Source: Candidatus Omnitrophota bacterium (GTDB lineage: Bacteria; Omnitrophota; Gorgyraeia; Gygaellales; Profunditerraquicolaceae). From it: 59,894 nt of DNA. Position 1 is the stretch's first letter, and every line of letters begins with the position of its first letter. The position numbers and the translations under genes are program-made. The DNA lies in assembly GCA_049517335.1 (NCBI GenBank), contig JBEKSD010000008.1, positions 1 through 59,894 of the forward strand, written 5' to 3'. Shown here in pieces: positions 1-59,894 of this stretch. The notes beneath the pieces are model-generated. The model did not search any database. It saw only the letters and a list, made by a program, of their open reading frames with translations, and was not told where the DNA came from.

Positions 1-234
1 TAATAAAACAGGCTGCTTTCCCTTATATTCACTTAGAGTATAAAATTTACCGGATAAATCCGCAAGCTTAAAATCCGGAGCTAAGCGCGCGTTTCCTAAG
101 CCTTCATCTTGAACAGCAATTTCATTCTTTACCTGCGCAGCTAAAGGAGGAGCGTTTTCCTTTTTAACATGAGCGCAGGAGATTAAAAATAAACCGGAAA
201 TTACCAATAAAACTAAAATAGCGAGTTTACGCAT
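1..234 (-). CDS. TlpA/ResA-like thioredoxin-fold lipoprotein (partial, runs off the left edge)
   Basis: Not in the ORF track. Manual translation MRKLAILVLLVISGLFLISCAHVKKE...APDFKLADLSGKFYTLSEYKGKQPVLL shows a lipobox (LISC) and the APDF.L.DL.G motif. ATG overlaps the ccdA stop (TAATG). Confidence 0.8.
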   Translation of the reverse strand, partial: MRKLAILVLLVISGLFLISCAHVKKENAPPLAAQVKNEIAVQDEGLGNARLAPDFKLADLSGKFYTLSEYKGKQPVLL

Positions 235-905
235 TAAAATATCCTCCTTATTCCGTTAATAATAAAGTGCACACCGACGATAATTAAAACCATAGAAAGA
301 AATACCGTAATATACCTCATCCACTTACCCAATTTGGGGATACCTAATAATAAAGAACTGAGAATACTCGCGATAATTAAAGACGTCCCCATACCGAAAG
401 CAAATACGAATAAAAGCAATGAACCGTAAATTAAACTCTTTTTTACGACAAGATACAACAGGATAGAGCCTAAAACAGGGGTGAGGCAGGGCGAAGCCAC
501 AAGCCCGGAGCTTAAACCTAAAACAAATGCCCCGAATTTATCGTTCCTTTGCGGTTTAGGGAGTTTGCCTAAGCGTAAGAAAGGAAAAGGTAAAAACCCG
601 AGCAGGGAAATCCCGAAAATTATAATGACTATACCTAAAAAAATATGCGTTACCGGCTTTGAGCTGATTTCTCCGAATATCGTCCCGGTAAGTGAGGCGA
701 TAAGCCCGAGCAGCGAATAGATAACCGCTATGCCGGTTACATAAAGCAGGCTTAAAATAAAAGCATTACGTTTTGAGCCGCCGGCTTCAATGCCTATATA
801 ACCTACCGTAATCGGAATTAAAGGATAAATACAAGGAGTAAAACTTGCCAATAAACCGCCAGCAAAAACGAGCAAGAAATCAACCGGGCTACCTGAGATA
901 GTCAT
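234..905 (-). CDS. ccdA: Cytochrome c biogenesis protein CcdA / DsbD transmembrane domain
   Basis: Multi-TM protein with the two conserved Cys motifs SFTPCIYPLIP and ASPCLTPVL. Confidence 0.9.
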   Translation of the reverse strand: MTISGSPVDFLLVFAGGLLASFTPCIYPLIPITVGYIGIEAGGSKRNAFILSLLYVTGIAVIYSLLGLIASLTGTIFGEISSKPVTHIFLGIVIIIFGISLLGFLPFPFLRLGKLPKPQRNDKFGAFVLGLSSGLVASPCLTPVLGSILLYLVVKKSLIYGSLLLFVFAFGMGTSLIIASILSSLLLGIPKLGKWMRYITVFLSMVLIIVGVHFIINGIRRIF

Positions 906-1200
906 CCCACCACCTTAAATATGAAACAAGCCCGGCTGTGACCGGTAAACATATAATTTCCGGGACCTGATAACTGTGATTAGCTTTAACCAGCTTGACC
1001 AGCTTGCTAAATTTATCTTTCCGGGATTTTACAATCAAGAGCGCCTCTTTTGCAGAATTGATTCTGCCTTCCCACCAAAAAAGGGACTCAATTTTATCAA
1101 TAATATTAACGCAAGGGGCCAACCTGTTTTTTAACAAGGTGCTTGCGATTTTTTTAGCTTCTTTTTTATTGGCTGCGGTTATTAAAACAACTATATACAT
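889..1200 (-). CDS. cutA: Divalent-cation tolerance protein CutA
   Basis: APCVNI, SLFWWEG and HSYQVPEII motifs; 103 aa. Confidence 0.95.
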   Translation of the reverse strand: MYIVVLITAANKKEAKKIASTLLKNRLAPCVNIIDKIESLFWWEGRINSAKEALLIVKSRKDKFSKLVKLVKANHSYQVPEIICLPVTAGLVSYLRWWDDYLR

Positions 1201-1201
1201 T

Positions 1202-1675
1202 TTACGCAGCCTTCTTAAGGAGCTTGGCGATCCTTTCGCTAAGCCTTAAGCATTCGTTTAAAGTGTGTTCATCAGGTACGCCTATGGCTACAGGCCCATA
1301 GTGGTCACCTTTAGGATCCCCTTGAATAATCATTCCGTGGATGAGCATAGCACATAATATATCAACGATAGTAGTTTCATTACCGCCGGCGATGTTTGCG
1401 CTGGATGCGAAAGCAGCGCCTATTTTTCCGTCAAGCTTACCGTGGAATTTTACCGAGTCATCAAACAATTTCTTTATTTCTGCCGCCATTGTCCCGTAAT
1501 AAGTAGGGGAGCCAATAATTATGGCATCTACTTTGAGTAGTTCATCAACTTTAACATTCAAAACATCTTTGACTGCGACGTTTACGCCTTCCTTTTGAAG
1601 CCCTTGCCCGATTGTTTGCGCCATTTTTTTGGTATTACCGGACCTTGAATAATAAATTACCAATGCCTCAGGCAT
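1202..1675 (-). CDS. Flavodoxin / WrbA-like NAD(P)H:quinone oxidoreductase
   Basis: YYSRSGNT FMN loop, GSPTYYG and GGNET motifs; SD GGAGGG upstream. Confidence 0.9.
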   Translation of the reverse strand: MPEALVIYYSRSGNTKKMAQTIGQGLQKEGVNVAVKDVLNVKVDELLKVDAIIIGSPTYYGTMAAEIKKLFDDSVKFHGKLDGKIGAAFASSANIAGGNETTIVDILCAMLIHGMIIQGDPKGDHYGPVAIGVPDEHTLNECLRLSERIAKLLKKAA

Positions 1676-1687
1676 AATTCCCTCCCT

Positions 1688-1704
1688 GCCTGCCTACGGC
1701 AGGC
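1688..1704. repeat. REP-like palindrome GCCTGCC-TAC-GGCAGGC
   Basis: Perfect 7-bp intergenic inverted repeat; related to CCTGTC-TGCC-GACAGG at 42514-42529. Confidence 0.55.
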
Positions 1705-1706
1705 TT

Positions 1707-1946
1707 CTATGAAACTTGCGCTTCATTTATCTTAGCCGACTTTATCCTGCCGAATTGCGAGCAGGCGTCAAAAATGAGTGTTGGGTCATCAGTGACCACA
1801 TTTACCTTAAAATCGCTGGATGCCCCCGAAAGGTCCAGAGGCTCTCCTATCTCTACTTTATCTGCAAACTCCGAAAGAGAACTTTTAATCGCCGCCTGCG
1901 AAGATAAATGCGCATGCAGGATAAACTCCATAATGAATTTTTGCAT
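1707..1946 (-). CDS. Hypothetical protein (79 aa)
   Basis: Fills the gap in a tightly packed minus-strand run, starting 3 nt after the pgeF stop; protein-like composition. Confidence 0.7.
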   Translation of the reverse strand: MQKFIMEFILHAHLSSQAAIKSSLSEFADKVEIGEPLDLSGASSDFKVNVVTDDPTLIFDACSQFGRIKSAKINEAQVS

Positions 1947-1949
1947 ATA

Positions 1950-2714
1950 TTATATTAACATCATCACTGAAATCATTCTTCCGCTTTTGTCTTTCTCCAC
2001 GCGGAAGGAATAAAAATCTTTTACCCCGCAAGCCGTGCAAAGCCGGTAATCAAAGATATTTTCTGGCCTCGCTCCCGCTTCCAGTATCTGGCGCTTATTT
2101 GCGCCTGCCAAATCCACGTAAATCTTACCGTTTCTTTCCTGCGTATCTTTGGGAAAAATTTCCTTAAAATCTTCTTCCGCCTCAAAACAGCAGCTTCTTA
2201 TCCCCGGACCAAAACCAACCAACAATCCTTTAGGATCTGTACCAAATTGTTTTTGCATCAGTTTAATGGCGCTAAAGGCGATATTCTGCTTGGTGCTACG
2301 CCAGCCGCCATGCGCCAAACCTATTGCCGGTTTATGGGGGTCGTATAAAAATACGGGAAGGCAATCCGCGGTAAAAATAGCGATGGGTACACCCTTTTTA
2401 TCGGTAATAAATGCATCAGTATCCTCTATCGCGTCATCATAAACTAAGGCGCCCTTACCCTTATCGCTTTCCGTAACGTAACGCACGTTTCCGGAATGTG
2501 TCTGCTTGGCACAAACTAAATCCTTAAAATTAATGCCGATTTTTTTTAAGAAAACTTCGCGATTACCTAAAGCATTGCTCGTATCGCCGTAGCAAAGCGA
2601 CATATTACCTTGTGCTCGGATGCTTACAGCAGCAATGAGGCTTCGTTCAAAGGAATTCCCGAACGGTAGGAACTCTTTACCTTTTATGAAAGCTGCTTTA
2701 TTCGCTAAATTCAA
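1950..2714 (-). CDS. pgeF: Peptidoglycan editing factor PgeF / YfiH-family purine nucleoside phosphorylase
   Basis: QTHS, DAFIT, TADCLPV, AHGGWR, GPGIRSCC and CTAC motifs. Confidence 0.92.
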   Translation of the reverse strand: MNLANKAAFIKGKEFLPFGNSFERSLIAAVSIRAQGNMSLCYGDTSNALGNREVFLKKIGINFKDLVCAKQTHSGNVRYVTESDKGKGALVYDDAIEDTDAFITDKKGVPIAIFTADCLPVFLYDPHKPAIGLAHGGWRSTKQNIAFSAIKLMQKQFGTDPKGLLVGFGPGIRSCCFEAEEDFKEIFPKDTQERNGKIYVDLAGANKRQILEAGARPENIFDYRLCTACGVKDFYSFRVEKDKSGRMISVMMLI

Positions 2715-2916
2715 TTAACTTATCCCTTCCTTTTGCGCCTTTGATTATTTTAAGCTGGTATTTCTTCGCTCCCAAATATTCCGCCAATAAACTAATTAAC
2801 TGCTCATTGGCAAGGCCGTCCTGCGCAGGCTTGGTAAGATAAACTTTTAAAACGTCCCCTTCTTTCTTAACTAAATTCCGGCTTGCCTTGGGGCTGACGC
2901 GGACATTAAAAACCAT
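2698..2916 (-). CDS. DUF167 / YggU family protein
   Basis: VRVSPKAS, PAQDGLAN and IIKGAKGRDK pattern. Confidence 0.9.
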   Translation of the reverse strand: MVFNVRVSPKASRNLVKKEGDVLKVYLTKPAQDGLANEQLISLLAEYLGAKKYQLKIIKGAKGRDKLIEFSE

Positions 2917-2923
2917 AGAACTT

Positions 2924-3856
2924 TTAGGATTCTATCTGCTTAGTGTCGTGGATTGAATTGAGTTTATCCTGAAACCGGTCAAGCCGCTTTTGTGAATCGA
3001 CATATTTTGACTGCGTGCTGGAAATATGCTTGCCTAAAATATCAAATTCTTCCTTAAACTTTACTATCTCAACGTCAAGGGTGCTTAAACTTTTTAATAT
3101 CTGCTTAGCGTTCTCCTCAACCTTTAAGCCTTTTAGCCCAAGGCAGATAACCTGCATATACGCGTATAAAGTATTCGGCGAAACCGGAATGACTTTTTTG
3201 CTTAAACAGTAATTGAACAACTCGTCCCTGTTTACCGCCACCTCATAATAAACATTTTCCGCCGGGATATACATAAGAGCAAAATCATAGGTATTTTCAG
3301 TAGGAAGAATATATTTGGCAGCTATTTCATCCACGCGGTTCTTTACGTCTTGAATGAATTTTTTACGGAAACTGTTTTTAAGTATTTCGTCTTTCTCATC
3401 CTGCATCTTCTGGAAATTTTCAAGACTAAACTTGGCGTCAATCGGGACAAGGCGCTCACCCAAATGGATTACCGCATCCACCGCATCCCCGTTTTTAAAA
3501 CGGTATTGAGTAGTGTAAAATTGCTTAGGTAAGACTAGGGAGAGTAAATTCTCAAGCAGGGTTTCTCCTATTTGGCCCCTTAACTTAGGCGCGCGCAGCA
3601 GTTCCTGCAAACTTGAGATATCTTTACTGATGGTGACTATCTGCTGATTGGTAGATTCAAGCCGGCCAAGCTGCTCATGGACATTGGCGAAAACACTCGA
3701 TGAATGCCCCAGATTCTGGCTGATTATTTTATTCGCATCCTGCATAATCTGGCCCATCTGGTTTAAGCGGCTATTTACATCAGAAGCCAGCTTCATAACC
3801 AGCATGATGATCACCGCGGCTAAAATTAAAAAAGCTAATAGGATTGCCCAAATCAT
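2924..3856 (-). CDS. rmuC: DNA recombination protein RmuC
   Basis: N-terminal TM and coiled coil; RGQIGE, IDAKF, DFALMYIPAE and PVSPNTL motifs. Confidence 0.92.
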   Translation of the reverse strand: MIWAILLAFLILAAVIIMLVMKLASDVNSRLNQMGQIMQDANKIISQNLGHSSSVFANVHEQLGRLESTNQQIVTISKDISSLQELLRAPKLRGQIGETLLENLLSLVLPKQFYTTQYRFKNGDAVDAVIHLGERLVPIDAKFSLENFQKMQDEKDEILKNSFRKKFIQDVKNRVDEIAAKYILPTENTYDFALMYIPAENVYYEVAVNRDELFNYCLSKKVIPVSPNTLYAYMQVICLGLKGLKVEENAKQILKSLSTLDVEIVKFKEEFDILGKHISSTQSKYVDSQKRLDRFQDKLNSIHDTKQIES

Positions 3857-3862
3857 GACTTA

Positions 3863-3890
3863 ATTATACCACTATGCGATGTTATCTTAA
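3863..3890 (-). promoter_or_regulatory. Putative sigma70 promoter (extended -10 TGgTATAAT) for a leaderless rmuC transcript
   Basis: TATAAT at 3868-3863; ATG 7 nt downstream; no SD. Confidence 0.55.
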
Positions 3891-4606
3891 AGTAAATAAT
3901 CAGATTTAATGCGCTTGACGCTGCGGAATATGTTTGTCTTTACTTCCGGGCAGATTTTTTTCAAATCTTTGATAATTTCCGTCATCTTGCTCCTTGTAGA
4001 AGTTATGGAATTAGGGCAGGCGCATTTATGGTGCGGGAAAGAAAGTTTTTTGGCGAACTTTACAATCATATCTTCATCCACATAGGCCATCGGCCTGATT
4101 ATGGTAATTTTTCCTTTAAATAATTCCTGCTTCGGCTTCATCGCGGATATCTCACCCTGAAAGAACATATTCATCAGGATCGTTTCAATGATATCGTCCT
4201 GATGGTGTCCTAAGGCAACCTTGGTGCAGCCGAACCTGTCCGCCACCTGAAATAAAGTTTTCCTGCGGTTCCAGGAACACCAGAAACAGGAAATGTCTTT
4301 GCGCGTCTGGCCGGGCTTTAATATGTTTATTTTCTCAATATGGTACTCTACGCCCTCTTTCTTAAAATACTCAGTCAGTATTTTCGGATGCTGGCAGGGA
4401 TAGCCCATATCCACGTGCACAGCCAATAAATCATACTTAATCGGCACGAACTTCCTGCGCTCCTGCAGTATTTTAAGCAAGGTCAAACTGTCCTTACCGC
4501 CTGAGACCGCAACGCAAACCTTGTCCCCGTCGGAAAGCATCTTATAAGCCATAATCGCCTTGCCGACTTTTTTGGAGATATATAATTCAGCCCCGTTTAA
4601 TGACAT
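3887..4606 (-). CDS. ttcA: tRNA 2-thiocytidine biosynthesis protein TtcA
   Basis: PP-loop SGGKDS; CFWC, GHHQDD, IIRPM and CACP motifs. Confidence 0.9.
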   Translation of the reverse strand: MSLNGAELYISKKVGKAIMAYKMLSDGDKVCVAVSGGKDSLTLLKILQERRKFVPIKYDLLAVHVDMGYPCQHPKILTEYFKKEGVEYHIEKINILKPGQTRKDISCFWCSWNRRKTLFQVADRFGCTKVALGHHQDDIIETILMNMFFQGEISAMKPKQELFKGKITIIRPMAYVDEDMIVKFAKKLSFPHHKCACPNSITSTRSKMTEIIKDLKKICPEVKTNIFRSVKRIKSDYLL

Positions 4607-4953
4607 AAGTACCCCAATTTACGTAACTCTACCGTTGCTTTTTCCCGCTGGTCGCCCTGTAATTCTATAATGTTATCTTTTACCGAACCGCCAATGCCGA
4701 ATTGGCTTTTAAGCTGTTTTGCCAATACCAGTAATTTCTCTTCGCTTAAAGTTAAACTGGTAATCAGCGTAACACCTTTGCCCTTACGTCCGGCGACTTC
4801 ATAACTTAAACGCACCTTACCGTCTGTTTGCGGCAGCGCTTTTTTCTTCATCTGACGGCAAGCGCACTTTTCCCTTGGCTGCGAACACGCAGGACAAACC
4901 GGGCCGACTAACGTTGAATAAATTAAACGGGAATTTGAATTATTCTCTTCCAT
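4597..4953 (-). CDS. yciH: Translation initiation factor SUI1 / YciH
   Basis: LIYST, CPAC..C.C, GRKGKGVT, GGSVKD and IELQGD motifs. Confidence 0.92.
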   Translation of the reverse strand: MEENNSNSRLIYSTLVGPVCPACSQPREKCACRQMKKKALPQTDGKVRLSYEVAGRKGKGVTLITSLTLSEEKLLVLAKQLKSQFGIGGSVKDNIIELQGDQREKATVELRKLGYLCH

Positions 4954-4960
4954 AATTTAA

Positions 4961-5167
4961 TTATGGAATAATATTAATTTTCTGACCGCCAAACTCCACA
5001 ACATCCCCTGAACGAAGCTTGCGGCGGACACGTGATTCAACCAGCCCATTAACTTTAAGTGAGCCGGCCTGTATCTGCTGTTTGGCCTCAGCGCCGCTTA
5101 CAACGAGTTTCATCACCTTTAAAATATTATCCAGCTCAATAAAATCAGTATTTAGTTTAAAGTCCAC
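4961..5167 (-). CDS. S4-domain RNA-binding protein (YbcJ/YaaA family)
   Basis: IELDNILK, SGAEAK and VNG..E.R.RRKL motifs. Confidence 0.9.
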   Translation of the reverse strand: MDFKLNTDFIELDNILKVMKLVVSGAEAKQQIQAGSLKVNGLVESRVRRKLRSGDVVEFGGQKINIIP

Positions 5168-5180
5168 AATCGTTATCTCA

Positions 5181-5239
5181 AACAGGGGTCAGAGCCCTTT
5201 AAACCGTTAGGGACAATCCCCTTCGGGGACAGTCCCTAA
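5181..5239. repeat. REP-like GC-rich intergenic palindromes
   Basis: GGGGTCAGAGCC (also at 33297-33308) followed by the hairpin TTAGGGAC-AATCCCCTTCGGGGACA-GTCCCTAA. Confidence 0.55.
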
Positions 5240-6996
5240 ACCCTCCCCGAATCCTTGGCCATTTTTTTCATTTCCTTTACCACCTTATGCTCTAGCAGTT
5301 TCTCAAGCGAAATGGGTAAAGTCAAAGACCAATTCTTGTCGCTGATTGTGCCGGGAGTATTAAGACGGTTATCATACGGATCGCCCTTAAAGATATTCGC
5401 AGTATACAACCAGTCAATCAAAGTATTAATGCTGAATATTGAAGCTGAATCAAGGGTAATCTTGAGCGCTGCCTTCACAATTTCTTTATCGCACTTCTCG
5501 CGCATCTTTCCCTTTAATCCCATCTGCTTCCAAAGTTTCTCCTTTTCCCTAAAACTATTTAAGTATAAATCTATAAAATCACCGACTTCTTCTTTCTTTT
5601 TATCCAAGTTCCACACTAACTTATCAATCAAATCAATAGGATTTAGCCAGCGTAAGCGGCCGTGCTTTGATAAATTTAAGTCAAATAATTTTGGTTTTAC
5701 CTTATTAAAATTTATTCCACGCTCCATACATCTTCTGTAAAATAAATCTTCATCAATGGTACCTACCTCATTCTCCCACCATGCCGGCCAATTGGTCGTA
5801 TCATGCGTTGAAAGCATAGAAACGGAAAGTTTGCGGTATCCAGAAGGAGAAAGGAAATCGTACGCTACCTTCCAGTCTTTTACCCAGCGCTGGACATCGT
5901 TTCCGGGAATCCCTAAATCCTTTAAAGTATCGGTGCAGACGCGGGGGATTAACCCTAGATCCTCGGCGCACAAAAGCATACTCGTATTATTAAGCATTGT
6001 TTCTAAAATCGTACGGCCGTGAATACCCCATACTCCTTCATCGCCAGGGTCAAATAAACCGTTAAGCCCTTTATTTTCAAGCGGCTCATTATAAGGAATA
6101 CTCCAGATGCGGAATAGTCCTACTACGTGGTCAACCCTTAAAATATCATAGAAGTTTTGCGCGTATCTTAATTTCTCTGCCAAATACCTGAAACCGTCTT
6201 CCTTAATCTTATCCCAGTTATATGTCGGCATACCCCAACGTTGGCCCTTAGCGCAATACATATCTACGGGCGCTCCGGCAGCAAAATCAAGCTTAAAGAA
6301 CTTAGGATGACTCCAGACATCAGCGCTGTCACGCGAAACCAGTATCGGCAGGTCGCCTTTTAGGAAAATATTTTTGCTATTGGCGTAAATACGCGCGGCT
6401 CTTAATTGCTTAAAAAGCTTCCATTGCACCCACTCCTGAAATTCCAACTCTTTACTATGCTCATTTTTAAAAACCTCTAAAGCGCTTTTATCGCGGAACT
6501 TAAATTTATCTTCCCATTCATACCAGGCGCTGCCGTTATGATGAGCTTTTAACGCTTTATAGAGTGAGAATTCAGGCAGCCAGTATGAATTTTCTTTCCT
6601 GAAAAGAGAAAAATTCCCGGAATCCCTTTCTTTATCTGAGGTAAAAGACTGGAGTAAAATATTCAGCTTCTCTTCTTTTATTTTGTAATCTAGATAAGGA
6701 TAGGTAGGGTTACGCGTTTTTTGAGGGCTATCCAGATGAATATACGCGGGTTCAAGCGCGAATGAACTTAAAGAATCGTAAGGGCAAAAAAGTGCACCTA
6801 CTTCGTTAAGCGGCAAGAGTTGGATGATAGAATTTCCAGTTAGAGAAGCAAAATCAACCAGCAGTTTTAAATCCAAGAAATCCCCTATACCTAAACTATT
6901 TTTGGAATAAACCGAGAAAAGGGAAATGAGTATTCCCGCTCTTTTTTGCAGGCCTATGCGTTTCCACTTATCAGCTGACTTCGTATTTAACAGCAT
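5236..6996 (-). CDS. malQ: 4-alpha-glucanotransferase (GH77)
   Basis: QLLPLN, GDLP, GQRWGMP, RVDHVVG, AEDLG and STHD motifs. Confidence 0.93.
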   Translation of the reverse strand: MLLNTKSADKWKRIGLQKRAGILISLFSVYSKNSLGIGDFLDLKLLVDFASLTGNSIIQLLPLNEVGALFCPYDSLSSFALEPAYIHLDSPQKTRNPTYPYLDYKIKEEKLNILLQSFTSDKERDSGNFSLFRKENSYWLPEFSLYKALKAHHNGSAWYEWEDKFKFRDKSALEVFKNEHSKELEFQEWVQWKLFKQLRAARIYANSKNIFLKGDLPILVSRDSADVWSHPKFFKLDFAAGAPVDMYCAKGQRWGMPTYNWDKIKEDGFRYLAEKLRYAQNFYDILRVDHVVGLFRIWSIPYNEPLENKGLNGLFDPGDEGVWGIHGRTILETMLNNTSMLLCAEDLGLIPRVCTDTLKDLGIPGNDVQRWVKDWKVAYDFLSPSGYRKLSVSMLSTHDTTNWPAWWENEVGTIDEDLFYRRCMERGINFNKVKPKLFDLNLSKHGRLRWLNPIDLIDKLVWNLDKKKEEVGDFIDLYLNSFREKEKLWKQMGLKGKMREKCDKEIVKAALKITLDSASIFSINTLIDWLYTANIFKGDPYDNRLNTPGTISDKNWSLTLPISLEKLLEHKVVKEMKKMAKDSGRV

Positions 6997-7006
6997 TCAT
7001 CCTAAC

Positions 7007-7819
7007 CTATCTGACGAAGAAGATAAGGCCGAATATCTTGTCTGCCCAGAATAAAGCTGCGAGCGCAGCCAAAGAAAGGAACGGGCCATAAGGAATAAGG
7101 TGGTCTTTTTTATTTATGAGGTTTATTACCCCGATGACTATTGCCAGGAAAGGTGCTAGAAAAAAAGTTAAAAGCGCCCTCTGCGGCCCGAGGAACGCAC
7201 CAATCATCGCAAGCAACTTAACATCACCTCCACCCATAGACTCGGTTTCACCTTGTATGGCAGGCCTCTTCATTAGCTTAAAATATATCAGGTCAAAGAC
7301 TTTTCCGGTTAAGTAAATTATTCCGCCGCCAGCTAAAATACCCAAAAGAGAATTTAACGCAGGCTTAAAACTAAAATATAGCGGCGACATATTAAATCCC
7401 CGCACGTTGTTTAAAATAAAACCGATAATCATCCCTCCGACTGAAACTTCATCCGGGATAATCCGGTGCTTAATATCCACGAAGGTCGCGATGATTAACG
7501 CCCAGAGAAGGACCATATAGAAAAAGAAATTATAAGTTAAGCCGTAGCGCTTAAAGAGCACAACAAATAAAATCGCCGTCAATAGCTCTACAAACGGATA
7601 ACGCAGGGAAATTTTTTCTTTACAGAAACGGCACCTGCCCTTCAATAATATGAAACTCAAAAAAGGGATATTATCGTAACCGGGAATGCGCTTTTGGCAC
7701 TTAGGGCAGTGTGAACGCGGCCAGACTACCGATTCCCCCAAAGGCATCCTGTGGATACAAACATTCAGGAAACTCCCGACGATAGAGCCAAAGATAAAAA
7801 CGATTAAGTTAGCAACCAT
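7007..7819 (-). CDS. pilD: Prepilin peptidase (A24)
   Basis: GSFLNVCIHR, CPKC..CRFC, MGGGDVKL and PYGPFL motifs. Confidence 0.95.
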   Translation of the reverse strand: MVANLIVFIFGSIVGSFLNVCIHRMPLGESVVWPRSHCPKCQKRIPGYDNIPFLSFILLKGRCRFCKEKISLRYPFVELLTAILFVVLFKRYGLTYNFFFYMVLLWALIIATFVDIKHRIIPDEVSVGGMIIGFILNNVRGFNMSPLYFSFKPALNSLLGILAGGGIIYLTGKVFDLIYFKLMKRPAIQGETESMGGGDVKLLAMIGAFLGPQRALLTFFLAPFLAIVIGVINLINKKDHLIPYGPFLSLAALAALFWADKIFGLIFFVR

Positions 7820-7825
7820 AGGCTT

Positions 7826-8662
7826 TTAACCCCTCCTCTTTAAAGCTTTTTGCATCACTTTAATGGGCGCATCCATTCCTGTAAAATACTTAAAAGAAAG
7901 CGCGCCCTGATACAAAAGCATACCTAAGCCGTTTGAAACTCTCGCGCCTTTTTTTTCCGCAAGCGCCAAGAGTTTGGTTTTATCCAGGTTATAAATTAAA
8001 TCATAGACGAACAAATCCTTATGCAGCAGTTCTTCTTTAATCAGACAAGGGTCGGTTTCCTTCATCCCGATAGGTGTACAGTTAACCAGCAGGCTCTTAC
8101 TTTTAATATCCAGCTCTTCAATACTATCCACGCTTGATATTGTAAACCCGGGAAATAAATTTTTAACCATACTAACTACGTTCTTAGTCTTCTCTTTATC
8201 AATATCAAAGATATCTATTTGCGCGGCGTTTAAATTCGCGAGAACATAAGCTACTGCCCGGCTTGCCCCGCCTGCACCGAGAATTGCCGTTTTTTTTCCC
8301 GCAGGCTCAAACTGTTCTTTCAGGTGCTTTTGGAAGCCGGGGATATCGGTGTTAAACCCGTTCCAAACGCCGTTGGTTTTTACGATGGTATTAACTGCCC
8401 GCACCTGCCTTAAAAAGGAAAATTCTGCGTCCAACTCAATAAAATCCAGGACTTTCTCCTTATGGGGCACGGTAACATTAAGCCCGGAGATATTCTTCTT
8501 ATCTAAATTCTCAAGGAAATTAGCGAGCTCATCGGGTTTTATTTCAAAAAGTTTATATTCAGCATTAAGATTGAGCGCCTTGAAAGCGGCGTTATGTATT
8601 AACGGGGAAAGGCTGTGCTTGACCGGGTATCCGACTAAACCAAATAGTCTGGGTATGGCCAT
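7826..8662 (-). CDS. aroE: Shikimate dehydrogenase
   Basis: HSLSP, NVTVPHK, NTD, GAGGA and GLGML motifs. Confidence 0.95.
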   Translation of the reverse strand: MAIPRLFGLVGYPVKHSLSPLIHNAAFKALNLNAEYKLFEIKPDELANFLENLDKKNISGLNVTVPHKEKVLDFIELDAEFSFLRQVRAVNTIVKTNGVWNGFNTDIPGFQKHLKEQFEPAGKKTAILGAGGASRAVAYVLANLNAAQIDIFDIDKEKTKNVVSMVKNLFPGFTISSVDSIEELDIKSKSLLVNCTPIGMKETDPCLIKEELLHKDLFVYDLIYNLDKTKLLALAEKKGARVSNGLGMLLYQGALSFKYFTGMDAPIKVMQKALKRRG

Positions 8663-10165
8663 TTAGATTGCGATTTTATTTACCGCATCCAGATATGCTC
8701 TGACTGAAGCTTCAATGATGTCGGTAGAGGATGAGCGGCCGGATACGGTTTTATTCTTCACCGTTAATTTAAGGGAAACCTCGCCCAGAGCGTCTTTTCC
8801 AGAAGTAACCGCTTCCAGGCGGTAATCATTGAGCCGCGGCTTTATGCCGGTTATTTTATCTATGGCCTTAAAACAGGCATCTACCGGCCCGTCACCGCCG
8901 GACTTCGCCTCTAAAATCTTCTTTCTGTGTTTTATTTTCACCCTTGCCTCAGGCGGGATATCCGTGCCGGTATTGACCCTGACCGAAACCAGATCATAAA
9001 TCTTAATCCTGTCTTTTGTGCCCTCTTCAACCAAAGCAATCAGGTCATCGTCAAAAACTTCTTTTTTCTTATCCGCAAGCTGCTTAAAAAGCCTGAATAT
9101 CCCGTCAATTTTCTTGGCGTCAAATTTAAAACCGAGATCTTCCAGCCTCTTTGTCAAAGCATGCCTTCCGGAATGTTTGCCTAAGACGATACTGGCTTCA
9201 ACAAAACCCACGTCTTTAGGATCCATGATCTCATAGGTATTTCTTTTCTTTAAGACCGCGTCCTGATGAATCCCTGACTCATGGCGGAAAGCGTTCCTGC
9301 CGACAATGGCTTTATTGGGAGGAACAACAAATCCGGTGAGGCTGGAAACTAGGCGCGAAACCTGAAAAATGTTACGGGTATTGATTTGAGTATAAAAATC
9401 CCCGAAAACATCTTTACGGGTCTTTAAAGCCATAACAACCTCTTCCAAAGAGGCGTTTCCCGCGCGCTCTCCGATTCCGTTTATGGTGCAATGCACCTGA
9501 CGCGCACCACCCAGGATACCGGAAAGTGAATTTGCCACAGCCAATCCCAGGTCATCATGACAGTGGATAGCGATAACTGCTTTATCAATATTAGGAACAT
9601 TATTCTTGATATCGGTAATCAAAGAATAAATTTCCTGAGGATAACTGTAACCTACGGTGTCAGGAATATTTATGGTAGCGGCACCTTCATTGATTGCCAT
9701 TTCAATGATACGGTAAAGAAAATCCCGGTCAGAGCGCGTCGCATCTTCGGGTGAAAATTCAATATCCTTGCAATGTTTTCGTGCCAGGCGGATTGCATTT
9801 TGGGCAATCTTAAAAATTTCATCTTCTGCTTTCTTAAACTTATATTGCAGGTGTATTTTGGAAATAGCCAGAAACAGGTGCACGCGGCCGGCTTTTGCGT
9901 TTTTTACGGCTTTATAGGCTGCTTCAATATCGGGTTTCAGGCAGCGCGCCAAGCCGCAGATTACGCTTCTTTTAATCTTCTTTGATATGGTGCAAACAGC
10001 CTTAAAATCATCAGGGCTGGCTATAGGAAAACCTGCCTCTATAACATCAACGCCCAATTTTTCAAGCTGATAAGCAATCTCAAGCTTTTGAGCTGAAGTT
10101 AAAGAAGCGCCCGGCGCCTGTTCTCCGTCGCGTAAAGTTGTATCAAATATAATTATTTTTTCCAT
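8663..10165 (-). CDS. leuA: 2-isopropylmalate synthase
   Basis: DTTLRDGEQ, HCHDDLG, GERAGN and HESGIHQD motifs; C-terminal regulatory domain (GDGPVDA). Confidence 0.95.
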   Translation of the reverse strand: MEKIIIFDTTLRDGEQAPGASLTSAQKLEIAYQLEKLGVDVIEAGFPIASPDDFKAVCTISKKIKRSVICGLARCLKPDIEAAYKAVKNAKAGRVHLFLAISKIHLQYKFKKAEDEIFKIAQNAIRLARKHCKDIEFSPEDATRSDRDFLYRIIEMAINEGAATINIPDTVGYSYPQEIYSLITDIKNNVPNIDKAVIAIHCHDDLGLAVANSLSGILGGARQVHCTINGIGERAGNASLEEVVMALKTRKDVFGDFYTQINTRNIFQVSRLVSSLTGFVVPPNKAIVGRNAFRHESGIHQDAVLKKRNTYEIMDPKDVGFVEASIVLGKHSGRHALTKRLEDLGFKFDAKKIDGIFRLFKQLADKKKEVFDDDLIALVEEGTKDRIKIYDLVSVRVNTGTDIPPEARVKIKHRKKILEAKSGGDGPVDACFKAIDKITGIKPRLNDYRLEAVTSGKDALGEVSLKLTVKNKTVSGRSSSTDIIEASVRAYLDAVNKIAI

Positions 10166-10180
10166 AATTGAACCTTTTGG

Positions 10181-11173
10181 CTATTTTTTCATCCAAGGCA
10201 TCATCTCGCGAAGCTGCTTCCCGACTTTCTCAATTAAATGCTCGTCGCCTTCCTTAAGCAACCTGTTGAAATTAGGCCTGCCTTCTTCATTTTCCTTAAT
10301 CCACTCTTTGGCAAACTTTCCGGATTTGATTTCTTTTAAGATCTTCTTCATCTCTTTCCTAGTTCTTTCGGTGATAATCCTCGGGCCTCTTGATAAATCG
10401 CCGTAGCAGGCGGTATTTGATACACCCCTGCGCATTCCAGAAATGCCCCGCTCTTGAATAAGGTCCGTGATTAATTTTAACTCATGCAGCACTTCAAAAT
10501 AGGCAATCTCCGGCTGATAGCCTGCCTCAATTAAAGTGTCAAACCCGGCTTTGATTAACTCCGACACGCTTCCGCAAAGCACTGCCTGCTCGCCAAAGAG
10601 GTCGGTTTCCGTCTCTTCTTCAAAGGTTGTTTCAATTACGCCTGCAGTTGTGGCTTTTATCGCCTTAGCATAAGCCAGAGCCAACTGTTTTGCCTGTCCG
10701 GTTGCATCCTGGTATACGGCAATTAATGAAGGGACACCCTTACCCTCTTCATACATCCTTCTTACCAATGCCCCCGGGCCTTTGGGTGCGACCATAAACA
10801 CATCCACGTTTTTTGGCGGCTTAATCTGCTTAAAACGGATATTGAATCCGTGCGAAAAACAGAGCGCTTTTCCTTTTTTTAGGTTAGGCTTTATTGCATC
10901 AAGATAAACTTTCGCCTGCACATGATCTTGAGTCAAAATCTGGATAATATCAGCGGCTTTTGCTGCTTCGCTAGCGGAAACCGGAGTAAACCCGTCTGCT
11001 TTTGCCAGTTCATAATTGGGGGTACCTTCCATCTCGGAAACCACCACATGGCAGCCTGAGTCGCGTAAGCACAACGATTGCCCGCGGCCCTGGATTCCAT
11101 AACCGATAATCGCAATTGTCTTGTCTTTAAGTAACCCTAAATCCGCGTCTTTGTCATAATAAATATTCGCCAT
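10181..11173 (-). CDS. ilvC: Ketol-acid reductoisomerase
   Basis: [19 protein letters not shown] and ETDLFGEQ motifs. Confidence 0.97.
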
Positions 11174-11185
11174 TTTCCTTCTCCT

Positions 11186-11659
11186 TTAGTTTGTAATCGC
11201 TAATTTTCCGGTGCGCACTAATTCTTTAATACCAAATTCTCCCAAAGCATCCAACAACTGCTTAATCTGATCCTGACCGCCCACTGCCTCAACAATCGCG
11301 GTATCAGCTTTGGCCTGAATAATCTTGCCCAGATATTTCTCAAGTATAGCTTCAAGCTTCTGCTTATCCTTCGCAGAATACGCAACTTTAACCAAGATCA
11401 ACTCGCGGTCAATATGGCTTTTCTTGGTAAAATCGGTAACGGTGATAACGTCGATAAGCTTATTCAGCTGTTTCTTAATCTGCTCCAGTATCTTTTCATC
11501 CTGAGCTTCCACCACGATAGTCATATAGGAAATAGTAGGATCTCGTGTTTCGGAAACCGCTAAAGAAGCGATATTATACCCGCGCGCGCTGAATAACCCG
11601 GCTATGCGCGCCAGGACGCCGAATTTATTCTCAACTAAAACTGCAATCGTATGTCTCAT
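11186..11659 (-). CDS. ilvN: Acetolactate synthase small subunit
   Basis: ENKFGVLARIAGLFSARGYNI ACT domain; ELVRTG at the C-terminus. Confidence 0.95.
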   Translation of the reverse strand: MRHTIAVLVENKFGVLARIAGLFSARGYNIASLAVSETRDPTISYMTIVVEAQDEKILEQIKKQLNKLIDVITVTDFTKKSHIDRELILVKVAYSAKDKQKLEAILEKYLGKIIQAKADTAIVEAVGGQDQIKQLLDALGEFGIKELVRTGKLAITN

Positions 11660-11660
11660 T

Positions 11661-13328
11661 TTAAGCTAGCCCGTCCAGCATCTTATTTATTGCCTGTCCT
11701 GCCGGCACCATAGGATAAACATTCTCTTCCGGCTCAATACGGAAATCAACGAATACGGTATTATCTATCTCAATAGTTTTCTCAATTGCCTTGCGCACTT
11801 CCGCTTTTTTGGTTACGCGCATACCCACGGCGCCGTAACTTTCCGCCAGCTTCACGAAATCAGGGCTGGTAATCGGCGTAAAGGAATAACGTTTCTTATA
11901 AAATAATTCCTGCCACTGCCTGACCATGCCTAAAAAACCATTGTTAAATATTAAAACTTTCACGTTTATTTTATTTTCCACACATGTAGCTAATTCCTGT
12001 ATATTCATTTGTATTGAACCGTCGCCAGCAATATTAAAAACTTCCTTTTCAGGCACACCTATTTTTGCCCCCATTGCCGCCGGAAAACCAAAACCCATTG
12101 TGCCAAGCCCGCCGGAAGAAATAAATGTGCGTGGCGTAAGATACTTATACCATTGGCAAGCCCACATCTGCGATTGGCCTACTTCAGTGCAAATTATCGC
12201 ATCTCCCTTTGTAACTTCCCAAAGCTGCTCTAAGATATATTGCGGCTTCAGGAATTTTCCTTCATCTTTATAGGTCAAAGGATGTTTCTTCTTCCAACCT
12301 TCTACGGTTTTAAGCCACTCCGTAGTATCAGGTACCTTTTTAATTTGTTCTAATAATTCACCTAAAATATTTTTCGCATCCCCCACGATCGGGATATCTA
12401 CCCTGACATTTTTACTGATGGAAGAGGGGTCTATATCAATGTGTATGACTTTTGCAAAAGGCGCAAAATCATCCAGCCTCCCCGTGACGCGGTCATCAAA
12501 ACGCGCACCCACGGCAATAATCAGGTCCGACTCCATGGTCGCATGATTCGCGTAAGCTGTTCCATGCATCCCAAGCATACCTAAACATAATTTATGCGTG
12601 CCCGGAAAACAGCCTAACCCCATAAAAGTCGTGGTTACCGGCGCTTGGATTTTCTCCGCCAGTTCCCTTAATACCAGATGCGCGCCAGAGGTGATCACTC
12701 CTCCTCCGGCATAAATTATGGGCTTCTTGGATTCAGAGATTAATTTTGCCGCTTTTTTAATTTGCCCGGGGTGGCCGAAGTATGTAGGTTTGTAACTACG
12801 GATTTCCACTGTTTCCGGCCAGATGAATTCTGTTTCCGCGCGCTGGACATCCACCGGAATATCTACAAGCACTGGCCCGGGGCGCCCGGTAGAAGCAATA
12901 TAAAAAGCTTCGCGGATTGTCCGCGCTAAATCTTTTACATCTTTTACCAGGAAATTATGCTTGGTAACCGGGCGGGTAATACCAGTTACATCCGCTTCCT
13001 GAAACGCGTCATTACCGATTAGATGCGTACCGACCTGACCGGTAATAGCAACCATGGGGATAGAATCCATATAAGCATTGGCAATTCCGGTCACGAGATT
13101 AGTTGCTCCGGGACCGCTGGTAGCCAGGCATACGCCCACCTTACCGGTTGCCCGGGAGAAACCGTCGGCAGCGTGCGCCGCTCCCTGTTCATGGCGCGTT
13201 AAAATAAACTTAAGGCCAAAATCATAAAGCGCGTCAAATATAGGCAGGACCTGGCCTCCGGGATAACCGAAGATTACTTCCACCCCTTCGCGTTTTAATG
13301 ACTCTAAAAGTATGCGTGCGCCGTTCAT
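11661..13328 (-). CDS. ilvB: Acetolactate synthase large subunit
   Basis: FGYPGG, RHEQGA, TSGPGATN and the GDGS..MN TPP-binding motif. Confidence 0.97.
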   Translation of the reverse strand: MNGARILLESLKREGVEVIFGYPGGQVLPIFDALYDFGLKFILTRHEQGAAHAADGFSRATGKVGVCLATSGPGATNLVTGIANAYMDSIPMVAITGQVGTHLIGNDAFQEADVTGITRPVTKHNFLVKDVKDLARTIREAFYIASTGRPGPVLVDIPVDVQRAETEFIWPETVEIRSYKPTYFGHPGQIKKAAKLISESKKPIIYAGGGVITSGAHLVLRELAEKIQAPVTTTFMGLGCFPGTHKLCLGMLGMHGTAYANHATMESDLIIAVGARFDDRVTGRLDDFAPFAKVIHIDIDPSSISKNVRVDIPIVGDAKNILGELLEQIKKVPDTTEWLKTVEGWKKKHPLTYKDEGKFLKPQYILEQLWEVTKGDAIICTEVGQSQMWACQWYKYLTPRTFISSGGLGTMGFGFPAAMGAKIGVPEKEVFNIAGDGSIQMNIQELATCVENKINVKVLIFNNGFLGMVRQWQELFYKKRYSFTPITSPDFVKLAESYGAVGMRVTKKAEVRKAIEKTIEIDNTVFVDFRIEPEENVYPMVPAGQAINKMLDGLA

Positions 13329-13333
13329 CTGAT

Positions 13334-14986
13334 TTAACTTAATATCGCTCCCTTATCCGCAGAACTTACTAAGCGCGAATATCTTGAGAGGTATCCTGTT
13401 TTAATTTTCGGCGCAACTAGTTTAACCGTTTTTAACCTGTTCTCAATTTCTTTTTTGCTTAATTTTACTTCCAGTTTCCTTCCGGGAATATCTATCGTAA
13501 TTATATCCCCGTCTTTTAAAATTGCAATCGCGCCTTTAGCTGACGCTTCGGGCGAAACATGTCCGATGCAGGGGCCTTTTGTCCCTCCGGAGAACCTTCC
13601 ATCGGTAATCAGGGCCACGGAATCTGCCAGGCCTTTACCGACAATTGCGGAAGTAGGTGCCAGCATTTCGCGCATACCCGGGCCTCCGCTGGGGCCTTCG
13701 TAACGTATTACCACTACCTCGCCTGATTTTACTTTATCATTCAGTATCGCGCTCATTGCTTCTTCTTCGCGGTTATAAACTTTTGCTTTGCCGCTAAACT
13801 TCATCATTTTAGCTGAAACCGCCGATTGTTTTACTACGGCACCGTTGGGCGCAATATTACCGTAAAGCACGGCTATTCCGCCTTGTTTGTGATACGCGCG
13901 GCTGAACGGACGGATTACTTCATCATCGTAAATTTTAGCTTCCTCCGCAATTTCAAAAGTCGACTGACCTGAAACATTCAATGTATTATTTAATTGTGAC
14001 TTCAAGCGCTTTAAAACTGCAGGAACCCCTCCGGCATACTCCACGTCTTCCATAAAATGCTCACCCGCCGGTTCAATATTGGTAATGTGCGATGTGGCTT
14101 TACTGATTTTATCAAAAGTTTTAAGGTTTAAATTAATCCCTGCCTCATGGGCAATAGCCATTAAATGCAGCACCGTATTACTTGAGCCGCCCAAAGCCAT
14201 ATCTACAAGGATTGCGTTTTCAAGCGATTTTTGAGTAATAATATCCTTGGGCAAGACTTGTTTTTTCACTAGTTCTACAATGCGTTCGCCGCTAGCTTGA
14301 GCGATTCTGCGTTTTTTTGCTGAAATCGCCAGCGCCGTTCCGCATCCTGGTATAGACATACCCATTGCTTCAGTAAGGCAGGCCATGGTATTTGCCGTGT
14401 ATAAGCCCTGGCAGGAGCCAGCTCCGGGGCAGGCTTCCATCTCAAGACAGATTAACTCTTCGGGAAGGATTTTCCCGCTCTTTGCTTTTGCCACTGCTTC
14501 ATATGTATCATGGACAAAAGCCAACTTTCTTTTATTGAGACGACCGGATAACATCGGTCCGGCGGTCACGATTATCGCCGGAATATTCAAGCGCGCTACC
14601 CCCATAAGCATACCAGGAGTAATCTTATCGCAGTTAGTCAAACAGACAATTCCGTCTAATTGATGCGCGTTGCAGACAGTTTCAATCGTATCCGCCACGA
14701 TTTCACGCAAGGCTAAAGGATAACACATGCCTAAATGACCCATGGCAATGCCGTCGCAGATACCGGGAATTCCGAAGAAAAACGGCACACCGCCGCCATA
14801 ACAGACGCCACGCTCAATATAACGCTCTAAGTCGCGCATACCGATATGGCCGGGAATAAGATCGGTAAAAGACGTGGCAACTCCGATAAACGGCCTGCCT
14901 AAATCTTTTCTGGATAAACCCGTAGCGTGCAATAATGCCCGGTGCGGAATCCTCTCAATCCCTTTCTTTATAGTGTCTGAACGCAT
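13334..14986 (-). CDS. ilvD: Dihydroxy-acid dehydratase
   Basis: [22 protein letters not shown] and TDGRFSG motifs. Confidence 0.97.
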
Positions 14987-14998
14987 TAATTCTCCCTT

Positions 14999-16324
14999 CT
15001 AATCCGCGCCCTCTCCGTCGTGCACAACCTCTTGGCCAACCTTACGCTTACGGACAATCACGCGTTTTAAGACTACATATTTATCAACCAATTCTCTCTT
15101 ATTAATGTTATTTAACTGTTTGAAGAGAAAATCGAATTTTGCTTCAATATCTTTAGTAATCGCATCTCTCGTAGCTTGAGGCAGAGACATAATTTCTTTC
15201 TTAAACTGGCCCAATGCCTTTTTACGGGTCTTATAAAAAAACTGCTCTTCGGTCTCGCCTGTTTTGGCTTCATTGGCGGCATTGACTTTAAGCCATTCAT
15301 AAATCTTTACCTTTAAATCCTGAGGGAAACTCTTGGATTCATACATCATATTCTGGAATTCCGTAGCCAGATGCACTTCGCAAGCATCGCATTCGGCGAA
15401 TTTATGGAATGCCTCAGCCGGTAAAGTTGATGCGCCGTGCTGCACTGCTCCCCCTAAGCCGAATTCCTTCTGCGCTATTGCCGAAAGGTTCTTTAAGGTA
15501 TCGAAATCCAATTTTACCTGGGCAATGGAACCGTCAGGTAGGACTACACCGCCGTGGGATGTCCCAGTCTGGATTGAAATCTTGCTGATACCAATCAAAC
15601 CTTTGCGTAGCCTTTCCTTAAAGCCGGCCATAAAGGCGCGTAGGTCTTCCGGTGTAGAATTCTGATGCCCCACCTCTCCTATCTCGCCTCCTACGGAAAC
15701 GGTTATGCCTTTCGGCTCTATGCGACGGATAAACTGCGTAAGCTTGGCGCAGGCTTCGTAATTATTCTGCTGCTGCTTCTTGATGTCAGTCTTGGATAAA
15801 TCAACAAGCGTAGAGGAATCAATGTCAATATTGTAGAAGCCCGCGCCTATGGCGTCGGTAATCAACGCCTGTAATGCTTCAATTTCCTTATCCGCGTTCT
15901 CCTGAAATTTCTTTAAATTTATCTGGCAATGGTCAGCCTGAATAAAGACAGGACCCTTATAACCTTCTTTAATTGCCGCAGCTAACACCACGCTTGAATA
16001 TTCAGCCGGCGGCTGATTGGTGTAACCCATCTCGGATTTAGCAATCTCAAAAATAAAGGCATTGGTATTGTTAGCCTTGCCTACCCGAAAGAGCGCACGG
16101 GCTAAATCATAAGCCATCGTCCTTAAATTTATCGCCGGCACGGTGAAATTACCAAACTCACCCCTGCCGCGGGCAATATAAAAATCATGTATTGAAACGG
16201 GATAAATCCCCGCCTTATAAGCCATATCCAATATCTTCTTGGCTATTCTTTTCTTCGTAGCTACATCGTCACTCATAATCAATTCCATCACGATGTTGTC
16301 AATGTTAAGCGGCTTCCTGCCCAT
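14999..16324 (-). CDS. Class II fructose-bisphosphate aldolase family protein (long form)
   Basis: PAIN, ADH, GEIG, GTSHGG and QHGAS metal-binding motifs; adjacent to pfkA. Confidence 0.85.
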   Translation of the reverse strand: MGRKPLNIDNIVMELIMSDDVATKKRIAKKILDMAYKAGIYPVSIHDFYIARGRGEFGNFTVPAINLRTMAYDLARALFRVGKANNTNAFIFEIAKSEMGYTNQPPAEYSSVVLAAAIKEGYKGPVFIQADHCQINLKKFQENADKEIEALQALITDAIGAGFYNIDIDSSTLVDLSKTDIKKQQQNNYEACAKLTQFIRRIEPKGITVSVGGEIGEVGHQNSTPEDLRAFMAGFKERLRKGLIGISKISIQTGTSHGGVVLPDGSIAQVKLDFDTLKNLSAIAQKEFGLGGAVQHGASTLPAEAFHKFAECDACEVHLATEFQNMMYESKSFPQDLKVKIYEWLKVNAANEAKTGETEEQFFYKTRKKALGQFKKEIMSLPQATRDAITKDIEAKFDFLFKQLNNINKRELVDKYVVLKRVIVRKRKVGQEVVHDGEGAD

Positions 16325-16340
16325 TTTATTTCTTCCTCCG

Positions 16341-17300
16341 TTAAGTTAAAGTTTTAATTAAATCGTACATCTTATCCGAGTTCCACTCTTTTTTCTTTAT
16401 CGCCGTTTCAAAATCTACCAGACACACCTTCCAGTTGCAGAAGCTGACTGCCTTATCGGTTTTGCCTTCTATCAGGCAGTCCAGCGCAGTTTTACCGAAA
16501 CGTAATGCCAGATCGCGGCTGCATGCCGTGGGCCGGCCGCCTCTTTGCACATGCCCTAAAACTACTGTGCGGGTTTCCAGGGAGGTCAATTCGTTTATTT
16601 TCTTTGCAATCTCAATTGCAGAGCCTGCGCCCTCCGCAACCACAATTATCCAACTTAACTTACCCCTTAAATTACCTTCAACGATATCGTGAGCGATTGC
16701 GTGCAAATCAAATTTTCTTTCCGGGATTATGGCTTCCTCGCATCCTCCGCCTAAAGCTACGCTTAAAGCGATAAACCCTGAGCCTCTTCCCATTACCTCT
16801 ACTACAAAAACGCGCTCCATTGAAGTAGCGGTATCGCGGATATTGTCAATCGCGGCCAAGGCCGTGTTCACTGCCGTATCCGTACCTATGGTAACGTCTA
16901 TTCCGTTTATATCATTGTCAATGGAAGCCGGAATTCCCATACAGGGGATTTTAAATTTCTTGTAAAACTCATGCGCCGCAGTAAAACTGCCGTTGCCGCC
17001 GATAACAATCAGACCTTCAATACCGTATTTTTTTATTGTATTAAATGCCCTCTCCTGCCCAGTTTCAGTCTGGAACTCCGGACAACGCATAGTTTTTAAA
17101 ATTGTTCCGCCCTGATTGATTATCCCTGAAACCGAACGGTGGTCTAATACTTTCAATTCTTCGTTAATCAGGCCCCACCAGCCGCGGAATACACCCATTA
17201 CTTCAACTTTTCGAGCTATGGCCGAACGCACTACCGCGCGTATTGCCGCGTTCATTCCCGGCGCATCCCCGCCGGTGGTTAAAACCGCTATTCTCTTCAT
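16341..17300 (-). CDS. pfkA: 6-phosphofructokinase, probably ATP-dependent
   Basis: GGDAPGMN, GGNGS (Gly at the position where PPi-PFKs have Asp), SIDND, EVMGR and LGHVQRGG motifs. Confidence 0.92.
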   Translation of the reverse strand: MKRIAVLTTGGDAPGMNAAIRAVVRSAIARKVEVMGVFRGWWGLINEELKVLDHRSVSGIINQGGTILKTMRCPEFQTETGQERAFNTIKKYGIEGLIVIGGNGSFTAAHEFYKKFKIPCMGIPASIDNDINGIDVTIGTDTAVNTALAAIDNIRDTATSMERVFVVEVMGRGSGFIALSVALGGGCEEAIIPERKFDLHAIAHDIVEGNLRGKLSWIIVVAEGAGSAIEIAKKINELTSLETRTVVLGHVQRGGRPTACSRDLALRFGKTALDCLIEGKTDKAVSFCNWKVCLVDFETAIKKKEWNSDKMYDLIKTLT

Positions 17301-17301
17301 A

Positions 17302-18567
<1,266 letters not shown>

Positions 18568-18589
18568 TCAATTATTCTAGATTCTTTTT

Positions 18590-18684
18590 GCACCCCGCGC
18601 TGACTGCTACTACCCGGCGCTAAGTGGAATTACGCCGGTATTCGCCTTGTGGCGAAAATTACGCGAGTGTGCCCCTGTGGGCAA
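18590..18684 (-). ncRNA. Candidate structured cis-element between metK and ahcY (unassigned)
   Basis: Closing stem GCACACTCGCGT/GCGCGGGGTGC encloses hairpins TTCGCC-ACAA-GGCGAA and CCGGCGTAA-TTCCAC-TTAGCGCCGG. Confidence 0.4.
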
Positions 18685-19857
18685 TTATAATTTAGCCCCT
18701 TGTTTTTTAAGTGTTGCTGCCTTGTCCGTGTTTTCCCAGGTGAACTCCGGCTCCATACGGCCGAAGTGCCCGTAGCAGGCGGTTTTCTTATATATAGGAC
18801 GTAACAAATGTAAAGATTCAATTATACCTCTGGGAGTAAGGTTAAAATTCTGACGGATAAGTTTTACCATTTTTTCATCCGCTACTTTTCCCGTGCCATA
18901 AGCATTGACATAAATTGACAGGGGCTCGGCGTACCCGATAACATAGGATAACTGTATAAGCAACCTATCGGTAAGGCCTGCCGCCACCATGTTCTTGGCA
19001 ATATAACGGCACATATAAGCTGCCGAGCGGTCTACCTTAGTTGGGTCTTTACCAGAAAAAGCGCCACCGCCATGCGGGACGGTCCCGCCGTAGGTATCCA
19101 CGATTATTTTTCTTCCGGTCATACCGGTATCGGACTGCGGGCCTCCGACTACAAATTTTCCGGTCTGGTTCACGTAATATTTCGTATCTTTATCTACCAG
19201 TCCTTTCAATATGTGCTTAGCAACCACATCGATTAACTCACCCCGTGCTTTATCGGTAATGTGCTTTCCGCTCCTATCCAGAATATCCTCAGTATGCTGA
19301 CAAGCAAGTACCACCGAGTCTACACGTTTCGGTTCTCCGTCATGGTACTCCACCGTTACCTGCGATTTGCAGTCCGGGCCGAGGTATTTTAAGATATTAC
19401 CGCGGCGCACGTCGGCCATACGTTTGACTAATTTATGCGCTAAAATGATCGGAAGCGGCATCAACTCTTTAGTCTCCTTGCAGGCATAACCGAACATTAT
19501 ACCCTGGTCTCCCGCTCCTCCGGTATTGACACCTTGCGCTATATCCGGAGACTGGCTATTAATTGTATTGATAATGGCGCAGGTCTCGTAATCAAATCCA
19601 TATTTAGAATGGGTATACCCGATATCTCTGATAATACCGCGCGCTAATTTCTGAATATCTATGTAGGCGGAAGTCGTGATTTCTCCACCGACGATCAAAA
19701 GGCCCATGGTAACATAGGTTTCGCAAGCTACCCTGCTTCTTTCCTTATTCATATCGTGCCCAAGAACCTGATCCAGCACCCCGTCTGAGATCTGATCGCA
19801 TAATTTATCCGGATGCCCCTCGCCTACCGACTCAGAAGTAAAAAAATGTTTACGCAT
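18685..19857 (-). CDS. metK: S-adenosylmethionine synthetase
   Basis: [27 protein letters not shown] and GGGAFSGKD motifs. Confidence 0.98.
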
Positions 19858-19878
19858 GAACCAAACCCTCCCTTTTAA

Positions 19879-20616
19879 TTAGTTAAAAGTTTTCTGCGCC
19901 TTGTGATAGAATTTTTTGTCCCCGATATCAAACCAACTGCCTTTAAAAACGTAACCGTATACCGCGGTTTCTTTCCTTAACCAGTCAATGTAAAAACCCG
20001 AAGCGTCTACTTTTTTTGCGTGCGCGCGCATATATTTTTTAACCAAGGTGATGCTTTCAGCCGGAAAATAATAAACACACATCGCTACAAGCTGCGAAAC
20101 AGGCTTTGCCGGTTTTTCCTTAAAATCTATGACTTGCGCATTTACGCCTAATTTTACAACTCCGTAATTCTTCGCTTCTGATTTCTTTTTGATATCATAT
20201 ACCCCTATTGTGGGGTGCGGAGCATTCTTTTGAGCAAAACTTAAAAACGGCTCCAGTTTACTATCCAGTAGATTATCCCCGCCGATAATCAAAAGACCGT
20301 CTTTAATCTTTTTTACGCGAATAGCGAAATCCATATCCCCGACTGCCCCGCGCCTGTCATCTAAATTTTTCGTCAGGTCATCCAGCAGGGTAATCTTTTT
20401 AGGGCATTTAAAATTTTTTCGCCATTGCTTAAATTTGGAAAAAAACTTACTGTTGGTAACGACAACTATTTCCTCAAGCCCTTTTAATCCCTGCAGCTTC
20501 CTGATAATGTGTTCAATTATCGGCCTCTCCTTTATTTCAAGGAGCGGCTTAGGGTATTCCTTTGTTAAAGGGTATAACCGCGTCGCATAACCGGCTGCCA
20601 ATATCAATGCTTTCAT
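19879..20616 (-). CDS. Sugar-phosphate nucleotidyltransferase family protein
   Basis: LAAGYATRLYPLT..PKPLL, GGDN and WFDIG motifs. Confidence 0.9.
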   Translation of the reverse strand: MKALILAAGYATRLYPLTKEYPKPLLEIKERPIIEHIIRKLQGLKGLEEIVVVTNSKFFSKFKQWRKNFKCPKKITLLDDLTKNLDDRRGAVGDMDFAIRVKKIKDGLLIIGGDNLLDSKLEPFLSFAQKNAPHPTIGVYDIKKKSEAKNYGVVKLGVNAQVIDFKEKPAKPVSQLVAMCVYYFPAESITLVKKYMRAHAKKVDASGFYIDWLRKETAVYGYVFKGSWFDIGDKKFYHKAQKTFN

Positions 20617-20623
20617 ACTTGCT

Positions 20624-22354
20624 TTACCTGAGAATTTCCCTTAGTTTTAGCTGGGTGAATTCTTCAATTTGTTTTCCGGTAGATAATTTCAAAGCGGAGC
20701 TAGCAATATTCTGCGCCTGTTGCATGGTGACTGAACGTATAATATATTTTAATTCCGGGATAACCTGCGGCGGCATGCTGAATTCATCCAGCCCCAACCC
20801 GAGGAGTAAAAGGGCAAAACTGGGTTCTCCCGCCATTTCTCCGCACATACCGACCCTGATTTTTGCTTTATGCGCGGAATCAATAATATTTTTAATCAGA
20901 CGCAACACTGCCGGATGAGCCGGGTCATAAAGATAGGCGACTTTTTCATTAGTACGGTCTACCGCCAAGGAATACTGGATTAAATCATTGGTGCCGATGC
21001 TGAAGAAATCAGCTTCCGTTGCGAGTATATCGGCGGTCATTGCCGCCGAAGGCACCTCAATCATGGCGCCTACTTCTATATTTTCATTAAAAGGAATACC
21101 CTTCTCTCTTAATTCGTTCTTCGCCTCATCCAGAAGCGCGTTCGCCTGTTGAAGCTCTTCCACCCCGGAAATCATCGGGTACATTAATTTTAAATTCCCG
21201 TGTACCGATGCCCTAAGGATTGCCCTTAATTGTAGCTTAAAAACATCGGGCTGGGCAAGACAGAAACGTATTGCCCGCCATCCCAGAAACGGCGCCATCT
21301 CATGCGGAATCTGGAATTGTGATAAAAATTTATCCCCGCCTAAATCCAGCGTGCGGATGATTACCGAATCTGGCTTCATCTCTTCGGCAACGTATTTATA
21401 TGCTTCGTAATGATCCTCTTCAGAAGGCAGGTCTTTCCTGTTCATATAAAAGAATTCCGTGCGGTAAAGCCCGATACCTTCGGCTCCGTGCAGCTTCACC
21501 GCAGAGACCTCTTCGGGGAATTCTATATTCGCATTTATTCTAATGGTCTTGCCGTCGCGCGTTACCGCAGGCAGGCTTTTAACTGCTGAGAACCTTTCCG
21601 TAATCCCTTTAAGTTTTTCTTCTTCCCGGCGGTAGCGCTTAAGGGTTTCTTCATCGGGCGATACGATTACGATGCCCATACCGCCGTCAATAATCAGCAT
21701 ATCCCCAGACTTAATCTTTAGCGTCGCTTCTTCCGTACCGACTACCGCCGGAATTTCCAGGGATTTAGCCATAATCGCGGTATGCGAAGTCTTGCCTCCG
21801 ATATCGGTAACAAAACCGCAAACGCTCTGCTTATGCATTGCCGCAGTATCCGAGGGAGAAAGGTCATGAGAAACTACAATGACTTTCTCCTTTAAATCCA
21901 GCAGCCCTTTCTTTTCTTTACCCAGCAGGTTACGCAGTATCCTTTTGCCGACATCATTGATATCCGCTATGCGTTCCTTAAGGTACTCATCCTCTATCCG
22001 GGAGAACACATCTACATATTTCTTCAGTACCTCCGAGAATATATAGGCGACATTTAATTTCTCCTTTTTAAGACGCGAGATAACTTCCTCAATGAGCATG
22101 CGGTCTTCAAGAACAAGAAGATGTGCGTCAAATATCTGGGCCTCTTCCTGCCCCATCTCTAGACTGATACGTTTCTGCAATTCTATTATCTCACGGCGGG
22201 TCTTAATGAGGGATTCCTCAAAAAGTTGTATCTGTAAGGGTATATCATCCTGGCCTATATCTTCTTTGGGGATAATAAGTTCTTCCTTACCGACCCTGTA
22301 AGCGGGGCCGATACTGATGCCCGTAGCCGCAGCTATGCCTTTTAACTGGATCAT
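20624..22354 (-). CDS. ptsI: PTS enzyme I
   Basis: GGKTSHTAIMA phospho-His site; GLYRTEF, DLGGDK, SIGTNDL and GMCGE motifs. Confidence 0.97.
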   Translation of the reverse strand: MIQLKGIAAATGISIGPAYRVGKEELIIPKEDIGQDDIPLQIQLFEESLIKTRREIIELQKRISLEMGQEEAQIFDAHLLVLEDRMLIEEVISRLKKEKLNVAYIFSEVLKKYVDVFSRIEDEYLKERIADINDVGKRILRNLLGKEKKGLLDLKEKVIVVSHDLSPSDTAAMHKQSVCGFVTDIGGKTSHTAIMAKSLEIPAVVGTEEATLKIKSGDMLIIDGGMGIVIVSPDEETLKRYRREEEKLKGITERFSAVKSLPAVTRDGKTIRINANIEFPEEVSAVKLHGAEGIGLYRTEFFYMNRKDLPSEEDHYEAYKYVAEEMKPDSVIIRTLDLGGDKFLSQFQIPHEMAPFLGWRAIRFCLAQPDVFKLQLRAILRASVHGNLKLMYPMISGVEELQQANALLDEAKNELREKGIPFNENIEVGAMIEVPSAAMTADILATEADFFSIGTNDLIQYSLAVDRTNEKVAYLYDPAHPAVLRLIKNIIDSAHKAKIRVGMCGEMAGEPSFALLLLGLGLDEFSMPPQVIPELKYIIRSVTMQQAQNIASSALKLSTGKQIEEFTQLKLREILR

Positions 22355-22626
22355 ATTTCTTCCTCGTTAGAGATAACTTTTTCTAACGCCACTAACGCCA
22401 CTTCGGCGTCATCTCCTTCCGCTTCGATTATAATCGAACTCCCCTTTTCCGCACCCAGCATGAGGATGCCCATAATGGACTTACCGTTTACTTCCTCATC
22501 TTCCCCTTCGCGCTTAACGGTGATGCGGGAATCAAACTTATTGGCTATTTGCACAAAGAGGGCCGCGGGCCGCGCGTGTAAACCGGATTTATTTTTTACC
22601 GTAAATTTTTTCTTAATTAGTGCCAT
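22351..22626 (-). CDS. ptsH: Phosphocarrier protein HPr
   Basis: GLHARPA (His15) and GKSIMG (Ser46). Confidence 0.96.
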   Translation of the reverse strand: MALIKKKFTVKNKSGLHARPAALFVQIANKFDSRITVKREGEDEEVNGKSIMGILMLGAEKGSSIIIEAEGDDAEVALVALEKVISNEEEI

Positions 22627-22628
22627 CT

Positions 22629-23867
22629 TTATATCTCTTCAATAAGCCCTAAAATAAGCTTGGCCAATTTTACCGCGTCATGCCTGACTACACCGTCTTC
22701 AATAATGCCGAAATCGTCTTCTATAACGCGGTAACCCGCGGTTTCAGCCTTTTTTCTGTCATTAACCACGAGATATGAATCCTGTTGGGCATAACGTTTC
22801 AGGATATCTGCAGGGACTTCGCCCGTATTTACGATACAGTAATTAAGGATCTTTGGGTCGCTATGGGTAACCAATGCCCTAATATGGTCCGATACGCTGT
22901 AACCGTCTGTCTCTCCCGGCTGTGTCATTACATTACAGACATAAACCTTAATCGCACTACTTGTAAGAACAGCGTTTGTAATCTCCTTAATAAGCAGGTT
23001 CGGGATAATACTTGTATATAATGAGCCTGGGCCAAAGACTATAATCTGCGCCTCCTCTATGGCCTTAATCGCATCTGGCGTCGCCTGGGGAGAATGAGGC
23101 GTTAATACCACCTTACTTATTTCCTTGCGGCCCTTGGGGATTTTGTTTTCGCCCGTCACCGTTGTCCCGTCTTTATACTGGGCGGATAAGGTAACGTTGC
23201 TTAAAGTAGAAGGTATCACCTGTCCCCTTAAAGCGAGGACTTTACTTGTTTCTTTTATCGCTTTCTCAAAATCACCCGTAAGCTGGGTCATTACCGTAAT
23301 AAAAAGATTACCGAAACTATGCCCCGAAAGATTAGACCTCGTGTCAAAACGGAACTGGAATAAATCCCTCATTAAAGCCGGCGCATCTGCCAAAGCTACA
23401 AGGCAGTTACGGATATCCCCGGGAGGCAGGATATCAAATTCTTCTCTTAAACGGCCGGAAGAACCACCGTCATCCGCCACCGTTACCACCGCAGAAATAT
23501 TTGAAGTATATTCTTTAAGACCGCTCAATAAAACCGACAGTCCTGTGCCTCCGCCGATAGTTACAATCCGCGGGCCACGGCTTAATTGCCTTTTTTGATA
23601 GAGAATATCAACCAACTCTTTACCGCCTGAAGGGATAAACGCCCCCATAAAAGAACGCATCATCCTCTTTATGCCTAATATGAGGATGATAATACCAGAG
23701 ATTATCACTACTGCGTCAAGGAGCTGGATAAACCAGAATTCATCCCCGCGCAAATGCCCAGTCCCTAAAACCAGAAGAATAATACCAAAAAGGCTCAAAA
23801 CCAGCCAACGCTTGACCTGCATGCCCGGATAAAGCCACTTGAATATACCTTTGACCTTGGATCGCAT
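22629..23867 (-). CDS. yvcK: YvcK/GlmR family protein with an N-terminal membrane extension
   Basis: GGGTGL, DDGGSSG, PPGDIRN, GPGSLYTS and TQPGET motifs; two N-terminal TM segments. Confidence 0.92.
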   Translation of the reverse strand: MRSKVKGIFKWLYPGMQVKRWLVLSLFGIILLVLGTGHLRGDEFWFIQLLDAVVIISGIIILILGIKRMMRSFMGAFIPSGGKELVDILYQKRQLSRGPRIVTIGGGTGLSVLLSGLKEYTSNISAVVTVADDGGSSGRLREEFDILPPGDIRNCLVALADAPALMRDLFQFRFDTRSNLSGHSFGNLFITVMTQLTGDFEKAIKETSKVLALRGQVIPSTLSNVTLSAQYKDGTTVTGENKIPKGRKEISKVVLTPHSPQATPDAIKAIEEAQIIVFGPGSLYTSIIPNLLIKEITNAVLTSSAIKVYVCNVMTQPGETDGYSVSDHIRALVTHSDPKILNYCIVNTGEVPADILKRYAQQDSYLVVNDRKKAETAGYRVIEDDFGIIEDGVVRHDAVKLAKLILGLIEEI

Positions 23868-23868
23868 T

Positions 23869-24339
23869 TTAAACTTTCTTTTCGTCTTCTTCGCTAATTA
23901 TCTTGATTATCGCTTTTTCATCGCTGCACGCGCGAAGGCTGTCGCGGAAATACTTGTCTTTGAGCAGACGGGATATCCGCGCAAGAGCCTTTAAGTGCGG
24001 TCCGGCGGAATCCTGGGGAGCTACCAGTAAAAAGAATATGTACGCCGGCTCACCATCCAAAGAATCAAAATCAACGCCTTTCTTGGAGAGGCCAAAAGCA
24101 GCCACCAGTTTATCTACGCAGTCGCTCTTGGCATGGGGTATGGCTATACCCTGCCCGATGGCGGTGGAACCAAGTGATTCCCTGGCCATAAGAGACTCAA
24201 TTAATTTATTACGGCAGCGTTTTTCAATATCGCCTGAATTAAGTAATGTATCCACAAGTTCCTTAATAGCGTCTTCTTTTTTTGCGGATTTTATATCGGT
24301 GAGTATCGCTTTTTTTGAGAGAAAATCCATAATTTGCAT
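23869..24339 (-). CDS. ptsN: PTS EIIA (Ntr-type)
   Basis: RE.LGSTAIG.GIAIPH, FDSLDG and HLKALARISR motifs. Start reassigned to the ATG at 24339 (SD AAAGGAG) because the ORF-track extension runs through tRNA-Gly. Confidence 0.92.
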   Translation of the reverse strand: MQIMDFLSKKAILTDIKSAKKEDAIKELVDTLLNSGDIEKRCRNKLIESLMARESLGSTAIGQGIAIPHAKSDCVDKLVAAFGLSKKGVDFDSLDGEPAYIFFLLVAPQDSAGPHLKALARISRLLKDKYFRDSLRACSDEKAIIKIISEEDEKKV

Positions 24340-24428
24340 AGCACTTCTCCTTTGTAGTATGACCCTTCGCCCACCAATGTAGGCTTTAGGATTTAGGATT
24401 TTAAAAAAATACCCCGTATCTTTTCTAA

Positions 24429-24501
24429 AGCGGGAGGCGGGATTCGAACCCGTGACATCAACCTTGGCAAGGTTGCGCTCTACCAACTGAGCTACTCCCG
24501 C
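24429..24501 (-). tRNA. tRNA-Gly(GCC)
   Basis: Acceptor GCGGGAG/CTCCCGC, anticodon arm CAACC-TTGCCAA-GGTTG, T-loop TTCGAAT; CCA not encoded. Confidence 0.96.
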
Positions 24502-24522
24502 ATATTTTGCTATTCACTAAAT

Positions 24523-24604
24523 TGGGCGGAAGAGGATTTGAACCTCCAAGGGTTTCCCCAATAGCTCCTAAGGCTATCGCGTATGCCAATTCCGCCACCC
24601 GCCC
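24523..24604 (-). tRNA. tRNA-Leu(TAG)
   Basis: Acceptor GGGCGGG/TCCGCCC, anticodon arm ATAGC-CTTAGGA-GCTAT, variable arm GGG-GAAA-CCC. Confidence 0.96.
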
Positions 24605-24670
24605 CTATTGGCTTATGGCATATTGCAAATGGCTAACCCCCCATTTGCTATACGCTGTTTGCAATTTTAT

Positions 24671-24743
24671 TGAGCCTCCCGCGGCTCGAACGCGGCACAA
24701 CCACCTTAAAAGGGTGGTGCTCTACCTGATGAGCTAGAGGCCC
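24671..24743 (-). tRNA. tRNA-Lys(TTT)
   Basis: Acceptor GGGCCTC/GAGGCTC, anticodon arm CCACC-CTTTTAA-GGTGG, T-arm CCGCG-TTCGAGC-CGCGG. Confidence 0.95.
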
Positions 24744-24747
24744 GAAT

Positions 24748-25308
24748 TTAGAATTCCAATAGTTCTTTTTCTTTAGTTTTTAAGAGCTCGTCAATCTTTA
24801 AAATGTATTTATCCACTAATTTCTGAAGTTCGTCAATCGCGCGGAATTTATCATCTTCAGAGATAACCTTATCTTTTTCTAATTTTTCCAGCGCTTCCTT
24901 GGCGTCGCGCCTTACGGTCCGCAGCGACACCCTTCCTTCTTCGCACATCTGATGGATTTGTTTTGCCATTTCCTGCCGCCTCTCTTTGGAAAGCTGGGGC
25001 ACGGAAAGGCGGACAACCTTGCCGTCATTGGAAGGCATAATACCGAGGCTTGATTTCATAATCGCTTTCTCAATTTCAGGAATTGCGCTTATGTCCCAAG
25101 GCTGGATAACTATCAAATGCACGTCGGGGATCGATATGGAAGCGAGTTGCTTTAAAAGAGTAGGGGTACCGTAATAATCTATGTGCAGTCCCTCCACCAA
25201 ATGCGGACTGGCCCTACCGGTGCGCACTTCGGAAAACTCCCTGTTTACCGACTCAAGCGTTTTCTTCAATTTTTCTTCCGTGTTATGCAAAATTTCTTTT
25301 GTAGTCAT
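24748..25308 (-). CDS. frr: Ribosome recycling factor
   Basis: RTGRA, YYGTPT and PSNDG motifs; located after pyrH. Confidence 0.97.
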   Translation of the reverse strand: MTTKEILHNTEEKLKKTLESVNREFSEVRTGRASPHLVEGLHIDYYGTPTLLKQLASISIPDVHLIVIQPWDISAIPEIEKAIMKSSLGIMPSNDGKVVRLSVPQLSKERRQEMAKQIHQMCEEGRVSLRTVRRDAKEALEKLEKDKVISEDDKFRAIDELQKLVDKYILKIDELLKTKEKELLEF

Positions 25309-25326
25309 AAGCTCCGCCCCTCACTT

Positions 25327-26049
25327 TTAAGCTACAACCGTACCTATTTTATCGCCTAAAATTACTTTCTTGATATTTCCGGGTTTATTTAAATTAAAGA
25401 CAATAATGGGCAATTTATTGTCCATACACAGGCTGACTGCCGTGGCATCCATGACTTTCAGTCCCTTCTTTAACACATCAATATACTTTAAAGAATTAAA
25501 TTTTTTAGCAGCCTTCACTTTCATCGGGTCGGCGGAGTAAACCCCGTCAACCTTGGTGGCTTTCAGGATAGCATCCGCGTTTATCTCTACCGCTCTTAAT
25601 GCCGCTGCAGTATCGGTGGTAAAATACGGATTGCCTGTCCCGGCAACAAAAATTACTACCCGCCCTTTCTCCAAGTGCCGTATCGCGCGCCTGCGGATAT
25701 ACGGCTCGGCGATCCGCGCCATGTCAATTGCGGTCATAACCCGCGTGGGCTGACCCATTTTCTCCAGAACATTCTGCAGGGCAAGGCCGTTTATGACTGT
25801 GGCCAGCATTCCCATATAATCGGCAACAGACCTGTCCATATCCAAGCCGCGTGAAGCAGTATTCTCCTGCCCGCGAAAAATATTTCCCGCGCCAAGGACA
25901 ATAGCCACATCTACTTTTAAATCGCGGATTTCCTTTATTTGGTGGGATACGGCAATTAAAACCCCCTGGTCAATTCCGTGGGTAGCTTTACCCTGAAGCG
26001 CTTCGCCGCTTAGCTTCAGGACTATTCTTTGATAAACTGGCTGGCTCAT
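25327..26049 (-). CDS. pyrH: UMP kinase
   Basis: [21 protein letters not shown] and VMDATA motifs. Confidence 0.97.
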
Positions 26050-26573
26050 CTTTCGCCGACTTTATAACGGGTAAACCTGCGGATTACGATATTCTCGCCC
26101 AACTTGGAAACTATTATACCCAGATAATCTTTAATGGTAATCGCGGGGTCTTTAATGAATGCCTGAGACATAAGGCAGTGTGCTTTGATAAAATCCTCCG
26201 CTTTCTTTTCCGCTTTCAATACTTCTTCCGGGACATCTTCCTTCTTAATGTAAAGTGGGCTTAAGGCGGCGATCTGCATACAAAGGTCCTTTGTGAATTT
26301 GGTAAACTCTTCGTTGCGTGCCACGAAATCGGATTCACAATCAACTTCAAGTAATACGCCTATTTTATTGCCCATATGCACGTATGATTCAATACGCCCT
26401 TCTTTTACCGCGCGGTCCTGCTTATTTGCCGCAATCTCTAAGCCTTGTTTGCGGAGTATCTCGGCAGCCTTCTTCAGGTCGCCCTTGGATTCCTCCAGCG
26501 CCTTCTTACAATGCGCAATACTTGCGCAAGTCATATCCCTTAATTCCTTAATTGCTTCAACGCGGATAGTCAC
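26046..26573 (-). CDS. tsf: Elongation factor Ts (short form)
   Basis: [17 protein letters not shown] and GENIVIRRF motifs; 175 aa. Confidence 0.95.
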
Positions 26574-26576
26574 TTT

Positions 26577-27476
26577 TTACTTTCCCTTTCTGGATTTGGT
26601 CTTGTCTTCCGTGATTTTCACAGCCCTTGCTTTTTTGCCCGCCTTGCCTACCTCATCAACGGGCTCATCAGTCTCAACTATTTCTTCTATCTCCTTGATC
26701 TTTACCTCTTCTTCCGGAAGTAATACCGGCTGTTCCTCCTCCGGTGGCTTCTCTTCTTTTAATACAGCGCCTTCCTGGGAAAGGTAAGATAAGAACTTCT
26801 TCCTGCCCTCAATAATGGTATCTGCCAATAAAGATACAATCAGGCTTATTGATTTTGTGGCGTCATCATTGCCGGGAATAGGATATGCAATCAAGCCCGG
26901 GTCGGAATTAGTATCAATTAACCCGATAATCGGAATGGAAAGCCGTTTTGCTTCGCGTATTGCCGTCTCCTCTTTCTTGGTATCAACGACAATCATCGCC
27001 TTAGGCATGCGCTCCATTTTGACTATCCCTGCAAAATTCTTATTTAACTTAGCCAATTCTTTCTCAAGGCCGGAAATTTCTTTTTTGGTAAGTTTCTCAA
27101 ACGTCCCGTCTTCACGCATCTTTTCAATGTCTTTTAAACGGTTAATGCTCTTTTTGATGGTGGAGAAATTCGTCAGCAGCCCACCCGGCCAGCGTTCAGT
27201 TACATAATACATGCCCGTCTTAAGCGCCTGCGCGTGAACTACCTCTTGAGCCTGTTTCTTTGTGCCCACGAAAAGCACTATTTCGCCTTTTGAAGTAATA
27301 TCCATAAGATAATCCCGGGCTTTGTTAATACATTCCTCGGTTTTCTCCAGGTCAATGATATAAATACCGCTTCTTGCCCCAAAGATAAATTTTTTCATTT
27401 TAGGGTTCCAGCGCTTGGTCTGGTGCCCAAAATGCACCCCTGCTTCTAATAGCTGTTTAATCAATTCTGATGGCAC
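26577..27476 (-). CDS. rpsB: 30S ribosomal protein S2
   Basis: AGVHFGH, WNPKM, FVGTK, DTN and PGNDDA motifs; charged C-terminal tail; GTG start with SD AGGAGG. Confidence 0.98.
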
Positions 27477-27569
27477 GTGTTTCTCCTCCTTATAAATAAT
27501 AAATTGTTGCTGCTGGGTTGATATTATTGTTTCTGCCTGCCCTTTTTAGGGGGTGAAGTTAATTTTATG

Positions 27570-27598
27570 AGTATATCAAAAAAAATCTCAATATACAA
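27570..27598 (-). promoter_or_regulatory. Putative sigma70 promoter of the rpsB operon
   Basis: TTGTAT-17 nt-TATACT with a TG extension. Confidence 0.6.
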
Positions 27599-29389
27599 CT
27601 ATTTTTGTATCTCTTGCATTGAATAAAGCCGTTTATATACGCCATTTTGGTTCAAGAGGTCGTCATGCCTGCCTTGCTCAACAATCATACCCTTGTTTAT
27701 AACCACGATTCTATGCGCATTACGTACAGTTGAAAGCCGATGGGCAATAACAAACACGGTCCTACCCTGAATAAGGTGGTCTATCGCTCCCTGCACCAGG
27801 CGTTCGGATTCAGTATCCAACTGGGAGGTAGCCTCATCCAGTATTAAAATAGGGGGGTTCTTCAGCAGCGCGCGCGCTATGGCAATCCTCTGCCTCTCCC
27901 CGCCGGATAACTTCATACCCCTGTCGCCGATTACTGTAGCGTAACCTAAAGGTAATTTAAGGATAAAATCATGGGCATAAGCCTGCTTGGCTGCGAATTC
28001 AATAGCGTCCTCTGTTGCCGAAGTATCCCCGTAAGCGATATTCGCTTTAATAGTGTCATTAAAAAGTATGGTTTCCTGAGTAACTATACCTATTTGCCGG
28101 CGAAGCGACTTTAAACTTACTTCTTTGATATCCACGCCGTCAATTAAAATTTTACCTGTTTTAGGATCGTAAAAACGGGGGATTAAATCCACAAGGGTAC
28201 TCTTTCCGGTGCCACTGGGCCCCACTATTGCCAGCATTGTCCCCTTTTCAACCCTTAGGTTTATATCTTTTAATACTTCGTGCACGCCGTAGCTAAAAGA
28301 AATATTATCAAATAAGATATTATCCCTAAATCCTTTCAAGTCCGGAGCTGCCGGCTTATCCACTACCGTCGGATTTGTTTCCAGGACTTCATGGATACGC
28401 TCGCTTGCGCCCATTGCCTGCTCATTCAGAGAATTAACCTGGCTTATTTTCTTAAACGGCCGGATTAGAGAAAGAAGAGAACCCAGGAACAGGCCGAAAA
28501 CACCAAAAGAAAGCTTTCCCGCAATTACCTGTTTACCGCCCCAGAAAAACACAAAAACCCCGGCTATGCAGCCTAAAAACTCGGTTATGGGGTTTAAAAG
28601 CAGCGTCCTCTTAATGGATTTCATGGAAATCTTATAATAATCCTGATTTACGCGGTTAAATTTGGCAATTTCATAATCTTCCATGTTAAAAGCCTTGACA
28701 ATGCGCGTTCCGCTGATTGTCTCATAAAGGATGGAATTTGTATCCGCCATCTTCTCCTGCGAACGCTTAGAAAGCTTCCTTAATGCCTTGCCTACTTTAA
28801 TAATGGGCAGGCTTATCAGCGGCAGGAGTAGGAATGTCAAAAGCGCCATCTTAAAATAAATAAAAAAAGTAACGCAGGTAAATATAATTACCTGCAGACT
28901 CTGATAAATTATGTCGGAAGCGCCGTAAGATACGGCATTCTCCACGACCTTGACGTCGTTGGTGATACGCGACATAAGCTCTCCTCCCCGTTTATGGGTA
29001 AAATATTCAAGGGAGAGTGTCTGAATTTTTGCGTAAAGTTTTGCCTTAATGTCTCTGACTACCCTTTGGCCTATATCGGACATAAGGTACGCCTGTAGGA
29101 ATTCAAAAAGGCCTTTTAAGAAAAAAAGCACCAGGATACCTGCTGCCATGTAATTTAGGAGCGTAGTCGGCTCAATACCATTGATTTTATCCACAAAATT
29201 AGATAAAAACGGGGGTAATTTCGTAGGGACTATGATTTTCTTATTGGTCAGGACCTTATCCGTAAGGGGAACGAGCATGGCAAGGGAAACCCCGTCAAAA
29301 ATTGCGGAAAAAACCATACAGACGCTGGCAAGGGAAAACAGCCCCAAATAGGGGCGCACGAATTTTAGTAACTTCAAGTAATCCTTCAT
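27599..29389 (-). CDS. msbA: ABC exporter, lipid A flippase MsbA-like
   Basis: TMD plus NBD (GPSGTGKS, LSGGERQR, DEATS, IAHRLST); divergent from lpxB. Confidence 0.8.
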   Translation of the reverse strand: MKDYLKLLKFVRPYLGLFSLASVCMVFSAIFDGVSLAMLVPLTDKVLTNKKIIVPTKLPPFLSNFVDKINGIEPTTLLNYMAAGILVLFFLKGLFEFLQAYLMSDIGQRVVRDIKAKLYAKIQTLSLEYFTHKRGGELMSRITNDVKVVENAVSYGASDIIYQSLQVIIFTCVTFFIYFKMALLTFLLLPLISLPIIKVGKALRKLSKRSQEKMADTNSILYETISGTRIVKAFNMEDYEIAKFNRVNQDYYKISMKSIKRTLLLNPITEFLGCIAGVFVFFWGGKQVIAGKLSFGVFGLFLGSLLSLIRPFKKISQVNSLNEQAMGASERIHEVLETNPTVVDKPAAPDLKGFRDNILFDNISFSYGVHEVLKDINLRVEKGTMLAIVGPSGTGKSTLVDLIPRFYDPKTGKILIDGVDIKEVSLKSLRRQIGIVTQETILFNDTIKANIAYGDTSATEDAIEFAAKQAYAHDFILKLPLGYATVIGDRGMKLSGGERQRIAIARALLKNPPILILDEATSQLDTESERLVQGAIDHLIQGRTVFVIAHRLSTVRNAHRIVVINKGMIVEQGRHDDLLNQNGVYKRLYSMQEIQK

Positions 29390-29424
29390 CTTCTATTTCT
29401 CCTTAAAATCTCCAAAGGGTACGT

Positions 29425-29468
29425 ATTTTATCATATCCATTGACTTTTGTCGAGTGATTTGCTATTAT
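29425..29468. promoter_or_regulatory. Overlapping divergent sigma70 promoters
   Basis: Plus: TTGACT(29440)-17-TATTAT(29463-29468). Minus: TCGACA(29453-29448)-17-TAAAAT(29430-29425). Both have a TG extension. Confidence 0.6.
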
Positions 29469-29474
29469 TTTCGC

Positions 29475-30401
29475 ATGTCTAAAGTTCGAGTTGGGGTAGT
29501 TGGCGTAGGCCATTTGGGCAGTATCCATGCCAAAATATACAAAGAAATCCCGGACTGCACGTTGGTAGCGATATGCGACATAGATAAGAAACAGTTGGAA
29601 ACTGTTTCCGGAAACCTACAGGTTCCCGGTTGGCAGGATTACCGGGAATTATTCGGTAAGGTTGATGCGCTAAGCATTGCCGTACCTACAAAATTCCACC
29701 AAAAAATAGCTTATGAATTCCTGAAAAACGGTATACACACTCTCGTTGAGAAGCCTTTTACCTTAAACCTTAATGAAGCAGATTCCCTAATCCGGCTGGC
29801 AAGAAAAAATAAGCTGATCCTACAGGTTGGCCACATAGAAAGATTTAATTCCGCCTTCAGCGCTACCTTAAAATTAATCAAACACCCTAAATTCATAGAA
29901 TGCCACCGTTTAAGCCCATTTCCTAACCGCTCCCTTGACGTAGGCGCGGTACTTGATATTATGATCCATGACATTGATATCGTTCTCGGACTGGTAGATT
30001 CAAAAATTAAACGCATTGAAGCCGTAGGCGTAAATGTGCTAACCCAATTTGAAGATATTGCCAACGCCCGCCTCACCTTTAAAAACGGCTGCGTCGCAAA
30101 CCTCACTGCCAGCCGGGTATCGGATGAGATAATGCGTAAAATCAGGATATTCCAGGAAGATACCTATATATCCCTTGACTACAAAGACGCTAAAGCCTCG
30201 GTTTACAAGCGCGTACAATCTCAAATCACGAAAGAAGACCTGCCTATAGAAAAAGAACAACCCCTGCAAAAAGAGCTTCAGGCATTTATTGACTGCGTGG
30301 GAGAGAATAAAGAACCCCTCGTTTCAGGAGAAATTGCCAGAGAAGCTTTAGCTGTTGCTTTAGAAATCCAAAGTAAAATATGGCCCAAAAAAATATTTTA
30401 A
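29475..30401 (+). CDS. Gfo/Idh/MocA oxidoreductase, GnnA-like (UDP-GlcNAc 3-dehydrogenase candidate)
   Basis: GVGHLG, EKP, GHIERFN and DIMIHDID motifs; overlaps the lpxB start; ATG at 29475. Confidence 0.85.
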   Translation: MSKVRVGVVGVGHLGSIHAKIYKEIPDCTLVAICDIDKKQLETVSGNLQVPGWQDYRELFGKVDALSIAVPTKFHQKIAYEFLKNGIHTLVEKPFTLNLNEADSLIRLARKNKLILQVGHIERFNSAFSATLKLIKHPKFIECHRLSPFPNRSLDVGAVLDIMIHDIDIVLGLVDSKIKRIEAVGVNVLTQFEDIANARLTFKNGCVANLTASRVSDEIMRKIRIFQEDTYISLDYKDAKASVYKRVQSQITKEDLPIEKEQPLQKELQAFIDCVGENKEPLVSGEIAREALAVALEIQSKIWPKKIF

Positions 30402-31510
30402 TTATTTGCGGCGAGGCAAGCGGCGACCTAAACGCCGGGAATCTTACCCAGGCAATCAAAACTATTGATTCTAAGATCTCGATTTCCGCAGTCGGAGGAG
30501 AAACTTTACGCAAAGCAGGCGCAAATGTATTTTACGATATCAAAGAACTTTCTGTTCTGGGATTCTTTGATACCTTAAAAAAACTCCCTAAATTTTTTAA
30601 TTTAAAGAAGCTCTTACTTAAAAAAATAAAAACAGAAAAATTCGATCTGATAATCCTCGTTGATTTTTCCGGTTTTAACTTAAGATTTGCCAAAGCGGTA
30701 AATAAATCAATACCCGTTATTTATTATGTCAGCCCTCAGGTCTGGGCTTCAAGAAGCGGGCGCATCGGGACAATTAAAAAATATGTCTCTAAAATGATAG
30801 TGCTTTTTAAGTTTGAGGAAGATTTTTACAAGAAGTACGGCGTGAGCGTAGATTTTGTCGGGCACCCCCTGCTCGATATCGTAAAACCCCTGATGGATAA
30901 GAAGGAATTTCTCGCATCTCTAAACTTCGTTGAAAACAAGACTACCATTAGCCTGCTGCCCGGTTCACGAAAAGGAGAAATTGAAAATATACTCCCCATT
31001 ATGCTTAAAACAGCTAAAATAATCCTCGAGAGCCAAGATGCGCAGTTCGTAATTGCCAAATCAATTCAGGTGGACTGGCCAATTTATCGGAAAATAATAG
31101 ATAAGTGTGGGGTTGAGCTAAAAATAGTAGAAGGAAAAACCTATGACTGCCTGAATATCTGCGGCTTTGCGCTTGTCGCTTCGGGAACGGCAACGTTGGA
31201 AACTACGATTATGCAGAAAGCGTTTGCGATAATTTACAAAATGAATCTTTTAAACTATCTTCTATATCGGCCTCAGGTAAAAGTACCGTTCATAGGTATA
31301 GTCAATATTATCGCTGGCAAAAAAATCGTCCCGGAGTTCATACAATTTAAAGCAACCCCGCAGAATATCGCTTATGAAACGTTAAGGTTGCTTAAAAACC
31401 ATGAAGAATTAAACGCAATGCAAAATAGTCTCTCGCAACTAAAACTCTCCCTTGGTTCCTCCGGTGCTTCGGTTAGAGCGGCAAAAATCATCTTAGATTT
31501 CCTAAAATAA
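30380..31510 (+). CDS. lpxB: Lipid-A-disaccharide synthase
   Basis: GEASGD, YYVSPQVWASR, FVGHPL, LLPGSR and SGTATLE motifs. Confidence 0.96.
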   Translation: MAQKNILIICGEASGDLNAGNLTQAIKTIDSKISISAVGGETLRKAGANVFYDIKELSVLGFFDTLKKLPKFFNLKKLLLKKIKTEKFDLIILVDFSGFNLRFAKAVNKSIPVIYYVSPQVWASRSGRIGTIKKYVSKMIVLFKFEEDFYKKYGVSVDFVGHPLLDIVKPLMDKKEFLASLNFVENKTTISLLPGSRKGEIENILPIMLKTAKIILESQDAQFVIAKSIQVDWPIYRKIIDKCGVELKIVEGKTYDCLNICGFALVASGTATLETTIMQKAFAIIYKMNLLNYLLYRPQVKVPFIGIVNIIAGKKIVPEFIQFKATPQNIAYETLRLLKNHEELNAMQNSLSQLKLSLGSSGASVRAAKIILDFLK

Positions 31511-31516
31511 AAATCT

Positions 31517-31936
31517 TTATTTGATTACTTTAAAGGAATTGTAAACGGAGTCGCTTTTTTGTCCGCCGCGGGAAACAACCTTTAAGACCCAGGTATAGAC
31601 CTGGTTATTCTGGAAAGTATCGGCTTTAATACGCAGCGATGTCGTATCGGAAGGGATACGTTCCTTAAGGATTAAATTTTTCCCGTAGGTAGTATAAGTT
31701 TTATAAATCCTGAAGTCGCTATAATCTATGAATAGCGGGCTACTGATAATCCATTTAAACTCAAGATAATTTTTCCCCCGCAGGTCAATTATATCACTGG
31801 TAGGATAAACCAATTGCGCTGGCGCAGGAGTTTTTAGAGCTTTACTTAATGGGACGGCAAGGACAGGCAGAATCATCAGGAATACAAGTGAAGTGGGAAT
31901 AATTAAATTTTTAAAAACTTTAATCCAATTTCGCAT
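31517..31936 (-). CDS. Hypothetical exported beta-rich (Ig/FN3-like) protein
   Basis: Probable start MRNWIK at 31936, then a signal-like hydrophobic segment and a P.LVYP..LEFKW..Y.W.LKVV pattern. Confidence 0.6.
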   Translation of the reverse strand: MRNWIKVFKNLIIPTSLVFLMILPVLAVPLSKALKTPAPAQLVYPTSDIIDLRGKNYLEFKWIISSPLFIDYSDFRIYKTYTTYGKNLILKERIPSDTTSLRIKADTFQNNQVYTWVLKVVSRGGQKSDSVYNSFKVIK

Positions 31937-33023
31937 TTCTTGCCAAATTGATCCTTTCGTCAACAGGAGGATGGTCAAAAAAATAAAATTTAATTAAGGG
32001 GTGGGGTTTACGGTCTGCCAGATTTTGCGCGGCGAGCTTATCCATCATGGAAATGAACGCTTCTTTTGCCTTTGTAGTTTTAAGCGCGAGCATATCCGCA
32101 TTCTTTTCAAAAGCCCTACTGATAAAAACTTCCAAAGGCTGCGTAACGATACCAAACAAAACGAAATAGATAAAAATAATCGGAAGCGATGCGTAATCCG
32201 ATAATGAAAACAGACCGAATAGCTTTAAAACGAGTGGGTTAGTTTTAAAAATCACGTAAAAAGCAAGTATGGTTACAGCTGAATTTATAAATATTAGCTT
32301 TAAGATATGCTTTAATTTATAGTGCGCGAATTCATGCGCCAATATAACCTCAATTTCATCATGCGTATATTTATCCTTTAAGGTATCAGCCAAGAGGACG
32401 CGCTTGGTCCCTCCTACCCCCACAAAAGCAGCATTGCCTTTAAGGCTTTTCTTACTTAAATCAATCTCAAAAACATCCAGAATCTTAATACGCATTCTTT
32501 CAGCTAGATTTAGTATTCTTAAACGTAAAACTTCATCTTCAAGTTTCTTATATTTAAAAAATAAAGGGATAATTAGTATAGGTGTAAGCTTGGCAATAAT
32601 CACAGAAAAGAACACCCAAAATATAGAAATTATTAGCCACCAGCGACCGGGAAAGGCCTTTAAAATAAGGTAGAACGCGCTGATAAGAATAAGGCCGAAG
32701 ATATACGAGAGGACAACGCCCTTTAGCTGGTCAAGGAGCCAATCACTTATTTTCTGGTTAGAGAGGGAAAATTGGCGCTCTGCCATATAGGATCGGCAGA
32801 AATTTATGGGAAAACTTAAAAAGTAATAACTAATAAATAAAATTAAAAGGTATAACGGAAGAATGAAATAATGCGGTAAACCTGACCGCGAGAGGCTAGA
32901 AACTAACGAATGCGACGCGCCAAAACCGCTAAAAATAAAAAGGACGAGCAATAAATAAAAGGTATCCAGTAGAGACAACGAATACTTAAGATTGGAATAT
33001 CTTTTAGCCCTTTCCCCGTCCAT
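31920..33023 (-). CDS. M48 family (Ste24/HtpX-like) membrane metallopeptidase
   Basis: NAAFVG, LADTL, HEFAH zinc motif, EKNAD and HPP..ERI motifs. Confidence 0.93.
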   Translation of the reverse strand: MDGERAKRYSNLKYSLSLLDTFYLLLVLFIFSGFGASHSLVSSLSRSGLPHYFILPLYLLILFISYYFLSFPINFCRSYMAERQFSLSNQKISDWLLDQLKGVVLSYIFGLILISAFYLILKAFPGRWWLIISIFWVFFSVIIAKLTPILIIPLFFKYKKLEDEVLRLRILNLAERMRIKILDVFEIDLSKKSLKGNAAFVGVGGTKRVLLADTLKDKYTHDEIEVILAHEFAHYKLKHILKLIFINSAVTILAFYVIFKTNPLVLKLFGLFSLSDYASLPIIFIYFVLFGIVTQPLEVFISRAFEKNADMLALKTTKAKEAFISMMDKLAAQNLADRKPHPLIKFYFFDHPPVDERINLARNAKLD

Positions 33024-33030
33024 GCTAAAT

Positions 33031-33276
33031 TTAAGAGGCTTTTACAGCTTGAGGTTTGATATTTATAAAAGTGCGGAACCGGCCGTGGCTTGTTTTTTTC
33101 TTTGTAAAATATACCGTGCCGGGAGAAGTGGCAAATATTGTGCCTCTGCCTTTAACGTTGATGCCGGCTTTATAGGTTTCAATGCCCCTGAGCAATATCT
33201 GTCCGGTCTTAACGGTCTGCCCGTTTGAAACTTTAATCGCTTTATCTTTCTTGGGTGTAGATTTACCGCCTGCCAT
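33031..33276 (-). CDS. rpmA: 50S ribosomal protein L27 (divergent N-terminus)
   Basis: K..GQ.V..G.IL.R..G.NV..TIFA..G.V.F core; SD AGGAGG. Confidence 0.8.
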   Translation of the reverse strand: MAGGKSTPKKDKAIKVSNGQTVKTGQILLRGIETYKAGINVKGRGTIFATSPGTVYFTKKKTSHGRFRTFINIKPQAVKAS

Positions 33277-33296
33277 TTTAAATGCCTCCTTAAACC

Positions 33297-33324
33297 GGGG
33301 TCAGAGCCAAATGGTTCTCACCCC
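33297..33324. repeat. REP-like hairpin in the rpmA 5' UTR
   Basis: GGGGTCAGAGCC-AAAT-GGTTCTCACCCC; the left arm is identical to 5185-5196. Confidence 0.55.
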
Positions 33325-33352
33325 CTATTTTAGATTTTTATTTTAGGGTAAA

Positions 33353-33381
33353 ATAATAACATATATTCCTTAATTAAGCAA
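33353..33381 (-). promoter_or_regulatory. Putative sigma70 promoter for rpmA
   Basis: TTGCTT-17-TATTAT with a TG extension. Confidence 0.5.
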
Positions 33382-34764
33382 CACTTCTTCGTCTTTAGCC
33401 GGCAAATACACATCAAGGCCCTTTTCGCTGAGTGCTTCAAACAAGGCTTTGGACTGTATATAATCACCATGCACCAGAAAAATCCGTTTCAAAGGAAGGC
33501 AATGCTGCACAAAATCCGCCAGCTCATTTTTATCGGCATGTCCCGAAAAAGCGTTGATAATCGCAACTTCCGCATTTAATTCATACTCAACGCCGAATAT
33601 GCGCACAAAAGGCACCCTATCAACTATCCTCTTGCCTAAGGTATCCTCGGCCATGTAACCTACTACGAGGACCGTATTGCGGGAATCCTCAATATTGTTC
33701 TTTAAATGGTGCAGGATTCTTCCCGATTCGCACATCCCGCTGCCGGCTATGATAATCATCGGCCGCCGGTCATCGTTTAAAGATTTTGACTCAAGCTGAC
33801 TGCGTACAAATCTTAAATTCAGAAACTCAAACGGGTTATCGCCTTTGTTTATGGACAGGCACGTCTCCTTATCCATATAATCGGTATGGCACTGGAAGGC
33901 TTCGGTAATATTAATTGCCAAAGGGCTGTCCACGTATACGGGAATGGGCGGGATAGCTTTTTCCTTGATAAGTTCGTTCAGGAAATAAATGACTTCCTGC
34001 GCCCGTTCAAGAGTAAACGAAGGTATTATTACTTTTCCTTTACGCTCAATAGTGCGGTTAATGGTATCTTTTAATTTCGCTTTAGCTTCATCAATAGGCG
34101 CGTGCAGCCTACCTCCGTAAGTACTCTCCAATATCAAATAATCAAGCCCTTTCAGGAATGTCGGGTCATTCAGGATAGGCAGCCCCTTACGCCCTAAGTC
34201 CACGGCATAACCTAAGCGGATATTTTTAGAATCGTTTTTTATGTCAAGGGTGACGATTGCGGAGCCCAAAATATGACCGGCGTCAAAAAGCGTAGCACTT
34301 ATGTCGTTGGTTACGCATATTTTCCTTTTATAAGAAACCGGATGGATTTTTTTGACTGCTTTACTGGCCTCCTTCATCGTATAAAGAGGCTCCCGCAAAG
34401 GTTCACCTAGCCTGCGGTTAATTTTATTGATATACCTGATATCTTCTTCCTGAATCTTTCCGGAGTCCTCAAGCATAAGGCGGCATAAATCTTTCGTTGC
34501 GGCAGTAGCGTAAATCCTGCAACGTAAGCCTTTCTTGATTAGGCTGGGAAGGTTCCCGCAATGGTCAATATGCGCGTGGGATATGATTAAAGCGTTTATC
34601 TTTCTGGGATTATACTGGAATATAGAGTTTATCCGGTAAAACGCTTCCCGGCGGCCCTGAAAAAGCCCGACATCAAGCAGGACTTCGGATTTTTCAGTAG
34701 CTACAAGATGGCTCGACCCGGTAACGGTCCTTACTCCCCCTAAGAATTTTAGAGTTACAGCCAT
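33370..34764 (-). CDS. MBL-fold beta-CASP ribonuclease
   Basis: VTGS, SHAHIDHCG, AGHILGS, ESTYG, SGMCESGRI and FSGHAD motifs; start set at MAVTLKF. Confidence 0.93.
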   Translation of the reverse strand: MAVTLKFLGGVRTVTGSSHLVATEKSEVLLDVGLFQGRREAFYRINSIFQYNPRKINALIISHAHIDHCGNLPSLIKKGLRCRIYATAATKDLCRLMLEDSGKIQEEDIRYINKINRRLGEPLREPLYTMKEASKAVKKIHPVSYKRKICVTNDISATLFDAGHILGSAIVTLDIKNDSKNIRLGYAVDLGRKGLPILNDPTFLKGLDYLILESTYGGRLHAPIDEAKAKLKDTINRTIERKGKVIIPSFTLERAQEVIYFLNELIKEKAIPPIPVYVDSPLAINITEAFQCHTDYMDKETCLSINKGDNPFEFLNLRFVRSQLESKSLNDDRRPMIIIAGSGMCESGRILHHLKNNIEDSRNTVLVVGYMAEDTLGKRIVDRVPFVRIFGVEYELNAEVAIINAFSGHADKNELADFVQHCLPLKRIFLVHGDYIQSKALFEALSEKGLDVYLPAKDEEVLLN

Positions 34765-34771
34765 AGGTATT

Positions 34772-36433
34772 TTATTTGTCGTAGGTAGAGTAAAAATAAG
34801 GCGTGTATGCCTGAAATTCCGCAGCACAGGTATCCACCAACTTAAAGTCCGGCATAATATTAAGGGACTTCCTTAAATCAAATACATCTTGTTCAGGTTT
34901 GCCTAAAAGACTACCTAACTGCTTGTCACTAAAGCCAAACTCTTTGGCATTTTTTAGACATGCAGCGGAGATTTCAGGACGACCTTTAATTATCTGCCTT
35001 TCAAGGTCAATAATCTCTTTGATGTTATGCAGATACCAACGGTCAATTTTGGTAATTTCATAAATTTTATCTATTGATACCTGCGCCCTTATGGCATCGG
35101 CAATATAAAACAGCCTTTCGGCATTCGGTACCCTTAATTTCTCAAGAATCTTATCCATCATTTCATCATTTACATCCGTATAGGCAAGGTCGCTAAAAAC
35201 AAGACTATCCAGCCCGTATTTTTTTATCTCTAATGAGCGGATGCCTTTTTGCAAGGCTTCTTTAAAAGTCCTGCCGATGGACATTATCTCTCCCACGGAT
35301 TTCATGGAAACAGTCAGGGTAGGGTCCGCTTTGGGGAACTTCTCAAAGGTAAAACGCGGTATTTTTACTACGCAGTAATCAATTGCCGGCTCAAAACACG
35401 CGGGAGTAACCTTGGTAATATCATTGGGTATTTCATCAAGGGTATAGCCGACTGCAAGTTTCGCCGCGATTTTTGCAATAGGGAACCCCGTCGCCTTTGA
35501 GGCAAGGGCCGAGGAACGCGAAACGCGCGGGTTCATTTCAATAATCACCATGCGCCCGGTATCGGGATGAACGGCGAACTGGATATTTGAGCCTCCTGTT
35601 TCAACGCCTATCTCCCTGATGCAGGCGATTGAAGCATCCCTCATCTTCTGATATTCTTTATCAGTCAATGTCTGGGCGGGCGCAACCGTAATACTGTCTC
35701 CAGTATGCACGCCCATAGGATCAAAATTCTCAATTGAGCAGATAATTACGACATTATCGTTTTTATCGCGCATAACCTCAAGTTCATATTCTTTCCAGCC
35801 GATAACCGACTCTTCAATTAATATTTCGCTTATCCGGCTCAAGTTAAGGCCGTATTTAGCTAACCGGCTAAATTCGTCCATATTATAAGCCACGCTGCCG
35901 CCTGTGCCGCCTAAAGTAAAGCTTGGCCTGATAATGACCGGGAAACCTATTTTTTCTACTACCTTAACAGCCTCATCCAGGTTATATGCCTTGCCACTCT
36001 TTGGCAAATCCAGTCCGATTTTCTGCATCGCTTCTTTAAAAAGGTTCCTGTCTTCGCCTTTCTTTATGGCTTTAATATTTGCGCCGATGGTTTCAACGCT
36101 GTATTTCTTTAAAATCCCTTTTTCTGAGAGCTCCACGGCCATATTCAGGGCGGTCTGCCCTCCCAAAGTAGGCAAGAGCGCATCAGGATGTTCTTTAGCA
36201 ATTATCTTCTCAATTAGCTCTACGGTAATCGGCTCAATATAGGTAGTATGGGCTAATTCGGGATCAGTCATAATCGTAGCGGGATTGGAATTTACTAGGA
36301 TGACCTTATAGCCCTCCTGCTTTAAAACCTTGCAAGCCTGGGTCCCGGAATAATCAAACTCACAGGCCTGCCCTATCACAATAGGACCTGAGCCGATTAT
36401 TAGGATTTTCTTAATGTCTATACGCTTGGGCAT
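34772..36433 (-). CDS. carB: Carbamoyl-phosphate synthase large subunit, N-terminal half only
   Basis: [22 protein letters not shown] start; ends at [17 protein letters not shown] after 553 aa. Confidence 0.93.
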
Positions 36434-36434
36434 T

Positions 36435-39136
<2,702 letters not shown>

Positions 39137-39140
39137 TTAT

Positions 39141-39176
39141 AAAAAAACGTTTAGAGATAGAACTGCTCTCCAAACG
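39141..39176 (-). terminator. Intrinsic terminator-like hairpin inside the pyrG leader
   Basis: CGTTTGGAGA-9 nt-TCTCTAAACG followed by T7. Confidence 0.7.
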
Positions 39177-39210
39177 CCATTGTTTAAGCTATACTGTTTT
39201 CGCATAACAA

Positions 39211-39238
39211 ATTATACCAGAATTAATAGGATTGTCAA
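39211..39238 (-). promoter_or_regulatory. sigma70 promoter of pyrG-carAB
   Basis: TTGACA-16-TATAAT with a TG extension, overlapping the HD-GYP stop codon. Confidence 0.75.
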
Positions 39239-40563
39239 CCCCGCAACCTATTATCCTTTGAATCGGTATAAGGGTTAATATACCGTTCAATCTTAAGGGT
39301 ATTTTTAAGAGCCTTTAAATCCAGAACCTCACCACTGCCGTCAACCTCTACTTTTGGAAAAAATATGTCGTCTTCATTCTCTTCCTTTACCAAAGCAACC
39401 CTTCCATCGCTTAAAATGACCTTGGAGCCTATCGGCCAGACCCCCATTAAGCTGAAGAATCTGTCTAAAAGAACTGGTTCAAACGCCTTACCTTTATCCT
39501 TTAGCATGACTTCATAGATGGCTTGCGGCGGATAATCCGCCTTATATGACCTTCTGGAAGAAAGCGCGTCATACACATCGCATATGGAAACAATTAAACT
39601 TGCGATATGCATCTTACACGGGAAAGCGGGTTTAGGGTAGCCTGAGCGGTCATATTTCAGGTGATGCTCATAGGCCACTACAACCGGAAGCATCCCAAGG
39701 TTATCAATATACTCCAGCATAAGCTCAGCGCCTAGAATAACATGGTTCTTTATCTTGTCAAATTCCTGCTCGGTCAGTTTTCCGGCCTTACGGATGATTT
39801 TCCTTGAAATATAAATCTTGCCGATATCGTGAAATAAGGCGGCTGAGCCTATTTCACGCACCGTCTCTTTATTAAATCCTAAGCGCGCGGAAAAATACAT
39901 TGAGAGTATGGAAACGTTCAGGATATGGGAAAAAGTTTTTACGTCATAGCGCTGCACCGCCGCAAAATTCAGCAGTTCCTGGTACCTGCCTAAGAGATTA
40001 TCCATTATATTCTGGACCGAGAGCTGGAAAGCTATGTGGTCTAACTCTTCGGCATTTATGATGCTCTCTATGGATTTAGTGAATTCCTTTAAAGAATCGT
40101 CATAAAGGCTGAAATAATCTACTGCCTTGGTTATATCCTCGGACAAAACTCCGCCTGCCTTAATCTTTCCGGCAACTATGTTTTTTATGCCGCGCTCCGG
40201 CAGTTCCTTCTGCAGGTCCGGTTTTATTTCGTCCTTAAACGCCGCTAAAAAAGACACGAAGGCGGACAATTCCTCTTCTTTCAGGCCGCGATAAAAGACG
40301 ATCCGTTCTATCCCTTTTTGCTTTAAATAATGAATCATCGGCTTTGACCTTTTGCTTAAATCAAAGAAGATCTCATTTTCAAAAGCGAACTCCTCACCGA
40401 CAATACCTATGACAATCTCCTCTTTTTGGCTCAAGGCTTTATTAAGGCTTAAGTATGATTTTTCAATTCCCTTCTTGAATTGGGGATGCCAATCAGGATA
40501 AAGCCGCGACATCTGCATGGCTGACATCAGGTCTTTTATGGCCTCTTCAACTTCCTTTAACAT
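39235..40563 (-). CDS. HD-GYP domain phosphodiesterase
   Basis: H..NV, HDIGK, EHHLKYDRSGYP, DVYDAL and RRSYK motifs. Confidence 0.9.
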   Translation of the reverse strand: MLKEVEEAIKDLMSAMQMSRLYPDWHPQFKKGIEKSYLSLNKALSQKEEIVIGIVGEEFAFENEIFFDLSKRSKPMIHYLKQKGIERIVFYRGLKEEELSAFVSFLAAFKDEIKPDLQKELPERGIKNIVAGKIKAGGVLSEDITKAVDYFSLYDDSLKEFTKSIESIINAEELDHIAFQLSVQNIMDNLLGRYQELLNFAAVQRYDVKTFSHILNVSILSMYFSARLGFNKETVREIGSAALFHDIGKIYISRKIIRKAGKLTEQEFDKIKNHVILGAELMLEYIDNLGMLPVVVAYEHHLKYDRSGYPKPAFPCKMHIASLIVSICDVYDALSSRRSYKADYPPQAIYEVMLKDKGKAFEPVLLDRFFSLMGVWPIGSKVILSDGRVALVKEENEDDIFFPKVEVDGSGEVLDLKALKNTLKIERYINPYTDSKDNRLRG

Positions 40564-42454
40564 TCCAGCTCCTTAATATTTGCTTTGCTTTCTCCCTGAT
40601 ATCCCAGTGCCAAAAAAACCATAACCTGCTGATGGAAAGGATATGAGGTTTGGCCTCCCTTAAATTCAAATCCTGCGCGATTATAAGGCTTTGCATTTTA
40701 GGCTTGGCAAACAAGATACCAAGCGCCTTTTTCTTCGTGCTTTCTGTTTTCATCAGCTCTTTAAGCGCTTCCTCTTTGAGTGTTATTTCATCACTCTTTA
40801 AAACAGAAAAGAGGAAATCTTCATCCCAAAAATTAAGGCCCTGCATGGCTTTCAAAACTTCTATCTTGAGGATATTGCCCGAGAAATAATATATTTTCTT
40901 CAAAATCTCCAAGCCTTCAGCGGAATTTAGCGATGCAGCTGCGCTAATGAACCGAGAAAGAAAATCAATATCTCCTTTAGTTTTTTCCAGATTATCAAGG
41001 AAAAAACCAAAATCCGCTGGGAATAATTTAAGCATTAATTTTAAGATATACTGGTTAATCCTACCTTCTTTAAATATTTTTTGCATATAGAAATCCAACC
41101 CCAGCGAGCTATACATCAGGCTATCCGCTAAAGGCTCAATGCACCTTGGGTCTTCCATATCAAAGATTGAATTTTCCGCAAAAACAGAAATACGTTTTAA
41201 AAAATCCTTAAAAATCAGGTTTATAGAGGTATCTTCTTTGGCCTTTTTGTTCAAAACTCTGGATAACAGGCTTAAAAATTCTAGGTTACCTACGGAGAAC
41301 ATCACATTTGTGTCTTTTGATAATCTTGCTGAGATTAATCCGAGTTTTTCCTTGTCGGTTTCGGCGCTGAGTAAGTTTAAGATAACGCAATAATAGCCGC
41401 TAACGCTTTGCGCATGGTCAAACGATAAATTCCCTGCCTTCCCCTCTTCCTCAGTGAGGAACTTAAGGGACTTACGGTAAATAGGCTCCAGCATTAAATT
41501 CTCTTCCGCCAGAATCAAATCATTTAATCCCTTCTTTGCATGCGGGTTGCCCAAAAGCAGCCGGGTATCATGTACCTTCTTATGAAGTTCTTCGGCTATG
41601 TCCTGATGAGTAATCTTATCAACTAATGTAAAGAATGTGGAAAAGTTTAAGGATTCTCCCTCTTTTGACTCGGCAATCAACTCCCAGATAGTATCGCTGA
41701 AAAAATTCTTGCCCAGCCCTTCAAAGAATATTTTTAGGTTGCCCAGGCGCTCATCCTTGGCGATTGAGTTATCTTTCAGTAATACTTTCAGGAAAGATTT
41801 AGAGCATTTAAGGAAGCGTTCTGCGTCGTTTGTTTTAAGGTAGCTTACAAAACTGTAGAGGTTCCGGCGCAGCTCTTCGTCCCGAAGGAAATCTTCCGGC
41901 CTGAACTTCCGTATGATTTTATCAAAGTTATCGGCAAACCCCGTTATTTTGGAAACATTACCGCTGTTTACCGCTCCGGCGAATAAATAAGACCATAAAT
42001 CCTTCACTTCCTCCCCTTCCCCGCGTAAGAGCTCGGAGTAATCAAGCGGCTCCACGATAATATGGCCAGATGTTGATTTATGGAAAATGCTATCCAGGCC
42101 TCCTTGTTCTAAGATTTCTTTTATCGGCTGGGAAATAACACTTAAAAAAACAACTATCTCTTCAACGGTCAAGCCGGGCTTTAATTCTATGCTTTTGACC
42201 TTACGCAGATGGAAGAAAGAAGCCAAGTCAGTATACAACATACCTTTCTTCCAGACTTTTCCGTCAATAACCAACGAAGCAGGCGTGATATTTATTTTTA
42301 TGGGGTTAAGGCTAAGAAATGTTGACTCGATTTTCCGCTTAAACTCGGTGGCGGCTTTTACGAAATAGGGATGGTCTTTGGAATACGCACTGGCAGTATT
42401 AAGGGCAATGCGTAGCCCTTTTATAAATTCAAGCAGAATTCCTTCTTTATTCAT
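40547..42454 (-). CDS. Hypothetical all-helical (HEAT-like C-terminus) protein, overlapping the HD-GYP gene
   Basis: 635-aa ORF overlapping the HD-GYP start by 17 nt; C-terminal repeats like LKIEVLKAM / LKEEALKEL / IREKAKQIL. Confidence 0.75.
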   Translation of the reverse strand: MNKEGILLEFIKGLRIALNTASAYSKDHPYFVKAATEFKRKIESTFLSLNPIKINITPASLVIDGKVWKKGMLYTDLASFFHLRKVKSIELKPGLTVEEIVVFLSVISQPIKEILEQGGLDSIFHKSTSGHIIVEPLDYSELLRGEGEEVKDLWSYLFAGAVNSGNVSKITGFADNFDKIIRKFRPEDFLRDEELRRNLYSFVSYLKTNDAERFLKCSKSFLKVLLKDNSIAKDERLGNLKIFFEGLGKNFFSDTIWELIAESKEGESLNFSTFFTLVDKITHQDIAEELHKKVHDTRLLLGNPHAKKGLNDLILAEENLMLEPIYRKSLKFLTEEEGKAGNLSFDHAQSVSGYYCVILNLLSAETDKEKLGLISARLSKDTNVMFSVGNLEFLSLLSRVLNKKAKEDTSINLIFKDFLKRISVFAENSIFDMEDPRCIEPLADSLMYSSLGLDFYMQKIFKEGRINQYILKLMLKLFPADFGFFLDNLEKTKGDIDFLSRFISAAASLNSAEGLEILKKIYYFSGNILKIEVLKAMQGLNFWDEDFLFSVLKSDEITLKEEALKELMKTESTKKKALGILFAKPKMQSLIIAQDLNLREAKPHILSISRLWFFWHWDIREKAKQILRSWNVKGS

Positions 42455-42462
42455 CGGGTGTC

Positions 42463-42491
42463 ATTTTACCGCTAAATCAATATTCGCGCAA
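42463..42491 (-). promoter_or_regulatory. Putative sigma70 promoter for the helical protein/HD-GYP pair
   Basis: TTGCGC-17-TAAAAT; ATG 9 nt downstream; no SD. Confidence 0.5.
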
Positions 42492-42496
42492 TATAA

Positions 42497-42550
42497 AAAC
42501 CGGGGCCGGAATTCCTGTCTGCCGACAGGTAGAAATTCCAGCCCCGGTTT
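42497..42550 (-). terminator. Long hairpin terminator after the glutamate-synthase-family gene, with a REP-like insert
   Basis: AAACCGGGGC..GGAATT / AATTCC..GCCCCGGTTT arms enclosing CCTGTCTGCCGACAGG; T-run on the minus strand. Confidence 0.65.
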
Positions 42551-42573
42551 ATTATTATTGCTTATGAAACAGT

Positions 42574-44214
42574 CTAGGCTTTGAGTATTTTCTTTGCCGC
42601 GTCATCAGCCGCGTCCGTGATGTACTTAACCTTGGTCTCTTTTTCAGTTTCGCGGTTTGCGGAGAAGATATCACTTCGGGTGATGGATTTAAGCGTGAAC
42701 CTTCTAGCGCCAGCCATTAACTGCTGTACCCCTGCTGCCAGCTTATCGGCTAAAGTCCAGACCGCAACTGCTCCCAACGGGATATTCTTCATTTCGTCTT
42801 TGCCGACTTTCTTTTGGAGATCATAGTAACCGGCAAATATCTCCTCGGGAGTTGAACCGAAATCAAGCACCGAAGACGGAAGTTTATCCCAATTCCCATT
42901 TAGCTTTGCCTTTAGTGCAGGGTTCAATGCTCCCTCTATATTGGAGCCAAGGAATCCGGGTATCATCAAGGCCCTTCCCATACACACCAACTTAGTAAAC
43001 GGAGCGCCCAAGGCAAGGGCCTTAAAGATATGATCTTCCCTGGCCAAGCCTCCGGCAAAAGCCATATCCACGATCCTTTTACCTTTCTTCTCCAGTATTT
43101 TCGCATATTCATACGCCTTGGCATGCAGCAAGATGGACGGAACACCCCATGTTTCCATCATATTCCACGGGCTCATCCCTGTGCCTCCGCCTGAGCCGTC
43201 AATGGTAAGCAGGTCCAACTTGGCATCAGTGGCGTATTTAATGGACATCGCCAGTGCCTCCATACCGTATGAACCGGTCTTTAAGGAAATCCTTTTGTAA
43301 CCGATCTTACGCAAATATTTAACCGACTTCATAAAATTGTCCCTGACTGCACTCGCTGAAGACAGGCTGGTATAACCTAAACGGCTGTGCCGGGCAATAG
43401 ATTTAATTGCTCCGTGCTTAAAAGCTTCCTGTGTTTCGGGGGTTGTCGGGTCAGGGTCAACCACATAACCCCTCTTTTTTAAGAACTGGGCATACTCAAT
43501 ATTAGAAACCTGGATTTCTCCTCCTATGCATTTTGCGCCCTGTCCCCATTTAAGCTCGATTATCACCTTATCTCCGTATTTTTCAATTACGTATTCGGCA
43601 ACTCCGTTACGCGTATCTTCCACGTTCATCTGCACGATAATCGCGCCGAAGCCCTCGTAATAACGTAGGAACGTATCTATTCTCCTATCCAATTCCGGAG
43701 CCTTGGTAATTTTGCCGTTTTTAATTTCAGCTTTCTGGTCAATCCCTACCACGTTTTCTCCGATTACGATAGGAAAACCCACTAAGGCAGCACCCACGGC
43801 AAAGCTCTCCCAGTATTTTGCGGCAATAAACGTGGAGCCGAGCGCGCCGGTCATCATCGGCACCCTTGCCTTTGTTTTTATACTCTGCCCGAACTCCGTT
43901 TCAATATTTACGTTCGGGAAAATACACTCATCTTCGGAATTAGATAATCCTTTGGGCAAGCCGTATGCGCCGTAGTTATATCCGTTTATGCGTAAAGAAT
44001 TGTAAGCTACGCCCAGGTGAGTAGTATTAGAGCTTCCTGCGGTAATAGAGCCGAAATCTCTCGGGTAGAGCAGCTTTCTTCCTCTTAATGAAGACAGCCA
44101 GGTTTCACATTTACCCATACAGTCCGACCTGCATAAACTACACAATCCGCTTTCACAGGGGTTGCCCCTGTTTACCGTGCCAAGTGCGTCATTTGTCTTT
44201 GGCCATTGAATCAT
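42574..44214 (-). CDS. FMN-binding glutamate synthase family protein (stand-alone) with a Cys-rich N-terminus
   Basis: ELKWGQGAK..GGE, TIDGSGGGTG, AGG and KALALGA motifs; start at MIQWPK with SD AAAGGAGG. Confidence 0.85.
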   Translation of the reverse strand: MIQWPKTNDALGTVNRGNPCESGLCSLCRSDCMGKCETWLSSLRGRKLLYPRDFGSITAGSSNTTHLGVAYNSLRINGYNYGAYGLPKGLSNSEDECIFPNVNIETEFGQSIKTKARVPMMTGALGSTFIAAKYWESFAVGAALVGFPIVIGENVVGIDQKAEIKNGKITKAPELDRRIDTFLRYYEGFGAIIVQMNVEDTRNGVAEYVIEKYGDKVIIELKWGQGAKCIGGEIQVSNIEYAQFLKKRGYVVDPDPTTPETQEAFKHGAIKSIARHSRLGYTSLSSASAVRDNFMKSVKYLRKIGYKRISLKTGSYGMEALAMSIKYATDAKLDLLTIDGSGGGTGMSPWNMMETWGVPSILLHAKAYEYAKILEKKGKRIVDMAFAGGLAREDHIFKALALGAPFTKLVCMGRALMIPGFLGSNIEGALNPALKAKLNGNWDKLPSSVLDFGSTPEEIFAGYYDLQKKVGKDEMKNIPLGAVAVWTLADKLAAGVQQLMAGARRFTLKSITRSDIFSANRETEKETKVKYITDAADDAAKKILKA

Positions 44215-44288
44215 TGTGCCCTCCTTTGTATTGTTATTGTGCAACTATTGCCTAGATTTAAGGCAAACTACTCCAAAAAAAAGCCCCC

Positions 44289-44552
44289 TCAAGAATTATC
44301 ATTATCCAGAAGGATGTTTACGTTATTATCAAATACCTCTAACAATCCTTCGCTTTTTGAAATAATTACAGAAGGGGTTTTTGCACCGGACCTGAGAGTG
44401 ATCTTACCCGGAACAAGCTGGGCAATTAGCGGGGCATGGTTTGCCAGTACGCCTAAGTAACCTGCATATGCGGGGACAATTACTGAGATTGCTTCTCCCG
44501 AATATATTTCCTGCAGCGGAGTAAGTATATTAACTTTAAATTTCTTTTCCAT
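44289..44552 (-). CDS. atpC: ATP synthase epsilon subunit (N-terminal domain only)
   Basis: ILTP and G.LGVLANHAPLI motifs; 87 aa. Confidence 0.9.
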   Translation of the reverse strand: MEKKFKVNILTPLQEIYSGEAISVIVPAYAGYLGVLANHAPLIAQLVPGKITLRSGAKTPSVIISKSEGLLEVFDNNVNILLDNDNS

Positions 44553-44554
44553 AT

Positions 44555-46826
<2,272 letters not shown>

Positions 46827-46829
46827 CTT

Positions 46830-48356
46830 TTAATGTTCTCTTGAAAGAAAGTATTTAAGGAAACCGGAAATTACTCCGTCTAGCTCCTTGATCAGCGCAT
46901 CGCTTAATTCTTTTTTCGACTGGATTTCTTCTTCAATTTTCGGAAAATTTTTCTGCATATAACCGTAAAACTCCAATTCAAATTTTTTTATTAGCGCTGC
47001 GGGAAGTTCATCAAGGAACCCCTTTGTCCCGGCATAAATAATCATTACCTGCTTGGCGATTGTTAACGGCTGATACTGTTCCTGTTTTAATACCTCAACC
47101 ATCCTCTCACCTCGGGTTAACTGCGCCTGCGTAGTCTTATCCAGCTCTGTGCCGAACTGGGTAAAGGCGACCAGTTCCCTATATTGCGCCAAATCCAGCC
47201 TGAGCTTGGAAGCGACCTGGCGCATTGCCCTGCTCTGGGCTTTGCCCCCTACGCGCGAAACCGAGAGACCCACATTGACTGCGGGCCGCACCCCGGCATA
47301 AAAAAGGTCGTTTTCAAGATAAATCTGGCCGTCGGTAATAGAAATCACATTGGTAGGGATATAACTAGTAATGTCCCCGGCCTGTGTCTCAATTATCGGT
47401 ATCGCGGTCATCGAGCCGCCACCTAAATTATCATTTAATTTTGCCGCCCGCTCAAGTAGCCTTGAGTGTAAATAAAATATGTCTCCCGGATACGCCTCTC
47501 TTCCCGGAGGACGCCTTAAGAGCAACGAAAGCTGGCGGTATGCCTGTGCGTGCTTGGATAAATCATCGTAAATAATCAGGGCGTGCCTGCCGGAATATAG
47601 GAATTCTTCTGCGATGGCGCATCCTGCGTAAGGAGCCAGATACTGGGAAGAGGCGGATGCACGGCTTGAAGCACTGACAATGGTAGTGTATTGCATCGCC
47701 CCGTATTTAGCGAGGGTCTGCGCCACCGCAACAATGCTTGAAACCTTCTGGCCTATGGCAACATAAATACAATATACTCCTTTACCCTTCTGATTAATTA
47801 TCGTGTCAATAGCAATGGCGCTCTTCCCGGTCTGGCGGTCGGCAATAATCAACTCGCGCTGCCCCCTGCCGATGGGGATCATGGCATCGATGGCTTTAAT
47901 CCCTGTTTCCAGCGGTTCATTCACCGGCTGGCGCTCTACAACGTTCGGGGCCTTTGATTCCAAGGGACGGATTTTATCAGTATTTATCGGACCTTTGCCG
48001 TCAATAGGCCTTCCTAGAGGGTTAACCACGCGGCCTAATAAATTCTCTCCCACAGGAACCTCGGCGATTTTTCCGGTGCGCTTGACAATATCGCCTTCCT
48101 TGATCTCACGGTCCGGATTATCACTACCTAAGATAACTACGCCTACGCTGTCCTCTTCAAGATTAAAGACTATGCCGGTGACGTTATTAGAAAACTGTAC
48201 CAGTTCTCCCATCATTACGTCATCAAGGCCGTAGATACGCGCAATCGTGTCTCCGACCTGAATTACCGTGCCGATAGATTCCACCCTTAAACGGGACTTA
48301 TATTTTTCTAATTCTTTCTTTATTACCGATGTTACTTCTTCCGGTTTTAAGGCCAT
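46830..48356 (-). CDS. atpA: ATP synthase alpha subunit
   Basis: [23 protein letters not shown] and SVSRVGG motifs. Confidence 0.98.
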
Positions 48357-48357
48357 A

Positions 48358-48903
48358 TTATACCCTTACTCTCAGTAGCTTTTCTTTCAGCTCATCAAGC
48401 CGCTTCCTGACCGAGCCGTCAATGAGCTTATTGCCTATGGTAACCTGAATCCCGCCTAATAGGGAACCGTCCAAATCAATATAGAATTTCAATTTTTTAT
48501 GCAGTTTTTCGCTTAAGCTGTCTTTTATTTTTTTTATCAGCGCCAAATCGAGTGGAGTTGATGTCTTAAGCAAAACCTCTAGCTGTTCGCCGTAAGAATA
48601 ATTAATCCGGATATACTCAATTACATCGCTAAGGATAGCGATGCGCCCTTTATCAATAAGTAATTTTATAAAGTGTTTTATCTCCGGCGCGAAATTATCA
48701 CCCATCACTTTATCTATAAAATCGCATTTCTCGGCAAAAGTTAGCTCTTTGTTTTCCAAGAAACTTAAAAAATCCGGATTATCGCGTATTACATCAGCCC
48801 TTAAAGCCTTCAAATCCTCAAGCGCTTTTTCAAGGCCGACGCTTTCTTTTACATAGCCCACGAATGCTTCCGCATACCTCTTTATGACAATTTTACTGAT
48901 CAT
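48358..48903 (-). CDS. atpH: ATP synthase delta subunit
   Basis: KRYAEA, LLGG and IDGSV motifs; operon position. Confidence 0.92.
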
Positions 48904-49397
48904 TCTATGCCGTCAATTTTATCCAAAAACTGCTCCACCAACTTTTTATCCTGCTCTCCGCTGAGCCTTTCCTCTATTACGTTTTCCGTGGCGCGTATGG
49001 TTAAATCTACTATTTTTTCTTTTAATTCTTCTTTTGCCCGGGAAAGCTCGTATTTTATGTTTTCCCTGGCATCATTAATTATCAGTTGAGCCTGAAGCTG
49101 GGCATCTTTGCGTATTTCATCGGTTATCTTCCTGCCTTCGGCAAGCGCGTCTTCAATTTTCTTCGCTGCAATTTCCTCAATTGCAGAAAGCTTGGTTTCG
49201 TAATCAGTCCGGATATCGCTAAGCTGGCGTTTTTCTTCTTCTATCCGCTTAAACTCAGCGGCAATTTTATCTTTCCTCTCATCCAAAAGTTTAAGTATTT
49301 TCTTCCAGGCAAAGGCACGCAGGAGAAAAAGCAGAATAAGAAAACTTAGCGCTTGCGCTAAAACCTCATTAGTATTTAAAAGCTCTAACAGGCCCAT
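48900..49397 (-). CDS. atpF: ATP synthase subunit b
   Basis: N-terminal TM, AWKKI..LDER and coiled coil. Confidence 0.93.
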   Translation of the reverse strand: MGLLELLNTNEVLAQALSFLILLFLLRAFAWKKILKLLDERKDKIAAEFKRIEEEKRQLSDIRTDYETKLSAIEEIAAKKIEDALAEGRKITDEIRKDAQLQAQLIINDARENIKYELSRAKEELKEKIVDLTIRATENVIEERLSGEQDKKLVEQFLDKIDGIE

Positions 49398-49407
49398 AAT
49401 TTAGCGC

Positions 49408-49638
49408 TTAAACTTTCCCCATAAGTAAAAATACAACTACCAGAGCATAGATAGTTAAGGCCTCAATGAAAGCGCATCCAACCGCCATGCTTATGAGGAT
49501 TTTTGTAGCTGCTTCCGGTTGCCTTCCGGTTGCTTCCATTGCCGACGAAACTACCTTGCCTAAACCCAATGCTGAACCGAATGCGGCGATACCTACCGCT
49601 AAAGGTAGAAATATTGCCAATGCCGTCCTGACATCCAT
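49408..49638 (-). CDS. atpE: ATP synthase subunit c (H+-type signature)
   Basis: RQPE loop and EALTIY; lacks the Gln and E-S/T residues of Na+-binding c-rings. Confidence 0.95.
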   Translation of the reverse strand: MDVRTALAIFLPLAVGIAAFGSALGLGKVVSSAMEATGRQPEAATKILISMAVGCAFIEALTIYALVVVFLLMGKV

Positions 49639-49657
49639 TTTACGCCTCCTTAGTTTA

Positions 49658-50392
49658 TTAATGATCCTCTTCTACCAAAAATAGAGCGAAATAAATTGTG
49701 CTTAACAAACTGAAAACCATCGCCTGGACAAAGGCGGAAATTATAACGATAAAGGTACAGAATAATAAAAGCGGCAGGCCCTTTATGCCAAACGCCGATA
49801 ATGCCGCTAGGAGCGTGTCATCGGCAAAAATATTGCTCCTTAAACGAAGCGAGAGGCTGACCGGTTTAATTAATTCCGATACGATGTGCATAAGGAACAT
49901 AAAAAGCGGTAATACTATCGATAAAGCCAGCCCACCGCGCGGCCTGCCCATAAGATGGTCTAGGTAACCGGCAAAACCCAGCTCTTTTATCGCCGAATAA
50001 TGAACATAAAAGAACACGCAAAGGGCCAAGGCGAAGGTGGTAGATAAGCTTGATGTAGCAGACCTCATAAAAGGAAGAAGGCCGGCGAGGTTCATGCAGA
50101 GGATGTAAATAAAAAGCGTGCCTATAAAGGGGACGTATTTTCTCCCCTGTTTGCCGAGTATGCCGCAGACAAAATCATCTACCAGCGAAACAAATAATTC
50201 CAATGCATTTTGCAGCCTGCCTGCCGGGATCATCATCCTTTTGCGGCAGCCAAAATATGCCGTTATTGTCAGGAATATAACGATGATCAGGGCAAAACAG
50301 AGATCTTCCCAAAGTATAAGGTATTTTGTCCAGGGGGCATGATGGAATATTTCTGCTAATATCGTAATTAAGTTTGGGAGTTCCGAATGCAT
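49658..50392 (-). CDS. atpB: ATP synthase subunit a
   Basis: P.GRLQN..E, N..GL.P, KPVSLSLRL and VQA.VF..L..IY motifs. Confidence 0.93.
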   Translation of the reverse strand: MHSELPNLITILAEIFHHAPWTKYLILWEDLCFALIIVIFLTITAYFGCRKRMMIPAGRLQNALELFVSLVDDFVCGILGKQGRKYVPFIGTLFIYILCMNLAGLLPFMRSATSSLSTTFALALCVFFYVHYSAIKELGFAGYLDHLMGRPRGGLALSIVLPLFMFLMHIVSELIKPVSLSLRLRSNIFADDTLLAALSAFGIKGLPLLLFCTFIVIISAFVQAMVFSLLSTIYFALFLVEEDH

Positions 50393-50598
50393 AGCTTAAT
50401 TATCCTTATTACTTCTCTTATCCCGGCGAAAAGACCTAGGCTGATAAGAATTGCCGTTGTGTAACCAGGCAAAGCTAATTTCTTAACCAGAAGCTCTCCG
50501 ATGATATAACCGGTCAGAGGAGCCCCTAAAAGAATAAAGGGGATAAAAGAAATCAGCCCGGCGATCTTAATGCGCCTGTAGAGCTCCTGTTTATCCAT
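50368..50598 (-). CDS. AtpZ/AtpI-family (ATPase gene 1) membrane protein
   Basis: Two TM helices (GYIIG..L; GLFAG); first gene of the atp operon. An alternative ATG lies at 50604. Confidence 0.75.
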   Translation of the reverse strand: MDKQELYRRIKIAGLISFIPFILLGAPLTGYIIGELLVKKLALPGYTTAILISLGLFAGIREVIRIIKLCIRNSQT

Positions 50599-50606
50599 TA
50601 ACATAA

Positions 50607-50648
50607 AAGGCGTCTCCCATCGGTAAGAGTTTCGATAAAGGACGCCTT
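50607..50648 (-). promoter_or_regulatory. Leader hairpin motif, copy 1 (atp operon)
   Basis: AAGGCGTC-CTTT-ATCG-loop-CGAT-GGGA-GACGCCTT; similar to 56254-56292. Confidence 0.6.
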
Positions 50649-50704
50649 AGTCCGCATAAACAACCCCTCATCAAGAGGTCAACATAAGATTAATTATATT
50701 TTTT

Positions 50705-50732
50705 ATTTTATCACTTCTTCCGTATATGTCAA
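50705..50732 (-). promoter_or_regulatory. sigma70 promoter of the atp operon
   Basis: TTGACA-16-TAAAAT with a TG extension. Confidence 0.7.
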
Positions 50733-50757
50733 ACACAAAAAATATCCTACTAGAAAA

Positions 50758-52740
50758 CTAAACTCTTATCGGCAGGATGACAAAAGGGATACCCCGGCGG
50801 TATAATTTCTTCTGGACGGTAAATACGGTGTGGTTGTGCAGTAAACGAAGCATAAAAGTGTCTTTGGGAAAGATTAACTGGCCGCCGAAGAAAACGGCAT
50901 TGGGGAAACGCTCGATTATTTCAGAGGAAGCTTTTTCAACCTCATCCACTACATCTACCCCCATCCGGAAAACCCCTTCGGCATAAAACCCCTGCCGCTG
51001 CATAAACTTTACGTAGCGGTCCAGTTCCGTTTTTGAATCTGACTCAAGGCGGCCGACTTCGGTTATCCCTTTAAAGTTACCCGCATCAAGCACCCCCACT
51101 TCAAGGAAGACAAAATTTTTAAAAACTCCGAAAAGCCGGATTACCCCAAAAAGCGTATGCAGCCCCATACCGTTAAAACCGCTGACTAAAAGCACGGCGG
51201 TCTTAGCTTTTCTGTCTGGGTTTCTTACCACCTCAAACTGCTCAGTGGTAAGCGGTTCAGCCGATTCAGTGACACTGACCAGATTATTAAGCCGGTGCAG
51301 AAGCTTGGTAGTATAAAAATAATGCCGTTTGGTAAAGACCGCTAATGTTATCAACGCACCGGTAATTAAAAATGTTATCCAACCGCCTTCCTTGAATTTC
51401 ATTATAACCATAGAACAAAGGATAAAAGTACACAAGACCAGACCGAAGCTGTTTACAAACAGCTTTTTAGCCCATTTCTTTACTTTCCAGCGGCTCTCCC
51501 ACCAATGCCGCACCATGCCCAATTGGGAAAGGATAAAGGTGATGAAAACATTTATACTATAAAGAACGACTAAGAATTGGATAGAACCGCGGGTAATGAA
51601 CATAATGAAAATAGCGAGCCCGCCCATGATTAAAATTCCGTTCTGAGTAACCAGGCGGTCGCTTAAGGTAGAAAACCTGGTAGGGAACCAGCGGTCTGTA
51701 GCCATGTTGGAAAGCACCCTTGGCCCGTCTAGGAAGCCCGTCTGAGCAGCGACGAAGAGTAATGATGCCTCGGCAAAAAGAGTCATAAGCACAAAAAAGT
51801 AGCCCCATCTCCAGGAGCTCGTGGCTTTCTCAAAAAGCGCGGCGTTTAAAGTCTTGCCCGGTTCATAAGTAACCGCATAAAGCAAATAAGAAATCATCAG
51901 CCCCAAAACAATAAAAGAAAGGGAAAATGCCATATAACGCATAGTTTTCTTGGCGGTCTCTACTTTAGGTTCCCTTAAAACCGGCACACCATTACTTACC
52001 GCTTCAATGCCGGTAAATGTACCGGCACCCATGCTATAAGCGCGTAATATTATGAAAATGACGCCGAAGAGCCCGAACTCCGATACGGAACGGCCCGTAT
52101 CCGCCTTGATAGAAGTAACCAAACCTGAAAGCCCCGGCAAATGCGTAGTAAAAGCGTAAAGGATAATGAAAAGATGGGTAATGATAAACGTAAGGAATAT
52201 CGGGGTCAGGATAAGCACCGACTCTTTTACTCCCCTCATATTCAAAAATATCAGGCAGACTATAACAAGAATGGCGAATCCAAGCTTATAAACAGTCCAA
52301 GGCAAAGGTAGGAGGCTGAATAGCGCATCAGTCCCGGCGGCAATGGAAACCGAAATAGTCAGGACATAATCTATGAGGAGGGCGCATCCTGATACCATGC
52401 CGATCGTGGGAGATAATAATTTACTGGCGACTATATAACCGCCGCCACCGTGCGGAAAAAGTTCAATAATCTGAGAGTAACTCGTTGCTATAACAAAAAT
52501 AGTAATAACTGTCCCTATGGCGACAAATATGCTTAAATAGGTGTGATGCTGCAGCGCAAGGAATGCCTCTGGAGGGCCGTAACAGGATGAGGAGAGCCCG
52601 TCGGCGCCTAAACCTATCCAGGCAAAAAAGGCGATAAGCGAAAGCTTATGAAAAATCGTGCGGTCCTGTGGATTGCGCGATTTCCCGATAAAGACATTTT
52701 TCAATCTTTGAAAAAACGTTGTTTTTTCTTCGTAATCCAT
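50758..52740 (-). CDS. APC-superfamily permease, KimA/YdaO-like (candidate K+/H+ symporter)
   Basis: DGLSSSCYGP, GGGGY, DYVLT..VS and TGIEAVSNGV motifs; soluble C-terminal domain. Confidence 0.8.
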   Translation of the reverse strand: MDYEEKTTFFQRLKNVFIGKSRNPQDRTIFHKLSLIAFFAWIGLGADGLSSSCYGPPEAFLALQHHTYLSIFVAIGTVITIFVIATSYSQIIELFPHGGGGYIVASKLLSPTIGMVSGCALLIDYVLTISVSIAAGTDALFSLLPLPWTVYKLGFAILVIVCLIFLNMRGVKESVLILTPIFLTFIITHLFIILYAFTTHLPGLSGLVTSIKADTGRSVSEFGLFGVIFIILRAYSMGAGTFTGIEAVSNGVPVLREPKVETAKKTMRYMAFSLSFIVLGLMISYLLYAVTYEPGKTLNAALFEKATSSWRWGYFFVLMTLFAEASLLFVAAQTGFLDGPRVLSNMATDRWFPTRFSTLSDRLVTQNGILIMGGLAIFIMFITRGSIQFLVVLYSINVFITFILSQLGMVRHWWESRWKVKKWAKKLFVNSFGLVLCTFILCSMVIMKFKEGGWITFLITGALITLAVFTKRHYFYTTKLLHRLNNLVSVTESAEPLTTEQFEVVRNPDRKAKTAVLLVSGFNGMGLHTLFGVIRLFGVFKNFVFLEVGVLDAGNFKGITEVGRLESDSKTELDRYVKFMQRQGFYAEGVFRMGVDVVDEVEKASSEIIERFPNAVFFGGQLIFPKDTFMLRLLHNHTVFTVQKKLYRRGIPFVILPIRV

Positions 52741-52762
52741 ATTAATTATTTTTTAGCGCGCC

Positions 52763-53176
52763 TTACGACCTGAACTCGGTTGACAAAACAATGCGCTCGA
52801 TGCCAACCTGCTTGGCTATATCCATCACCTTAACCACAAAATCGTATTTTACTTCTTTATCGCCGCTGATGGTAATGGCTGAGACATGCTTTTTTTTGGC
52901 AAGCGCTGCGAGCTTGAATCTTAAAAGGCCGAGGTCATACCTTAGGTTGTACTGGCTGTCTTCTAAGACCGCCCGGCCGTCTTCACTGATTGTGATGTCA
53001 ATATTTTGCGGGGGTTCCTGGGTTTGGGAAGCTCGGGGTAGCTGCACTTTTATGCCCGAACGAAAGAGCAACGGGGTGGTAACCATAAAAATAATCAAAA
53101 GGACGAGGATTACATCGGTAAAAGGTGTAATATTTATTTCTGAGACCAGTCTTTGGCTTCTGGACCTTCTTTTCAT
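52763..53176 (-). CDS. ExbD/TolR family protein
   Basis: EINITPFTDVILVLLIIFMV and GDKEVKY motifs. Confidence 0.93.
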   Translation of the reverse strand: MKRRSRSQRLVSEINITPFTDVILVLLIIFMVTTPLLFRSGIKVQLPRASQTQEPPQNIDITISEDGRAVLEDSQYNLRYDLGLLRFKLAALAKKKHVSAITISGDKEVKYDFVVKVMDIAKQVGIERIVLSTEFRS

Positions 53177-53803
53177 TTAGTGCTTTATGCAGAGCAAATC
53201 CATCAACTCAGACGCGCAGAGGTCCATATCGGCAACGAAGTTATCAATCCTGCGGATAAAATAATTATAGGTGATAACTGCCGGTATTGCTACCAATAGC
53301 CCTGCGGCAGTGCAGACTAGCGCCTCGGATATGCCGCCGATAACCACGCTGATGCCGCCTGCGCCGGCTGTGGAGATATCGTGAAAAGCCCGGATAATAC
53401 CTAAGACTGTGCCGAAAAGCCCGATGTATACGGCGGTACTTCCGATAGTCCCGACAATAGTGGTAAAGCGTTCCAATTTTATAGTTTCGATGGTAATCTC
53501 CCGTTCCATAGCTTCGGAGATGGCCTTCTCCTCATGGCCGGAGAGGATCAGCCCGGCTTGCGCAACTTTGGAAAACGGCGTGTCCACCTGGCGGCAGATC
53601 TCTACTGCCCGGGAAGCCCTTCCGGCGTTAAGTTCGGATTTAACGCTTTTTATAAAGTCTACTCTCTTTACGCGGGATTGCCTTCTGTAATAGATAATCC
53701 TTTCTAAAATTACCGCCAGAGAAAGGATAGAACAAAATAGAAGCACATACATGGCAAATCCGCCTGTATGAATTACCGCCCAGATAGTCTGTCCTCTAAA
53801 CAT
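53177..53803 (-). CDS. MotA/TolQ/ExbB proton channel protein
   Basis: GLFGTVLGII.AF and ISEALVCTAAGL.VAIPA motifs. Confidence 0.93.
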   Translation of the reverse strand: MFRGQTIWAVIHTGGFAMYVLLFCSILSLAVILERIIYYRRQSRVKRVDFIKSVKSELNAGRASRAVEICRQVDTPFSKVAQAGLILSGHEEKAISEAMEREITIETIKLERFTTIVGTIGSTAVYIGLFGTVLGIIRAFHDISTAGAGGISVVIGGISEALVCTAAGLLVAIPAVITYNYFIRRIDNFVADMDLCASELMDLLCIKH

Positions 53804-53860
53804 TGCCGCTCCTTAATTTAACCTGCAACCCTATTATATCAGAAAAAAACCTAAATTAGC

Positions 53861-56194
53861 CTATTTTTTAATTTCGCAAGGTTTGGCTTCCGGAGTAGTT
53901 TTTTTGCTCTGCCGGATGGCCAAAACTAAACCAATGCATAATAAAATCACCACGATATCCTTACCCAAACTGGGGCGGTTATACTGGACAATTATGGGAG
54001 CGATGATAACCGAGATTAAATTAACTACTTTGATCATCGGGTTTAGCGCCGGGCCCGCGGTATCTTTTAACGGGTCACCCACAGTATCCCCTACTACACT
54101 GGCCTTATGCCTTTCCGAACCCTTACCGCGATTCTCGGATATTTCTATTATTTCATCTTCAATTGTTTTCTTGGCATTATCCCAAGCCCCACCGGCATTG
54201 GACATAAACACGGCTAATAACTGGCCTGAAAGGATTATGCCGGCGAGGAATCCACCTAGTGCCTCAACCTGCAGAACTAAACCGGCAACTATAGGAGCAA
54301 CTATGCTTAAGAATGCCAGGCTGATCAACTCCTTCTGTGCTGCCGCAGTAGAAATTGCCACGCACTGCTTGTAATCAGGTTTTACTTTTCCTTCCAAGAC
54401 ACCTAAACGGAACTGACGGCGCACTTCTTCAACGATCAAAGAAGCGGCGCGGCTTACCGCCTGGATTGAAAAGGAAGAAAATAGCCAGGGGAGCGCTCCA
54501 CCGATAAGCATGCCTACAAAGACCTGCGGCACGGAAACGCGTATACCCAATGTATTCAGCTGTTCTGATAAAGGTATGCCCAAAGAACCCTGGACAGCGC
54601 TGACATCAACCATATAAGAACCGAATAGTGAAACAGCGGCAATTACCGCCGAGCCTATGGCTACGCCTTTGGTAATAGCCTTGGTGGTGTTTCCGACAGC
54701 GTCAAGGTCCGCCATAATCTGCTTGGCTGACTTTGTCTCTAGATCTGTCTGCCCGTGCCAGGCCATTTCGCCTATACCATTGGCATTGTCGGCAATAGGC
54801 CCGAATGAATCCATCGCCACGTTGTTGCCGGTAAGCGTAAGCATACCGATACCGGTCATTGCTACACCGTAAAGAATATAGGTAATTTTAGCGGCGCCGG
54901 TAACCCCGGGTACGCTTCCAAAAATCATAATTGATGCGAATATTGTTGCAGCAACTACCAGAATTGCCCAAACACTTGATTCATAACCTACAGATAACCC
55001 AGATAAAATCGTGGTTGCCGCACCGGTTGAAGTAGACTTTCTTATTTCCTGGACCGGTTTTCCGTGAGTGCCGGTAAAATATTCGGTCAAACGGTCTATG
55101 CATATAGCTAAGATTACGCCCACGGTAGTTGCCATAAACGGCCTCCACCATCCACCGGGCATATTTTTCATATAGAAGAAAGCAAGGACCCCAAAGGCTA
55201 CCACAGAAATGACTGCAGAAGTAAGGTATCCCTTAAAGATCGCTTTCATTGCGTTACCGACTTTTGAAGAAGTGCTCTTGACCGCGTAAGTACCGATTAT
55301 GGAGCAAAGAACGCCGATACCGCGCACAAGTAAAGGATAAACTATCCATTCTAGGCGATGGGTTAAATGGTATAAAGCCAGACCTAAGATCAACCCGGAA
55401 ACAATAGTAACTTCGTATGACTCAAAAATATCCGCAGCCATACCTGCGCAGTCGCCGACATTATCCCCGACTAAATCCGCGATAACAGCAGGGTTGCGCG
55501 GGTCGTCCTCGGGAATTCCCGCTTCAACTTTACCTACGAGGTCAGCTCCGACGTCAGCTGCCTTGGTGTAAATCCCGCCTCCAACACGCATAAATAATGC
55601 CAGCAGCGTCCCACCAAAACCAAATCCCAATAAAGCATCGGGCGCGGCAATGCCAAAAATTATGAATATAACTGTACCACCGAATAAACCCAGGCCATCG
55701 GTAAGCATACCGGTAATTGTCCCCGCGCGGTAAGCTATCCTTAAAGCATCTCCGAAAGAACGCCTGGCGGCAGATGCAACGCGAACGTTGGCCTGCACTG
55801 CCATGCGCATACCAAGCTGCCCGACCAACAAAGAAAATAAAGCACCCATGACAAATGCCATTGCCCGGCCAATACCGATAATTAAACGTACCGCTGATTC
55901 ACCTTGGCCGGCAAACCGCTGCATTGCTTCCTGCGACGGCGGGACGATATAAACAGAAAAGAATAAAGCAAAAGTCAGGATACCGATCAAAGGCAGGATC
56001 GTTTTTAACTGTTTCTGCAAGTATGCATCCGCGCCTTCACGTATTGCACCCCAGACTTCCAACATCTTAGGGGTCCCCTTATCTTCGCGTAAGATCTGGC
56101 GGCGAAGAAAAAGCGCATAAAGTAAACCCAAAATCGCTACACCTAAAACACTCCAAATCGCAAACTGCTCAAAAATACTAAGCCCGTAAACCAT
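53861..56194 (-). CDS. hppA: Membrane pyrophosphatase, K+-independent H+-translocating type
   Basis: GGGIYTKAADVGADLVGK, DNVGD and GDTVGDP motifs; GNTTKA (Lys marks K+-independent enzymes); start MVYGLS after SD AGGAG/AAGGA. Confidence 0.93.
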   Translation of the reverse strand: MVYGLSIFEQFAIWSVLGVAILGLLYALFLRRQILREDKGTPKMLEVWGAIREGADAYLQKQLKTILPLIGILTFALFFSVYIVPPSQEAMQRFAGQGESAVRLIIGIGRAMAFVMGALFSLLVGQLGMRMAVQANVRVASAARRSFGDALRIAYRAGTITGMLTDGLGLFGGTVIFIIFGIAAPDALLGFGFGGTLLALFMRVGGGIYTKAADVGADLVGKVEAGIPEDDPRNPAVIADLVGDNVGDCAGMAADIFESYEVTIVSGLILGLALYHLTHRLEWIVYPLLVRGIGVLCSIIGTYAVKSTSSKVGNAMKAIFKGYLTSAVISVVAFGVLAFFYMKNMPGGWWRPFMATTVGVILAICIDRLTEYFTGTHGKPVQEIRKSTSTGAATTILSGLSVGYESSVWAILVVAATIFASIMIFGSVPGVTGAAKITYILYGVAMTGIGMLTLTGNNVAMDSFGPIADNANGIGEMAWHGQTDLETKSAKQIMADLDAVGNTTKAITKGVAIGSAVIAAVSLFGSYMVDVSAVQGSLGIPLSEQLNTLGIRVSVPQVFVGMLIGGALPWLFSSFSIQAVSRAASLIVEEVRRQFRLGVLEGKVKPDYKQCVAISTAAAQKELISLAFLSIVAPIVAGLVLQVEALGGFLAGIILSGQLLAVFMSNAGGAWDNAKKTIEDEIIEISENRGKGSERHKASVVGDTVGDPLKDTAGPALNPMIKVVNLISVIIAPIIVQYNRPSLGKDIVVILLCIGLVLAIRQSKKTTPEAKPCEIKK

Positions 56195-56243
56195 TTCTTT
56201 TTTCCTTCTCCTTAAATTAGTTGGGTTAAATTTTGGAAGCGCT

Positions 56244-56292
56244 AAAAAAAATAAGGCGCACTCCACGAGACCTTCTTCAATGAAGGACGCCT
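56244..56292 (-). promoter_or_regulatory. Leader hairpin motif, copy 2 (hppA), followed by a U-tract
   Basis: AGGCGTCCTTCAT-loop-GTGGAGTGCGCCT followed by TATTTTTTTT. Confidence 0.6.
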
Positions 56293-56307
56293 CTAAAATT
56301 GTAAAAT

Positions 56308-56335
56308 ATTATAGCTGTTATTTTTTAATTGTCAA
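56308..56335 (-). promoter_or_regulatory. sigma70 promoter of hppA
   Basis: Perfect TTGACA-16-TATAAT. Confidence 0.75.
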
Positions 56336-56669
56336 GTACCTTGTGTAGTTCGAAAATAAAACGCTGCCTGTGTAAATATTAGGTACAATTGTATCTTTGG
56401 TTAAAGAGCAATTAAAGATTTTATCAGACTATTCGGAAAGCGCAAACTCCAGATTTGCTCTCTCTTAAGAACTGGTAGAACTTTATAGGGGGCAGGTTAG
56501 CTATAAATGCTTTCACGCCTAAAGTAATTCTTAAGATAATTTGTCCTTTTTGTCCGCTTTTTTAAAGCCTCAAATTACGTAACTATTTGATATACAATAA
56601 GTTACGAATAAATAGTGCCTGAGACTATGACATTAACTCGTAAGTTCATTGGTTTGCAACTTCGCGGGG

Positions 56670-56686
56670 TGCAAAAATTATGCCAA
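56670..56686 (-). promoter_or_regulatory. sigma54-like -24/-12 element
   Basis: TTGGCATAATTTTTGCA: GG-N10-GC spacing with TGGCA and TTGC. Confidence 0.4.
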
Positions 56687-56750
56687 TTCCATCTTTGCGA
56701 GAAACCGGGTATATTTTTGCAGCGGTAGGAGCTTATTCCTAGACTGGCTC

Positions 56751-58394
56751 TTAATAGTAAGAATAGTAGTTTTTACTGCTTTCCGCAGCTTTGTTTAAGA
56801 AGGTACCCAGGATCCTTACCTTATGGCCTTTGAGGTTTTTGGCTATCCGCTCCAATGCCCTCTTTGATGTCTTGCCGTTTTCCACAACTATCACCATTCC
56901 GTCAACCACGCGGGCAATCAAGCTGGCATCGGTAAGTAAAGATACCGGCGGGCTATCAAAAATAACGTAATCAAATTTTTCACATGCCTGCTGAAGGAAT
57001 TCCTTTAACTTATGCGAGGCTAACAACTCAGAAGGGTTCGGCGGCACGTTTCCGCTGCTGACTATGCTTAAATGTTCTATCATGGTATCCTGCGGGAGAT
57101 CGACAAATTCTGCCTGCCCGCAGAGAAAATTACTTAGCCCTTTATTGATTTTTTTCTGAAATATCTCATGCAGGCGCGGTTTACGCATATCCCCATCAAC
57201 CAAAAGCACAGATTTCTTGCTCTGGGCGATGGCTATCCCAAGATTACACAAAGTTATTGTCTTGCCTTCTGCCGGGCCAGGACTGGTAATTAACAGCTTT
57301 TTTACCGGATGCTCTTCGGTTGAAGAAAAGATGACATTAGTCCTAAATGTCCTATATGCTTCAGAAAAGTTAGTTTTCGGGTAGGTCTGGACAAAAATAT
57401 CCTTCTGGAGTTCAGAGAGCTTATTCTCCGCGTCAATAACGGGGATACTGCCCAAAAAGGGCCAATTAGTCAAATGCTCCAATTCCTCTACTCCCCTGAC
57501 CACATCATCAAGGTATTCCAAGAAAAAGGCTAAACCTACTCCCCCGAATGCACCTAAGATGATTGCCAGGAGAATATTAATTGATTTCTTTGGCTTTATT
57601 GGCTTAATCGGTACCTCAGCAGGCTCAATTATGCTGACGTTATTGGCTTTTAATGCCTCGAGGGTGCTGTGAGAGGTCGCTGATTTCGTAGTATTCTCGG
57701 CTCCGTAATTAGAAATATTATTTTTTTCCTGCTCCATATTTTCCACCGTGTCAGCGATCTCTTTTCTTAACCTGATCATCTCAGGGTGTTCTTCCTTGTA
57801 TATCTTTGCGTATTCTGAAAGCTTGCTCTGAAGTTTCAAGTATTCATTCTTCATCAGGTTCAAAAATTCATTCTTGCTTATATAGATAAGGTTATGGATA
57901 ACATAAGTCTCGGTTAAGCGGTTTGCGATCTTAGCCGCTAATTCAGGGTTTTTATTATCAACGTAAACGTTGATAAGGCGGGTATCGCGGTCCGGCTCCA
58001 CTTTTATGGTTTTAAGGAGGTTCTCAACCGGGTCCTTGGCTTTGGCAAACTCCTTCAGGGTCATAAGGTTTAGCTCATTAATAACCTGATGAATTATCGG
58101 ACGGGAGGTAAGAATCTGTATCTGTGTCTGAAGATAATCCTTATAGGAATAGTAATCCGAGGATTGCATTGCCACGGTTCCAGAGGTCGTAAGGACATTC
58201 GGGCTCTCCACGTCAATTAACAAAGTCACCCTTGCCTGGTATACCGGCCTCATCAGAAAACTGCCCAAGGTAACTACCAAGACCGTTGTAATAAAGAAGA
58301 TCTTGATGACATCGCGCCTGCGGCGTAAGACCTCTATATAATCTTTAATCCGCTCAAATTCCTGCCAATTTGAAAAGTCCATCATCCCCATCAT
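56751..58394 (-). CDS. Polysaccharide co-polymerase / BY-kinase (Wzc-like)
   Basis: Wzz-type N-terminus, HPE motif, P..PIKPKK-TM, Walker A GPAEGKT, DGDMRKP, FDSPP and a C-terminal Tyr cluster NYYSYY. Confidence 0.92.
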   Translation of the reverse strand: MMGMMDFSNWQEFERIKDYIEVLRRRRDVIKIFFITTVLVVTLGSFLMRPVYQARVTLLIDVESPNVLTTSGTVAMQSSDYYSYKDYLQTQIQILTSRPIIHQVINELNLMTLKEFAKAKDPVENLLKTIKVEPDRDTRLINVYVDNKNPELAAKIANRLTETYVIHNLIYISKNEFLNLMKNEYLKLQSKLSEYAKIYKEEHPEMIRLRKEIADTVENMEQEKNNISNYGAENTTKSATSHSTLEALKANNVSIIEPAEVPIKPIKPKKSINILLAIILGAFGGVGLAFFLEYLDDVVRGVEELEHLTNWPFLGSIPVIDAENKLSELQKDIFVQTYPKTNFSEAYRTFRTNVIFSSTEEHPVKKLLITSPGPAEGKTITLCNLGIAIAQSKKSVLLVDGDMRKPRLHEIFQKKINKGLSNFLCGQAEFVDLPQDTMIEHLSIVSSGNVPPNPSELLASHKLKEFLQQACEKFDYVIFDSPPVSLLTDASLIARVVDGMVIVVENGKTSKRALERIAKNLKGHKVRILGTFLNKAAESSKNYYSYY

Positions 58395-58399
58395 ACTCC

Positions 58400-58975
58400 T
58401 TAAAAGAAACTCTCAGGGACGACCACGACGTCATCAGGCTCAAGGAGAATATCTTTTTTACCTTTTGACATGATGTCGTTGGCGTTTACCTGTAAAGTTT
58501 TCTCTTTTCCGTTTTCAACACGGTTAATTTTAATCCCTTTGGGATAGGCGTCCTTGGTAAAACCCTGGGCCATGGCAATCGCCTCCAATAACGTCAAATT
58601 TTTCTCCGGAGGCATGTTAAATTTTCCCGGTCGGGTAACCTGGCCCACTACCGAAACCTGCCGGGGATGATATTCTTCTATAAAGACTAAAACCTGCGCA
58701 CTCACCAGGTAACTTTTCTCCAAAGAAACCTTTAAGGAATTTTCCAGTTCCTCAACAGTAAGCCCTCCTACTTTGACATTTCCTACCAGAGGAAAAGAAA
58801 TAAAACCATCCGAACCAACACGCGTCTTAGTAGTTAAATCAGGCTGGCCGTGGACAGTTATGTTAAGTATATCCAAAGGCTGCAGTTTATATTGAGAAGT
58901 CTGGGCAGAGAGTACGCTGGAAGATAAACTTAAGCATAAAAAAAGCGTTATTATTAAATCCCTTAAGCATTTCAT
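58400..58975 (-). CDS. Polysaccharide export protein (Wza/Poly_export + SLBB)
   Basis: YKLQPLD, DGFISFPLVG, VVGQV.RPG and LLEAIAMA.G motifs. Confidence 0.92.
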   Translation of the reverse strand: MKCLRDLIITLFLCLSLSSSVLSAQTSQYKLQPLDILNITVHGQPDLTTKTRVGSDGFISFPLVGNVKVGGLTVEELENSLKVSLEKSYLVSAQVLVFIEEYHPRQVSVVGQVTRPGKFNMPPEKNLTLLEAIAMAQGFTKDAYPKGIKINRVENGKEKTLQVNANDIMSKGKKDILLEPDDVVVVPESFF

Positions 58976-59069
58976 AGTTTTAAAAAATATCCCTAATTAT
59001 GAATAAAAGCTAAACTGCTGTTTTTTAAATTAAACGGCGGGCTTTAGCTTTTGGAGAATAATGCGTCGC

Positions 59070-59894
59070 TTAAAAACCGATTGTTCCGGAAATAGTGATG
59101 CGATTATCGGTATAGGACAAGTCCGAAAATATAGAATCCCTGCGTTCAAAATCATATCTGGCTTCCAGCGCCAGCCATTTCTTGACATCGTATTTTAATG
59201 AACATCCACCTTCGTAAATCCAATCCTTTCTCGTCGCGTAGTAGCCGTTTTCTGTAGTTTCAGTGGGATAAAGGTTCTGCTGGATTGAAGTAAAGAGGTT
59301 ACCGGTCAATTTATGCGGGAAATTATGCTTATAGTTTAAACCTAAACTGCTGGCTTGATAGTAGTTCATATTATTATAGTCAGACTCGTAATTAGTCCTT
59401 TCCAGATTGAGGCTTAAGGTATCATTCTGCGTAGCAAAATAATCAATCCCGCCCCTGGCCACAAAATTACAATAACCCTCGTTATCTATTAAAGTAGAAA
59501 AGTCATACTGCTGATATTTGACGCCGACCTTTAAATTAACCGCTATTTTACTGCTCGGTTGGCCTTTTACCCCTACTAGAGATTCAAGATAATAGGAATT
59601 CGGAGGGGTATCATTTCTGTAATAGTTGATAAAACCGTAATCATTCTCCCAGATTAGATATGTCTTAGTGGATATCCTGTAGTTTGCAGCTAGGTAAAAG
59701 GTATTCTCTATATAACTCCTATCCCTATAAGTAAGTGGACCGTAAATGAGTTCATTACTCAGAAAATCTTCGAGGTCATTCCTGTAACCAAAGCTAAAGA
59801 AGAAGCGGTTAAAGTCCTTTGTATTCATGTCCATGCTGAAGATATTGGTTTGGCGGTGAGTGAAATTTATGTCTTCTGTGCCGGTGCGGTCCCG
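59070..59894 (-). CDS. Outer-membrane beta-barrel protein of the EPS cluster (partial, runs off the right edge)
   Basis: Frame is open to the window end; Tyr-rich alternating beta-strands; terminal Phe (ITISGTIGF). Confidence 0.8.
   Translation of the reverse strand, partial: RDRTGTEDINFTHRQTNIFSMDMNTKDFNRFFFSFGYRNDLEDFLSNELIYGPLTYRDRSYIENTFYLAANYRISTKTYLIWENDYGFINYYRNDTPPNSYYLESLVGVKGQPSSKIAVNLKVGVKYQQYDFSTLIDNEGYCNFVARGGIDYFATQNDTLSLNLERTNYESDYNNMNYYQASSLGLNYKHNFPHKLTGNLFTSIQQNLYPTETTENGYYATRKDWIYEGGCSLKYDVKKWLALEARYDFERRDSIFSDLSYTDNRITISGTIGF

Follow-up and report, generated by a model that had tools for sequence, protein, structure and literature searches.

Two kinds of described leader RNA come closest to the elements reported here. 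Riboswitches of the DUF1646 motif (Na+) and of nhaA-I (Li+) are found upstream of ion-transport genes and in some bacteria also of ATP synthase genes. The second kind comprises the attenuators targeted by ANTAR antiterminator proteins, such as EutV/eut of Enterococcus, NasR/nasF and AmiR/ami. It has been reported in sections of Ramesh et al. 2012 (PMC3369931) that ANTAR substrates have short stems and hexanucleotide loops with A at position 1 (A1) and G at position 4 (G4), that the loop-bearing hairpin overlaps a terminator, and that P-II, amt and glutamine synthetase genes make up most of the targets. A single hexaloop now serves as the minimal definition of the ANTAR motif (PMC8934654, in part), and a section of PMC7496416 counts two characterized representatives of the one-component ANTAR class, which includes the GAF-ANTAR proteins; PAL is described there, and NasR is the subject of that paper.

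We analyzed a 59,894-nt stretch of DNA (the window; contig JBEKSD010000008.1 of assembly GCA_049517335.1) from a Candidatus Omnitrophota bacterium, in which similar hairpins precede the F-type ATP synthase (atp) operon and the membrane pyrophosphatase gene hppA (Table 1). Both appear to be leader attenuators of one class found in this Omnitrophota family, and with a probability of about 0.6 the class answers to an ANTAR antiterminator protein. They would thus most likely extend a known kind of switch to new targets and not constitute a new riboswitch.

Table 1. Features of the atp and hppA leaders, numbered from the first base of the window.
Feature	Position	Strand	Description
atp promoter-like site	50705..50732	(-)	-35 TTGACA 50732-50727, 16-nt spacer, -10 TAAAAT 50710-50705; read directly
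Upstream leader hairpin (GACCUCUU..GAGGGGUU)	50662..50680	(-)	MFE fold of atp leader
Candidate antiterminator hairpin GGAC-UAAGGC-GUCC	50640..50653	(-)	4-bp stem, hexaloop with G at position 4
atp intrinsic-terminator-like hairpin and U-tract	50605..50648	(-)	8 bp, C/A mismatch, 7 bp, 10-nt loop
atpZ-like first gene of F-type ATP synthase operon	50368..50604	(-)	78 aa, ATG 50604; Pfam and ORF list
hppA promoter-like site	56308..56335	(-)	-35 TTGACA 56335-56330, 16-nt spacer, -10 TATAAT 56313-56308; read directly
hppA leader terminator hairpin	56244..56292	(-)	6 bp, C/U mismatch, 6 bp, 13-nt loop, then UA, U8
Alternative hppA hairpin CCUUC-AUUGAA-GAAGG	56271..56286	(-)	hexaloop with A1 and G4
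hppA, membrane pyrophosphatase	53861..56194	(-)	777 aa, ATG 56194; PF03030, 804.8 bits

Read on the minus strand, the hairpins, promoters and U-tracts lay where the preliminary description had placed them, and the 5' arms of the two hairpins agreed at 15 of 17 bases; judged from sequence, both hairpins are probably cis-acting leader elements 3' of strong promoters, as had been proposed. The first ORF behind the atp leader matched ATPase_gene1/AtpZ (PF09527) at 24.6 bits, below the 26.6 cut-off of that family, and is followed by atpB, atpE, atpF, atpH and atpA (ORF list; PF00119 and PF00137 matched in Pfam). Near-consensus promoters stand at the matching position in the atp leaders of relatives. 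The atp terminator hairpin (AAGGCGUC-C-UUUAUCG / CGAUGGG-A-GACGCCUU, 50648-50607) reached about -15.5 kcal/mol when folded alone and ends in UUUU (50608-50605), then AUGUU; relatives have 5-8 U, and since only four U precede the AUG in the source genome, termination there may be weak. GGGAG (50618-50614) is buried in the 3' arm, 9 nt 5' of ATG 50604, as described before. The earlier idea of two expression platforms was overstated, because both hairpins are terminator-like, but the atp hairpin does also cover the likely ribosome-binding site. The candidate antiterminator hairpin shares its last three loop bases and its 3' stem with the 5' base of the terminator, and it is part of the MFE structure of the transcript prefix before the terminator 3' arm is transcribed. 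The atp leader folds at -29.7 kcal/mol with the terminator and at -19.6 kcal/mol with the hexaloop hairpin forced. Another hairpin lies 8 nt 5' of the hexaloop hairpin and has a loop of 3-7 nt depending on register, none of these being a hexaloop; in relatives' atp leaders a terminator-like or hexaloop hairpin occupies this place.

The hppA hairpin starts about 15 nt past the -10 box of a promoter that is also kept in the nearest relative (G020). Its terminator (AGGCGU-C-CUUCAU / GUGGAG-U-GCGCCU, 56292-56254; U8 at 56251-56244) folds at -17.8 kcal/mol, and the alternative CCUUC/GAAGG pairing that had been pointed out is present, its forced fold being nearly isoenergetic (-16.1 kcal/mol). This alternative hairpin is built from the upper 5' arm of the terminator and part of the terminator loop, and its AUUGAA loop is also the upstream-hairpin loop in relatives' nitrogen-gene leaders. 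The overlapping hexaloop hairpin that characterizes the class was looked for at its usual register in the hppA leader and was absent; because the internal CCUUC-AUUGAA-GAAGG hairpin alone is present, regulation of hppA is less certain.

The likeness of the two hairpins is unlikely to be due to chance. The 17-mer of the 5' arms, with Y at both differing positions, occurred exactly twice in the window, where 3 matches with up to three mismatches were found against 0.55 expected, and only 3 copies with at most one mismatch were present in the 1.45-Mb genome, the third within an ORF. Each 81-nt stretch folded better than its own shuffles (z -2.6). Among 313 intergenic terminator-like hairpins of the source genome, only 6 shared the stem start G[GA]CGU[CU], so the atp/hppA hairpin is not a generic terminator stem of this genome, a possibility that had been raised earlier, but it is not specific to atp and hppA either. 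Across 234 genomes of the order, no exact 17-mer was found outside the source genome, and matches with up to two mismatches were no commoner than those of a reversed control. The 17-mer search was therefore uninformative across the order, and a covariance model was required.

This model (R1) was built from the atp leaders of 31 relatives, excluding the source genome, and with filters off it placed the atp (27.7 bits) and hppA (22.7 bits) sites first in the window, the next match having 12.2 bits. Genome-wide, the hppA score corresponds to an E-value of 0.29, and three further leader hairpins, all on contig C9, scored 35.9, 24.8 and 22.4 bits. A match at C2:131563-131614 was antisense within an ORF and was taken as false. 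In the 31 rows of R1, 80.7% of cells pair and both partners vary at 10 of 14 pairs; one pair is AU in 19 rows, GC in 12 and unpaired in none. The observed pairing score was reached by none of 500 shuffles. A U-run follows the hairpin in virtually every copy, G-U pairs are frequent, and terminator loops and linkers vary freely. At least 42 of 77 atp loci of relatives have the hairpin and U-run immediately before atpZ, a count in which 31 are the rows that built R1, and R1 matches (E<=0.05) occurred in 124 of 151 family genomes, many class leaders having two terminators in tandem. Like ordinary Rho-independent terminators, these hairpins have a GC-rich stem followed by a U-run; in contrast to them, they lie 3' of promoters and right before start codons, and their stem is conserved across genera. 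Conservation upstream of orthologues, which the preliminary description had expected for both genes, thus held for atpZ, with covariation, but not for hppA. Among 7 relatives with the orthologous hppA type, a leader terminator was found in the nearest one only, with a different sequence, so that the motif cannot be regarded as specific to hppA. In 4 of these 7 relatives hppA directly follows exbD; one relative (L004) has its own hppA promoter and in another (L008) hppA lies about 90 nt past atpC, the terminator being absent from both.

The overlapping hexaloop hairpin is a second conserved part of the class. At 43 of 82 distinct R1 places we found, in one fixed register, a stem of at least 4 bp (class range 4-8 bp) closing a loop of exactly 6 nt. 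Other loop lengths in the same register occurred at 0-3 places, and shuffled flanks gave a mean of 2.2 and a maximum of 6. Class-wide, G stood at loop position 4 in 46 of 47 cases and A at position 1 in 23 of 47. Covariation was three-way, linking the 5' stem of the antiterminator, the base that both structures share and the 3' arm of the terminator (A-U-A at 23 and G-C-G at 14 of the 82 places). Such an arrangement is what PMC3369931 and PMC8934654 describe for protein-dependent ANTAR antitermination. Within the window, a short stem with a hexanucleotide loop is present in both leaders (atp, 50653-50640; hppA, 56286-56271); the hppA loop AUUGAA has A1 and G4, and the atp loop UAAGGC has G4 but U1. 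Each leader also has a predicted intrinsic terminator, with a stable GC-rich hairpin and a U-tract, that cannot coexist with the hexaloop hairpin. At atp the exclusion works through the loop and 3' stem, which form the terminator 5' base; the geometry differs at hppA, where the 5' stem of the hairpin is the upper 5' arm of the terminator. A dual hexaloop with a short linker is found in neither window leader, because the upstream atp hairpin has no hexaloop and hppA has only one. A strict scan of the source genome for the hexaloop hairpin plus terminator (form NNA[CU]-NNNGRY-GUNN) returned 12 matches, including atp, glnA, CTP synthase, a sigma-like gene (two matches) and a permease-P-II fusion. 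A looser scan of the same genome, which accepted every upstream hairpin with a stem of 4 bp or more that overlapped a terminator, returned 63-76 matches for each loop length from 4 to 8 and was not discriminating.

A candidate regulator is encoded in the same genome. Exactly one ANTAR gene was found there, coding for a GAF+ANTAR protein (C9:4101-4823; PF03861, 62.5-65.4 bits); ANTAR is encoded in 182 of 204 family genomes. The orthologue of the GAF-ANTAR protein (73-82% identity) ends 19-265 nt upstream of atpZ, in the same orientation, in 9 of 78 atp loci. A tenth locus, L046, lacks atpZ, and there the orthologue directly precedes the atp leader hairpin and atpB. Among the matches listed, many R1 sites directly flank ANTAR genes on one side or the other, as judged by visual comparison of coordinates, and six genomes with R1 sites had no ANTAR match, their assemblies being incomplete. 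Sigma-like leaders that directly follow the ANTAR orthologue number 22, and 13 of them have two hexaloop hairpins with A1 and G4, spaced by 8-24 nt (1.2 of 22 expected from shuffling). In the source genome the ANTAR gene adjoins neither atp nor hppA; it is located on another contig and precedes a hydrogenase-like operon. This location counts against ANTAR control of the two window leaders, as do U1 and the non-hexaloop upstream hairpin at atp and the low R1 score and missing class hairpin at hppA.

Comparison with described ANTAR targets revealed both similarities and differences. As far as the cited sections describe them, the attenuators of eut, nasF and ami likewise have small hexaloop hairpins with a conserved G4 and often A1; the nitrogen regulons predicted in PMC3369931 likewise include P-II, ammonium transporter and glutamine synthetase genes; and ANTAR targets likewise occur several to a genome and overlap terminators, often with the ANTAR gene beside one of them. 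In contrast, Omnitrophota copies mostly show one hexaloop hairpin in a fixed register, with three loop bases belonging to the terminator stem, their stems have 4-8 bp instead of about 3, tandem terminators are common, and the regulator would be a one-component GAF-ANTAR protein. The putative targets also add the F-type ATP synthase operon, the membrane pyrophosphatase and a hydrogenase-like operon; we found no paper naming these three as ANTAR targets, and the supplementary target tables of PMC3369931, which were outside the search, may list ATP synthase or Omnitrophota.

These features suggest the following mechanism. In the nascent transcript the small hexaloop hairpin would form before the terminator. 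The loop and 3' stem of this hairpin also supply approximately the first seven bases of the terminator stem, so that hairpin and terminator are mutually exclusive, and unaided the terminator should win, in the atp leader by about 10 kcal/mol. We infer that the GAF-ANTAR protein, given the appropriate ligand state of its GAF domain, binds the hexaloop, the signal perhaps being nitrogen or energy status. The bound protein would hold the small hairpin and block the terminator, and RNA polymerase would then read into the operon. Because the atp terminator covers the likely Shine-Dalgarno sequence GGGAG and abuts the start codon, antitermination would free translation too. The hppA leader may be a diverged terminator copy from which the canonical overlapping hairpin has disappeared; the GAF-ANTAR protein may act on this leader through the single internal hexaloop, or the leader may simply damp a strong promoter.

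Another explanation, which we regard as unlikely although it deserves serious consideration, is that these are real leader terminators controlled by a factor other than ANTAR, or by nothing. They could be constitutive partial terminators that damp strong promoters, or sites of NTP-sensitive or NusA/NusG-dependent attenuation, or they could be read by another RNA-binding protein, and hppA would then have a duplicated terminator without a switch. About 30 of the 313 terminator-like hairpins lie no more than 220 nt downstream of a promoter-like site, suggesting that this genome makes common use of leader terminators. The lack of the class antiterminator in hppA points the same way, as do 28 of 42 atp-leader matches, mostly from one large genus, in which the terminator is present and the class-register hexaloop hairpin is absent; in the upstream hairpin of those 28 leaders, loop position 4 is mostly A instead of G. 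No class-register hexaloop antiterminator was found in the atp leaders of the largest genus, where three sequences have a 7-bp stem with a 7-nt loop and the register of the upstream hairpin is ambiguous. Besides, a single small hairpin cannot override both terminators of the many tandem leaders. However, the fixed register of the hexaloop, its near-invariant G4 and the three-way covariation would be difficult to account for if no factor recognized them, and the gene set and the neighborhood of ANTAR genes fit ANTAR specifically.

The gene set was examined by hand-choosing 20 high-scoring non-atp R1 places and recording the first ORFs downstream: 9 sigma-like/GerE, 4 P-II, 2 NAD synthetase, 1 Amt, 1 glutamine synthetase type III, 1 NuoE-like, 1 permease-P-II fusion, 2 BBP2 porins, 2 Gcw_chp and 1 unknown. 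This tally bears on the preliminary description, which had put forward one new riboswitch or protein-bound attenuator with two platforms, dedicated to primary proton pumps and sensing pH, Na+, K+, PPi, ATP or c-di-AMP, with ion transport and bioenergetic genes expected downstream. P-II, amt, glutamine synthetase, NAD synthetase, porin and regulator genes proved far commoner there than ion pumps. Some riboswitch aptamers are small, mutually exclusive structures are indeed present, and Rfam 15 (including DUF1646, nhaA-I/II and crcB) gave no match at E<=10 at either leader. The matches reaching gathering score in the window were three tRNAs only, and 25 related loci, among them 20 relatives' atp loci and the C9 leaders, had nothing near that score. 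However, conservation is confined to the terminator arms and a hexaloop hairpin of 14-20 nt, with no structure of aptamer size and with terminator loops and linkers free to vary, and the competitor hairpin of the class is absent from the hppA copy; we therefore consider a new metabolite or ion riboswitch improbable. The resemblance to the DUF1646 and nhaA-I riboswitches lies in a leader RNA with a terminator platform before ion-motive machinery, but the atp and hppA leaders have neither an Rfam match nor a conserved internal-loop aptamer, and the genes of the class are mostly those of nitrogen metabolism. That the inverted repeat is a DNA operator, at which a dimeric repressor blocks the promoter-proximal region, is very improbable: the arms are conserved, the loop is free and the hppA repeat lies close behind the -10 box, but a U-run follows virtually every copy, the frequent G-U pairs (at one R1 pair, 16 rows have UA and 13 have UG) would break DNA symmetry, and the overlapping hexaloop hairpin and three-way covariation make sense in RNA only.

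Control by an ANTAR protein, if correct, puts a testable protein-dependent mechanism in place of a tempting "new riboswitch" annotation, and R1 provides a covariance-model handle on a large attenuator regulon of an uncultivated phylum that is outside Rfam. ANTAR control of the ATP synthase operon would extend the reach of these proteins from nitrogen and ethanolamine use to core bioenergetics, and the leaders would offer a natural set of single-hexaloop targets for characterizing the poorly studied GAF-ANTAR class. Tentatively, and with distinctly less confidence than in ANTAR control as such, one may consider that a single one-component GAF-ANTAR regulator, about 75-85% identical across Omnitrophota, acts on at least ten single-hexaloop, often tandem, attenuators per genome and couples nitrogen assimilation directly to energy conservation in response to a metabolite sensed by its GAF domain. 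Such a global nitrogen-energy regulon, operating at the RNA level, would be new for ANTAR proteins, and it hints that ATP synthesis and nitrogen assimilation may be switched jointly in very small Omnitrophota cells. On the nitrogen side are P-II, amt, glutamine synthetases, NAD and CTP synthetases and a dedicated small sigma-like factor; on the energy side are the F-type ATP synthase, the membrane pyrophosphatase and a group-4-like hydrogenase. The metabolite might be, for example, 2-oxoglutarate or an adenylate. The same GGAC-UAAGGC-GUCC hairpin as in the atp leader is also found in the leader of a sigma-like gene on contig C9.

The promoter-proximal hairpins of the ATP synthase operon (atp) and the membrane pyrophosphatase gene (hppA) were both found as first described, on the minus strand of the window, and the 5' arms were indeed identical at 15 of 17 bases; the hppA hairpin begins approximately 15 nt past the -10 box. 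This 17-mer had no other window copy at two or fewer mismatches, and one extra single-mismatch copy, within an ORF, in the 1.45-Mb source genome (G000), where the same stem start was observed in only 6 of 313 intergenic terminator-like hairpins. Thus, the likeness of the two leaders does not come from the generic terminator sequence of this genome. The preliminary description regarded the shared hairpin as a candidate new cis-regulatory RNA and named Na+, Li+ and fluoride riboswitch families. When the window was compared with Rfam by cmscan at gathering thresholds, three tRNAs and nothing else were reported. A permissive scan of 50400-56600 gave no match at either leader at E<=10, and neither the atp leader loci of 20 relatives nor the related leaders on G000 contig C9 gave one; these families are therefore excluded within the limits of covariance models.

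Coordinates of leader features in the window and of sites elsewhere in G000
Feature	Position	Strand	Sequence or remark
atp promoter-like site	TTGACA 50732-50727; TAAAAT 50710-50705	minus	16-nt spacer; read from sequence
atp leader, first small hairpin	50680-50662	minus	
atp leader, hexaloop hairpin	50653-50640	minus	GGAC-UAAGGC-GUCC
atp leader, main hairpin	50648-50607	minus	AAGGCGUC-C-UUUAUCG / CGAUGGG-A-GACGCCUU, then UUUU
AtpZ-like ORF	ATG at 50604	minus	78 aa; opens atpB-E-F-H-A
hppA promoter-like site	TTGACA 56335-56330; TATAAT 56313-56308	minus	16-nt spacer; read from sequence
hppA leader hairpin	56292-56254	minus	AGGCGU-C-CUUCAU / GUGGAG-U-GCGCCU, then UA + U8
hppA competitor hairpin	56286-56271	minus	CCUUC-AUUGAA-GAAGG
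hppA start	56194	minus	
pyrG (CTP synthase)	gene 37514-39136; leader 39141-39241	minus	strict-scan match at 39187-39141
Permease-P-II fusion gene	L129 4231-6099 (L129 = C9:12000-24000)		622 aa
Non-sigma-70 promoter-like motif	L129 ~4020-4060		
~45-nt repeat	C1:52235, C2:113623, C7:5878, C11:34185, C28:1222		
Promoter-proximal terminators (examples)	C10:7135, C11:31156, C3:27754, C23:6408		

A plain pattern search did not rise above background in 234 genomes of the order. Comparison of the DNA upstream of atpB from 77 relatives (G000 being the sole representative of its genus among the genomes compared) revealed in many genera a GC-based hairpin followed by 5-8 U directly before atpZ and 3' of a near-consensus promoter. 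The stem was tested in an alignment of 31 relatives' atp hairpins that excluded the G000 sequence: 80.7% of cells were paired, falling to ~40-48% in slid controls, both-sided changes occurred at 10 of 14 pairs, and none of 500 shuffles reached the observed score. One pair was AU in 19 rows, GC in 12 and unpaired in none. A covariance model built from these 31 hairpins (R1) found the element at no fewer than 42 of the 77 relatives' atp loci, 31 of the 42 being training rows; the nearest relatives, G020 and G100, had no atp leader, and their atpZ abuts an upstream permease gene. The orthologous hppA type occurred in only 7 of 40 relatives. In four of these hppA directly followed exbD, one had its own promoter and no terminator, one had hppA ~90 nt after atpC and no terminator, and G020 alone had both promoter and leader terminator, the promoter being conserved and the terminator being of a different sequence type that still scored 22.5 bits with R1. 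Judged by this distribution, the atp hairpin is old and the hppA hairpin is not. Two membrane pyrophosphatase types were present in the family (relatives G001-G040), some genomes having both: a minority type of 760-790 aa with 70-87% identity to the window's hppA product, and a majority type of ~700 aa with ~46% identity.

Within G000, R1 matched the atp leader at 27.7 bits and the hppA leader at 22.7 bits; the other matches were three C9 hairpins (35.9, 24.8 and 22.4 bits) and one place antisense within an ORF. With filters off, only the two leaders exceeded 12.2 bits in the window. The C9 hairpins were split over two leaders, one before a 174-aa GerE/sigma-region-4-like protein and the other before an amino-acid-permease-P-II fusion, the first gene of a cluster with a porin, two amt genes and P-II. 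This fusion, in which the P-II domain is C-terminal to an APC-type permease, is also conserved among relatives (L145). Across the family, R1 matches at E<=0.05 were found in 124 of 151 genomes, many of which had no atp operon. The first ORFs after 20 chosen high-scoring non-atp places encoded small sigma-like proteins (9), P-II (4), glutamine-dependent NAD synthetases (2), BBP2 porins (2), Gcw_chp proteins (2), and Amt, type III glutamine synthetase, the permease-P-II fusion, a NuoE-like ferredoxin and an unassigned product (1 each). Judged by its downstream genes, the hairpin element is a class marking nitrogen genes. A strict hairpin-plus-terminator scan of G000 gave 12 matches, including atp, glnA, CTP synthase, a Fis-type HTH protein, the sigma-like gene (twice) and the permease-P-II fusion. 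Occurrence at other positions, which the preliminary description had named as evidence that would refute its proposal, is thus partly the case, but the copies are non-random and all are sense-strand leaders. The pyrG leader has the same architecture: TTGACA-17-TATAAT is followed by UUAAAC-AAUGGC-GUUUGG, an A1/G4 hexaloop hairpin overlapping a terminator, and then by U7, 12 nt 5' of the start codon. The same regulon probably includes pyrG.

A second, much smaller hairpin is possible directly 5' of most class copies, its 3' stem and last three loop bases being the first bases of the terminator stem. At 43 of 82 distinct R1 places among the loci compared it had a stem of at least 4 bp and exactly six loop bases in a single register; loops of 3-5 and 7-9 bases gave 0-3 cases in the same register, and shuffled flanks gave a mean of 2.2 and a maximum of 6 hexaloop cases. 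Loop position 4 was G in 46 of 47, position 3 was A in 35 and position 1 was A in 23. The hexaloop stems covaried (GGAC/GUCC, AGAC/GUCU, AAAC/GUUU), and the base common to both structures covaried with both partners (A-U-A in 23 and G-C-G in 14 of 82), as predicted for two mutually exclusive helices. By group, the small hairpin was present at 30 of 35 non-atp, 14 of 42 atp and 3 of 5 G000 places; the G000 atp copy is identical in the C9 sigma-like leader. This hairpin belongs to the minimum free energy structure of the transcript prefix, and the atp leader folds at -29.7 kcal/mol with the terminator versus -19.6 with the small hairpin forced, so that the leader RNA by itself should terminate. 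The atp U-tract in G000 is short, and the element there may work as much by masking GGGAG as by termination.

These features resemble the published ANTAR substrate, in which small hexanucleotide-loop hairpins with conserved A at position 1 and G at position 4 include one overlapping an intrinsic terminator, and for which nitrogen genes, including those for P-II, ammonium transporters and glutamine synthetase, make up the great majority of predicted targets (PMC3369931). With a later crystal structure, the definition of the minimal site was reduced to one hexaloop (PMC8934654). By most of its defining features the class is an ANTAR attenuator and would work in the same manner; the dual-hexaloop arrangement was absent at both window sites. 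From the described systems it differs in four respects: the overlap register is fixed, stems are longer, tandem terminators are frequent, and the putative regulator is a GAF one-component protein, a class described as largely uncharacterised (PMC7496416).

ANTAR was found in 182 of 204 family genomes, and G000 has exactly one such protein, a 240-aa GAF-ANTAR. Its orthologue (73-82% identity) ends 19-265 nt 5' of atpZ, co-oriented, at 9 of 78 atp loci; at a tenth, which has no atpZ (L046), it lies just 5' of the atp leader hairpin and atpB, and in several loci the R1 hairpin stands between orthologue and atp genes. Among 77 usable loci around the orthologue in public Omnitrophota assemblies, the next gene was sigma-like in 22, atpZ in 3, hydrogenase-like NuoL in 3, amt in 1 and unassigned in 48. 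In 13 of the 22 sigma-like leaders, a pair of A1/G4 hexaloop hairpins stood at canonical spacing, and the second of the pair overlapped a terminator (1.2 expected from shuffles). Behind the G000 ANTAR gene come a promoter and an AGAC-AUAGAA-GUCU hairpin that overlaps a terminator; next is a Proton_antipo_M gene, the first of a hydrogenase-like operon in which NADHdh and HycI occur farther downstream. Also, when coordinates were compared by eye, dozens of the R1 matches listed were no more than a few hundred bases away from an ANTAR gene, on either side. This genomic evidence fits ANTAR control of the class. The canonical motif is not fully present at atp, where U is the first base of the hexaloop and the upstream hairpin has no hexaloop, and atp leaders of the largest genus keep the terminator with no hexaloop hairpin at the class register. 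The hppA leader is without the class hairpin because its promoter is too close. Its sole competitor hairpin is nearly isoenergetic with the terminator and carries the AUUGAA loop of the upstream hairpin in relatives' nitrogen-gene leaders, which is suggestive of ANTAR control, although post hoc. Because of these weaknesses, we place the probability of ANTAR control at roughly two in three for the atp leader, and consider it somewhat doubtful, at odds short of even, for hppA. A full-text literature search, supplementary target lists of PMC3369931 aside, found no paper tying ANTAR to Omnitrophota or ATP synthase control; extension of the ANTAR regulon to core bioenergetics would be moderately interesting.

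Several other features were observed. A conserved promoter-like motif not of the sigma-70 type, GGTTACCA-N15/16-TTTTTACTTGTAGTA, lay upstream of nitrogen-gene leaders, also in relatives (L131, L135-L137, L139, L146); the neighbouring 174-aa sigma-region-4/GerE protein, whose own gene lies behind two predicted attenuators, is a candidate dedicated sigma factor. A ~45-nt repeat starting GGGCGTCCTCACGGGAG...AAATTTACCAATAGCTGTGT was present on at least five G000 contigs. A conserved ~40-nt insert, (GCCCACAAGGGCAC)ACCAAACAAUCC-N-AUAUGUUUGGGUG, itself a hairpin, was located between two terminators of several leaders, sometimes twice (L088, L108, L132, L142, L143, L149, L141), and has the look of a small mobile element or repeat. 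REP-like long perfect palindromes, TAGGGACAGCGAC...GTCGCTGTCCCTA, were intergenic and 5' of promoters (L045, L090, L109 and others) and yielded spurious microRNA-family matches in the Rfam scan. Genome-wide, 30 of the 313 terminator-like hairpins of G000 had a promoter-like site within 220 nt upstream, and terminators close to a promoter seem to be widely used for regulation in G000, not only in the atp/hppA leader class.
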